From contig JAVKOQ020000096.1 of assembly GCA_031835245.2 (NCBI GenBank), positions 124,001 to 178,517 of the forward strand: DNA of 54,517 bases. The letters are read 5' to 3'. Position 1 is the stretch's first letter; each line of letters starts with the position of its first letter. Below are positions 1 through 54,517 of the stretch, piece by piece. The notes under the pieces were generated by a model that was not told the origin of the DNA, ran no database searches, and saw only the letters and a program-made list of their open reading frames with translations. This DNA comes from Balamuthia mandrillaris (lineage: Eukaryota). Position numbers and translations under genes: made by a program.

Positions 1-586
1 ACCTTCGCTTCTTTGTGAGCGGTGGTGGTGCTGCTTCCTTTTCTTTTTCTTTTTCTGTGTAAGCGGTGGTCTCTTTGTCTTTTGCAGACAAAGAAGAGGA
101 GGAGGAGGGAAAGGTTTCTTTGAGTCGGGGTTGGTCTTTTGGTGGCTCCTTTCGCTTCTTCTTCTTCTTTTCCTCTGTCGTCATAGTGGTGGAGGAGGAG
201 GTTGGAGTGGTCTTCTTCTCCAAATATTCCCTCTCTACTTTTTCCAACATCAACAAATATTCTTCCTCCTCCTCTTCCTCTTCTTCCTCCTCCTCTTCTT
301 TCTCTCCATCTTCCAACAACGGAGAGGCCGGCAGCGTTGCCTCGTATTCCTCTTCCTCTTCCTCTTCCTCCTCCTCCTCCTCCTCTTTGGCCCGCCCTTC
401 ATCGTTGTGCTTCTTCCTCCTCATCGCCAAGCTATTCGTTTCCAGCTCTTTGGGCTCTACCACGGAGAGAAGGATAGGCTGGGTGTCCTCGTCGTCATCC
501 TCCTCCTCCGCATGGCCGAAGCGGCAGCACGCCGCTACCGCTTCTCCTCCGCCTCCGCCTCCTCCGCCTCGCCTTCTTCCTTCCAT
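1..586 (-). CDS. Partial gene (5' exon) for an acidic low-complexity protein of unknown function; runs off the window edge
   Basis: ATG at 586 opens an uninterrupted minus-strand frame, MEGRRRGGGG...EEEDDDEDTQPILL...EEEE...PPPLTKKRR, to the window start. No domain recognised. Confidence 0.55.
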   Translation of the reverse strand, partial: MEGRRRGGGGGGGGEAVAACCRFGHAEEEDDDEDTQPILLSVVEPKELETNSLAMRRKKHNDEGRAKEEEEEEEEEEEEEYEATLPASPLLEDGEKEEEEEEEEEEEEEYLLMLEKVEREYLEKKTTPTSSSTTMTTEEKKKKKRKEPPKDQPRLKETFPSSSSSLSAKDKETTAYTEKEKEKEAAPPPLTKKRR

Positions 587-1130
587 TCTTTTCTTTTTCT
601 TTTTCGTTTAATTTTTTCTTCTTCGAAGAAGAACACTTTGAAAAGAAAAGGACGACTCTCCTCAACATGAACTGTTCATGTGATGCCTCTGGGTACTACT
701 GCACGTGTGGTTGGAGTGTATGTAACTTCGCCCCCTTTTCTCGCTCGCACCGGACCACAAGCGGCTGCTTGGTGGTCCAAGGAGGTATTGGCTTTGAAAC
801 CAAATGGGTCTTCTTCGCCAAAGCAGCTGCTGCTGATGCCTTTGCTTTTGCTTTTGGCATTTGTTGGGACACGCACAGCACCCCCCAGAGGGTGCCAACA
901 AGGGAGTTGCCCAGGAACAAACAGAAGGACAAAGAGAAGGAGGATGGGGAAGGAAGAAGAGGCAAACATTTGGGGGATGACCGCATGGAGGTGGATGAAG
1001 GGGTGGAGAGCCACATGGATGCCCAGAGCAACATCGAGAGACAGCAACCACATGCCTGGTTTGTCGGGAAGCCCTCTTTGCGGCAGAGGATGGAACCACC
1101 GGTCAACTTTTGATGAGAAACTCCACACAA

Positions 1131-1203
1131 GGCCGGTTAGCTTAGTCGGTAGAGCGTGGTGCTAATAACGCCAAGGTCATGGGTTCGATCCCCATACTGG
1201 CCA
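1131..1203 (+). tRNA. tRNA-Ile (anticodon AAT)
   Basis: GGCCGGTTAGCTTAGTCGGTAGAGCGTGGTGCTAATAACGCCAAGGTCATGGGTTCGATCCCCATACTGGCCA is a canonical cloverleaf very close to eukaryotic tRNA-Ile(AAU), followed by a T-run (Pol III terminator) at ~1210-1217. Confidence 0.97.
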
Positions 1204-1611
1204 TTCTTCTTTTTTTTAAAAGTTACATGGCCCAATGCAGAAAGGTGGGGTGCCAGTCTTTTTTCTTTTTTCTTGTTCTTCCTCCTTGCATCTTTCCAAC
1301 AACAGCACACAGCTGGTCAAGAGAAGAACATTCAAGGAGGGTCGGATGATGTAGAGGGGGCAGGCAGCATGATGACTTCGGGAAGAGTACCTCAAAAAGT
1401 TATTTTATAATGTCGACTACGCACGAAACGGAATGTTGCAAACAGATATCGAAAGAGAAACTGCAAACACAAAGGCCTGTTGACCATCCTGATAAGAGAT
1501 TGGTTTATTGGGAAGGACGCATGGCAACAAAAAGGCGCAGAGATTTACGGTTGTTTTAGTCAGAAAGGGAACACTGTGGCCTGAAAGAATCCTTTCCTCA
1601 CGCACAACCGC

Positions 1612-3450
1612 ATGGAAGCGGCCCGGCTGGATCGTTTCAACCGCCTTAACTACAAGTCCTGCCCCTGGCATACGAAACAACCCCGTGTTCTCTTTCAGCA
1701 CATTCGGGCGGCCAACGCAAGGTTCCTCGAATCGAGGGACCTCCACCTCCACGGCTGGGATCAATTCAATGATGATCACTATCTCTGGTGTTGCTCCGTT
1801 GCCATCTTCACTTCCAACTGCATCGAAGACACGGGCCTTTCCCTCAGCGACACTCAACGACTGGTGATGACTAGCTTGCGCGGCGGTGAGCTCGCCGAGG
1901 TGCTTCCCACATCCCAGCGTCTCCGTGATGTCTCCCAGCATGCAGCGGCGTTCAGTTTCCTGTGTCGCGCTAAGCTTGGCCAACCGCTCTCTGTCGAACT
2001 CGTACTCGACACCCATCGCATCCTAATGGCAGGCTCAAAGCGCGAGGATGGTTTCGAGGTGCCAGCGGGTCAATTCAGAGCCGGCGAGGTGATTATAGGG
2101 CGACATAACCAGGCTTGCGTTCCCCCGGCGTTGGCCCAGAAGCTTATCGAGGCGCTGGTCGTGGCCTACAATAAGCACAAAGACGACTTTGATCCATTTG
2201 TGTTGGCGGCATGGTTGAAGCATGTCTTCGTTCACATTCATCCGTTCGACGATGGAAATGGCCGCCTCTCCCGTCTCCTCATGAACTGATCGCTTCTCTC
2301 CTCAGGTCTGCCCTTCCCCGTTTCGCTCCTTCGTGGCGGCTTCAACCACAAGGACAAGAAAAACTACCAGAGTTGTGTGGCGCACGGACCTCCTGTTGGC
2401 TCCATTGCCAAGAGTCTGGAATACTTACTTAAGTCTTTCAGTGCCTTTGTGTTGGAGTCCGTGCACTCGCATTGGTGTTCATTCTGGGAGCGCGCGAGGT
2501 TCGTCTTCCCCTGCCGGCTCGAGATACCTGTTCCGCCGGGGTTTCTTCCTCTCCCTTGGCTAACCTCGGCTGAGCAGGAGGACTTCGAACCAACGATTAT
2601 GCTCAGCGAGGCTCAGAATTATGTGGACAAGCAGAGCTATTCTGGCCAAGCAAAAGAAGAGGTGATCCGCAAGGTCGCTCTGGAGAGGGCACTCGCATGC
2701 GTGACCTACTCCCGACGCGTTCCATCGCCCCATCACCGAGAATCGATTGCCCGGATTCTACGCCCTGTTGTGATTGGCGAACCTGTGAACGACAGCCAGC
2801 TGCTAGCGGAGCTAAGGGGACTGCACGAAGAGCAGCCAGGTGTTCGACGTCCTGAGGAAACACTGGGCATGGCACGGGCCTACCACTATCTGTGCGAGCG
2901 CAGCCGCGCCAAAGAGCTATCTGTAGAACTGATCATAGACACACACAAGCACCTGATGCCCATTAAGGGAGGACTTCTAAGGACAAATGATGCTTATATT
3001 GGAGCACATTTATTCCCTCCGGCGTGTTCGATAGCCGACTCTCTCGAGTCTCTAGTCTTGTCATTCAACCGTCGCCGAGCCGAGACTCGGGCCAGCTCAC
3101 AGGACGGACCTTGCGTGCTCGCAGCCTGGCTCATGTACGAGCTGCTGGCTATTCATCCCTTTGAGGATGGCAACGGCAGGCTCTCTCGCCTACTATTGAA
3201 CTGGGTGTTGCTCTCCTTCGGAATGCCCTTTCCCGTCACGTTTGACAGCGAGCCAGGAGCCCTTAAGAGTGCGCACAAGAAGCTCATGGCAGCCATCGTT
3301 GCCGGCAGGCTCTTTGCTGGGTGTCCTTCGGTGCTCGCCACGCGCGTGCTTCTCTCGGTTCGGAACACCTGGCAGCGGATATACAGCGAACTCGACATGG
3401 TGGAGGAGCAAAGTGGTAATCAGGAGCGTATTACTTCTGTGAGCAATTGA
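1612..3450 (+). pseudogene. Tandem double-Fic-domain (AMPylase-type) gene with one in-frame TGA at 2287-2289
   Basis: ORFs 1612-2289 and 2377-3450 are in the same frame, and the sequence between them is open (SLLSSGLPFPVSLLRGG...). Two canonical Fic motifs: HPFDDGNGRLSR and HPFEDGNGRLSR. Intronless. Confidence 0.8.
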
Positions 3451-3781
3451 ACTAAGAATTGTACATACAAGCCTACTTTATTCTGGATTGCCAGAACCAA
3501 CATGTTTGGTAAACGAACAGAGGCATGATGGAATCACCAACCGAGTGGAGCGATGAACTGAACAAGGCAAATCATTAATGTTCTTCTTCTTCAGTTCGCA
3601 TGACTAAGAGCACCGCGGTCTGAAAACCGATCATTTTTCCATCCATTATCAAACACGTTTGAGTTGGTAGCCGTTTGCAACGGTTGTTTCGTTAAAAGAG
3701 GCACAAAACAAGCAGAGCAGCACCTTTCTCTTCGAAGGGCACCAGTATTGTCAATAAGCAAGCTGTTATTAATACACTAGA

Positions 3782-3825
<44 letters not shown>

Positions 3826-3843
3826 TCTCTCTCTCGTCTTGTC

Positions 3844-6800
3844 TTAATGCGGTGAAGAAGGCCTGCCAACGATCAACGAAGACGACGGCGAGGAAGTCAA
3901 CGACGATGAAGTGGCCGTCGTGCAAAAATCCACATCCGAAGAGGAGAATGAAGAGCTCTTCCGCAGCGCTTTTGATTTGCCTCTTTGGTCCTCCTTGTGT
4001 TTGCTCTTCTTCTTTCCTCCTAGTGCCCCCATGCGAGAGCTTCGGCGTTGCTCCCATTGTTCATCGGTGGAGGTGTCTTGAAGGTAGCGCTGCATGGCCT
4101 GTCGGGTGGCTTCTACCAGGTCTTCTGCTCCTTTGCCTCCTTCCACCCATATAAGTTTTCGTGCTTGCTCCTCCCCCTTTTTTGTTGTATAAAAAATAAA
4201 TGCACATGAACACTCAAACAAACAAAGAAATAAAGAGAGAAAGAAAACAAAATAAATAACAACAACAAACCTTATACTTGATCCAAACGACGGGAGAGTC
4301 ATTAGCTTCCAAAGCAACAGACTGTATTCCCGCATAGCTTATCTCCGATTTTATCTTGTGCCGATCCTTATCCAAGTTAAGCACAGAATCCCATGTCAGC
4401 TTTAAAACGCGTGACTGATGTCTTCCTTTCTTGTTCACTTTTGTCACGCGAAACTCCTGAGCGAGACCCGATTTCTTGAGGGCCGGCAGGTGAAGACCCA
4501 GTTGGAAGAGGTCAAGGAGGACGTCGTCCCGATCGGTGGCCTTCTCGAAGAGGTAACGACGAAAGACTTGGTCGAGGGAGGCGTGGCTGCCACTGTGGAT
4601 GGAGCTCCCACCGCCGCTGGTTGATTGACGAAGGCGACTCATGAAACCGCTTGACTTGGAGGAGCCTCTTGGTGAGAATAATTCCGTTTCTTGTAGGGGG
4701 TTTTGTTAGCAAATAAAGAACAAGGAGGAAGAATGAAGAATAAATGCTTTTTAAAAAGCTAAGATAAGAAGAAATTAAGGAAAATGAATGGGGAAAGAAG
4801 GAAGAAGAAAAACGGATAAGAACAGGGTAAAAACTTACTTCTCACATCAGCAGAACTAGCGAAGCCCCCATTAGGTTCCGAGAAGCTCATCTGCAGCTCC
4901 AACGAGTTCTCAAAAGCTCCCACTTTCTCAATCTCCTCCAAAAACTTCTCGTTCTTGATGGTCCTCGTCTTTGGGTCAATGTTCAACAACGAGTTTTGGG
5001 TAAACTTGATGTAACGTTGCTGCGACTTGCCTTTGGAGTTGACCTTCTTGGCGAGGAACGTTCGGGTTATGTAGTTTTTGGACATCTCGGGCAGCTCGAT
5101 GTTGTCCGGTCCGGTCAGTCTCTTGGCCAGCTCTTTCCAGTTGTAGATTTCAACCACTTTTTTGAGGAACTTGCGCGAAGTGAAGGCTCTGCTGCAGTAG
5201 AGAACGGCACGTGTGTAGGCACTTGGGTGCACAACGAACACTTGGTTCAAGTTCTTTTTGTATCTGTTTTTGACTTGTTGGTCAGTTGTTGATACAGAGA
5301 GGAGCAGGAATAAAAAACAAAGATGTAAAGGGAAGAAGAAGAAGAAAAAGAGAAAGATTGAGCAAAAGAAAAAGGATAAAAAGAGAATAAAGTGAGAAGG
5401 AAAAGGAAAGAACATATCCTAGAGAGTTAGATATGTTATCTCTAGGAACTAGAGAGAACAAAGAAACGAAAACACAAACATACTTGCGAGAGAACGATTT
5501 AGATAGCATAGACATATGCTGCGACATGAACTTCTTCATCTCATTGCTGATAGCCGCCCACGACATGTCTATCACAAGATGATACTTCTCGTTGGCAGCC
5601 TCATCCATGACTTTGTACATGTAAGCAATCAACGGATTAACGTTGGTGATGTGCTCCAATTTTACGCGATGAACGATAAAGTAAATGATGGGACAGCCGT
5701 CTAAGCTGGGTCGAGCGGAGCGGTAGAGGAAGCGAGCCTTCTCGAGCTCTTCAGTGCCGACCAAGTCCAAGTCTCGCTTGGAGTCCCACGATTGGGTTAA
5801 GCCCTCTTCCGATGCATTCGAGAACGCAACTTTTAAACATAACAAATAAAATTTTAAGAGAATTAGAAGCAAAGAAAAAGAACCTGAAGGAAATACATAC
5901 GTGTTTTGGGAGTTCGTTTAGGACGATCGACGAAAGGAGAGGGACCCAGGCTCGACAACATCTCGATTAGTTCTTTGCACTTTGCTGTTCGATACAAACG
6001 TAAATAAAAACCCAAAAAACCACAAGAGAGAGAGAGAGAGAGAGAGACTTACATTCAGAGATGTTCAAGAAAATACGAGTCCGCTTTTCCAAGTCGTTGC
6101 TCAGGTTTCGATGAGCAAATTCAACGTCTTCTGACACTCTTGTATTTCGTACAGCTTCCTCATTGATGTCTCCCAATACTAGTATGTCTTTGGAAATTTT
6201 CTTTCGGAATGATCTTGACTTGTACTTCTCTTTCTTCTCTGCTGCATCTTCATCCTTCTTCTCTTTCTTGTCTTTGGTGTTTTTTCTTTTGCTCTTCTCT
6301 TTGATCTTTTTGTTGTTTTCCGCATTATTAATTGCTTCTGGCTTTGTTTCTAATTCTTGTTCTTCTTTCTTCTTTTTCTTCTTTGAATTTGTCTCTTCTT
6401 CCTCTTTCCGTTTTCCAGTGTTCTTTCGTCCTCCATTTGCTTCTTTCTCTTTCGCTTCCTCTTCTTCTTTTTTCTCTTCGGCATCCGTCTGTTTGTTATT
6501 TTTCGTCTTCGCTTTTGCCTTCTTTTTCTTCTTTTCCATTCGAGTTACCGACATGTCGTGAGGTTGTTCTCTTCGGGTAATGTTCAACACCTCTTCATTC
6601 TCTTCCTCTCCTGCCAACTTTTGCTCGACTTTCTCCCAAAGAAGACGAGTGGGACATGTCACTTCGAAAGTGGAAGAAGGAATGCTGAGATTGTTCTTCT
6701 CTTCGACCAAACGAGGAATGAGATTGTGGCTGCAGGTCTGCAGCAAGCGATGGAACTCAAAGATGTCGTTGTGGTCAAAAGAGTGGATGGATGGAGTTGG

Positions 6801-7760
6801 CTTTACTTTCGCTTGTAACAGCTGTCTTGCTTTGTTTTCTATAATAAACATAAATGATACGTTACAGAGAGAGCCAAAAAAAAACGAGGAGAGACAATAG
6901 AAAAGAAAGTAACCTTTGGTCAATTGGATAACTTGTAGAAAATAAGAGTCGATTTTGTGGAGATTGTCTTTGATGAACCCATTCATGCACATCATGTATG
7001 CTTCTTTGCTGCCAAAGTAAACTCCATTCGAGAGATTCTATATCCAGTTATGTGTAAGCAATACTTTAACAACGTTTAAAGGAGCATGAAAAAAAGAAAC
7101 GTACTTGAAGAAGTTTTGCCACGAGAAGAAGATTGCGTCGGGCACGATTAGTGAGATTAGAAAGAGAAATATCAGGAAGCCAAAATTCGGGCGTGACGAT
7201 AGCTGGCATGAAGAGACGAAGCACAACAAAGGCGCCAACCAGAGGTAAGATCTCGTCTCCATCCTCGTCGTCAAGTACCGTGGAAGCGCACGCAGCTCTA
7301 TAGAACGCTATGGCTCTATTACGAGATATAAAAATCAGATTAGTGGCTGTTAACAAAGCAAAAGAAAAACAATGGAGGGGAAGAACCTAAGCTCAGGAGG
7401 CATAGCTTTGATCATGTTAGGGCTGACGATCCTGTCTAGAAGCTTTTGAGCGGTCTTTGCCAACTTTTTTCTGTGTTTATTGAGAAGAAGTTCTTCTTCC
7501 TCTGATTCCATTGGTACAGCTGAGTACCGTCTTAGCCGCCTGTTTGTGTTGCACATTAGAAGACGACGAAGAAGAACAACAAAAAACAAGAAGAACAAAC
7601 GTTGCAGAGATCTCAAGATCAAGTTTGGTATCTTCGATGATGCTATTCAGTAGTTCTCCTAGCACCAAACGAATGTATTCTGCTCCGTATTGACCTTGTT
7701 TCAAGTTATTGTGACAGTCAAAGAACAACAATTTTCACTCTCTCGCAATCCAAAAAAAAT

Positions 7761-7802
<42 letters not shown>

Positions 7803-8516
7803 AAAGAGCGGAAAAAAGACAAAAGAAAAAAGGAAAGCGGGCAGGAAAAGGATACGGATAAAGGCGTTTTCGAGACGATTGAAAGCACCGCTTGTTCGAA
7901 GGACGGACTTGCCACCCTCCACGCTCTCCAGTTGAAACTCGTGGAACAACAATGCTTTCAACAGTGGTATCAAAGTCCCTTTTAAAATAAAAAACAACAA
8001 AAATAATCAACAAAAAGAGAAGCAGTGAAGACCGAAGAGAGAAGCAAAGAGAGAAGAGAGAGCGAGAGAGTAAAAGAGAGAGCGAGAGGGGCAGAGAATA
8101 AGAGAGCGAGAAAATGAAAGAGAGAGAGAGAGAGTGAAATAGGTTTGATGAGAAGAGAGAATAAGAGAGGGAGAATGAAAGAGAGAGAGAGAGAGAGAGA
8201 GAGAAATAGGGAAAGAGGAGAGAGAATGAAAGAGAGACAAACCGGTCGAACTGAAGACAGAGGCAGAGCAGTCCGCAAAGTTCTCGGCCTCCTTCGCCTC
8301 CAGGCACTCCGCAAACAACGCCGTAAACTCAACGCACTCGCAGAGGGCTCTCATCATCTTTTGGTAGCGCTCCTCGCAGTGGAGGTAGGAGGAGGCATGC
8401 CAGGTCACGTCGGGCGTGCCACCGGAGGCAGCGTGGCCGGAAGATGAAGGAGAGGCGGGTGTGGGGCTGTTGGACCCGCTTCCTCCTTCTTGACTGGAAG
8501 TAAGTCCCGCCTTCAT
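3844..8516 (-). CDS. Neurofibromin-like RasGAP with Sec14/CRAL-TRIO domain and two PH-like repeats (multi-exon)
   Basis: GAP motifs SVLRTSG (Arg finger), AFVVLRLFMPAIVTPE and RRNLLLVAKLLQNLSNG...KEAYM; NF1 Sec14-like segment (GCPIIYFIVHR...YHLVIDMS...KKNLNQVFVVHPS); repeats KKVNSKGKSQQRYIKFT and TKVNKKGRHQSRVLKLT. Confidence 0.85.
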
Positions 8517-8957
8517 TTCTCTTTTCTAATTCATCCAATCAGCAAAGGAAAAAAAATTAGTCTCTCTCTCTCTTAAGATCGAAAAAAAAAAACAGGAGGA
8601 AAGGGGAAATGGAGGAAACTTCAAACCCTAGTAGGAGGTATGGTCCAGAGCAGAGCAGAGCAGAGCAGAGGTTACGAAGGGGCGGCGGCGAGAAGAACCA
8701 CGTTCCTTGGCAAAGTAAGGCAAAAAATTTCTTTTCTTTTTTATTTTATTTTATTTTTTATTTTATTTTATTTTTTTTAATTAAAAATGAATTTTATTGC
8801 TCGCTCCTGTCCTCTCTCTTGTCCTTGGTCGGAAATGAAAATGACGTCAATCTTTCTTTTTTCTGGTTTGTTGACATCATTTATTTCTATTTTAAGTAGG
8901 CGATGATGTCATGTTCGAAATTAATGCAAGGGAAGAAGAAGAGAGTGCAGAAGAACG

Positions 8958-9648
8958 ATGAAGAAGCTGTTACTCTATCAGCTTATCATCAGGTACGTGT
9001 TTTTTTTTTTCCTCCTCCCTCTTTCACTCCCCCCACTTCACGCTTTCAACATACACAAGTGGAACATAAGGCATTGTTTTTTTAAAAAATTAATATTTTT
9101 TCTTTTCAACCGGAGTAGTCAGTTGCAGGAAGATGGCTTTCCGCAGGCGGCCAGAGTGGTCTCAGAGGCGACCATGACGCCTTTCCCACAGGAAGGAGCG
9201 ATAGAGGAGCAAAAACTGTTGAAGCTGGTCGACACTGGAGTGAAGGTTACCGCCAAAAGCAAAGGTTCTTATCGCTACTCATTTTTTTTGTTTCGATGTT
9301 GTGGTCGTGATTGTGGATCCCTTACACACATTGAAAAAAAAATGTGTGCAACAATACAGAGAGAAGCGACCACCCCATCAACAAAGTTTTGGAGGAGGCC
9401 TTTGGAGGTGTTCTTGCACAACAACGAGATCGGTGTCTCGACTACGAGTGTACCTGCTTCTTTTTTTACTTTCTTTATTTTTCCTCGCTTTCTATCACTT
9501 CTTCTTCTTCTTGCTTCTCTGCTAATATGCTTTCTCTCATAACAGCGGTTGAGAAAGGCAAAGAGCATGTCCTCACACTGCCCGACTTTCAAACTCGTTT
9601 CATCACGACCCACAAAGACGTTTGTCGCTGCGCCCAATTCAGCAACGA

Positions 9649-9686
<38 letters not shown>

Positions 9687-9796
9687 TTCTTGCTTCTTGC
9701 TTCTGTCACCTCTATCCTTTGTGTTTTGGCGCTTCATTCTTGTATCTTCTTCTGGCCTGTTTTGTCTTCTCATGTCCTCCTTCTTTTATCTTTTCT

Positions 9797-9840
<44 letters not shown>

Positions 9841-10335
9841 ATTGTTGAATCACACAAAGGCAAGTTGGTGGTGACGGGTTCCAACGACAGCAGCATAAAG
9901 CTCATCGATGTCGATAAAATGAAGCATTACAAATCGGACGGCGGCGGGGATGAGTTTACGCAATCGCGGCCGGTTGCTCGCACCTTTTATGACCATTCAC
10001 AAGTACTCTTCTCCATCTCTTTGTTACTCTTTTCTTTCGCCTGGGTGTTTTAACTGGTCTTTTTGGAAACTTACAGACGGTAAACGAACTCATGTTCCAT
10101 CCGTTCTTGCCAATGTTGGCTTCCTGTTCAGCTGATCAAACCATAAAATTCTACGATTACTCCAAAGCCTCTACCAAGAAAGCCAGTCGGTCTATTCAGG
10201 TTCCCTATTTCTCTGATTTCTGTTTATGCTTTCTTTTATATTCATCTGTTATGCTATACTTTTTGCACTGATAGGACACGCATGGCGTTCGTTCCATTCA
10301 TTTCCATCCTTCTGGAGACTTTTTGTTAGCAGGTG

Positions 10336-10382
<47 letters not shown>

Positions 10383-11368
10383 ATTTATCTTCGCAATAAA
10401 CTTAATTGAATGTGTTTTGAACCAGGAACGGACCATCACATGATTCGTCTCTACGACTTAAACTCTGGCCAAGCCTTCACATGTTCAGATCCGAAAGACC
10501 ATCACCAATCTTCTGTCAACGTGGTACGTAAAGCTTTCAAACTTTTTTGTATTTGCTCTCCACGTTTACAACGTTTGTTTAACTGGAAATAAACAGGTGC
10601 GGTACGCATACACACCAAATATCAGCATTTTTGCTTCGTGCTCGAAAGATGGAACCATCAAACTGTGGGACAGGTACCTCTTCCTCTCTCTCTCTCTCTC
10701 TCTCTCCTCTCACATTTGTTCCTCACTTGCATACGAAAGGCTGACCTATTTCTCTGTTTCAACAAAAAAAAAAAGCGTACAAAATAAATGCATAAAGACT
10801 TTGGTGAATGCACATAATGGATTTGAGGTGACATGTTTGCAGTTTTCGCGCAACCACAAATATCTGTTGAGCGGAGGACGCGACTCTCACGTTCGGATAT
10901 GGGATCTCGCCACCGACCGTCAGCTACGCAGCTTCAACGGTTGTGTGCAAACGGTACTCCTCCTTGTTCTTCTTCTCCTTTTTTTTTTCCTCTTCTGATG
11001 CTCTCTGTTCTCTATTTTCTCCTCTGTCCCTGCTCTCCTGTTCTTCCTCTTCGCTCTGCTCCCACCTCTTTCTCCTTTGTTCTCTGTTCTCCTCTTTTTT
11101 AATCCATCAAACTGTTAACCACAAAACCCAAAAAACAAAGGCAACATTCAACCACACAGAAGATTTTGTGTTGACCTCGGACGAAGGCACCTCGGAGGCG
11201 TTGGTGTGGGACAGCAGAACAGGCACCCTGGTGCAGCGATTGACGGGGCACAGCAACCACGTTCGCGCCATCGCTGCTTCGCCCGTGGAAAACTCTCTGA
11301 TGACCTGCAGCGATGACCACCGAGCGCGCTACTGGGTCGGCACCGACCCTCCGCCCGACTTTATCTGA
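8958..11368 (+). CDS. CSTF1: Cleavage stimulation factor 50 kDa subunit (WD40), multi-exon
   Basis: N-terminal LLYQLIISQL dimerisation motif; HKDVCRCAQFSNDGKLVVTGSNDSSIKLID, RPVARTFYDH and TCSDDHRARYW match CstF-50. Confidence 0.9.
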
Positions 11369-11675
11369 TAACAAGGATGAGAGAGCGAGAGCGAAAGAGA
11401 GAGCGAGAGAGAGAGAGAGAACCAACGAGAACAAACAAAAAAAAAAACGCTTTAAAACATAAAATAATAAAAAGAAAAAAAAAGAAAAAAGAAAAAGAAA
11501 AAAAAAGGAAAACAAAGCATTACAAAACTATTAGGTTGAATGGATTGAGATCAAATGAGACTCGTATTGTCGACAATAAAATGTGATGCATAGTTGACAT
11601 TCCAGGGTTTCCATTCCTCATTTTTTCTTTTTGCGGAGAGGAGAAGAGAGAGCTCAAACGCACGCGGAGGGAGAG

Positions 11676-13066
11676 ATGAGTTCCTCGAACGGAGCGGCAG
11701 GAGGAGGAGGAGGAGGACGTGGAAAGAAAAGGGCAAGGCAGGCCAATAACAACAGGGCCGCCTCTTCTGCTTCTTCTTCCTCCTCATCAGATACCCTCAA
11801 GAAAAAATCAAACAAAGCGCCGGAAGTGAAAACCACAACAACAACAACGAATCACACAGCCGCCAAGGCAACGCCCACACCGCAAGAGAAAGAACTTCGG
11901 CCACAAAAAAAGAAACTAAAACCAACCACCACCGCAACCACAACGAACGACAAAAAACAACGACGACAAGCTGAAGAAACAAATCCCAAAAATACAAAGG
12001 AAGAGATCGAAGAGGAAGAAGAAGAAAAAGTGGAAGAAGTAAACGATGAAGAAGAACCTGTTTCTTCTCCCTCTTCTGCAACTTCCTCCGCGACAACGTT
12101 TGAAGAGTTGGGAGTGGACGAGCAGCTTTGTGAGGCGTGTCGGCTGCTCGGCTGGACCAAGCCCACCCAGATCCAGTGCGAGGCCATCCCGCAGGCCCTC
12201 CAAGGAAGGGACGTCATCGGGCTGGCCCAAACGGGAAGCGGAAAGACTGCCGCCTTCTCTTTGCCTATCCTTCAGGCCCTGTTGAACCGCCCGCAAGGCC
12301 TCTTTGCTCTCATTCTTGCTCCTACTCGGTTCGTTCTCTTCTCTGCTGCTGTCTCTCCCTCTCTCTCCTCTCTGCTGCTCTCTGCTTCTCTGCTTCTCTC
12401 TTATTTTCTCTCCTCTCCTTCTCTCCTTCTCTCTTATTTTCTCTCCTTCTCTCCTTTCTCGTGCTCCTGGTTTCTTTCTTCTTGCTTTTTATCTTTGCAG
12501 AGAGCTCAAAGAGATGTACTCACTTTTGGTTTGTTAGAGAGTTGGCACTGCAGATTTCAGAACAAGTGGAGGCTTTAGGTTCTACCATTGGTGTTAAATG
12601 CGCCACTATCGTCGGCGGAGTTGGTCTCTATTTTCTTCTTTTTCTTCCTGCTTCTTATCTCTTTTTTGTTCTTCCTTCTTGCTGCTCTCTTTTTTCTTCT
12701 TCTTTCCTTCTCTCCTTTGTTTTGGTCTCTCATGCTCATCTACTTTTATGAACACAGACGTGATGGATCAAGCGATAGCTCTGTCTAAAAAGCCACACGT
12801 CGTGTGCGCCACGCCAGGACGTCTCGTTTTTCATCTGCAAAACACAAAAGGATTCGACCTGAAGCGGCTAAAAGTGTTGGTGTTGGACGAGGCAGATCGG
12901 CTGTTGAACATGGACTATGAGGAGGAGATTAACACTATTCTTCAGAACATACCTAGAGAGAGGAACACGTTCCTCTTCTCAGCAACGATGACCAACAAAG
13001 TGGAGAAGCTGCAGCGTGCATCATTGCGAAACCCGGTCAAAGTCTCCGTTTCTGACAAGTATGCCT

Positions 13067-13097
<31 letters not shown>

Positions 13098-14070
13098 TAT
13101 GTATAACTTTTTTTGTTTGTTTTGAAGGTACCAAACGGTGAAAACGCTTGTACAAAACTACATCTTCATTCCTGAGAAATATAAGGATTGCTATCTGACC
13201 TTTTTGTTAAACGAATTCACTGGTATCTTCTCTCTCATTTTTTCCCCCTATTTTCTTTTCCATCTTATCATTCTCGTTTTACTTTATTAAACTGTTTATT
13301 TCTTCTTGAAAGGCAATTCTATCATTGTGTTCGTAGCGACATGTAACGCGGCCCAACGTTTAGCCCTTCTTCTGCGTAACTTGGGCTTTCCAGCGCTGCC
13401 CATCCACGGCAAAATGGATCAGTCGAAGAGAGTCGGCGCTCTCAACACGTTCAAGGCCGGCACTCGCAACATTCTCATCGCCACCGATGTGGCCAGCCGT
13501 GGTCTCGACATTCCCTCCGTCGATCTCATCATCAACTATGACATTCCTCTCAACTCTAAGGTTTGCTTCTTCTGTCCTCCTCTATTTTCTCCGCTTCTCT
13601 CTTTTGGCTACTATTTTTAAGCGCGAGTTGAGAGAGCACGTGTCCTGCAAACGCATCCAGGGACACTGCTTTCCTTTCCTCTCTCGCTGTTCTCTCTGCT
13701 AACAGAGATAATTCTTTGTGTTGGACTACAATAACAGGACTACATCCACCGTGTCGGCAGAACAGCAAGAGCTAACCGAGCGGGCAGAGCCATCGCGATG
13801 GTCACGCAGTACGACGTGGAATACTTTCAGCGCATCGAGAAGCTGATCAACCTGAAACTCGACCTCTTCCCGCTGGAAACCGAGGAGGTTCTGCTGCTGG
13901 AGCAGCGCGTGCTGGAGGCGCAGCGCTTTGCCAGCATGGAACTGCGAGAGATGGGCTGGACGGCCAAAGGGCAGAAGAAAGGCGGGAAAGGGGACAACGA
14001 TGCCGACGACCTCGTCTCTCACACCGTCGTCAAGAAGCGAATGCATCGTAGAAACAATAAGAAGAAATGA
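11676..14070 (+). CDS. DDX47: DEAD-box RNA helicase DDX47/Rrp3, multi-exon
   Basis: Q motif, [54 protein letters not shown]. Confidence 0.92.
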
Positions 14071-14226
14071 AAAGTTTTGGATTACAAAGCTTTTTAAAAA
14101 CATAATTCGTCTACAGACAGAAAAGAGAGAAGACGAGGGAGAGAGAGAAAAAAAAGAGTAATGCTCTTTCTTTTGTTTAAAGGGTGGTTGTTTTTGGAGA
14201 CGAATGAGTGAGAAGAGGTTTTTGTG

Positions 14227-15319
14227 TTAGTTACCCATTGCGTACGTTCTTGTCCACTCTCTCGCTATAAGTTTTTAGAAACAAAAAAAAAAGGAAAATG
14301 GATTAAGAAAGCGGCAAGAAAAATAAAATAAAAAAGGAATAGAAAAAGATAGAGACCTGTGTCAATAGCACCCTTCTCGTTCTTCTTCCAGTGATCAGCA
14401 ATGTCGTTGGCCAGAGGGTCATCGGGGTTAGGGGCAGAGAGGAGAGCTTGGATGGAGAGCAACACGGTTCTGATCTGAAGGGCAGGGCTCCACTTGTCTT
14501 TAAGGATGTCCAAGCAGATCCTTCCCAGGCGGTCCACGTTGGGGTGGTAGATCTTTGTGAGGAACCGAACCTTGGGGGGAGCCATTGGGTACTCCTCCGT
14601 CAAAAACAACTCCAATTTGAAAATACCTCCTGTTATTCGCATGAGAGAGGAGAAGGAGAAGGAGGAGGAGAGAGAGAATGAGTAACGGCACGAAAAAGCA
14701 AAGTTTAAAAATAAAAGAAGTAAGAACAGAGAGAAAGAACGAACACATCATACATAACACAAAGACAACAATGACAACAACAAAAAAAAAGACGAAAGAC
14801 TAAGAACAAACAAAAGAAGAGTCGAAGCAACCAAAAATTAAAAAAAAAAGATTTGAACCTTCATAAGGGGAAGATGTGGGTCCTGCGATAATCACGTCAA
14901 AGTAACGAAGGTTGTCTTCGTGGGGTGTGGCGCTGATACCTGGAGCTATACGAAAAAAAAGAAAAAGGGAGTCAGAACAGACGAAGAGGCGCCGCCGCTA
15001 TTATTTGGTTTTTACTGCACGAACCAGGTTCATTCAGCAAACGTTGTGTTTCCTGTTTAAAATCGTAAGAAGAAAGAGTCAGTATCATTGAATGCTTTTA
15101 TTTTTTTAAATAAAAAAAGTGGGATTTGCAATGTTTTTGGTATTTGCTTTCAATCCATCACTCCAACAAACAAACAAAACACCGAAAGAGTTCTCCCCTT
15201 AAAATTTTGTTTTTTCAAGGGATGTATGTATTCCCCGCCCCCCCACCCCACCAACAAAAATAACAACACACACACAAACAGTAAAAACAAACCTTGATGA
15301 TTCGCCTTGGCAGAGACAT
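14227..15319 (-). CDS. UBC13: Ubiquitin-conjugating enzyme E2 Ubc13/UBE2N, multi-exon
   Basis: MSLPRRIIK / ETQRLLNEP / [14 protein letters not shown] / [51 protein letters not shown] / AREWTRTYA. Confidence 0.95.
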
Positions 15320-15620
15320 GAGTGCTACGCTTTTCTTATCTTAAGTTTTGCAAGAAAAAAGTTCCAAATCAAAACTTCTTCTTGTGCAAGGAAAGAGAGG
15401 GAGAGAACAGAGGACTTCTGCTTACTTTGTTCGCGAAATTGAGGGGTCAATATTTAATTGTCGACCAAAAGAGGAGTCGACAGTATGTAATTGTCGACAA
15501 AAATGAGGACTCGACACGTTCCGTTGTTATTTGTGTCGACAACAGATAGGAGCGCGGACAGGAGATACGGTGATAGACGAGAGCGAGGGAGAGAACAGAG
15601 GGGCAAAGGAGAGGGCGAAG

Positions 15621-18341
15621 TTAAGCCTCTTCGGGCTCGGGGTGTGGGAGCTTGTGTTCGGCGTTGGTGTTTTGGGGCGGGTCGGCGGCCTTTCGGTTGT
15701 GTTGCATGTGGCTCCGTACCAAATGTCCTTCTGCATTGTTTATGACCAAAAAAAAAAGCATTAATAAAACCAAAAACAGAAGTGGAGAAGAGAGAGAGAG
15801 AGAGAGAGAGAGGCGAACCAGCTAAAGCAGCCATAAGAGAGAGTTCACCAGCTAGGACGGTTGTGCAAACGATCTTGGCTAGCTGTGTGGCATTGGCTCC
15901 AGGTTCAGTGGGATGTGCTCCTTGTACTCCCATCAACTCCAAACATGCTTTCTAGTAGTGAAGAAGCATTAATCACTAAGGCTAGAGAGAGAAGAAGAGG
16001 ACTCTCGAAACAAAACGAAATAAAAGGATTGTGCCACTTCTGTCACAGTCTATAAAATAATACATCAGAGTAGACTCTACTATTCAGCGGTCCAGACATA
16101 TTCAATAATTTGGTGTTCATCATGATAACAAGTACCAGAAGAGAAGAGAAGGAACAAAAAAAAGGAGAAGAAAATAAACCTGAGGTGCCAAATGAGTTCC
16201 TCCACCAACAGTTCCAACTTCGATGGAAGGCATCGTGCACGATACATACAAGTCTTTGCCATTTGGCGCACTAAGGAAAGAGAGAATGTTTAGGCTTTTG
16301 TTTGAGGATTGCTCTCTCTCTCTCTCTGAATCTTGTTGAGAAGAAGAAAGAAAAAGGAAGACAGTGAAACGTAACTATTCCATTAAGGTAATGCAGTTGG
16401 AGCTTTCGACGTTCTGAGCGGGATCCTGTCCTGTTGCTATGAAGATGGCTGTCACGACGTTGGAAGCATGTGCGTTGAATCCACCTATTCAAGACCATCA
16501 AGCAACAATAGCAGCAAAGAAAATGTTAACGAAGACAGAAAGAAACAGCACAAGAAAGTTGAAAAGGACGTACCGATGGAACCAGCCATAGCGGAGCCGA
16601 CGAGATTTTTGTTGTTGTTAAGGTCTACCAGAGCGGAGACGGATGTCTTCAATACCGACGCCACCACGTCGGCTTTTATGACGGCCTCGCTCACCACCGA
16701 TTTACCTCTGCCTTCCAACCAGTTGATGGCTGAGGGCTTTTTGTCCGTGCAATAGTTGCCAGAAAGACTTTATATGTAAATGACTTGGTAAGAAAAAAAA
16801 AAATAAAGAATAAAGGAGCAACAAGAAAATGAGGAAAGCGAAAGAGAATCTGTGAGACGAACCTGCCAACTTGTATGTCTGGAAAGTAATCGGAAATGAC
16901 TGTGAGGGCCTTCTCCACTCCTTTGGAAATCATGTTCATGCCCATGGCATCACCAGTTGAGCTTTTGAATCGCAGAAATAAGTTCTTGCCCGCAATACCA
17001 CATTTGATCTGTTCACAAAGAATTGAGAGAGAACATGAGGATCTAAGGAGGATGAGGAGGAGGGGAAGGAGGAGCAGATGCACATACGCTAGATAAACGA
17101 GCAAAGCGACTGGTACTGTTGAAAGCAGAGGCCACAATGTAAAAGTTTTCCTGAACGGCAAGCCAGCTCTTCAGCTCCGCCGCCCTTTTGGCGGAGGGCA
17201 TGCGAATGATCGGTCCTCTGGTCATCCCATCGCCAAACACGGTGGTGTTGGCTCCTCCTGATTGAGTGATTGCTTTGCAGCCGCGGTGGGTGCTGGCAAC
17301 AAGGCAGCCCTCTGTGGTGGCCATAGGTACGCCTACGAGTGCACCGTCGAGGAGTAAGGGACCAACAATACCCACCGGAATGGGCACGTAGCTAGTATTA
17401 TTTATGTAAGTGAGAGAGAGGAGAATACAGGAGGGAGCGAGAGAGCAAAGAAAGAGAGAGAGAGAGAGGGAGAGAGAGCAAGAGAAGAGAGAAGAGAGAG
17501 AGAGAGAGGGAGAGCGGGAGAGAGAGAGGAGAAATAAAGAAGCGAGAAGAAATAAAGAAGCGAGAAGAAAGACCAACCCAATGACATTCTCGCAACAAGC
17601 ACCGTTCACAGCCTTGTAATCATAGTTGTTGAAGGGAAGAGGATTCAGATCCACTTCTTTGCCATCGTTCCTCAGCACACGTCTTACCACATGTTGCCTT
17701 TTTTTAAATTGTTAGATGACAAGAAACAAAACGAGAAAAGTGAACGAGAGAAGCAGACAAGAGAAGAACGAGAGAACAGAGAGAGGAGTGAACAGAGAAG
17801 AGAGAGAACGAGAGAAACTGGGAAGTGGGAAGGAGAGAGAGAAGATGAAGGCATGGAGAAGCAGAAAGTTCAATACCTCCGGATGTTAACAGCCCGCGTA
17901 AGATCGTTCGGCAGATTTTTTTCAAGACTGTGTGCCGAGAGAGTGCCCCGATCGATCATGTCCAACACCTCCTCGTCGCTCTTGTCAGTCACATCCAAAT
18001 GTACTTTCTTTTTTTTGTTTTAAACGTGGGAGTGAATTAGATTTTTTAAAAAAACCACAAAAGAGAGAAGCGCAGCCGATGAAAGATACTTTTGGTTTTG
18101 GTGGAGCCGCTGAGGTGGTCGAGGCTGGATCGTTGTTGTTGACAATGCAGTGATCGGCAGCATAATGGCGTGAAGAAGAAGAAGAAGAAGCAGAAGAGAG
18201 CGAGAGCAAAGAAGAAGTGGAAGATGAGGCGAAAACAGCGGAAGAGGACAGAAGGGAGTGCCGGGAGTGAGACGGTTGTGGCCGGCACCACCTGAACGCG
18301 AGAGGGGAGCGTTGGCTCAGGTTTGTCGCTTGTCGTCTCAT
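15621..18341 (-). CDS. HMGR: HMG-CoA reductase (class I catalytic domain, no membrane domain), multi-exon
   Basis: [69 protein letters not shown]. Confidence 0.95.
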
Positions 18342-18523
18342 CTTTGTGTGTTGTGTTTACGTGTTTGACACCACACAATAAAGATTTAAAAAAAAGCGAA
18401 AAAGTGAAACCGTAAGGGGTCGTTTTGGCTGGAATAACTATCCGGTCTGGCGTCACCGGTGTTAGGAGGGCGACATTAGACACATTCTGCTCGTAATCAT
18501 TGTTCTTTGTTTTTGTCGACCAA

Positions 18524-19101
18524 TCAAAAAACGGTGGGTTTCGCTCCACTCGGTTCTTCTTCTTTCGTTTTCTCATCTTCTTTCTCTTCTTGTTCTTCTT
18601 CTTGTTCTTCTTCTTGTTCTTCTTCCGCTTCTTTGGTATCTTTCTTTGGTGTTTGTTGTTGCTTCGGTTTGTCCTGTTTCGGCATGCTGATGTTGCGAAT
18701 GTTGAACTCATCGAGCTCCGGCCACTCTCCATTGCTAGCTATCGACACACCACAAGCTTTCTTTAAGAGCGAGAAGAAAGCAAATTGTCAGAAGCATAGA
18801 AGAAGAAAGAAAGAAAGAAAGGAAGAAAGAAAGAAAGAAAGAAACGACAAGAAATGACAAGAAACGACAAGAAAGAAAGCAGAGAAGAGGGTTCGATACA
18901 AACCTGGAATATTTCGATGATGATAACGGCTTGTGGGTTAGAGAGGTTGACAGTATGGGGCGGTTTTGGGATAAGCCTCGCGATGCTGGGAATGCAGTCC
19001 TTTCTAGCCACAACATCATTGTGTCGACTTTTGAAGATGATCGAATACTTTTTTTTGTGATCGCTTGTTCAATCGAAGGCCCAAGGGTATGAAGAGCGGA
19101 G

Positions 19102-19149
<48 letters not shown>

Positions 19150-19981
19150 AAAGAAGAGGCAAGAGACAAACCTGCTTGCCGGGTCCTTCAGTGGGAAAGT
19201 GAGCAGGAACAAGCTCTTCAATAGTCGCCACGATCTTCTCCAACCGCGCCGGGCAGGTCTTCTCTATCGGGATCATCCGCACAGCGAACCTCGTCTTCTG
19301 CTCTCCCTTCTTTTTCAGGTCGGCCAGAATGAAGCGCACGAACGGGACTGGCTGGATGCGGTCGTCAGCGAAGCGGATGAGGAGAACGCCCTTCACGCGA
19401 GTGTCCAGGCAGTAGAAGCGCCGCTTGCCCTCCTTCTGTTCTTTTTGGAGGGCGGCCAGCTCTTTGGCGAGGGCGTCGGCCACGGTGGAGGAAGAGGAAC
19501 CGGCTTCTCCTTGGTCGTCTTCATCGGGATACATTATGTCGGCGTACTATTGTTGCTTGTGTGAATAAAGAGGAGAGAGCAGAGAATAGAGAACAGAGAA
19601 CAGAGCAGAGGAGAGGGGAGAGGGCAGAGAAGAAATGAGGGAAGAAGAGAAAAGGGACCTCGTTGAGAAGGTTAAACATTTCGTGGACGCACTCCGACTC
19701 GCGGTTTCGTGCGCACGTCACTAACACACCTTTGTGTCCTTCATCGGGGCTGAAGGGTTTCTATCGAGCACAAAGAAAAGGAGAGCGAAACGCTTTAACA
19801 TACAAAAAAATAAAATAAAATAAAACGGCCAAACATGAAAACGCACCTTTTGTTTGGGGTGCCAAGAATGCCCGCCTTTTCGTTTTTTAGTGGCTCCTCC
19901 ACCGCCTTCCGCACCGTCCTTTCCTTTGCCTTCCTTTCCGCCGCCTGCTGCCGCCTGTTGTTTCCTCTTTTTGTTTTCCAT
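18524..19981 (-). CDS. THUMPD1: THUMP domain-containing protein 1 (Tan1-like tRNA acetylation adaptor), multi-exon
   Basis: GVLVTCARNRESECVHEMFNLLNE, ALAKELAAL, KTRFAVRMIPIEKTC, HTVNLSNPQAVIIIEIF. Confidence 0.85.
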
Positions 19982-20204
19982 CTTTTCTTTCTTTTCTTTC
20001 TTTTCTTTTCTTTCTTTCTTTGCATTCTCCAATTTTTGTGGACATACATTCTTTGCATTCCCTGATATTTGTGGACATTGGCATGCATTCTTGGCATTCG
20101 TCACAGGTTCACGGCCTCGCCAGGTGTGAGAAAGCCAACAACGTATACGCACAGTGGGACATACGGATGTGCAGAGGGAGAACGAAGGGTGAAATCGTTT
20201 GCCG

Positions 20205-20599
20205 GTACCATACCTAAGGCGGCGCAAAGATCATAAGATCTAAGGACAACGAAAAAAGAAATCACGACATTAGTCTTTTGGTCTTCGGTGCCCTCAACCC
20301 GAGTGTGGCTACCAGGCGGATCGAGATGCCAACGCCGCCCGAAACATCTTGATCCGCTTTTTCACTTTACAAGCACTTACCACCTCCTCCTCCTCCTCTG
20401 TGAGGGGGCGGTAGGCGGTAAGGTTGCTTTGGTGCCGGCACCGTTGCTTATAGCGAGTCGTAAGACAAGCCGTGATTAGGCACGCCGGAGGTGGTGGGTT
20501 ATTTTTTGTGTCTGTTTTTTTGTTTTCCTTTTACTAATTTTGCTTTATTTTCGTTGTCCCATGGATCGGCTTGATCTTGGCGCCGCCTTAGTATGGTAC
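20205..20599. repeat. ~395 bp element bounded by ~52 bp imperfect inverted repeats (MITE-like or structured ncRNA)
   Basis: Left arm GTACCATACCTAAGGCGGCGCAAAGATCA...GATC...GGACAACGAAAA (20205-20255) aligns to the reverse complement of 20548-20599 (GTACCATACTAAGGCGGCGCCAAGATCA...GATC...GGACAACGAAAA). The interior has several hairpins. Confidence 0.7.
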
Positions 20600-20764
20600 T
20601 AAGGCGTCATGCAAATGAAAATTGATAAATTACGATAAAATTTTTGTGCAGTTTTTTTTGTGGACAATGGGCTGTATATGGAAAATTTTCTGCTGTATCG
20701 TTCCAATCGACAACATTTTTTTGGCCTTTCTTTCATTACCTCTGCTGCCAGCAATACAGAAGTA

Positions 20765-22218
20765 ATGGAGGAGAAAGCTCCTTTAGAGGTTGTGGAGAAG
20801 AAGGGAGAGGAGGATGAAAGTCAACTCCTTCCCGCCCTTCTCCAACCTTTTGCGCACTCGACCGTCTGCAACCTCTCCAACAAGGGTTTGACCTCTTTGC
20901 CGAGCGCGGTTGAACGGCTGAGCACCAACCCTCAGTGTATTAGACCTCCAATAACAACCAACTTACCTCCTTGCCAAGAGAGTTTGGCAAGCTGACCTCC
21001 CTCACCTGGTGCTTCCTCCGCAACAACAACTTGACGGCTTTGCCCCCTGAGTTTGGCCAGCTCAGTGCCCTGACCCGTTGCAGCCTCTCCAACAACAGGC
21101 TTTCATCATTACCAAGAGACTTTGGCCAGCTCCGTGCTCTCTCCGATTGTAACCTCTCCAACAACAACTTGACGGCTTTGCCCGCTGAGTTTGGCCAGCT
21201 TGGCTCTCTCTCCGACTACGCCTGCCATCATAATCATCTGCAAGCTTTGCCTCCTGAGTTTGGCCAGCTCAGCTCTCTGACCCGCTGCAACCTCTCCCAC
21301 AACAAGCTTTCGTCCTTACCCAGAGAGTTTGGCCAGCTGCATGCTCTCTACGATTGTGACCTCCGAGGAAACGAGCTTTCATCCGTTCCCAGAGAGTTCG
21401 GCCACCTCCGCGCTTTGACCCGCTGCAACCTCTCCTGCAACAAGCTGACCTCCTTGCCAAGAGAGTTTGGCCAGCTCATCGCTCTCTCCGACTGCGATCT
21501 CTGTGGAAACGAGCTTTCATCCGTTCCCAGAGAGTTTGGCCACCTCCGCGCTCTGACCCGCTGCAACCTCTCCTGCAACAAGCTTTCGTTCTTACCCAGA
21601 GAGTTTGGCCAGCTCATCGCCCTCACCTACTGCGACTTGTATGAAAACCCATTGGCAGCACTGCCTTGCACTGTGGCTCAGCTTCTTCCAAGAATGCGAA
21701 TGCATTCCACTCAACCCTTTCATCGGCAGGAAGCGCTTCTCAGCCAAACAGAAGAGAATGATGAAGAGGCGAAGAAGAACCACACTACCGTGAACAGTTT
21801 GAGGCACTTGAGCGGAGAGGCGGTGCTAATGAACAACCTTTTGCCAACAGGCCTGTTGAGGCCTGTTCCAGACTCGCCCTTCGCATGGCTTTCTTCTCCA
21901 CGGAAGGAGAGAACCACAAAACTTCAGAATGGAACAACAACAGAAAGGAAGGAAGGAGGAGAAGGAAGTGTGGAGATTGCCAAAGTCGTGTTGCCAGAAG
22001 AAGTGAAGGAAAGACTGGAAAGGTTACAGAGAAGGTGCGACGTTTGTGAACAGCTGTTTTTGGAGGCAGAGGCGGAGGAGGAGGAAGAAGAAAGCCAGCC
22101 AAGGCAAATTGTGCGAAGGTTTTGGGACCAGGAACGAGGAGTTTGGTGGGAGCTGTTGTGTTGCTGCCAGAGCTGCCGCACCCAGCCGCTGGCTGGCTAT
22201 TCTCTTGCAACGAAGTAG
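20765..22218 (+). CDS. Leucine-rich repeat protein (23-aa repeats) with BC-box-like and C-terminal Cys-rich motifs; apparent frameshift near 20930-20950
   Basis: About 11 repeats of LxxLxxCxLxxNxLxxLPxEFGx; SLRHLSGEAVL; CDVC...CCCQSC. The N-terminal frame (ATG 20765) joins the 20971 frame only after removing two single bases. Confidence 0.8.
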
Positions 22219-22268
22219 AAGTAGTTCCTTTGCTTTTTCTTTTTTTTTGTGTGTTATTATTAAAAACA

Positions 22269-22276
22269 TCCCACAA
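22269..22276 (+). promoter_or_regulatory. DUSE-like upstream element (TCCCACAA)
   Basis: Matches the Dictyostelium snRNA/Class I RNA upstream element (WCCCAHAA type), ~61 nt before the predicted RNA 5' end at 22338. Mirrored in the paralog. Confidence 0.65.
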
Positions 22277-22337
22277 TGGGACGGTTGCTGTCCGTAGGTT
22301 TCGCTCAAATGGCTGCCGGGAGGCAAGAGGAAACCTC

Positions 22338-22491
22338 GGGAAAGTGAACGGTTTGAGTGCTGCTCACCCTGTGATGTCGCTACTTCGAAAAATAGTCTAT
22401 TTGGAAAGATTCTTGATTGTCACTCAAGCGGATGGGGTTCGATTCCCCATTTTTCACCCCAGCGACGCACGCTGCCACTCCTTCACCTTCC
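22338..22491 (+). ncRNA. Long-hairpin RNA with apical tRNA cloverleaf (22386-22457), anticodon GTC (Asp-like)
   Basis: CGAAAAA-TA-GTCT-ATTTGGAA-AGAT-T-CTTGA-TTGTCAC-TCAAG-CGGA-TGGGG-TTCGATT-CCCCA-TTTTTCA. Flanks pair: GTGATGTCGCT/AGCGACGCAC, GAGTG/CACTC, GGAAAGTGAA/TTCACCTTCC. T-rich tail follows. Confidence 0.75.
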
Positions 22492-22551
22492 TTCCTTTCT
22501 TTTTTCTTGTTTTTCTTCTGTTCTTTTTTTTTTTGGAAAAAAAACTCTACG

Positions 22552-22583
<32 letters not shown>

Positions 22584-22769
22584 ATGTTAAATGCTGGGTC
22601 AACTCGCTGCTGAGTAGCAGGTAAAGTTGATTTCCATGGGATTTCTGCAAGACCAATACTGCATTTTGTTGTGAAAAAGAGTCCTGTGGGGGTTTGCCAA
22701 AGGGGGTGTAGCGACTTGCGCTGTTTGCTCATTCTTCTTCTTCCTTTGCTTTCTGCGAAAGAAATAATA

Positions 22770-22777
22770 ACCCATAA
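22770..22777 (+). promoter_or_regulatory. DUSE-like upstream element (ACCCATAA)
   Basis: Same motif ~59 nt before the predicted 5' end at 22837, in otherwise largely diverged upstream sequence. Confidence 0.65.
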
Positions 22778-22836
22778 TTATTCCGTAGCGCATTCTTCCT
22801 TGCGTTGAAGATGGTTGTGCAATGAAAGGAAACCTC

Positions 22837-22999
22837 GGGAAAGTGAACGGCTTGAGTGCTGCTAACACACACAATACGGTGATGTCGCTACTTCGAAAAA
22901 TAGTCTATTGGAAAGATTCTTGATTTGGGTTCAAGCGCACGGGGTTCGATTCCCCGTTTTTCGCCCCGGCGACGCACGCTGCCACTCCTTCACTTTTCC
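22837..22999 (+). ncRNA. Long-hairpin RNA with apical tRNA cloverleaf (22894-22964), anticodon TGG (Pro-like)
   Basis: CGAAAAA-TA-GTCT-ATTGGAA-AGAT-T-CTTGA-TTTGGGT-TCAAG-CGCA-CGGGG-TTCGATT-CCCCG-TTTTTCG. Outer stems as in copy 1 (GGGAAAGTGAA/TTCACTTTTCC). T-run follows. Confidence 0.75.
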
Positions 23000-23159
23000 T
23001 TTTCATTTTTGTTCTTATTTTCCGATAATCAGAAACCATGACGATAATAATTGTTAGCTATCACGCGAAACCATGCGTGCTCGACGATAATAATCAAATA
23101 TTCGTATCGATAATAATTGCTGCCGTTTTTGTAACAGCAGAAAAGACGAACGAAAAAGG

Positions 23160-23355
23160 ATGAGACGCGGTTTGGCCCTTGGCACTAACCCTTGGCTTGG
23201 TCGTGTGGGTGGCACCTTCAGCCCATTTGCCGTCGTTCCAGGAAGCTACGGCGGCGGCATCAGAACCTACTGTGCCGTCAGCTCCTTCAACAAGATCTAT
23301 TCCTCTGCTCAAGATGCCGTTAAAGACATTCCTTCTGGCTCTACTTTGTACTACT

Positions 23356-23447
<92 letters not shown>

Positions 23448-24664
23448 CGACACCTTATCTTAAAGAAACACACAAATAAAGGTTAGTGGGAGGCTTTGGG
23501 CTGTGTGGCATTCCAGAGAATCTCATCACCGCTTTGAGGGACACTGGAGTGAAGGACTTGACTGCAGTGAGCAACAACTGCGGCGTGGATGACTTTGGAT
23601 TAGGACTCCTCCTTCAGACCAAGCAGTTGAAGCGGATGGTCTCTTCCTACGTGGGAGAGAACGCCACCTTTGAGAAGCAGTACCTCAGCGGCGAACTTGA
23701 GCTCGAACTCACTCCACAGGTTTCTTTCCTCTTTTTTTTCTTCTGTGTTCGTCCTCGTAGTTTCATTCTTTCTTGTTGTTCCTTTGCTGTCTATTTCTTT
23801 TCTCGTCGCTTTTTTCTCGTCGTTGCTCTGTTTCTTGTTGCTCTTGTGTGCACGTTTTTGTAAACGCTGGTTTAATAATAGGGAAGCTTGGCCGAAAGGG
23901 TGAGGGCTGGAGGGGCTGGCATTCCTGCTTTCTACACCCCAACTGGCGTTGGTACCTTTCTGGAGGTAATGCTCTCGCTTCTTTCTTCTTTACTATGTAC
24001 TTTGCTTACAAAAAAAAAAAAAACACCAATAATAGGAAGGAGGTTTTGTCATCAAGTACAATAGCGATGGATCTCCTGCCATTCTGAGCAAGCCTCGTGA
24101 GGTTCTCCTCCTCGTCTCGTTATCTTTCTTCATGCTCGTTCATCTCCATTTGCATGCGTTTACTGATTTCCGTTTAAATTTTCAATGTTTATTCATTCAG
24201 ATACGTGAGTTCAACGGACGCAAATACTTGCTGGAAGAGGCTATTCGCGGGGACTTTGCTCTAGTCAAAGCCTGGAAGGCGGACACTAAGGGCAACCTCA
24301 TGTTCAGACGCACCGCGCGTAACTTCAACCCAGCCATGGCCACCGCTGCCAAGGTGTGCATAGCGGAGGTGGAGGAGATTGTAGAGGCTGGTGCCTTGGA
24401 TCCGGATGAGATCCATTTGCCTGGTATCTACGTTCAACGTCTCATTCGAGGTCCATCTTACCAAAAGCGAATTGAGGTTTTGTTCTCTTTATTCTCTCTT
24501 TTTTTAACGTTACTAATTCAAACAATAATAACACAATAGAGACTTACTTTGGACAAAGGAGAGTCAGAGAAGGCTATCGATCCGAAGCGGGAACGCATTG
24601 TCAAGCGTGCTGCTCTTGAGTTTGAGGTATGTACTACGTACTCTCGTTCTGTACGTTGCTCGAC

Positions 24665-24705
<41 letters not shown>

Positions 24706-25400
24706 GAAAAACACAGGATGGAATGTACTGCAACTTGGGTATTGGCATTCCCACTCTCTCCAGCAACTACATTCCAAAGGGCATCAGCATTGAGCTTCAA
24801 AGCGAAAACGGACTGTTGGGCATGGTAATGCTCTCTCTCGCTCTCTCTCTCATTTCTTCTGACGTCCAATACTTTTTTGTGATTGCCACCTTTAAAAAAA
24901 GGGACCATACCCAAAGACTGGTAAACAAGACCCTGACCTCATTAACGCTGGAAAGGAAACCGTCACGACATTGCCTGGCTCAGCTACTTTCTCCAGCGAT
25001 GCTTCCTTTGCTATGATCCGAGGGTATGGGCTCCTTCTTTTTCTTTCTTTTCCCTTTGTTTTGCTTTCCTCTGTCGTTTCTTTCCTTTTGTCTGTCGTAA
25101 GGAACACATGTACAACGAATTGTGAGTTGATAAAAGACGGACAAATAGAAATACACAACATGTTTTTCAAGTGAGACATATCCAAGTGTCTCATTTGACA
25201 AAGACTGTTGTGACACCTTTACTTCTGTGTTTCTCTCCTTGGCTTTTACATCTCTCATTTTTGAATGTTTTCTTGGACTAAATATTTATCCACTTGCTCT
25301 TTTTTCTTATTTCATAGTGCTCATATGAATTTGACAATGTTAGGCGCGTTGCAAGTCTCAAAGAATGGCGATCTTGCCAACTGGATTATTCCCGTACGTG

Positions 25401-25438
<38 letters not shown>

Positions 25439-25950
25439 ACACTCAGCTGACAAACGAAATCACAATACAAAGGGTAAAATGGTGAAAGGACCGGGAGGAG
25501 CCATGGACTTGACCAGTTCAGGCACACGCGTTGTGGTCACAATGGAACACACCGCCAAGGTTTGTATCTCTTTTCTCTCCCTTTTCTTTTGTTATTGTAA
25601 TCTCTGTTTAACGTCTCATAATGAAACAGGGTAAACATAAAATATTGGATAAGTGCGCTTTGCCATTGACTGCTCGCCAATGCGTTAACCGAATCATCAC
25701 TGATATGGTTTGTTTTCTCTTTTCTTCTGTTCGCTCTTTGAAAGGAAGAACAAGAACAAGAAGAAAATTTGACGAAAGAAACTAACAAACGAATCAAAAA
25801 TAGGCTGTATTTGACGTGAACCCAAAGACTGGCCTCACCCTGATCGAAATCGCGGAAGATACCAACCTGGAGGCCGTCAAACAAGCCACTGGATGCGAGT
25901 TCGCAGTCTCTCCCAAGCTTCAAAAGATGCGCAGTGTTGATACCGAATGA
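23160..25950 (+). CDS. OXCT1: Succinyl-CoA:3-ketoacid CoA transferase (SCOT), mitochondrial, multi-exon
   Basis: [45 protein letters not shown] (catalytic Glu), GDLANW, GGAMDL; basic N-terminal presequence. Confidence 0.95.
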
Positions 25951-26424
25951 ACGAGCGAATAAAACTAACTGGGAAGGCCTTTGCTTCATTGTTTGCTTCT
26001 TCTTCTAGCAAAGAATTCCGTGCCGAACGTGTACCTCTACCGAGGGCAAAAAAGTGTCCAAAAAGGAGGAAGACGATCGGTTACTGCCTACTCCGCCGCT
26101 GGCTGGCGGAAAATGCCTTGAATCGTACACGCGTCGACAAAAATTTTCTGGCAGGGCGAACTTTGGAGGGGGTGCAAGCTTAGGGCAATGTTGTGGTGTT
26201 CCAAATTGCAGGGTTTTTCCGCTGGGCCTAACTTGCGTTTCTGGAACTGGACTGCATTTGACCTGTCCCTAAGGAAAAAAATGGCCCTCTCAGCGGAAAT
26301 TGCGTGCTAAACGGCTAGGCAATGATACTCGCAGGGAAGGTAGGCTGCGGCTTTGGTGTCTTTCATTGTTTTCTTATTTTTTGAGAGGAACAACTGCGTA
26401 TCAGCGTAACAAAAGAAGGTATGT

Positions 26425-27352
26425 TTACTGAAGCATGTCTAACAAATCTTGTGCACTAACAGACTTGCGTGCTTCGGCAGGTTTCTTTCTTTTTATTGTT
26501 GTTGTTGATGCTGCCTTGGCAGAAGTGGAAGATGCAGCATTTTTGGGTGCAGGAAGAGATGATGCGGAAGATGAAGATGATGATGAAGATACAGGAGGAG
26601 GGGGAGGAAGTCTTGCCTTCTTCTTAGCTCCTTCTCGTTCTTCGCTTCCTTCCTGATGCGATTTGTTTGCTGCTCTTCGTCTAGATTTACAAAAAAACAA
26701 AAGTTAGTTTCTTCTCTTCTCTCTCTTTCTCGCTCTCTTCCTCTTTCATCTGTTTTCTCTGTCTCCCCTTCTTCTCTTTCAGTTCGAAGGTAACGGCACG
26801 TACCTTTTTCTAACTGTAGTTCGTATGTTGTAGTTCGTTTCATCTTCCAGCAAAGAGAAAGAGGGAGTTGGTCCTGTCAACGAGAAAGTATGTTTGTTGT
26901 TTTCTCCATTGGAACGAGCTTCATTCTCTGATGCCTCTTCCTCTTCTTCTCCTCCCTCAGATGAAAGTTGAAGTTTTGATGCTGCGGCTTTTTTATCTTT
27001 TGGCTTTGTCACAGGAGGAGCATCAATTTGAGTTGGTCTAGTGGTCAATTCTGCTTTTAGCTCTCGGATCCGTCTCTTCTTTTCATTCAGTATAACCACA
27101 AACTTAAAGTGTTTTAGTTAAGAGTGTTGTTTGGTATTTGTTGTTCTCTCTCTCTCTCTCTCTGCTCTCCGTTAAAAAGAAGACAAACCTTTTTGTACAA
27201 TTCTTGTTCTAATGCAACCTTTTCTTCAACGAGTGCATTGAGGTGAGTGTTGGCTTCCTCTTTTTGTGCATGCAGGCGTTCATTGCGTTGTCGTAGCTGC
27301 TTGTTCTCTTTCTTTTTATTTTTTCACAAACAGCAAAAGTTTATGTTAGCAA

Positions 27353-27395
<43 letters not shown>

Positions 27396-28267
27396 CCCTG
27401 AATCCTTTTCTTTTTGAAAAGCAACAAACCTCAATGAGATTCTGTCTTTGAAGAAACCAATCGAAGAACTGCTGGATCTCCGCTTGGCCATCTTTAACTC
27501 TTCGAAGCGGCAACGTGCCTTTCATCTAGATGAACAAGCAACAAGTCAGAAAAAGGAGACAAGAACAAAAGGACAAGGAGTCAAGCACAAACGTACAGAA
27601 AAGCTAATGGCGGATTCCTGAAGTCGAATGCGCCAGGTAAACTATCTCATGCAGAGAGAAACAAGAAAGCGAGAAAAGAGAGCAGAGAGCAGAGGGCAGA
27701 GAGCAAAGAGAGAACGAGAGAAGACCTGTTAAGCATTTGTTGTTTTTCAAACAACAAAGAAGGGCGGAAAATGGGAGTTTACTCACTTCAACGTCGCCTG
27801 GGACGGTGGAGGATGCGCTGAGCTTGTAGGAGAAGCGCTTCTTGGTGAGGTCCTGGGAGGTAAGGGCTTGTCTGGTGAGCCTCATGTATTCCGCCAACGG
27901 CATCTCTGGTGGCTTCAACGTGCCTTCTATGTACTCCTTACTTGCTGTGTTCCAAAAAGATCAACACCAAAGAGAAAATGACGCAAGAGAGGGAGAAGAA
28001 GAGGAAGAAGAGGAAGAGAGTACCAGCGCCGGACCAAACGTGTCTCGCATCGCTGAGCGTCAGATCGAAGCAGTCAGCCTGCCACCACGTCCGCAGGTAG
28101 AAGCGTTTCCCTCCCAACACGACCTTGCATATTACCGTTTGTTCTTCCTCCTCCTCTTCGCCTTCCTCTTCTCCACCTCCTGCTCGCCGATGTGTCGCCG
28201 CCGCTTCCTCCTCCTCTACTTCTTCTTCTACTTGCGTCCACTCTTCCTCCTCCCGCGATACATCCAT
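26425..28267 (-). CDS. XRCC4: DNA repair protein XRCC4, multi-exon
   Basis: Head domain FYLRTWWQADCFDLTLSDARHVWSG; coiled coil ending LYKKFVVILNEKKRRIREL (ligase IV-binding signature). Confidence 0.85.
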
Positions 28268-28558
28268 CTTTGTTCCGTTTGTTTTTGTTTATGTGTAGAC
28301 TGCAATCCATAATATTTTTTCCTAGAAATTTTTTAAAATGCTTAACCAATTTTGTCGACTTTCATATAAACAAGAAAAGGTCAAATTGTACGGTAATTGT
28401 GCAGTAATTTCGGAAGATTGTTTCTCCTGTAGGATAATTTAATTAAACAACATCCAATCAAAACCTAGGTCAGGTCATTTCATAATGAGTCAATCCCTTT
28501 CTTGTAGTTTTATTTTTGGTTGCGTGTTCGTCTTTCAGCAAACTAAAATAAAACTGTA

Positions 28559-29454
28559 ATGCGCCACGTTCTGTGTTGCCTGGTGGTGGTGGCTCTGGCA
28601 TGCGGTGTGGGTGGCACTGGCTGCCTTCCCGACTGGACAGAGCTGTCGTTTATCGAGGCTGCCAAGTTTTGTTTCACCTCCTGTGACGTATGGAGGTTTC
28701 GTCCTTCTCTCTACTGCGGGTAACTCCAACTTTCCCTTTCTCTTCACCTCCCCTCTTTTTTTTTTGTATCCTCAACAAAAACACAACCCAGGTGCATAGC
28801 CTCGTTGGTCTATCCTTGCATGAGCATTGTGGCTCCCTCCTTTATCAACAACAAGACTGTACCGGAAGAGCTTCACGCCTCTCTATTCGTTACCAGATGT
28901 GCTTCGGTCTGCGGGGAACTGTGTTACAAAATAGACGATGAGGGCACGGAGGAAAGTGAAACCGTCACTCTTCCAACACGTTTTGAAGCACGTGCTTCCG
29001 CGCTCTCTCTTCCCTCCTTTTTCGACAGTCTGGACCAGCTAGAGACGGCTTGGAGCAAATCCTGTCCGAGTTGCCCTGGTGGACAGTCCGAAGGAAACCT
29101 GGTGCCACAGAGCCGCAGCAGTTGGTTGGTGGAGTTTCCCGCAGGCGTCAACTACGGCCTTTGTGCTTGCGTGCGGGGCTATGGTGGCCCCGATTGTAAG
29201 TATGGTAATTCTTCCTCTTGTTGTCTCAAGTGTCGTTATTGTCTGTTCTTCTCTGTCTTTTATTTTTCTTCTTATCCTAACCGAACAAACAAACAAACAG
29301 AGCTTGACGTTACTACAGACTGCCAGTATGTTGGAGGTTGCATCAACATTACCCAGTTTGATACTATTTATAGTACTGCTGAGTTGTGTGCTCCTTATAA
29401 AGCGTTAGTTCCATTTCCTTCTCCCTCTGTGTATTGCTTTGAAACTATCGGCAT

Positions 29455-29501
<47 letters not shown>

Positions 29502-30644
29502 CGCTCTAGCTCTGTTCCTCCCTCTCTCCCCTCTGGCTTCTCTTATTCACCCTTTCTCCCCTGCATGATAAACAGTTGTGACGACAGCAGCGGTGTTTGT
29601 TATCGCGACGGTCTTCGTTCCATATGCCCAGCAAAGCTTCTTCCAGTGGATCCACAAGAGTGTTACACGCTGGACTGTTACATAGACGCCTACCGCGAAT
29701 GCACCCCTCGAACGCCCAACAAATGTCCTCGTTGTGATGATACTCAACAGAGCTTCCGCTGCTGGGATGGAAGCTGTCAGCTAAACCTGCTGGACTGTCG
29801 TCCTCCGCCGAGTTCTCGCTTCATCTTGGCCTCCGAAGGCTTCATCGAGGCACTTCAAGACACCAATGCCCCTCGTTGGGAGTTTGAGTTCCCTGATGCA
29901 CAAGACCCAAACGAGTCGCTCGGAGGGGTGGAAGTGCCACCGGAAGCCTTTGGGGAGTCGGTGTTCTTGAGGATGAGGCCAGTCTCGGTGAAGAAGATCT
30001 ATGAATTGTTCAGGGAGAGGTTTGTGGAGGAGGTGATGTCTTCCATGGTCTCCTTGAAAGCGTTCAGAGCGGTGGCTGACGAGGAAGAATACGGACACGA
30101 CTTTGGTGCGCCAGTGAGAATCCGGCTTCGCGCTCAGCTTCCTGTTAATGCTGTACGTCTTCTCTCATTCTTCTCACTTCTTCTTTGTTGTTCTGCTCTT
30201 TTTTCACTTCGTGCTCTTATAATGATACTCACAACAAACAAACAGTCAGTTATCGATGCTTGTCTTTCCTTCTTGGACGAGAGCAACCAGACGAATCCGC
30301 AATGGGTCTGCCTGAACGACAGCCGCGTGCTCAGCCTGGATCCCTTGGTCTTCACAGCCACCACCACTCACTTCACCGACTTTGCTGTGCTCCTTGGGGA
30401 AAGCCCCGATGGTGATGGCGATGGGGACGGCGAGGACGGAGCAGGAGCGGAGGACGACGCGGAGGAGAAGGATGACGGAGGAGAGGACAACATGGCTCCC
30501 ATCGTGGGAGGCGTTGTGGGCGGGGTGGCGTTCATCGGCATCGTGGTGGTGGCCAGCTTGGTCGTGCTTTGGTTCGTGCGAGGCAAAATGGAGATGGCCG
30601 GCAGCAGCAATGCATCTGTGGTTAACTTTGATGGTGAAGAATAA
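28559..30644 (+). CDS. Single-pass membrane protein: signal peptide, Cys-rich/EGF-like ectodomain, GPS motif, TM helix (multi-exon)
   Basis: MRHVLCCLVVVALACG signal; CACVRGYGGPDC EGF; RCWDGSC; CLSFLDE...WVCL...TTTHFTDFAVLL; TM IVGGVVGGVAFIGIVVVASLVVLWFV. Confidence 0.8.
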
Positions 30645-31003
30645 AAGATACATCAAAACGTTAATGTACACCACCAGCACTTTAAGAAGTAAACTAACAA
30701 CACATCTTTGGCTTGAAGACGCAGAGCGAGAACCTGCGAAGTGGATGGTAGTCATGGAGGGAAGAAGAACAGGAGACAGAGAATTGTATGGGGAGCATTC
30801 CATGAAGAGAACATGCGGATGAAAGCCCCCCAAGAGAGGAAGACTAGTCGTTAGATGAAGAGCAAGTGGAACAACAAGATACAAGCGCAAGGAGAGGTAG
30901 ACCAAGGACCGCTGGCTTCAACCATGGAAAGGGTGAGTCGGTGTTGTGCTTTGAAATAATTCTTGGAATATATTTTGCTACAAATAAATAAATAAAAAAG
31001 AAG

Positions 31004-31773
31004 ATGAGCGCCAAACAAACCTCACGGCGTCTGTTGAACAGACTGTCGAGGGAGCAGCTGCTGCACCTGGCCCAACAGGTGTGGTCCGTCCCGCTGCAGG
31101 GTTCCTCCCAAGCCGAGCACAGCAAAAAAACCGCCGTTGTTACCGAGATTCTGAACAACTGCAAAGTACGTAAGCGATTCGAGTCTAATGATCGCAAAAC
31201 ACATTTTGATTTGATCTTCGCTCTCGCTCTCCCTCTTTCCCTCTCTCTCGTATTCGGTAGGATGGGGTGTTATCAGCGGAACAACTAGCAGACGTTGATT
31301 TGCTTTGTACGTAGCAAAATCAATTCGAATTCTAATCGCTACGTTTTTTTTTAAAAAAACTCTGATCGTTCTCTTCGTCCTTCTTCTCTTTCTTCTTGTT
31401 CTTCTTCTTCTTCTTCTTCTTCTCTCAGTGTTACAAACAAATCCGAATCGAAAGAGTTGGACGGGTTATGTCTTGACCACGCTGGACAGCGACTCCGCTC
31501 AGGAGAGGAAACGGATCTTGCCCAACGGCAACCATGGGGGTCTCTCCATGGGCGACCCGACCGCCCTCCGTGAGCGCCTCTCAGAAGCCATGGTGTACCT
31601 TCAACATGTAGCTTATCTCCTTCCTCTCTGTCTATATGTCCTTCTTCCTTTGCCATTCTCATCTTTGGTATCCTCCTTCTGTTGTTTCGTTCTGGAACCT
31701 TGTTGTTCGTTCTTCACTTTCTCTCCCATGTTTCTTTCTTGCTGTTTGTCTCTTTTCGTTGCTCTCATTCACT

Positions 31774-31805
<32 letters not shown>

Positions 31806-32937
31806 GGTATCGATTGGATGGCTGAATGACAGCAAATAACGGTTCGGCCATCGTCTTCACCATCGGAAGGCGCTCTGTGGATAAGAATCGTCATCAAGGA
31901 GGAGGGAGGTGGATGTATATTCTTTGTGTTATACCCACAGACTCCTTTTCTCTTTGCCTCCCCCATCAAACAAGCTTATCAGCCTTATGTTTTTCAAGCT
32001 CTTGGTATGTTTCTTTCTTTTTCTTGTTCTTCTTCGTGCTTCTTCGTGCTTCTTCTGCTTCTGCTTCTTTATTATCAACATCGTTTTCTGTCTTCTTTCT
32101 ACTCATATTTCTCTGTAACTCTCCCATTAACACAAACATTAGGATCAACGTTAGAAGGCAAGCTTTCTGGTCTTCCTCTCAAAGGCAAGAATTTAGGCGG
32201 TCTTGTGGACCTTGTTCTCCACAGCGATAGTCAGGGTTACTTCTCCGATTTTAGATCTCCCATTTCTTCTCCTGCTTCATTATCACCTTCTTCTGGTTCT
32301 TCTTCTTCATCTTCGTCTTCTTCTTCTTCTTCATTTCAAGTTATTTCAGCAACATCAACACGGCAAAAAAAGAGAAAGAAAGACGAAATGACTTCGCTGG
32401 TGGTGGAGGACCAAGATTTGCTTGACCAGCGACAGGAGACAGCAGAGCGGATGTTCGGAAGCGGAGCGCCTCCTCCTTTAGACTCTGTTTCTTTCTGGGT
32501 ATGCTCTTCTCCTTCTTCTTCCACTCCTCTGTTCTTTTTTTTTTGTCTCACACTTCCAACAATAGGTAAAAGATGAGCTACGAAACATAATCCCAAAGAA
32601 TGAAACTAAACAAGAAAGAGAAAAAGCGAAAGAAGAGCAAGCAGATGACACATCATTGCGGCCATTCAAATATTTGGTGGAGCTCAAAGGCGACAACGTG
32701 CTGCTCGGCCTTAGAGAGTTGGTAAAGCTGGGCTGGGCCACTCCTCCTTTTCCTCCTGAACTTCAAAACATGACTTCTCTCTGCCACAACCAATTCACTA
32801 TCGATCTCGCTTCGTCTTCTTCTTCAAGCCGGAAAAATGGAACAGAAACAACCAAAGACAACCACAACATCAACAAAGAAAGAGAGAAACGAACAAGAAC
32901 AACTTCAACGTCAACGACAAAAGATTCATCATTATAA
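31004..32937 (+). CDS. CENPN: Centromere protein N (Chl4/Mis15)-like, multi-exon
   Basis: LLNRLSREQLLHLAQQVW, GVISAEQLADVDLL...KSW, and C-terminal VELKGDNVLLGLRELVKLGWATPP resemble CENP-N/Chl4. Confidence 0.7.
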
Positions 32938-32983
32938 TAGTAATAGTAATAGAAGAAAGCACAAAAGAAGGAAAGAAAGAGAA

Positions 32984-34008
32984 TTAGTGGGAATGGATGG
33001 GAAGGTACTTGGCATCCAACAGGACCTTTCTCATCCTGCTGATGTCCTTCTTGCCCTCTCCCTTGCCGGCCTTCAGATCGCACAGCTCGGTCACTTTCTC
33101 CCATGACTTGCCACGTTCCACGTTGGCCGTTGCCTCTATCTCACCTCTTAACCTTTCTTCTCCCTCCCTTTTGTGTTTTTGTTTTTGTGAATGGAGAAAT
33201 AAGAAACAAAGCAACAGAGAAGTAACAAAGAGAAAGAAGAACAGAGAGAAGAGAGCAAGAAAGAAGCGAAGAGACGAAGAGAAGAGAGGATAGAGAAGAG
33301 AAGAGAAGATAATAAGAGAGAAGAAAAGGGGTCAGGAAGGAAGGTAACTTGTTGGCCTTTTTCCTCCTCTCGATCTCTTGCTTCCTCTCCTCGTAGAACT
33401 GGTCGAGCTCCTTGCGGGCGGCGTCGCGCATCTCTTGGTGCTTCTTCTCAGAGGCCTTGGCCTGCTCTGCCAACAACTTCTCTTGTTTCTTTTGCCATTG
33501 GCTTGTTTGCAAGTGGTGGTGTCAGTCCCATGTGAAACATAAGAGAAGGGAGAGAAGGAGGGAGTGGCGAGAGCAAACAGAGCAGAGAGAGAGAGAGCGG
33601 GAGAGAAGATTTGATCAGAGGAGCGATGATTTTTTTTCTAAAAAAAAAATAGCAAACGAGATTAAAGTGAACAGATTGATGAAGATGAAAAAAATACAGT
33701 AACCAAAGTAAACGAGTGAAGGAAAAAAAATGAATCCGATGATTCATTCGATCGAAAAGGAGGGAGGATGGGTTTTGTTTAAGGTACCTGAGAGGAGAGT
33801 CGGCAGGAGGGGGCTGCTGCGGTGGGGCTTGGGACTGGAAGCTAGGGCTGCTGGTGGGGGTGGCCGTGTTGGCCTCCGTCGGTATGAGAAAGTCTTCCTG
33901 TTGTTGTGTGGCCTCCTGCTCCTCCTGCCCTGGCGCTACGCCTTCCTCGCCCACCACCTCCTCGTCCTCCTCCTTGAACTTTTCCTCTTGGCCAAAAAAA
34001 TCGTCCAT
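32984..34008 (-). CDS. CLC: Clathrin light chain, multi-exon
   Basis: SPLRQWQKKQ...ARKELDQFYEER...KKAN, SWEKVTELCD, KDISRMRKVLL. Confidence 0.9.
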
Positions 34009-34809
34009 GTTTTTTTTTTTTTGTGGTTTGGCTTTTTCAGAGGTTATTTTGGTCAATTTTTTTTTTTTTGAGTGTGAATGATTCGAAAGAAAAGAAAAAG
34101 AGGAAGAGCCAAAAAAAAAAAAAAAAAAAAAGAAGGGGAGAGGGAGAGGGTGTGTTTGTTTTGATGTGCCTTACCTTCTCTCTCTCTCTCTCTCCTTTGC
34201 CACCTTTTTTTTTTTTTGCCTTTTTTTCCTTTCTTCAAAAAATCGTAGGTTTTGCTGTGATCATGTCGTCACGGATAAAAATGACCACAATTGCTGCAAA
34301 TGTTGTCTTTGGCGGCCAGCCACAAGCACAGCTCCCATCGTGCACATTACCTGAAGCAATGGAGGTCAGTCGAACCCAAAAAGAAAAAATAAGAAAAAGA
34401 AAAAGAGAGAGAGAGAAAGAGAGAAGGAAGGGAGGAGAAGGAGGAGAGGGACGACAAACAAAAAAAAAAAAGAAAAGTTTGAAGAGTTTGAGTGCACTCC
34501 TTTTTTTTTTTTTCTTCTCTCTCCTCTTTTTCTTCTTCTTTTTTGGTCTTCTTTTTTTTTTTTTAAAAAAAAAACCCCTTTCGAAGCGACTTTCCGGCGA
34601 AACTATTTTATTTTTTCGGTGGTGAGTCTTTTTTTTTTTTTTTTTTTGCGTTTGCCATCGGGTGGGTGGCTTGGCAAACCAGAAAGAGAGACTAGGGTAG
34701 GGAGTGAGAGAGAATTCCAAAACTGTCCTAGTGCCACCTAGTGAGGAAGCACAGAGAGGGCGGGAACAGTGCTTGCTTGCTTGCTTGCAGTTTAACAAAA
34801 AAAAAACCA

Positions 34810-34879
34810 ATGAGCGACTTTTGGGTCCGTGCTGTTGGCGGCGATGACTGTACGTCTCCTCTGCTTCTCTGCTCTTCTC

Positions 34880-34923
<44 letters not shown>

Positions 34924-35207
34924 CTCCTTGTTCTCTCTCATCAACTCTTTTTTTTTAAAAAAGATGTGGCCTCCGTCCAAAATGCGGCAGAGAGGAAGCG
35001 TTTGGTGGAGGAGCTGAAGCTCTCCATGAAGGAGGTGATCAACACGTCCATCGCCAACGATGGACCCATTTACGACTGGAGCGCTGGGCTCAACCGCTTC
35101 ACCTCTGCGCTGGAACAGGTCCTAAAGCACCAAATGAAAAGTACTTTGCTCTCTACTCTTGTTCTCTCTTCTATTCTTCTCTATGCTTCTTTGCTTCGCT
35201 TTTCTCT

Positions 35208-35251
<44 letters not shown>

Positions 35252-38200
35252 TTTTCTCTTTCCATTTGCTCCCTTTTCTCTTCTCTCTCTCTCTCTCTCT
35301 CTCTCGTTTCTTTCGTTCATTCATTTTATCTAACGCACTTTGCTCTTCTTCGTCGTCGTCTTCTGGTTCTTCTTCTTCGTCTTTTTCTTTTTCTTCTTCC
35401 TCTTCTTCTTCTTCTCTGATCAACAGCTACAAAAGAAGGCGACAAAGGACCAACAGCTGATCTCTGGCAATATTTGCAATGTTTGAAGGACTTGCTGCCA
35501 TCCTCTTCTCATATAGACGTGGTGGACAACCTCAGCAATATTAAGACGAGGGAGGGTAAAGCACGTGCTTGGTTCCGGTTGGCTTTGAACGAAAAGATTC
35601 TTGCTGATGCGTTACAAGCTCTTATCAACAACAAATCCTCGAGAACGTTCGTTTCTAATTCTCTTTCCTTCTTTTTTGTGCTTTGGGTGTGTTGGCTAAT
35701 GTTGAATTATATACAGCAAATGGTACAACGAAAGTGCGTTGATGTGTCATGCGGAAGACACCATGATCATAGTGAATTTGCTGCGTGGTTTGAGCGGAGT
35801 TGATTTTGCTCTTTCTCTCAACAACGACAGGCTCGACCACGGTAACGACTCTTTTCCAGCTGCCTCATCCAAGTTCGTTTTTTCGCTCTTCTCGCTCTCT
35901 CTTCTCTTCGCAATTCTCATTGCTCTGTTCTTCTCTTTTCTCTTTTGCTCTTTTCTTTTTTTTCCCCATTCTATTTTAAACAGAGCAACACAGCCGAAGC
36001 GAAAGAAAAAAGGAGGAAGAAGAAAACGACGACAAGCGGTGATCCTCGACCACAATGCTCCTGCTAATATTTTCCCTTCTTCTTCTCCGCCTTCATCCTC
36101 CTCTTCATCAACTACCAAAACCACAGATATTAATAATTCAAGCGAAGATGATAATTATTCGACCACTTTACCTCCAATTTCCACAAAATCCGATTCTTCT
36201 TCTTTTGTGGCACCTTCCTTTTCGTCTTCTACTGTGTCCATTCGATCATTACCAGATACACTTTCAACGTCCTCATTTGTTTCACCATCTTCTTCAGCCA
36301 TGCAAACTCAAAGACAACCTTTAATCGAACAAACTATTCCAGAAAATGGAAACACTGCACGTGAAGATAAAACATCAGCAACCAATGCAAAATCTACAAA
36401 CAACTCTTTACCTTCCGGTGCTGAAAAAATGATAGAACCAAAAGAACAACAGGAAGAAGAGACAAAGGAGGATGAAGAGAAGTTGAAGAAGGAACGCGAG
36501 ATACGGGCTTTGCAGGAACAACTGCGGATGATCGAACAAAAATTGTCAAGTGCGAAAGCCATTCAAACTATCACCACCCGTTCACCTACACAAGCAAAAG
36601 AAGATCCTACATTGCAGAACGACGAATCTAGTTCTTCTACCTCTGAAGCTGCAGCTACTTCCCCCTCTCCAACAAGCACTAAGTTTGCTTCGTCTGATAT
36701 TACTCCTTCAATCGTGTCGCAACAACAAAAAATAACCGAAACAGAAAACGAAAGAGAACAAGGAAAACATCATGAAGACAAAGAAGAGGAACCTGAAGAG
36801 CAAGAAAAAGAGGAAGAAGAAGAGCAAGAAACAGAAGAACTAGAAAGCAACAAGGCAGATACCAATGGACAGGTCAACACAATGAGCAACGCCGCTGCCA
36901 GCGCGCTTGCATCCGTGACAAACGTGGAGTACGTTGGACGGACGATGAGCGCTCTTATTCAGAACCTTCAATCTCTGCGACAGGCTCCGTTTGCTGGTAC
37001 CTCATCATTGTCTTGGCGAAAGAAGGAAGAAGAGAAAGAGGTTGGAGTTGATGACAAACAGAACAAAGAGGAAGAAGAAACCGAGGAAGTGGAACCATGG
37101 ATTGTTTTGGACAAAGATACTATGCCTTCTTCTGAGCAAAATGATCAGCAGAACTCTGCTTTGCCACAAGAAGAAGCGAACGCAAAACAAGAAACTACAG
37201 ACGACGTTTCTTCAGTTGAAGAAGAAAAGCATAGTAAAGAAGATGATATCGCAGAAGAAAAGGAAGGACAAAACGTAGATGACGACACCCCAATCGAAGA
37301 CAAAGGCACGTCTCAGGAGGATGCCAAAGCAGCTTATGTTCCACCAGAAACGCTTTATCCTTTCTACTTTCCATTCGAAAGGCCACCCCATGGCGAAGAG
37401 AAACGATCATCAGAGGAAGAATCACAGCAGTCGTTGATCGAAGAAAGCAATGAAACAACTCAACAGACACCTACAAACAATCCTTCTTCTGTTCCTTCTA
37501 CTTCATTGACCGCGAGCACAACCGCTAAGCCCACAACTTCTCCCTCTGCGTCTTTATCTGCTTTATCCAACTCGACTACCCTTCGTTCTCTATCTGCCTC
37601 CAACAACAATAACGCTACTGCTTCTCCCGCAGGTAGAAAAAGAGGACATACAAAGAGTTACTCTCTTCCTGCTCCTTCTGTCCTCTCCTCTGCTTTTATC
37701 GACAGTCTTCTCGCCGCCAACACAGACATTGAATTTGAGCTTGATTCCACTTCATCTTCCGCTTCAACTTCTTCAAATGCCAAAACTTCTCTTTCTGCCT
37801 CTTCATCACCTCCCTCCTCTTCACCACCTTCTTCGTTCTCTCCTTCCGGTTCTTTCTCTCCAGCTGCTTCTTCACCACGTTCTTCTTCCTCCCTGTCATC
37901 ATCGTCCTCCTCCTCACCTACTTCGTCTTCTACTTCTTCCTTTTCGTCTACTTCTCCTGACTCGCTTGAAATGTCTGTGAAGGAGAAGAGGACTAAAGAC
38001 GTTATCAATGTTACCACTTTTGTGGTTCCACCTGACCCGAGAGACCTCTTTTCGGCATCTTTGCTGGTTCATCTTCCCCCGCAACGCACGCCCTCTTCTC
38101 CAGTACGTTTCTTCATGTCTTTTCTTTCACCTTGAATTCTTCTTGTGATCTTTAAACTAACTTTTTTTGTTCTAAACTTTTAAAGGCAAGAACACGGAGT

Positions 38201-39594
38201 CAATCTTCCCTTCACAGGACACGTACATTGTCCCTCCAAAGAGCTGCTCTTTCCTCCGCTTCCTCTGTTGGTTCAGCACAGACGGGATGGCGACCACCGA
38301 AACGGCAACTGCACTTTGTCATTCATGAAAAGCAGAGCCCTCGAGAACAAGGCAACTTGTGTGCTGGCTGTGGCTCAACTTTTCCTCCTCAAGGTAGTTC
38401 TTCTCGTTTCTTCTCACTTCTTCATGCTCTATTACATTAACAAAAACATTCGATAAAGGCTATTTGATATCAACAACGCGATATTGCGAGTACACCGGTC
38501 TTCATTTCTGCTACGAGTGTCACGTGAAGGACCAATGCATCATCCCCAGCCGCGTCCTCGCCAATTGGGACTTTAAACGCTACTACGTGTCGAGGTTCGC
38601 TAGGCTGTTTCTACGCGAGATCGCGGAAGAGCCTGCCTTCAATATTTCTGTCCTCAATCCAGCTCTGTACACCATGGTTCCTGCTTTGCAAAAGATTAAG
38701 GTGAGTTTTTCTCATTCCTTTTCTTCCGTTTCTTTCACCTTTCTCCTTACCTTTTTTTTAAATATTTATGTAGGTTCTTCGCGAGCAATTATTTTACATG
38801 AAGGACTTTGTATTGACGTGCAGAGACAAAGACCGTTTGCTCTCTCCATTGCTCAAACCTGCTCGGTTGCATCTCATCTACACGACGGAGGAGTACTCTC
38901 TTCGTGACCTTTACGAAGTCTCCCAAAACATTCTGCTCTCCTTCGTTCGCACCATTGCTGAGCATTTCTTGCTTCACATTTTGAAGTGCGAGGTATTCTT
39001 CTTCTTCTTCTTCTTCCTCTTCTTCCTCATCTTCTTCTTGTTCTTGTTCTTGTTCTTGTTCTTGTTCTTGTTCTTGTTCTTCTTCTTCTTCTTGTTCTAC
39101 TTCTTCTTCTTCTTCTTCTTGTTCTTGTTCTTGTTCTTGTTCTTGTTCTTGTTCTTGTTCTTGTTCTTGTTCTTCTTCTTCTTCTTGTTCTTCTTCTTCT
39201 TCTTCTTCTTCTTCTTCTTGTTCTTCTTGTTCTTCTTCTTCTTTTCTTCTTCTTCTTCTTCTTCTTGTTCTTCTTCTTCTTCTTCTTCTTCTTCTTCTTC
39301 TTCTTCTTCTTCTCTCTCTCCTCTCTCTTTCCATTCTTTGTCCATATTTCTCAAATAACCAACACAAAACACAAACAGTTGTGCAAAGCCAAAGGTTCAT
39401 TCTGTGAGTTTTGCAAGAGCACCACCCCCATTTATCCATTCCAGCTGAGAACCACCGTTCAATGCCCCGCCTGTCGCACGCTCTACCATCGCAACTGCTT
39501 CCGTTTGGAGGAATGCCCCAAGTGCCTTCGTTTGCAGCAACGTGCCATCATCCCACCTTCCTCCAGTAACAACGCTGCGAGCTCTTCTTCTTGA
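34810..39594 (+). CDS. RUN domain + Rubicon-homology (DUF4206) protein, PLEKHM1/Rubicon/DEF8 family, multi-exon
   Basis: RUN: LEQVLKH, GKARAWFRLALNEK. RH: CAGCG, RYCEYTGLHFCYECH, IPSRVLANWDF, CEVCKAKGSFCEFC, CPAC...HRNC...CPKC. Confidence 0.88.
38995..39311. repeat. Intronic (TTC)n/(TTCTTG)n compound microsatellite
   Basis: Directly visible ~315 bp tandem array. Confidence 0.95.
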
Positions 39595-39870
39595 CAAGCT
39601 TGTTTTTTGTTTTTGTAGTTTGTTTTATTGTTTTTTCTGTGGTATATTTTTTCTGAGAACTTCTTCGTTTCCTTGCACGCTTCTCGCAAGCCTCGTTCTC
39701 CTTTGAGCCATCGTTGCTGTCGCTATAACGGTTTTGTTGTTACCGCCAAAACGATTAATTAACGTTCATGTTAAGAACAAAGAAGAGAAGAACCGTTGTT
39801 CTAGTCAGACCCGAGGGTAACAAAAGAAAAAGACCAAGACTACTGAAGGAGGAGCTCATCACATCATCGG

Positions 39871-41247
39871 ATGGAAGCTAAAAAGGAGAGCAGCAGGAAG
39901 GAAGCAAGGAAGGAGGACAGGCACTCTTACTCCGTGGCTCGTCCGTTGAAGCGCAAACATGTCTCGGCTGCTGCCTCTGCCACGAAAGAAGAGCAGGAAG
40001 CGTCGCCAAACAACGGTCCGTCCACCAAGAAGGCAAAGCCCCTTCACACCATCTCCTCTCACCAACAAGAACAACAACAAACAGATGACGGCAAGAACAA
40101 CGTGGACTGGATGCAACTGCCAGAAGAACTCCTCGCCTTGGTTTTCTCCGTGTTGGATCCCTTGTTCGTGGGCATCGCGGCCAGGACCTGCCGTGCTTGG
40201 TACTCCTGCGCTCCGCCTTCTCTCCGCGACCGGCTGTACAAAGCGGCCGCCTGCAGCTCCATCTCGCTGTTGGCATGGGCTGTGGAGGAGAATGACTGTC
40301 CTTTTAACGCGGGCCTGACTGCTATGATGGCCAAACAGGGCAAACTGGAAGTACTGAAATGGGCTCGGGAGGAGTTGGGCTGTCCTTGGGACACGGCTAC
40401 ATGCGATCTGGCCGCCGAGCATGGCCATTTGGAGCTGTTGCAGTGGGCCAGAGCCCGTGGATGTCCTTGGAGTCGGTACACTTGCATCAACGCTGCCCAG
40501 AACGGGCACGTAGAGGTGCTGAAGTGGGCCAGACAGAATGGATGTCCCTGGGACGACTTTGTTTGCCGCTTGGCTGCTCGCCAGGGTCAGTTGGAAGCGT
40601 TGAAATGGGCCAGAGAGAACGGATGCCCTTGGGACGAGCGCGTCTGCAGCCGGGCTGCTGAAGGCGGCCACTTGGAGGTGCTGAAGTGGGCCAGAGAGAA
40701 CGGGTGCCCTTGGAATAGCCAGACTTGTTCCATGGCTGCCTATTATGGTCATTTGGACATACTTCAGTGGGCCAGAGAGAACGGATGTCCTTGGAACCAC
40801 CAGACTTGCAACTGGGCAGCAACAAGTGGTCATTTGGAGGTGTTACAATGGGCCAGAAAGAACGGATGTCCTTGGGGCGCTAACACTTGCGCCCACGCCG
40901 CCGAGCATGGCCATTTGGAAGTGCTGAAATGGCTGAGAGCCAACGGATGCCCGTGGCAGGAAGACACATGCACCAATGCAGCCCAGCGGGGCCATTTGGA
41001 GGTGCTGAAATGGGCAAGGGAGAACGGGTGCCCTTGGGACGAGCAAGCTTGCACTGGGGCTGCTGAGTATGGCCGTTTGGAAGTGCTGAAATGGCTGAGA
41101 GCCAATGGATGCCCGTGGGACAAGGATACCTGCCACTCTGCTGCGTTAGGCAACCATTGGGAGGTGCTGCGATGGGCCAGGGAGAACGGATGCCCTTGGG
41201 GCAAGTCCGCGAGGAAGTGGGCTGCGGAGAACGGGTATGTGGAATAG
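39871..41247 (+). CDS. F-box-like + 27-aa ankyrin-type repeat protein (GHLEVLKWARENGCPW family)
   Basis: Intronless 458-aa ORF; WMQLPEELLALVF...CRAW followed by ~11 repeats. Confidence 0.9.
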   Translation: MEAKKESSRKEARKEDRHSYSVARPLKRKHVSAAASATKEEQEASPNNGPSTKKAKPLHTISSHQQEQQQTDDGKNNVDWMQLPEELLALVFSVLDPLFVGIAARTCRAWYSCAPPSLRDRLYKAAACSSISLLAWAVEENDCPFNAGLTAMMAKQGKLEVLKWAREELGCPWDTATCDLAAEHGHLELLQWARARGCPWSRYTCINAAQNGHVEVLKWARQNGCPWDDFVCRLAARQGQLEALKWARENGCPWDERVCSRAAEGGHLEVLKWARENGCPWNSQTCSMAAYYGHLDILQWARENGCPWNHQTCNWAATSGHLEVLQWARKNGCPWGANTCAHAAEHGHLEVLKWLRANGCPWQEDTCTNAAQRGHLEVLKWARENGCPWDEQACTGAAEYGRLEVLKWLRANGCPWDKDTCHSAALGNHWEVLRWARENGCPWGKSARKWAAENGYVE

Positions 41248-42337
41248 CAGAGCTGTTGCTTAATGGGAAGGAAGCAAAGGCTGTTACCTCTTAGCACACA
41301 TGATACCGACATCACCAAAGGGTTAGCTTGTGTTTTTTTCTTTTAACTTTCTACTTGTTTGTTTTTTGTTGTCGTTTGCGTTTCCTGACAGGGGAGGGCA
41401 AAGGCCACAAACAGATGGCACCATTATGATACCACCGCTCTGCAAACACTCCCGCGTTGCCTGTCTGGCTCCAATCCTGCGTCTCGTCATCATAATCGGC
41501 TTCCGCAAAGAACTCTTCCGGCACGATCTCCTCGTCTGCTAAGGGAATGCTCTCGGAGCAGGAAAGGCCTTTGAAGGTGAAGTCCTTTTCAAAGGGATCA
41601 AAGTCCGTCACTTCGTTGTACCGACTTACAGAACAATGGCCTTCTTCTCGCATCGTAACCATGCCAATGTCCATTGCAAACGGAAGAGGACCTCCTCCTC
41701 CACCACTATTGGAGATTGCCTCTTTGAGCACGTTGTAGATGGCACGGTCTCTGCCTTTGAGGCTTTTGTAGGATTGAAGGCCAGCTTCGGAGTACTGATG
41801 GTCCAGCATCAAGGCAATGTGTTCTGGTGCGTCATGCTCCATGTTTTGCCAATGCCTCAGTATGGCCTGTACATGTTTCACCACGAGCAGGTTTTCAGGA
41901 GCTCGCACCGCAGGTGCTCTTTGCACTCTTCCAGCTTGCGAGGAAGCAGGAGGAGGCGGAGGAGGACGAGTGACCAGGTTGTAGACAAGACTAAGGCGAT
42001 AACCCCATGTCACCGGCTGCACCTCATGTGGGCAATCCGCATAGAAGGCAACATATCTGTACAGCAAGTAGGCGGCCCCTTCACTGAGGTCAAACGTCTT
42101 TGAGAGGAAGCGGTGCTTTCTGCCTGGCTGTTGGCGAGGATGGTGGACCACCAGCTCACCTCCTTCATACCTGCACGGCAACTGGACCACCAGGGAGGCG
42201 AACATGCCATCCTCCTTCTCAGAGTCGCGATGAGGCTTGAAGAAACCGCCCTCCTCATACAGCAGCAGCTTGTAGAGACTAGCCTGCACACGCTCGGGCT
42301 TTGGGTGTCCCAACTCCTCCGCACAAAGTTTGGCCAG

Positions 42338-43902
42338 CCCTGCGGTTTCACAAAAGATTGCCATGAAAAAAATATATTGTTTGGTGCAAATAAAGCTCCA
42401 AGAAGGCTACTGCCAAACATGCCAAGTCTGGTTTCTGGCAGAGCACTGCCTGTGCTGCTCTGCATTGCTGGCGACCAAGCGTAGATTGTGTTTCCACCCA
42501 AGATAGGCAGTTCTCATTTCCTCATACAATCTGGCTCCACGTTTCCCAGGTCGGTAGCCTTCCTCTAGCAACCAACGGACATACGCCCTTGAAGGTCGCG
42601 GCCCCATCCACCCAACGTGCTTGAAGTAGGATTGAATGCTCTCTGTAGAGGGGCAATAATAGGCATGCAGTATCGCCTTCAGTTTGGCTACATAAGAATC
42701 GTGACGCTCCTGGAAATAGAGCTTCTTAAGCTGGGAGTTAAAGGGGTTATCACATGGGTTTACAAATGCCCCGCCTGTAGCTGGGAAGGAACAGGTTGAA
42801 GCTCCCATCTCCATGAATAAATCTTGAACCGAGTGTGCAGTGTACTCAGGTCCACGGTCATGGACCACCAACGGATTGTCATTCAGGTAGTCCCCTACCA
42901 AGTCCAACCACCGCAACGTTAGATCCGCTGAAGGTGCTGAGAGGCCAGGAATGTAGACCACTTTTCCATCCCCTCCAACGTCAACATCCTTGGGCACAGT
43001 AGGGCAGTGGTGAATATGACAGGAGGAAGCACCTCCCCGCTCATGACCAATCCTTCATATAAGATCGTTTTGTAGTCAAACCTGTTTTCCCAGAGTGAGG
43101 GCTGGCCACTGTTGGGATGGTGTTTAAAAGTTACACAGAGATCCCGTGAGAATTAGATTGGAGCATTACAGGTGCATTACCATGGCAAAATAATCTAAAA
43201 CCGGGGCTACATACCTTCCCTGTGGAGCATATGTCCTGAGGATGTACTCAGGGTGTGTGAATCGTACAGTGTCCACAGCAACTACGCGGGTGGGATCTCC
43301 AAGCTCACCGATCTCGTGTCGTGCACCCTCCCAAAATCGATGGAGCTCTTGAGGAAGTTGAAGTCTTGCATACTTGGAGGGCCTGTTGGCAGCTTGATGA
43401 GAGGACAGGTGTAAAGCTTTCATGTGGGTAGGGTGGATACCCAACCAATGCTAGAAGCCATCCTCCTGAAAGCTGGTGGCGACGAGCTTTTGGATGGCAT
43501 TGATGGAGGTCTGCTTGTGGGCCTTCGCATGAGAAAGAACCCAACCTCCGACCACCAGCTGCTCTTGACGAGAGAGTTTTGGGGGACGGCCACGGGGTGA
43601 AAGGACGGCAGGGTCCCGAGGAGGTGCAGCTTCTTGCCTTTTCCAGCGATTCACGGTGGAAGCATCTGGAGTGTCCGCATTCTTGAGGAAGGGATAGGGT
43701 GTTGGCTTTTTTTTGTGTACTTTTTTTCCTCACCTCAGTTTGAGCAAGGCAGAGTTTCTTGGTGTCTTCAGAATAGTTATGGCGAGGCCTCTTCCTGCTT
43801 GCCATTGTTTCGCTCCTTCTACTTTTTTTCTTTCCTCCCGACTCAACAGTTCACCTGGCCAATCAGTGGAAAATCATGGGAAACTTTTCTAAAACCGCAG
43901 GG
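42338..43902 (-). mobile_element. Tc1/mariner/pogo-superfamily DNA transposon, 1565 bp, 29-bp TIRs
   Basis: TIR CCCTGCGGTTTCACAAAAGATTGCCATGA (42338-42366) matches the reverse complement of 43874-43902, CCCTGCGGTTTTAGAAAAGTTTCCCATGA, at 25/29. Encloses a transposase. Confidence 0.85.
42407..43805 (-). pseudogene. Frameshifted DD35D transposase with a spliceosomal intron (43109-43214)
   Basis: HTH-like N-terminus (YSEDTKK...STVNRWK, GRPPKLS); catalytic VAVDT, VHDRG, and NPCD 35 aa later; several 1-nt frameshifts. Confidence 0.75.
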
Positions 43903-44325
43903 CCTTGAGGTCGGGCAGCGTCCGTTCGGTGAGGGGCAAAGGGATGACGCCGAGCGTGGGGCAAAAGAGCTCTGGCAACATGGCCAGAGGGTAGCGGTCG
44001 CTGAAAGCAAAGACGCCTTGCTCTACGGAGTCGAGTTGGGTGTAGAGGGCCTCTCCCACTGTTGTGTATGTGTGTTTTTCACAGCGTGAGAAAAGGAGCG
44101 AAACCAAGAGACGCGCACATGTTTGTTAACGAAAGGGCAAGGCAAGCCGTATCGTGTCTACCATTCGATATTTCAAGCTCCTCCTCTTCTTCTTCTTCCT
44201 CTTCTTGTTCTTCATACTCATCTATGGTGATGACCGGCGTCTTCCTCTTCATCCTTTAAACTTGGTTTTTTTTTTCTGTAGTATTTGATAGTAAAATATA
44301 TAATAAATATAAGAGAAACAGAGAG

Positions 44326-44370
<45 letters not shown>

Positions 44371-44379
44371 GGAGAGAAG

Positions 44380-44415
<36 letters not shown>

Positions 44416-44443
44416 GAAAGAGGAAGAGTGTTGTTTCTTCTTC

Positions 44444-45850
44444 TCAAGGAAAAGAGATGGAAGTAATAGAGTGGTAGTAGCCAGAGGCGTCAAACTTTCC
44501 CCGTTGGGAGAGATGAATGCCGCTCAGTTTGATCTCGCCAAAGCTTCGTGAGGAGTGACGGCTGAGCAGCTGGGTGGCATCGATTGGGATCCGTTCCTCC
44601 TGGTCTCTGCTTCCTCCTCTTCCTGCTCCGCCTCTTCCTCCTCTTTGTTGTTGTCTACTTGAGGTGGACTCTTCCTCTCCTCCGTCTTCGGCTTGTGTTC
44701 TTAGCCGCGTGTTGATAAGCGTGGCATGCAGCTGTGCATGTTATGCTGTGTCAGTGTCTCTTTATGTATTAGCCTGTGTTCTTGTTGAAAAGACGAACCT
44801 TTACGGGACGCATCTCAGCCTCTGATATGAGGCCAGCCTTTGAAAACTCTTTCTGCAGATATTCTATAGATATTATGTTTGTTAAAGTTTGTTGGTTAAC
44901 CCGCAAGAGAGAGAGAGAGAGACGTAACTACAAACGGCAGGCAATCGCGGTGGCTCCTGCAACTCCTTCACACCCATGTACACCACATCCACCCTGCTGG
45001 GGTCATCGTTCATCATCTCCAGGCCCGTCAGCGCCACCCTCAGGGAGGTCGTGCCCACCACGTCGTAAACCGCCGCGGCGCAGCCCCTCAGCAGCTCCTT
45101 GGCCCTCTCCACCTCCCTCTCGCTGTAGAGCTTCAGCATGAGGAGGGTCAAATGCAGCTTGGCGGGGTCCACCAGGATGGACTCCTCCAGGCCACGCCGC
45201 TGGCCCTGCTGCTCCTCCTGCAGCAGCTGCCGACAAAACTGGCGCACGCCCTGGAGGAGCTCCGCGTCCGTCGTCAAAGGGATGGACAGGAAGTGGGTGT
45301 AGGGGAGCCTCTCCAGGGCCTGCTGGCAGAGGATCTCGATGCGGCTGCGGGCCGAGCGCACGGCCTGCCGGGAGGGACCGCGGATGACCACCTGCTGTTG
45401 GTGCGGGGCTGCGCCCTGGCGAGGGATGAGGAGGGTGGTGCCGGTGTCGCTCTGCAGCTTGCTGCGCATCTGGCCGCCCTTGCCGATGAGGAACGGGTAG
45501 AAGGCGGGCGCCAAGGGCAGGCGCAGCACGCAGAGCCCAGAGTCAGGTTCCTGTTCGATGGGGAGCGCGTCCTCCTCCCCTTCTGCCGTGTCGACCATCA
45601 TCTTTTCTTCTTCGATGAGGTTGGCAGAGGGGGGCAGAGCGCTGCAAACGGGTTCATCTTGTTCAAAGCGTGGTTCCTCTTCGGCTTGCTTTCTGTTTGC
45701 TGTTGCTGTTGTTGTTGTTGTGGAGGTTGATGGTGCAGAGACCCTACGACGACGCGTCGAGCTGAGCGGACGGTCTACCTTGGCTTTACGAAAGGTCCTG
45801 CCGTGCACCGTGACCAGGGTGATCCCTTCCTCCTGGCTGTAATCCTCCAT
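44444..45850 (-). CDS. ASCC1: Activating signal cointegrator 1 complex subunit 1 (KH + 2H phosphoesterase), multi-exon
   Basis: KH motif FLIGKGG; YTHFLSIPL; KLHLTL and QLHATLINT HxT motifs; MNDDPSRVDVVY; SGYY C-terminus. Confidence 0.92.
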
Positions 45851-45986
45851 TTCTTCGCCTTTATCTTTTCTTCTTTTGTTAGCTTTATCTTTTCATGACG
45901 ACACGAAACATTCACGTCGTCACGAACAAACCATCATGTCGTCATGAAAATATCCATTAAAAAAACAAAGTTGCATTTAAAAAGAG

Positions 45987-47383
45987 ATGCACAGAGCTAC
46001 GCAGATGGGAAGAGGAGGGCTGCTGAAGGCCTTCAGACCCACCTGGACTAAAAATCCTTGCCTTCCTTCCTTCTTTTCCAACCCGTCCTCATCCTCATCT
46101 TCTTCTTTCTCACTTTGCAGCCATTTCTACGCCACCACCAGCAAAGAGCATAATGGCGGTGGTGGTGGAATGCTGAGCAAAGAGCAGAGGGAGCGGTTCC
46201 GCAGGGAGGGCTTCTTGGTGCTGCCCGAGCTGTTGGACCGGCGGCTGGCCTTGAGGCTGCAGGCCAAGGTGGAGCCGCTGTTTGCCGGCGAGTTTGACAC
46301 CGGCGTTTACCCCGACGAGTGGCACTGGCGTAAGGGCATGAGCAGGGACGACGTTACGCGCGAGATCGTTAACGCTGTATGTACTTTACTTTTTGTTTAT
46401 TTATTTATTATTTTTTGTATTTTTGTTTATTTATTTTTATTTATTTTTATTTTATTTTATTTTATTTTATTTTATTTTATTTTATATATTTTTATTTTAT
46501 TTTCTTATTTTGTTTTTGTTTTTTTTTTGTTTCAAATTGCAGTGGAAAAGCGATACGACGATAGCCAGCGTTGTCCTCTCGGAGAGGCTTGGCCGCATCA
46601 TCTCCCAACTGATGGGCTGGCAGGGCACACGCATCGCCCAAGACGACGTCTGGTTGCCATCCCTTTTCTTCCTCTCCTCCTTCTCTCCTCTCTCCTCTTC
46701 TTTTTTTGGCTTTTTAGCTCTTCTTTATTCTATTCTTTCTGTTTTAGTACTTCTTTCTTATGCGAAATGATATGCAGGTGGAAGCCACCAGGCACCGCTG
46801 CTGTCGCTTTCCACCAAGATTCTCCTTACTTCGACTTTCTTGAGCCAGTTAGTCTTTCATCTTTCTTCTTTCTTCTTGTTCTTCTTCATTAGCTTCTGCT
46901 TCTTCTTTCTTGATATCTTCTCTCACCATCATCTCTGCTTCTTAAAGGCCAATGAAGTGGTGACATGTTGGATAGCATTAGACGACACCACAGAAGAGGC
47001 AGGCACTCTACAATACGCCCGAGGCTCTCATCTTTGGAAGCCGACAACAACAAATAACAACAATGCTGACGATGAAAGCGGCATCATGAAAGACTTTTTC
47101 ACCAGTGTGGACTATCAAAGAGCACTTAGGAAAGCGGCTGCTGCCTCTGGCGCACAACCAGACATTGTCTCTGTGGAAGTGCCCATTGGTGGATGCGCTT
47201 TTCATGTTCGTTCTTCTTTCCTTTCCATTGTAACTTATCATTGACCTTCGACAACAAACAACAAGGATGGAAGGTTGTGGCACGGTTCTGGTAAAAACGT
47301 GAGCAAGGACAGAATACGCAGAAGCTTAGCAGTCCATGCCATCCGTCACGACTGTCGATTCAAGCCAGACAATGTTGGCGTAC

Positions 47384-47428
<45 letters not shown>

Positions 47429-47620
47429 AACTAACCACGTCTCTCTCACCTCTTCAACATTCGTTTTAACTTCTAAACAAAACTGGTGCAGTACATTTAT
47501 GGCAGATATAAGATGCACGGAAAGACCGAAATGGAGGAGACCTTCTTCCCGATCACGTGGAGAGAGGATGGCTATCGCTCTCCTTCCATTGCGCACTACG
47601 CCGCTGACCCTTTAGCCTGA
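45987..47620 (+). CDS. Phytanoyl-CoA dioxygenase (PhyH) family protein, probably mitochondrial, multi-exon
   Basis: FRREGFLVL, WKPPG...FHQD, TCWIALDD...GTLQY, FHDGRLWHGSGKN. Confidence 0.88.
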
Positions 47621-47907
47621 CCAACACGATGATGTGCGCCCGCCCGAACTTTGGTTTTTTTTTGTCTTTAAAAAAAAACGTAGCAAAAAATGTAGCACCG
47701 TTTGTTTGTCTTTCTGCCCTCCCATGCAGCAAACGCAACAAGCACCGCCACGCATGCTCCCACATGTTCTGTCCAGTTCTCTCAGGCTTCGCACAAACCA
47801 CAAAAAAAAAAGCAACGGCCAAAGGAGGGAGGAACAAACACAAGCCTCACAGAAGCCAAGCAGAACAGTTGGTGAACCGAATGGAAAGAAAGTTGTGCCT
47901 CGCGACC

Positions 47908-47938
<31 letters not shown>

Positions 47939-48158
47939 CTTCTTCTTCTTCTTCTTCTTCTTCTTCTCCTTCTCCTTCTTCTCCCTCTCCTTCTTCTTCT
48001 TCTCCCTAACCTTCTCCCTCGAAGTTACCTTCTTCTGCCTATGTCCTCTTTTTGAGATAAAGATGGGTAATGTACAACAACAACAAAGCTTCGGACTATA
48101 TGTTTTTTGATTGCGAAGAGCAGACGAAGAAGATAAACGTTATTTTCATTCTTTTTTT

Positions 48159-50988
48159 TTACAGTTCAAACATATCAGAAGCAGCAGCTTCATGAAGGAG
48201 AACGGCCTCCTTCAACTTCCGCTCGGTGAACATAGCTCTCGCCTTATCCCCGAGGCTCTTCTGTACGTGGAACTTGGTGCAAAAGTTATGTTCAAAGTCC
48301 ACCAAGTTTTCCTGCAAGTCCTCCAAGCGGTCCATCAGCCAACCTCTTCCGCCGTCATCATCACCCCGCCTCTGTTGTTGCTGTTGTTGAGTTTGCTTTT
48401 GCAACATGGAGCGATAAGTCACCATCTGCTTCATCAACGCGACAATTCTTCGGTGCAGCTGCGCCACTTCAGCCTCATGATTTCTCTCCTCGTTGCTGTT
48501 TTGGGCTTTGCTTCGCTCCTCCAGAAGATTTGCATCATGAAGAAGACGAAAGACCTGATCCTCAAACACACGAAGTTGGTCTTGTGGAGAGAGCGATGCA
48601 GTTTGGCCGTTGCGAAGGCTTTGAAGAAAGTTGAGGTTGTCATTGAGATAACTGGCTATCTCATCGATGCGCTGATGGACGAGACGAGCTTCCTCTGTGG
48701 AGGAAAAACGAGCTCGCACAGAGAGTTGCAGTTGTCTCACTTTCTCTTTGAACAGTCTGACTTGTCCTTCTACTTGAAGAGATGCAGAGGATGAAGAGGC
48801 AGCAGAGGAGGAAGAGGAGTCGGCTTCTTCTTGTTGTTGTTGGATAGCTTCCAGAACCAACTGCTCGGCTTCCGCTTCCAGAGACCGAAGAGCTTGGCCT
48901 AAGTCATCTTGTTGATGTTTTGGTTGAGGGAGCAGAGGCTCGGAGAAGGAAGAGGGAGATGGTGAGGAAGAAGCGGAAACCTGTTGTTGTGGTTGTTGCG
49001 GTGAAGAGTGGTTTATGTCTTGAGGAAGAGTAATGACAGCGGAATCGGTATTTGGCTGAAGTGATGGATCAGGGATAGCAGGAGAAGACGAGGTAGGAGT
49101 AAAATTAGTATAAGGAGGAGGCAGGAGGGAAGCTGGCAAGATTGCAGGAGACGACAAAGTGGAAGAAGAAGCAGAGGAGGAGGAAAGAGGCAACTCAGCA
49201 TTGGTGGCGGTAGGTGGATAAGCAGTTTGTGAAGGCACCATCAACATCATCGGATGTTGTGCTGGATAGAAAGGCGCATGAACAAACGTAGGTTGTTGCT
49301 GTAGTTGTGAAGTTGATGGTGGAACATCAGACGACGACGACGAAGTTGAAGAGAAGGAAGAAGGAGGAGGAGATGGAACATAAGCGGGAGGAGGGTATGG
49401 TGATGTATACATCGGTGGTGGCATGTAGTGATAGTAAGCAGGAGGAGGAAGAAATGCGCTGGTGTTAACATTGTTGCTGTTATAGTCCAAGTCCACAAGG
49501 CAAGTGTTGTGATCCGCTACATTTAATTCTCGTTCATGATGCTCCTCTTCCTTCTCGGAGGAACCTCCTTCTTCTTCACCGCTAACAGACAACAGGATGG
49601 ACTCCTCCGCGCTCTCTGCCCATTGAAGAGCTATGCTCATCTGCTCCCTTGCTCTCAGCAACCACGTGTGCAACTTCTTCATCGCCGTCGCCGCTCCTCT
49701 CAATGAACGAATCTCAGGGTTAGGTCTTCTTCGATGCGTTCGTTGTTGTAACTGCTCCTTTTCCCATCGCAACTGCTCTACTTTTCCTAGTAATGATGAC
49801 GGAGTGGACGAAGTGGAAGAAGAAGGAAGAATGAGGTCTATTTCTCGTCGAACAGCCGCGCAAGTGCTCGAAAGCTTCTGTCGTTGCTCTGCAAGAATGC
49901 CTAAGCGAGCAGAGTCGCCACTGCAACGATCCAATCGCTGTCGAAGATGGTGCAAATAGAGCACATTGGTGCGCATGTCATCCAGCAATGCTGCCAAATA
50001 GCAGGTTTCTCCGTTGGCCAACGTTATCGCGTCTGGTAAGCCTTCTTCGCGTGGGTTCAAGACTAACGGTGGCAGCAAAAAGTTATACGAGTCCGCTTCC
50101 TCATAGTCCGACTCTTGTTGTTCCTCTCCCTCTTTGTATTTGTCCTGTCTGTACTGTTCATACGACTCTTGCTTTGCTCTTTCCTCTTCCTCTGCTTGTT
50201 GCATGGCTAGTAGGTGGCTATACGTGGCTCTGTCCATACTGGACTCTTGGTTTGACTGTAGTCATAAGGGAGCAATTAGAGGCTAGAAAGAAGCAAGAAG
50301 CAAGAAGCAAGAAGCAAGAAGCAAGAAGCAAGAAGCAAGAAGCAAGAACAAAGGAAGCAGAGAGCGAAGCAGAGGTGGACGGAAGAGAGAGATGAGAGGA
50401 AAGAACAACAACGCAAGAAGCAAGCAACGTACTTGGTGGTTCGGATCCAGAAAACGAAGCATGTACTTGCAGTGAAAGCCAGAGTCGGCCAACAGGCCCT
50501 TCAGAAAGCCCTCCAGCTCTCTCCTGCGCTCCTCCACGGTGTCAGGGTCGTTCGAGCCGAAGAGCTTCTTTGGCGGAAACGGTGGGAACCGTTTGCGAGG
50601 ATACTTTTCCTCCATCTGATGGACGATGAGGCCGAGAAGCAGCGAAGAAAGAAATGATGAGAAAGAACAAAAGACAAACCAAAAAAATAGGGGTTAAAGA
50701 AAACCAACGCACCATCGATTTAAAGTCATGCAGAGCGCTGAAACGTTTGGGAACTGCCCATGAGGAGACGCCATCGCTGATGAATATGTTGTAGACCTTT
50801 TATTTTTTCGTTGAGGAAAACACCAAAGTTACATTCATGTTGGCGGATTATTATTATGTCCAATAAAATTGGAGGGAGTGCAATGATCCACAACCAAGAA
50901 AAACAAACAAAATACGAACCGTAAAATCAGGGTTGGTGGTGGCAGAGGGTATGCTCAGCGTCCAGCCGCTCAGCCTGCGCGATGCCAT
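48159..50988 (-). CDS. PX (phox homology) domain protein with Pro/Ser-rich and coiled-coil regions, multi-exon
   Basis: VYNIFISDG.SSWAVPKRFSALHDF, FPPFPPKKLFGSNDPDTVEERRRELEGFL; large 3' exon 48159-~50250. Confidence 0.82.
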
Positions 50989-51208
50989 GGCTATGCCCGT
51001 GCACTCGCTCTCACAGCAATGATTTATCGATTCTTTTTCCCCTTTTTCGTTTGAAATTTCTCGGTCACGTCGTCCCGGAATCATCCATGTCGTCCCGGAA
51101 AATATTTTCAATTCCGCGTCGTCACGGTGATTGTGCTTTTTTCGTGTCGTCCTGGAATCAAAAAAGGCAAAGGCAGACGTAATGCAAGAATAAAGAAGAG
51201 AGAGAGCC

Positions 51209-51682
51209 ATGAAACCCACTCCTGGATGCTTTTACTGGGGTCTGCTCGTTGTCTTTGCTTTTCAGCTCCTCTTGGCGTTTGTGCTGCAACACAGCAGAGC
51301 TATGGAGCATTTCTCCCAACTTGGAGAGAGCGAGCGCGACCGTTATAGCCAAACTAATAGAATGGACAACGCGTCGTGCCCGCAGCATGTCGGCCCTCCT
51401 TGTCCTCGGTTCTACGTCAACGACATGCCGGACTATCGTCCGGGTGACCCCGTGTTCATCTCTGAAGAGTTGCGTCGCAACATGAGCGTTCGAGGCAGCC
51501 AATACCTGGAGCTCATCCTGCAAGGCGCTCCTCCTGAGCGTGACTTTGCGGATGGGTGGGACGTAATGTCTGGAAGCGCCGGTAAGTCCATTTCTCTTGT
51601 CGTTTCTTGTTGTTTCTTTCTTTCTCCTCGCTTCTTGCCGTTTCTTTCTTGTCGTTTCTTTCTTGCTTTCTTTCTTGTCGTT

Positions 51683-51750
<68 letters not shown>

Positions 51751-51753
51751 TTT

Positions 51754-51785
<32 letters not shown>

Positions 51786-51893
51786 GTCGTTTCTTTCTTT
51801 CTTTCTTGTCGTTTCTTTCTTTTCTTTCTTTCTTGTCGTTTCTTTCTTTCTTTCTTTCTTTCTTTTTCTTTCTTTCTTTCTTTTCTTTTCTTT

Positions 51894-51945
<52 letters not shown>

Positions 51946-53321
51946 TTTTCAGATGAATTATTTTTACCACTGACACAATGGTTGAAGTATAGGCAGAGCT
52001 CTTTTATTTTTTCACTTGTACAAAAATAGCGTTGAACAGGATGAACGACAAGCCAGGTCTTTCCTTGCCATTGCTGCTCGTTACATCAACTCTTCTCTTC
52101 AGGTTCAACTTTCTCTTTCTTTCTTCTCTTTCTTTGATGTTCTGACTAGTCTACAAAAGGCTGTTGAGAAGGATAACTCTGCTGAAAAGAATCAAATGGT
52201 TGGTTTCATGTACTCTGCTATAGGCCCTTACTCCGTGGCTGCTGTAGTATACGACCTACTTGGAGATGCTCCAAAGAGCCAAACATACATCTCCAGAGTG
52301 TTAGCCACCTTCAAGGAAGTGCTGAAAGGGAAACGAGCCTTTCCTGACCCCTTTGATGAAGGCAAAGCCGGGCTCCTCTTTGCTGCTTACTTCTTGAATG
52401 ATCACTTTGGAGGTAAAAGAGATGGAGCTCCTTATGTCATCCCAGAAGAGTGGTTGAACGAGTTGGCACACTCTATGTTGAGTGCTGGAGTTCGGACAGG
52501 AAACGAGACTGTGTTGAAGTGGCGTAACGTTGCTTATCCAGGTAAACGTGTATCCGTTCTTTTGTTTGTTGCTCTTTTCTTTTATTCTTACATACTTTCA
52601 TATGTTCACTTGTTCGTTCTTACTTTCTGCTTCCATATGTATTATGGTATTCTTTTCCAAAAGATGTCGTGCTATACGACCAAGGCCATGGCACATCTGG
52701 TGTTTTGTTCCAAATGATGCATCTCCCTAAGTTCATGGCCAATGCCACTGTATCAAACCTCATTCGCAGCACACTCGACTTTTTGCTAACATTGCAGTTG
52801 CCAAACGGCAACTTTCCTACTCCGACTGTTCCTCCTCTTCCAGAAGAACCGGATGTGCTTCTGCAGTGGTGTCATGGCGCTCCTGGCTATATGCCTCTCT
52901 TTACAAAGGCATGGATTCTTTACAACGACCGCCGTTATTTAAACGCTGGTACTCTCTCTTTCTTCCTTCTGTCTCTTTTCCCTCCTCATGTTTTCTGTCA
53001 GCAAAAAGAGCAGCTGAGGCAGTTTGGAAAAGAGGCTTGCTAACCAAAGGACTCATGTTGGGACATGGAGTAAGCGGTAACACCTACATGTTTCTTTACA
53101 TGTACCGCATGACCAAGGAACCCAAGTACCTCTATCAAGCTATCCGCTTTCAAGAGTACACCCTCTCTCATGCGATAATGTCGGATCCGGAGGTGATGAG
53201 GAAACCGGAACCCTCTCCTTTCATGTTTTTTGTTGGAAGTTATGCAAGTGCTGCTGTGCTTTGGTCCGACATGTTGTCCAGCTTGAAGTTGGCTTGCATG
53301 CCTGCCTTTGAAGTATGTTAA
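51209..53321 (+). CDS. LanC-like (LANCL/GCR2 family) protein with N-terminal hydrophobic anchor, multi-exon
   Basis: GKAGLL, GHGTSG, GNFP, QWCHGAPG, WKRGLLTKG..LGHGVSGN, KYLYQAIRF, MPAFE. Confidence 0.88.
51595..51950. repeat. Intronic (TTTC)n microsatellite with TTCTTGTCGT variants
   Basis: Directly visible tandem array in the LanC-like intron. Confidence 0.95.
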
Positions 53322-53477
53322 AAAGTGGGAAGAATGCACCGACTTTTTTTTGTAATCAGGTCTCTTTGCTGCCTTTTAGTACTTTTGTTTCTCTCTGAAG
53401 ATACCGAACGTTGTTTTTATGGAGGAAAGGAACACAGGTTGCAGGAGAAAAGGATGCCTGCCTTGAAGAACGGTTCT

Positions 53478-54517
53478 TCACTTCTGCTCCTGACTCTGCG
53501 GCGCCTCTTTCTGCAACATAGACTTAACCAGCAGCTTCAGCTCTTCTATTTCCACACGAGTGGTTGCCAGTTGTTGACGAGCGTCCTTCAGTTCGGCTTC
53601 CAAAGCAGCCATTTTCTCTCTGGAGGAGATCAAAGATAGGGACAAAGACACTGGTGATTGTTGGCTTTCATCACTGCTTCTCAGGTTGAGGGTCTGGCTG
53701 TCAGAAACGGTGCCTTGCAAGAAGATGTCGCCCTTCAGGAAGAGATCGCCATTCGAGTCCAGCATCATCCCTGTAAAGGACGAGTCACATAACCCTGTTA
53801 ACGGGTTGGGGTCCCCAACTCCTACCGCGAAAACTGCCTCTCCGGTGCCAAGGCTCTCCTCATCAGTAGGGTTGTTGCACCTGCCTGCCACCATGCCACC
53901 GATGGTAGAGGTCCGGATGTTGATTCCGTGGGCAAAGGATCCAGGCGCTGTTGCGGCAACGCTGTTGCCACCAAAGGCTGTTCATTCATTTTGGTTTGTG
54001 TGGTGTCATGCTCTAGCATCAGCAAGGAACTCCAGTTGTTCAGGTATCAAAACAGAGGGATGAAAAGGCTTACCCACTCCAGAGGCATGAGCACCTATGT
54101 CGGTTGCTCTGATTGTTCCATTCCATATCGCTGTCAAGAAATCGAGTACAACACAAAATAATCAACGGAGAAGAACAAGAAGGAGAAAATTAAGCCAGAA
54201 GAAGATGATGATGAGCAAGCAGAAGAATCCACAACACACATGACAAACAGAACTGGGATTAGGTGAGGGAGAACGCCACTGCTGTGACTATCCAAAAAGA
54301 AAACAGAATTGACAAACCATAACCGGTGGCAAATGCCCCTGGAGCCTTGGCAATGATAACTCCATTCAGCTGTGCTGTAGGGTGGTTGGAGTTAGTTTGG
54401 CACAAAACCTTAGGTGCAAAATAGAAAAAATAGAAGAGTAAAGAGTAAAGAGTAAGGCAGGTACCTGCACCCATGGCAATAGACCCCTCGGCTTCAGCAG
54501 TAATACCAGATCTTCCA
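53478..54517 (-). CDS. 3' part of a beta-roll (YadA-head-like) repeat protein with C-terminal coiled coil; 5' end outside the window
   Basis: Exons >54517-54465, 54374-54318, 54130-54074 and 53977-53478 splice in frame (all phase 1): ITAEAEGSIAMG / IIAKAPGAFATG / IRATDIGAHASG / VAATAPGSFAHG. Confidence 0.65.

Follow-up and report, generated by a model that had tools for sequence, protein, structure and literature searches.

Two Paralogous RNA Genes at One Locus

The stretch of Balamuthia mandrillaris DNA analyzed here (the window, 54,517 nucleotides) contains two paralogous RNA genes, at 22328 to ~22496 and at 22827 to ~23003, offset by 499 bp. Two direct repeats about 500 bp apart had been proposed from the sequence and are found in these places, although their true starts lie 10 nt earlier than proposed, at 22328 and 22827, and these 10 nt are identical between the copies (10/10). 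From there the copies can be aligned to ~22492 and ~22999, respectively. The genes, their parts and their neighbors are as follows.

20944..22218, plus strand: upstream neighbor, an ORF with leucine-rich repeats that belongs to a multi-copy family and is joined to copy 1 by no read
22269..22276, plus strand: DUSE-like element of copy 1, differing from the published motif by one mismatch and placed 59 nt ahead of the conserved start
22328..22496, plus strand: RNA gene of copy 1, with an Asp anticodon; the reads put its 5′ end near 22328, and its 3′ end is approximate
22338..22385, plus strand: copy 1 leader, which makes up the outer stem's 5′ strand and includes a variable bulge at 22364–22371
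22386..22457, plus strand: copy 1 cloverleaf, with a C1-A72 mismatch, C73, A9 at 22394, A58 at 22442 and an internal T5 at 22450–22454
22417..22423, plus strand: copy 1 anticodon loop, with anticodon GUC (22419–22421), A37 and C38
22458..22492, plus strand: copy 1 trailer, the 3′ strand of the outer stem, followed by T6 at 22500–22505
22770..22777, plus strand: DUSE-like element of copy 2, identical to the published motif and placed 57 nt ahead of the conserved start
22827..23003, plus strand: RNA gene of copy 2, with a Pro anticodon and weak expression in the runs used; ends approximate
22837..22893, plus strand: copy 2 leader, with a bulge 9 nt longer
22894..22964, plus strand: copy 2 cloverleaf, with C1-G72, C73, A58 at 22949 and an internal T5 at 22957–22961
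22924..22930, plus strand: copy 2 anticodon loop, with anticodon UGG (22926–22928), G37 and U38
22965..23000, plus strand: copy 2 trailer, with downstream runs of only T4, T4 and T5
23160..25013, plus strand: downstream neighbor, an intron-containing CoA-transferase gene of approximate extent; no reads join it to copy 2

Identity between the copies is 25/26 in the outer 5′ strand of the leader, 5/17 in the bulge and 14/14 in the inner leader, followed by 62/72 in the tRNA core and 31/35 in the trailer, and it amounts to 32/78 upstream and 9/21 downstream of the element. The borders of conservation are sharp (~95% within the stems vs. 41% upstream), and the differences that exist are mostly found in loops. 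Leader and trailer are conserved as well as the tRNA core, or better, which agrees with the conserved flanks of the original prediction. The predicted indel in the bulge is present as well, but there is a further 1-nt indel in the D-loop, and the largest point difference between the copies, the replacement of all five anticodon-loop bases at positions 34–38 (0/5 identical), had gone unmentioned.

The C-terminal part of the upstream leucine-rich-repeat ORF attracts many divergent paralog reads and contigs, pointing to a large family. Elsewhere, the window contains introns and microsatellites, an ASCC1-like ORF (44885–45892) that is 95% identical to a B. mandrillaris protein, with the next best match at 36–46%, and two successive in-frame Fic/DOC-domain ORFs with one stop codon between them (1585–3450, plus strand).

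A tRNA Cloverleaf on a Predicted Long Outer Stem

A tRNA is found in each copy by both ARAGORN and Rfam, at 22386–22457 and 22894–22964. The Rfam tRNA model (RF00005, cut-off 29) gives 51.7 bits for copy 1 (E 5e-9) and 50.9 bits for copy 2 (E 9e-9). Rfam matches the tRNA core only, and none of its families spans the whole RNA; a scan of the whole window gave a single further match, an ordinary tRNA-Ile. U8, A14, the GG of the D-loop, the T-loop, the U15/A48 pair and the A-rich acceptor described beforehand are all present in the cloverleaves. When 49 drawn pairs are scored in both copies, 96 of the 98 cells are standard, and the sole exceptions are the two A-C mismatches already ascribed to copy 1, at C1-A72 and 22343/22487.

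The covariation between the copies had been overstated. Only one pair, 49-65 of the T-stem, is changed on both sides and three are changed on one side, and in the outer stem no pair differs on both sides between the two copies. In a shuffle control for covariation, which rests on only two sequences, 249/500 shuffles were as good. Within the predicted outer stem, pair probabilities are 0.74–1.0 in the terminal helix and in the helix of six pairs adjoining the acceptor, while the middle helix in the GAGTG/CACTC region is poorly determined (0.2–0.66). As in RNAs of the Y type, the two ends are paired within a bulged stem in the predicted fold, with the terminal helix at 0.74–1.0.

Imposing the cloverleaf costs 1.1–1.5 kcal/mol above the minimum-energy fold. 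The z-scores for folding of the whole RNA are weak, −1.49 for copy 1 (19/200 shuffles as good) and −1.12 for copy 2 (24/200). Pairing of leader with trailer was equaled by 7/1000 dinucleotide shuffles for copy 1 and 65/1000 for copy 2, for which the leader was shortened; with mononucleotide shuffles the numbers were 43/500 and 4/500. Among window positions arranged in the same geometry, 107/5436 reach −30 kcal/mol. The outer stem is thus supported by the pattern of conservation and by moderate thermodynamics, and not by covariation. A possible pseudoknot between the anticodon loop of copy 1 and its leader (6 nt) was taken as chance because the pairing is absent in copy 2.

Exchange of the Anticodon Loop

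The anticodon loops are exchanged as a block, so that copy 1 carries Asp-GUC together with A37 and C38, and copy 2 carries Pro-UGG together with G37 and U38. The Asp determinants are given as G34, U35, C36 and C38 in bacteria and G73 and G10-U25 in eukaryotes, and the Pro determinants as G35, G36, G37, G72 and A73 in bacteria and C73, G35 and G36 in eukaryotes (PMC9976931). Copy 1 contains the Asp loop determinants G34, U35, C36 and C38 as well as G10-U25, but lacks G73 and has the C1-A72 mismatch. Copy 2 contains all the Pro determinants given for eukaryotes (C73, G35, G36), plus G72 and G37 of the bacterial type. Both loops suit their own anticodon at positions 37 and 38, for which a rough, post hoc estimate gives a chance of ~1–2%, and the anticodon loop of copy 2 is identical in the DNA runs X9 and X12.

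By blastn, copy 1 is matched best by a phage tRNA-Asp, of which the 3′ half aligns at 81% over 47 nt (E 0.01). The shared tRNA body is likely derived from a tRNA-Asp, for which this match is weak evidence. We also note that the record of Bacillus phage BC-T25 contains a tRNA cluster without annotation (L002:206-624), made up of Gly, Asp and Glu genes and a damaged one.

A Discrete and Apparently Modified Transcript

Six of 21 listed public runs were used, three of DNA (X1, X9, X12) and three of RNA (X17, X18, X19). All three RNA runs are from one study, 3–5% of each was read, and mates were counted separately. The RNA isolate differs from the isolate of the window, and differences at partial frequency occur also in the neighboring exon.

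In two RNA runs the depth is zero at 22210–22309 and 30–75x over 22370–22469 of copy 1, and around copy 2 it is zero at 22600–22781 and at 23016–23145, with 8–14x in the CoA-transferase exon. Copy 1 is clearly expressed as an RNA that includes the flanks, in a discrete island of reads with a misread of tRNA type at A58. The outermost 5′ read on copy 1 ends at 22328–22329, which agrees both with the onset of conservation and with the start predicted from a DUSE spacing of ~60 nt. The 3′ end of copy 1 is approximate, since the alignment passed over everything from 22483 onward as repeat. At the anticodon of the copy 2 stretch, reads of the copy 1 type make up 42/45 in X17, 48/53 in X18 and 2/4 in X19, a run that yielded 6 reads only. 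One X18 read begins ~38 nt upstream of where copy 2 is predicted to start, and we count it against the start assumed below for a tRNA mimic. Depth is zero between the element and both neighbors, and this small stand-alone island led us to reject an origin of the mascRNA/menRNA type; as no reads connect the two, an element in the 3′-UTR of the leucine-rich-repeat gene was rejected as well.

A58 is read as T in 34/75 (X17) and 48/69 (X18) reads on the copy 1 alignment, and in 28/69 (X17) and 42/63 (X18) on the copy 2 alignment. A9 is read as T in 5/38 and 10/55 reads. DNA contigs of X1, X9 and X12 have only A at position 58. In tRNA sequencing, m1A58 is described as showing up in such misreads, and so is m1A9 in Asp-GTC (10.1101/2024.01.30.575011; PMC7293042). 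The A58 misread is therefore likely to be m1A58, with an allele at this position in the RNA isolate as the formal alternative. First mates fall on both strands at about 1:1, so the library gives no strand, and the plus strand as well as a tRNA-like fold in vivo are instead argued from the A58 and A9 misreads.

The reads also bear on whether the RNA is trimmed. At 4 nt past the discriminator there are 67 reads vs. 69 at A58 in X17, and 63 vs. 63 in X18, and adapter-joined read ends are found at 22984–22993, deep within the trailer. Immediately 5′ of the cloverleaf the mean depth is 32 (X17) and 51 (X18), and among the positions listed in the RNA runs there is no common read start or end. In X18, ~76 reads lie on the element, ~50 of them with leader, and 48 are misread, from which we estimate that ~20 carry both. 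By this estimate, which combines two alignments, a modified and untrimmed form of the RNA exists and is abundant. The libraries are random-primed with 150-nt reads and would lose a 72-nt mature product, which we count against the reading as a tRNA mimic. Of the two roles originally suggested, a tRNA mimic or a precursor cut by RNase P and RNase Z, the reads thus favor the intact form, in libraries blind to the 72-nt product. As m1A58 is described as probably an early step of tRNA maturation (PMC10275265), the misread does not distinguish a mimic from a precursor.

Candidate Promoters and Termination

Both copies contain A and B boxes that fit the general consensus. Internal A and B boxes would place the start of transcription close to the cloverleaf, and not 58 nt ahead of it. 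DUSE, the motif [AT]CCCA[AT]AA, is located ~63 bp upstream of many ncRNA genes in dictyostelids (PMC3188802), where it is described as serving genes of Pol II as well as of Pol III and as not expected outside Dictyostelia (PMC7919456). The DUSE-like elements of copies 1 and 2 are candidate promoters, judged by a motif taken from dictyostelids, and their spacing of 59 and 57 nt is close to that published. A loosened form of the motif occurs 10 times on the plus strand of the window, equal to ~0.002 per copy for a stretch of 10 nt, an estimate in which the two copies are not independent and the motif was loosened post hoc. The element of copy 1 lies within a 7-pair inverted repeat (22267–22283) that is absent from copy 2 and is probably due to chance.

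RNA reads continue across the T5 within the acceptor, and downstream of copy 2 there is no T run longer than T5. The ordinary tRNA-Ile(AAT) of the window (1131–1203, plus strand) offers a contrast, ending in T8 and having no DUSE-like motif upstream.

Copy Number and Conservation

In X1, six contig pieces are accounted for by the two copies, with the shared piece at a depth of 210 vs. 84–132. No third copy was found within the window or, at a similarity of at least 80%, in the DNA contigs. With only two copies there and no sign of dispersed, tailed copies, we rejected a tRNA-derived SINE, as the original prediction had done, for copies at least 80% alike. Both copies appear in X9, whereas X12 has copy 2 together with the left portion of copy 1. 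Among the positions listed, X12 shows seven differences upstream (22219–22321) and, inside the element, copy 2 letters only.

Homologs were sought in viral, metagenome, prokaryotic, phage and plasmid collections, which contain no eukaryotic genomes, so that absence from other amoebae is not implied. Two core patterns, searched as exact matches, gave 0 matches in viral contigs, and a pattern of the stem geometry gave 5, of which 0 contain a tRNA gene by ARAGORN. Metagenome contigs gave 1 match, an ordinary tRNA-Gly without the flanks, GTDB genomes gave 0 matches to the exact-match patterns, and blastn against phages and plasmids found no record covering 80%. The family had not been recognized beforehand, and neither a catalogued Rfam family spanning it nor a description in the literature was found, a review of tRNA-like structures included (PMC10424219); the accessible text of the genome papers gives tRNA and ncRNA counts only, and the supplements of a bioRxiv preprint could list the two loci (PMC10471605; 10.1101/2025.02.25.640156).

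Two chance pattern matches may be mentioned in their own right. One, in a phage record (L008:74-182, minus strand), is a YrlA-like permuted tRNA (RF02553, 39.5 bits, E 1.4e-6, cut-off 69) at most ~1 kb from a TROVE ORF of 575 aa, and resembles an ordinary phage Ro60/Y RNA locus. The other, in virus record L005, lies at a TROVE-domain gene.

Discussion

Our results support the conclusion that the two genes encode an ncRNA that is under selection, is transcribed and belongs to no catalogued family. It is probably not an ordinary tRNA but a tRNA mimic with blocked ends that has gone undescribed. For the full proposal, that both genes encode a transcribed RNA of ~170 nt with a cloverleaf on a predicted long stem, serving as a stable, uncharged and end-blocked tRNA mimic, we consider the chances to be about even. 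Transcription would then start from an external promoter of the DUSE type ~58 nt ahead of the cloverleaf, and the head would fold as tRNA and receive m1A58 and probably m1A9. Pairing of leader with trailer would bury both ends of the tRNA in an internal loop, where RNase P and RNase Z may be slow or inactive, and the RNA would acquire neither a CCA end nor an amino acid. By analogy with Y RNAs of the Yrn1 type and with vault RNAs, the conserved stem could be a handle for a putative protein, and the head would present the anticodon loop of Asp or of Pro to a putative reader of isoacceptor identity. The most likely readers would be the cognate synthetases or the ribosome, with the RNA as a hypothetical decoy or tether. 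The missing Asp discriminator G73 and the C1-A72 mismatch of copy 1 speak for a mimic. The proposal is weakened by the weak folding z-scores, by an outer stem without any two-sided change, by the full eukaryotic Pro set of copy 2, by the A and B boxes in both copies, and by the documentation of DUSE, in the source consulted, for dictyostelids only (PMC7919456).

Alternatively, the RNAs could be slow, stored precursors of two specialized real tRNAs, for Asp and Pro, that share one body, from which RNase P and RNase Z free a 72-nt tRNA, perhaps conditionally or after import into mitochondria, with the stem setting the rate or route. We regard this as unlikely, though a serious contender. The four arms are all retained, as are the A and B boxes and anticodon loops of natural type, copy 2 has C73, G35 and G36 together with G72 and G37, copy 1 has G10-U25 and C38, and a short product would have escaped the libraries. 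Mitochondria of Acanthamoeba carry out editing at the first three positions of the acceptor (PMC12566451), those of B. mandrillaris are reported to encode only 13–18 tRNAs, and both facts suit such a precursor, as mitochondrial 5′ editing of acceptor mismatches could mend C1-A72. On the other hand, nearly all reads pass both tRNA ends with no shared end among those listed, and it is the expressed copy 1 that lacks G73. A leader of 58–67 nt from a candidate promoter of external type, and flanks as conserved as the tRNA, are also difficult to reconcile with a precursor.

Quite improbable, in our view, is a Y RNA or vault RNA of Amoebozoa, of which Ro60 or TEP1 (TROVE-domain) would bind the bulged terminal stem while the tRNA head serves as effector or nuclease shield. 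It is usual for Y and vault RNAs to occur as several paralogs that differ in their middle part. Paired ends, bulges and a U-rich tail are shared with them, A and B boxes occur inside vault RNAs, vaults exist in Amoebozoa, and in Yrn1 the T, D-like and anticodon arms sit on the helix that binds Ro (PMC4201824). However, the best matches to GNCGAAN0-1G and GGUCCGA in the 5′ strand have 2 mismatches, and there is no match to an Rfam Y, YrlA or vault family at E up to 10 with the same library that did catch the YrlA-like RNA of a phage. The length of ~170 nt compares with 80–140 nt for vault RNAs, and natural anticodon loops would not be needed. A duplicated, decaying tRNA pseudogene or a rare tRNA-derived repeat, transcribed without function and with flanks that pair by chance, would fit the weak z-scores, the lack of covariation in the outer stem and the absence of a homolog from the non-eukaryotic collections. 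It is very improbable given the sharp borders of conservation, the concentration of differences in loops and the retention of both copies in other isolates, and given that the element is a discrete and abundant RNA with two copies only.

Going one step further than the end-blocked mimic, the RNAs might be caged tRNAs, a new eukaryotic class in which one body is varied only in the anticodon loop, expressed from a promoter of the snRNA type, modified in the manner of a tRNA and locked at the acceptor by the conserved stem; this is possible, but we propose it tentatively and lean against it. If true, caged tRNAs would be codon-specific, permanently uncharged Asp and Pro decoys, or tRNAs released on demand, and would act on synthetases, ribosomes or starvation sensors.

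If borne out, a stand-alone eukaryotic RNA with a full and apparently modified cloverleaf, and with paralogs swapped in the anticodon loop, would be a new design. It could provide a handle on the function of tRNA heads and on the form that Y or vault RNAs take in Amoebozoa, and a DUSE-type promoter, if functional here, would reach beyond dictyostelids. We point out that tRNA scanners would file such genes as ordinary tRNA-Asp and tRNA-Pro, and similar RNAs may thus hide in the annotations of protists.

Relation to Known RNAs

Several known RNAs share single features with the Balamuthia RNA. The trypanosome tRNA-like RNAs of the SRP, sRNA-85 and sRNA-76, are tRNA mimics of a protist with a role outside translation, but they are tRNA-sized and lack a long closing stem. 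Going by their usual motifs, a telomerase template, C/D boxes and a U1 5′ end are absent from the copies, and the only Sm-like match lies in the anticodon loop of copy 2, so that these classes were rejected; no snRNA or snoRNA family of Rfam matched either copy.

Ordinary tRNA-Asp(GUC) and tRNA-Pro(UGG) (RF00005) resemble the heads in a core above the cut-off, a 4-nt variable loop, G10-U25 and A9. Here, by contrast, one body serves two anticodons, C73 is found in both copies, the acceptor is A6/U5, the flanks are conserved and predicted to pair, the candidate promoter is of external type and the reads are not trimmed to the tRNA. The DUSE RNAs of dictyostelids (snRNAs, Class I/II) likewise have the upstream motif ~60 nt before the start and ends that pair (PMC3188802, PMC7919456), but Class I/II RNAs are described as 50–60 nt long with a short stem, a conserved bulge motif and no tRNA (PMC3188802). 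Vault RNAs, including TBsRNA-10 of T. brucei, share internal A and B boxes and bulged paired ends, and differ in their 80–140 nt and in that no full cloverleaf is reported in these accounts (PMC7916137, PMC12547018). In mascRNA/menRNA and Arabidopsis GUT15 a tRNA-like element is also part of a longer transcript, but there it is excised from long Pol II RNAs (PMC10424219).

Closest are the tRNA-like Y RNAs of bacteria. YrlA (RF02553) is also a tRNA mimic on a long stem that is modified by tRNA enzymes, but it is circularly permuted, with the T arm ahead of the D arm and a loop-closed acceptor; the contrast originally drawn with YrlA is thus justified, and no Rfam YrlA match was found at E up to 10. 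A tRNA-like module is described as not apparent in metazoan Y RNAs (PMC4201824). Nearest in design is Yrn1 of D. radiodurans, in which a tRNA-like head with a T arm and a stem-loop at the anticodon position is placed on a helix formed by the ends, and which is uncut by RNase P and carries a tRNA modification (PMC4201824). Yrn1 differs in its incomplete D arm, 6-nt anticodon loop, Ro-binding motif and bacterial host (PMC4201824), whereas the Balamuthia RNA has a complete cloverleaf and natural loops of 7 nt, is without the Ro motif and comes from a eukaryote. With its middle stem-loop in the place of the anticodon arm, Yrn1 gives the topology of the Balamuthia RNA a bacterial precedent, provided that its end helix is, as we infer, on the acceptor side.
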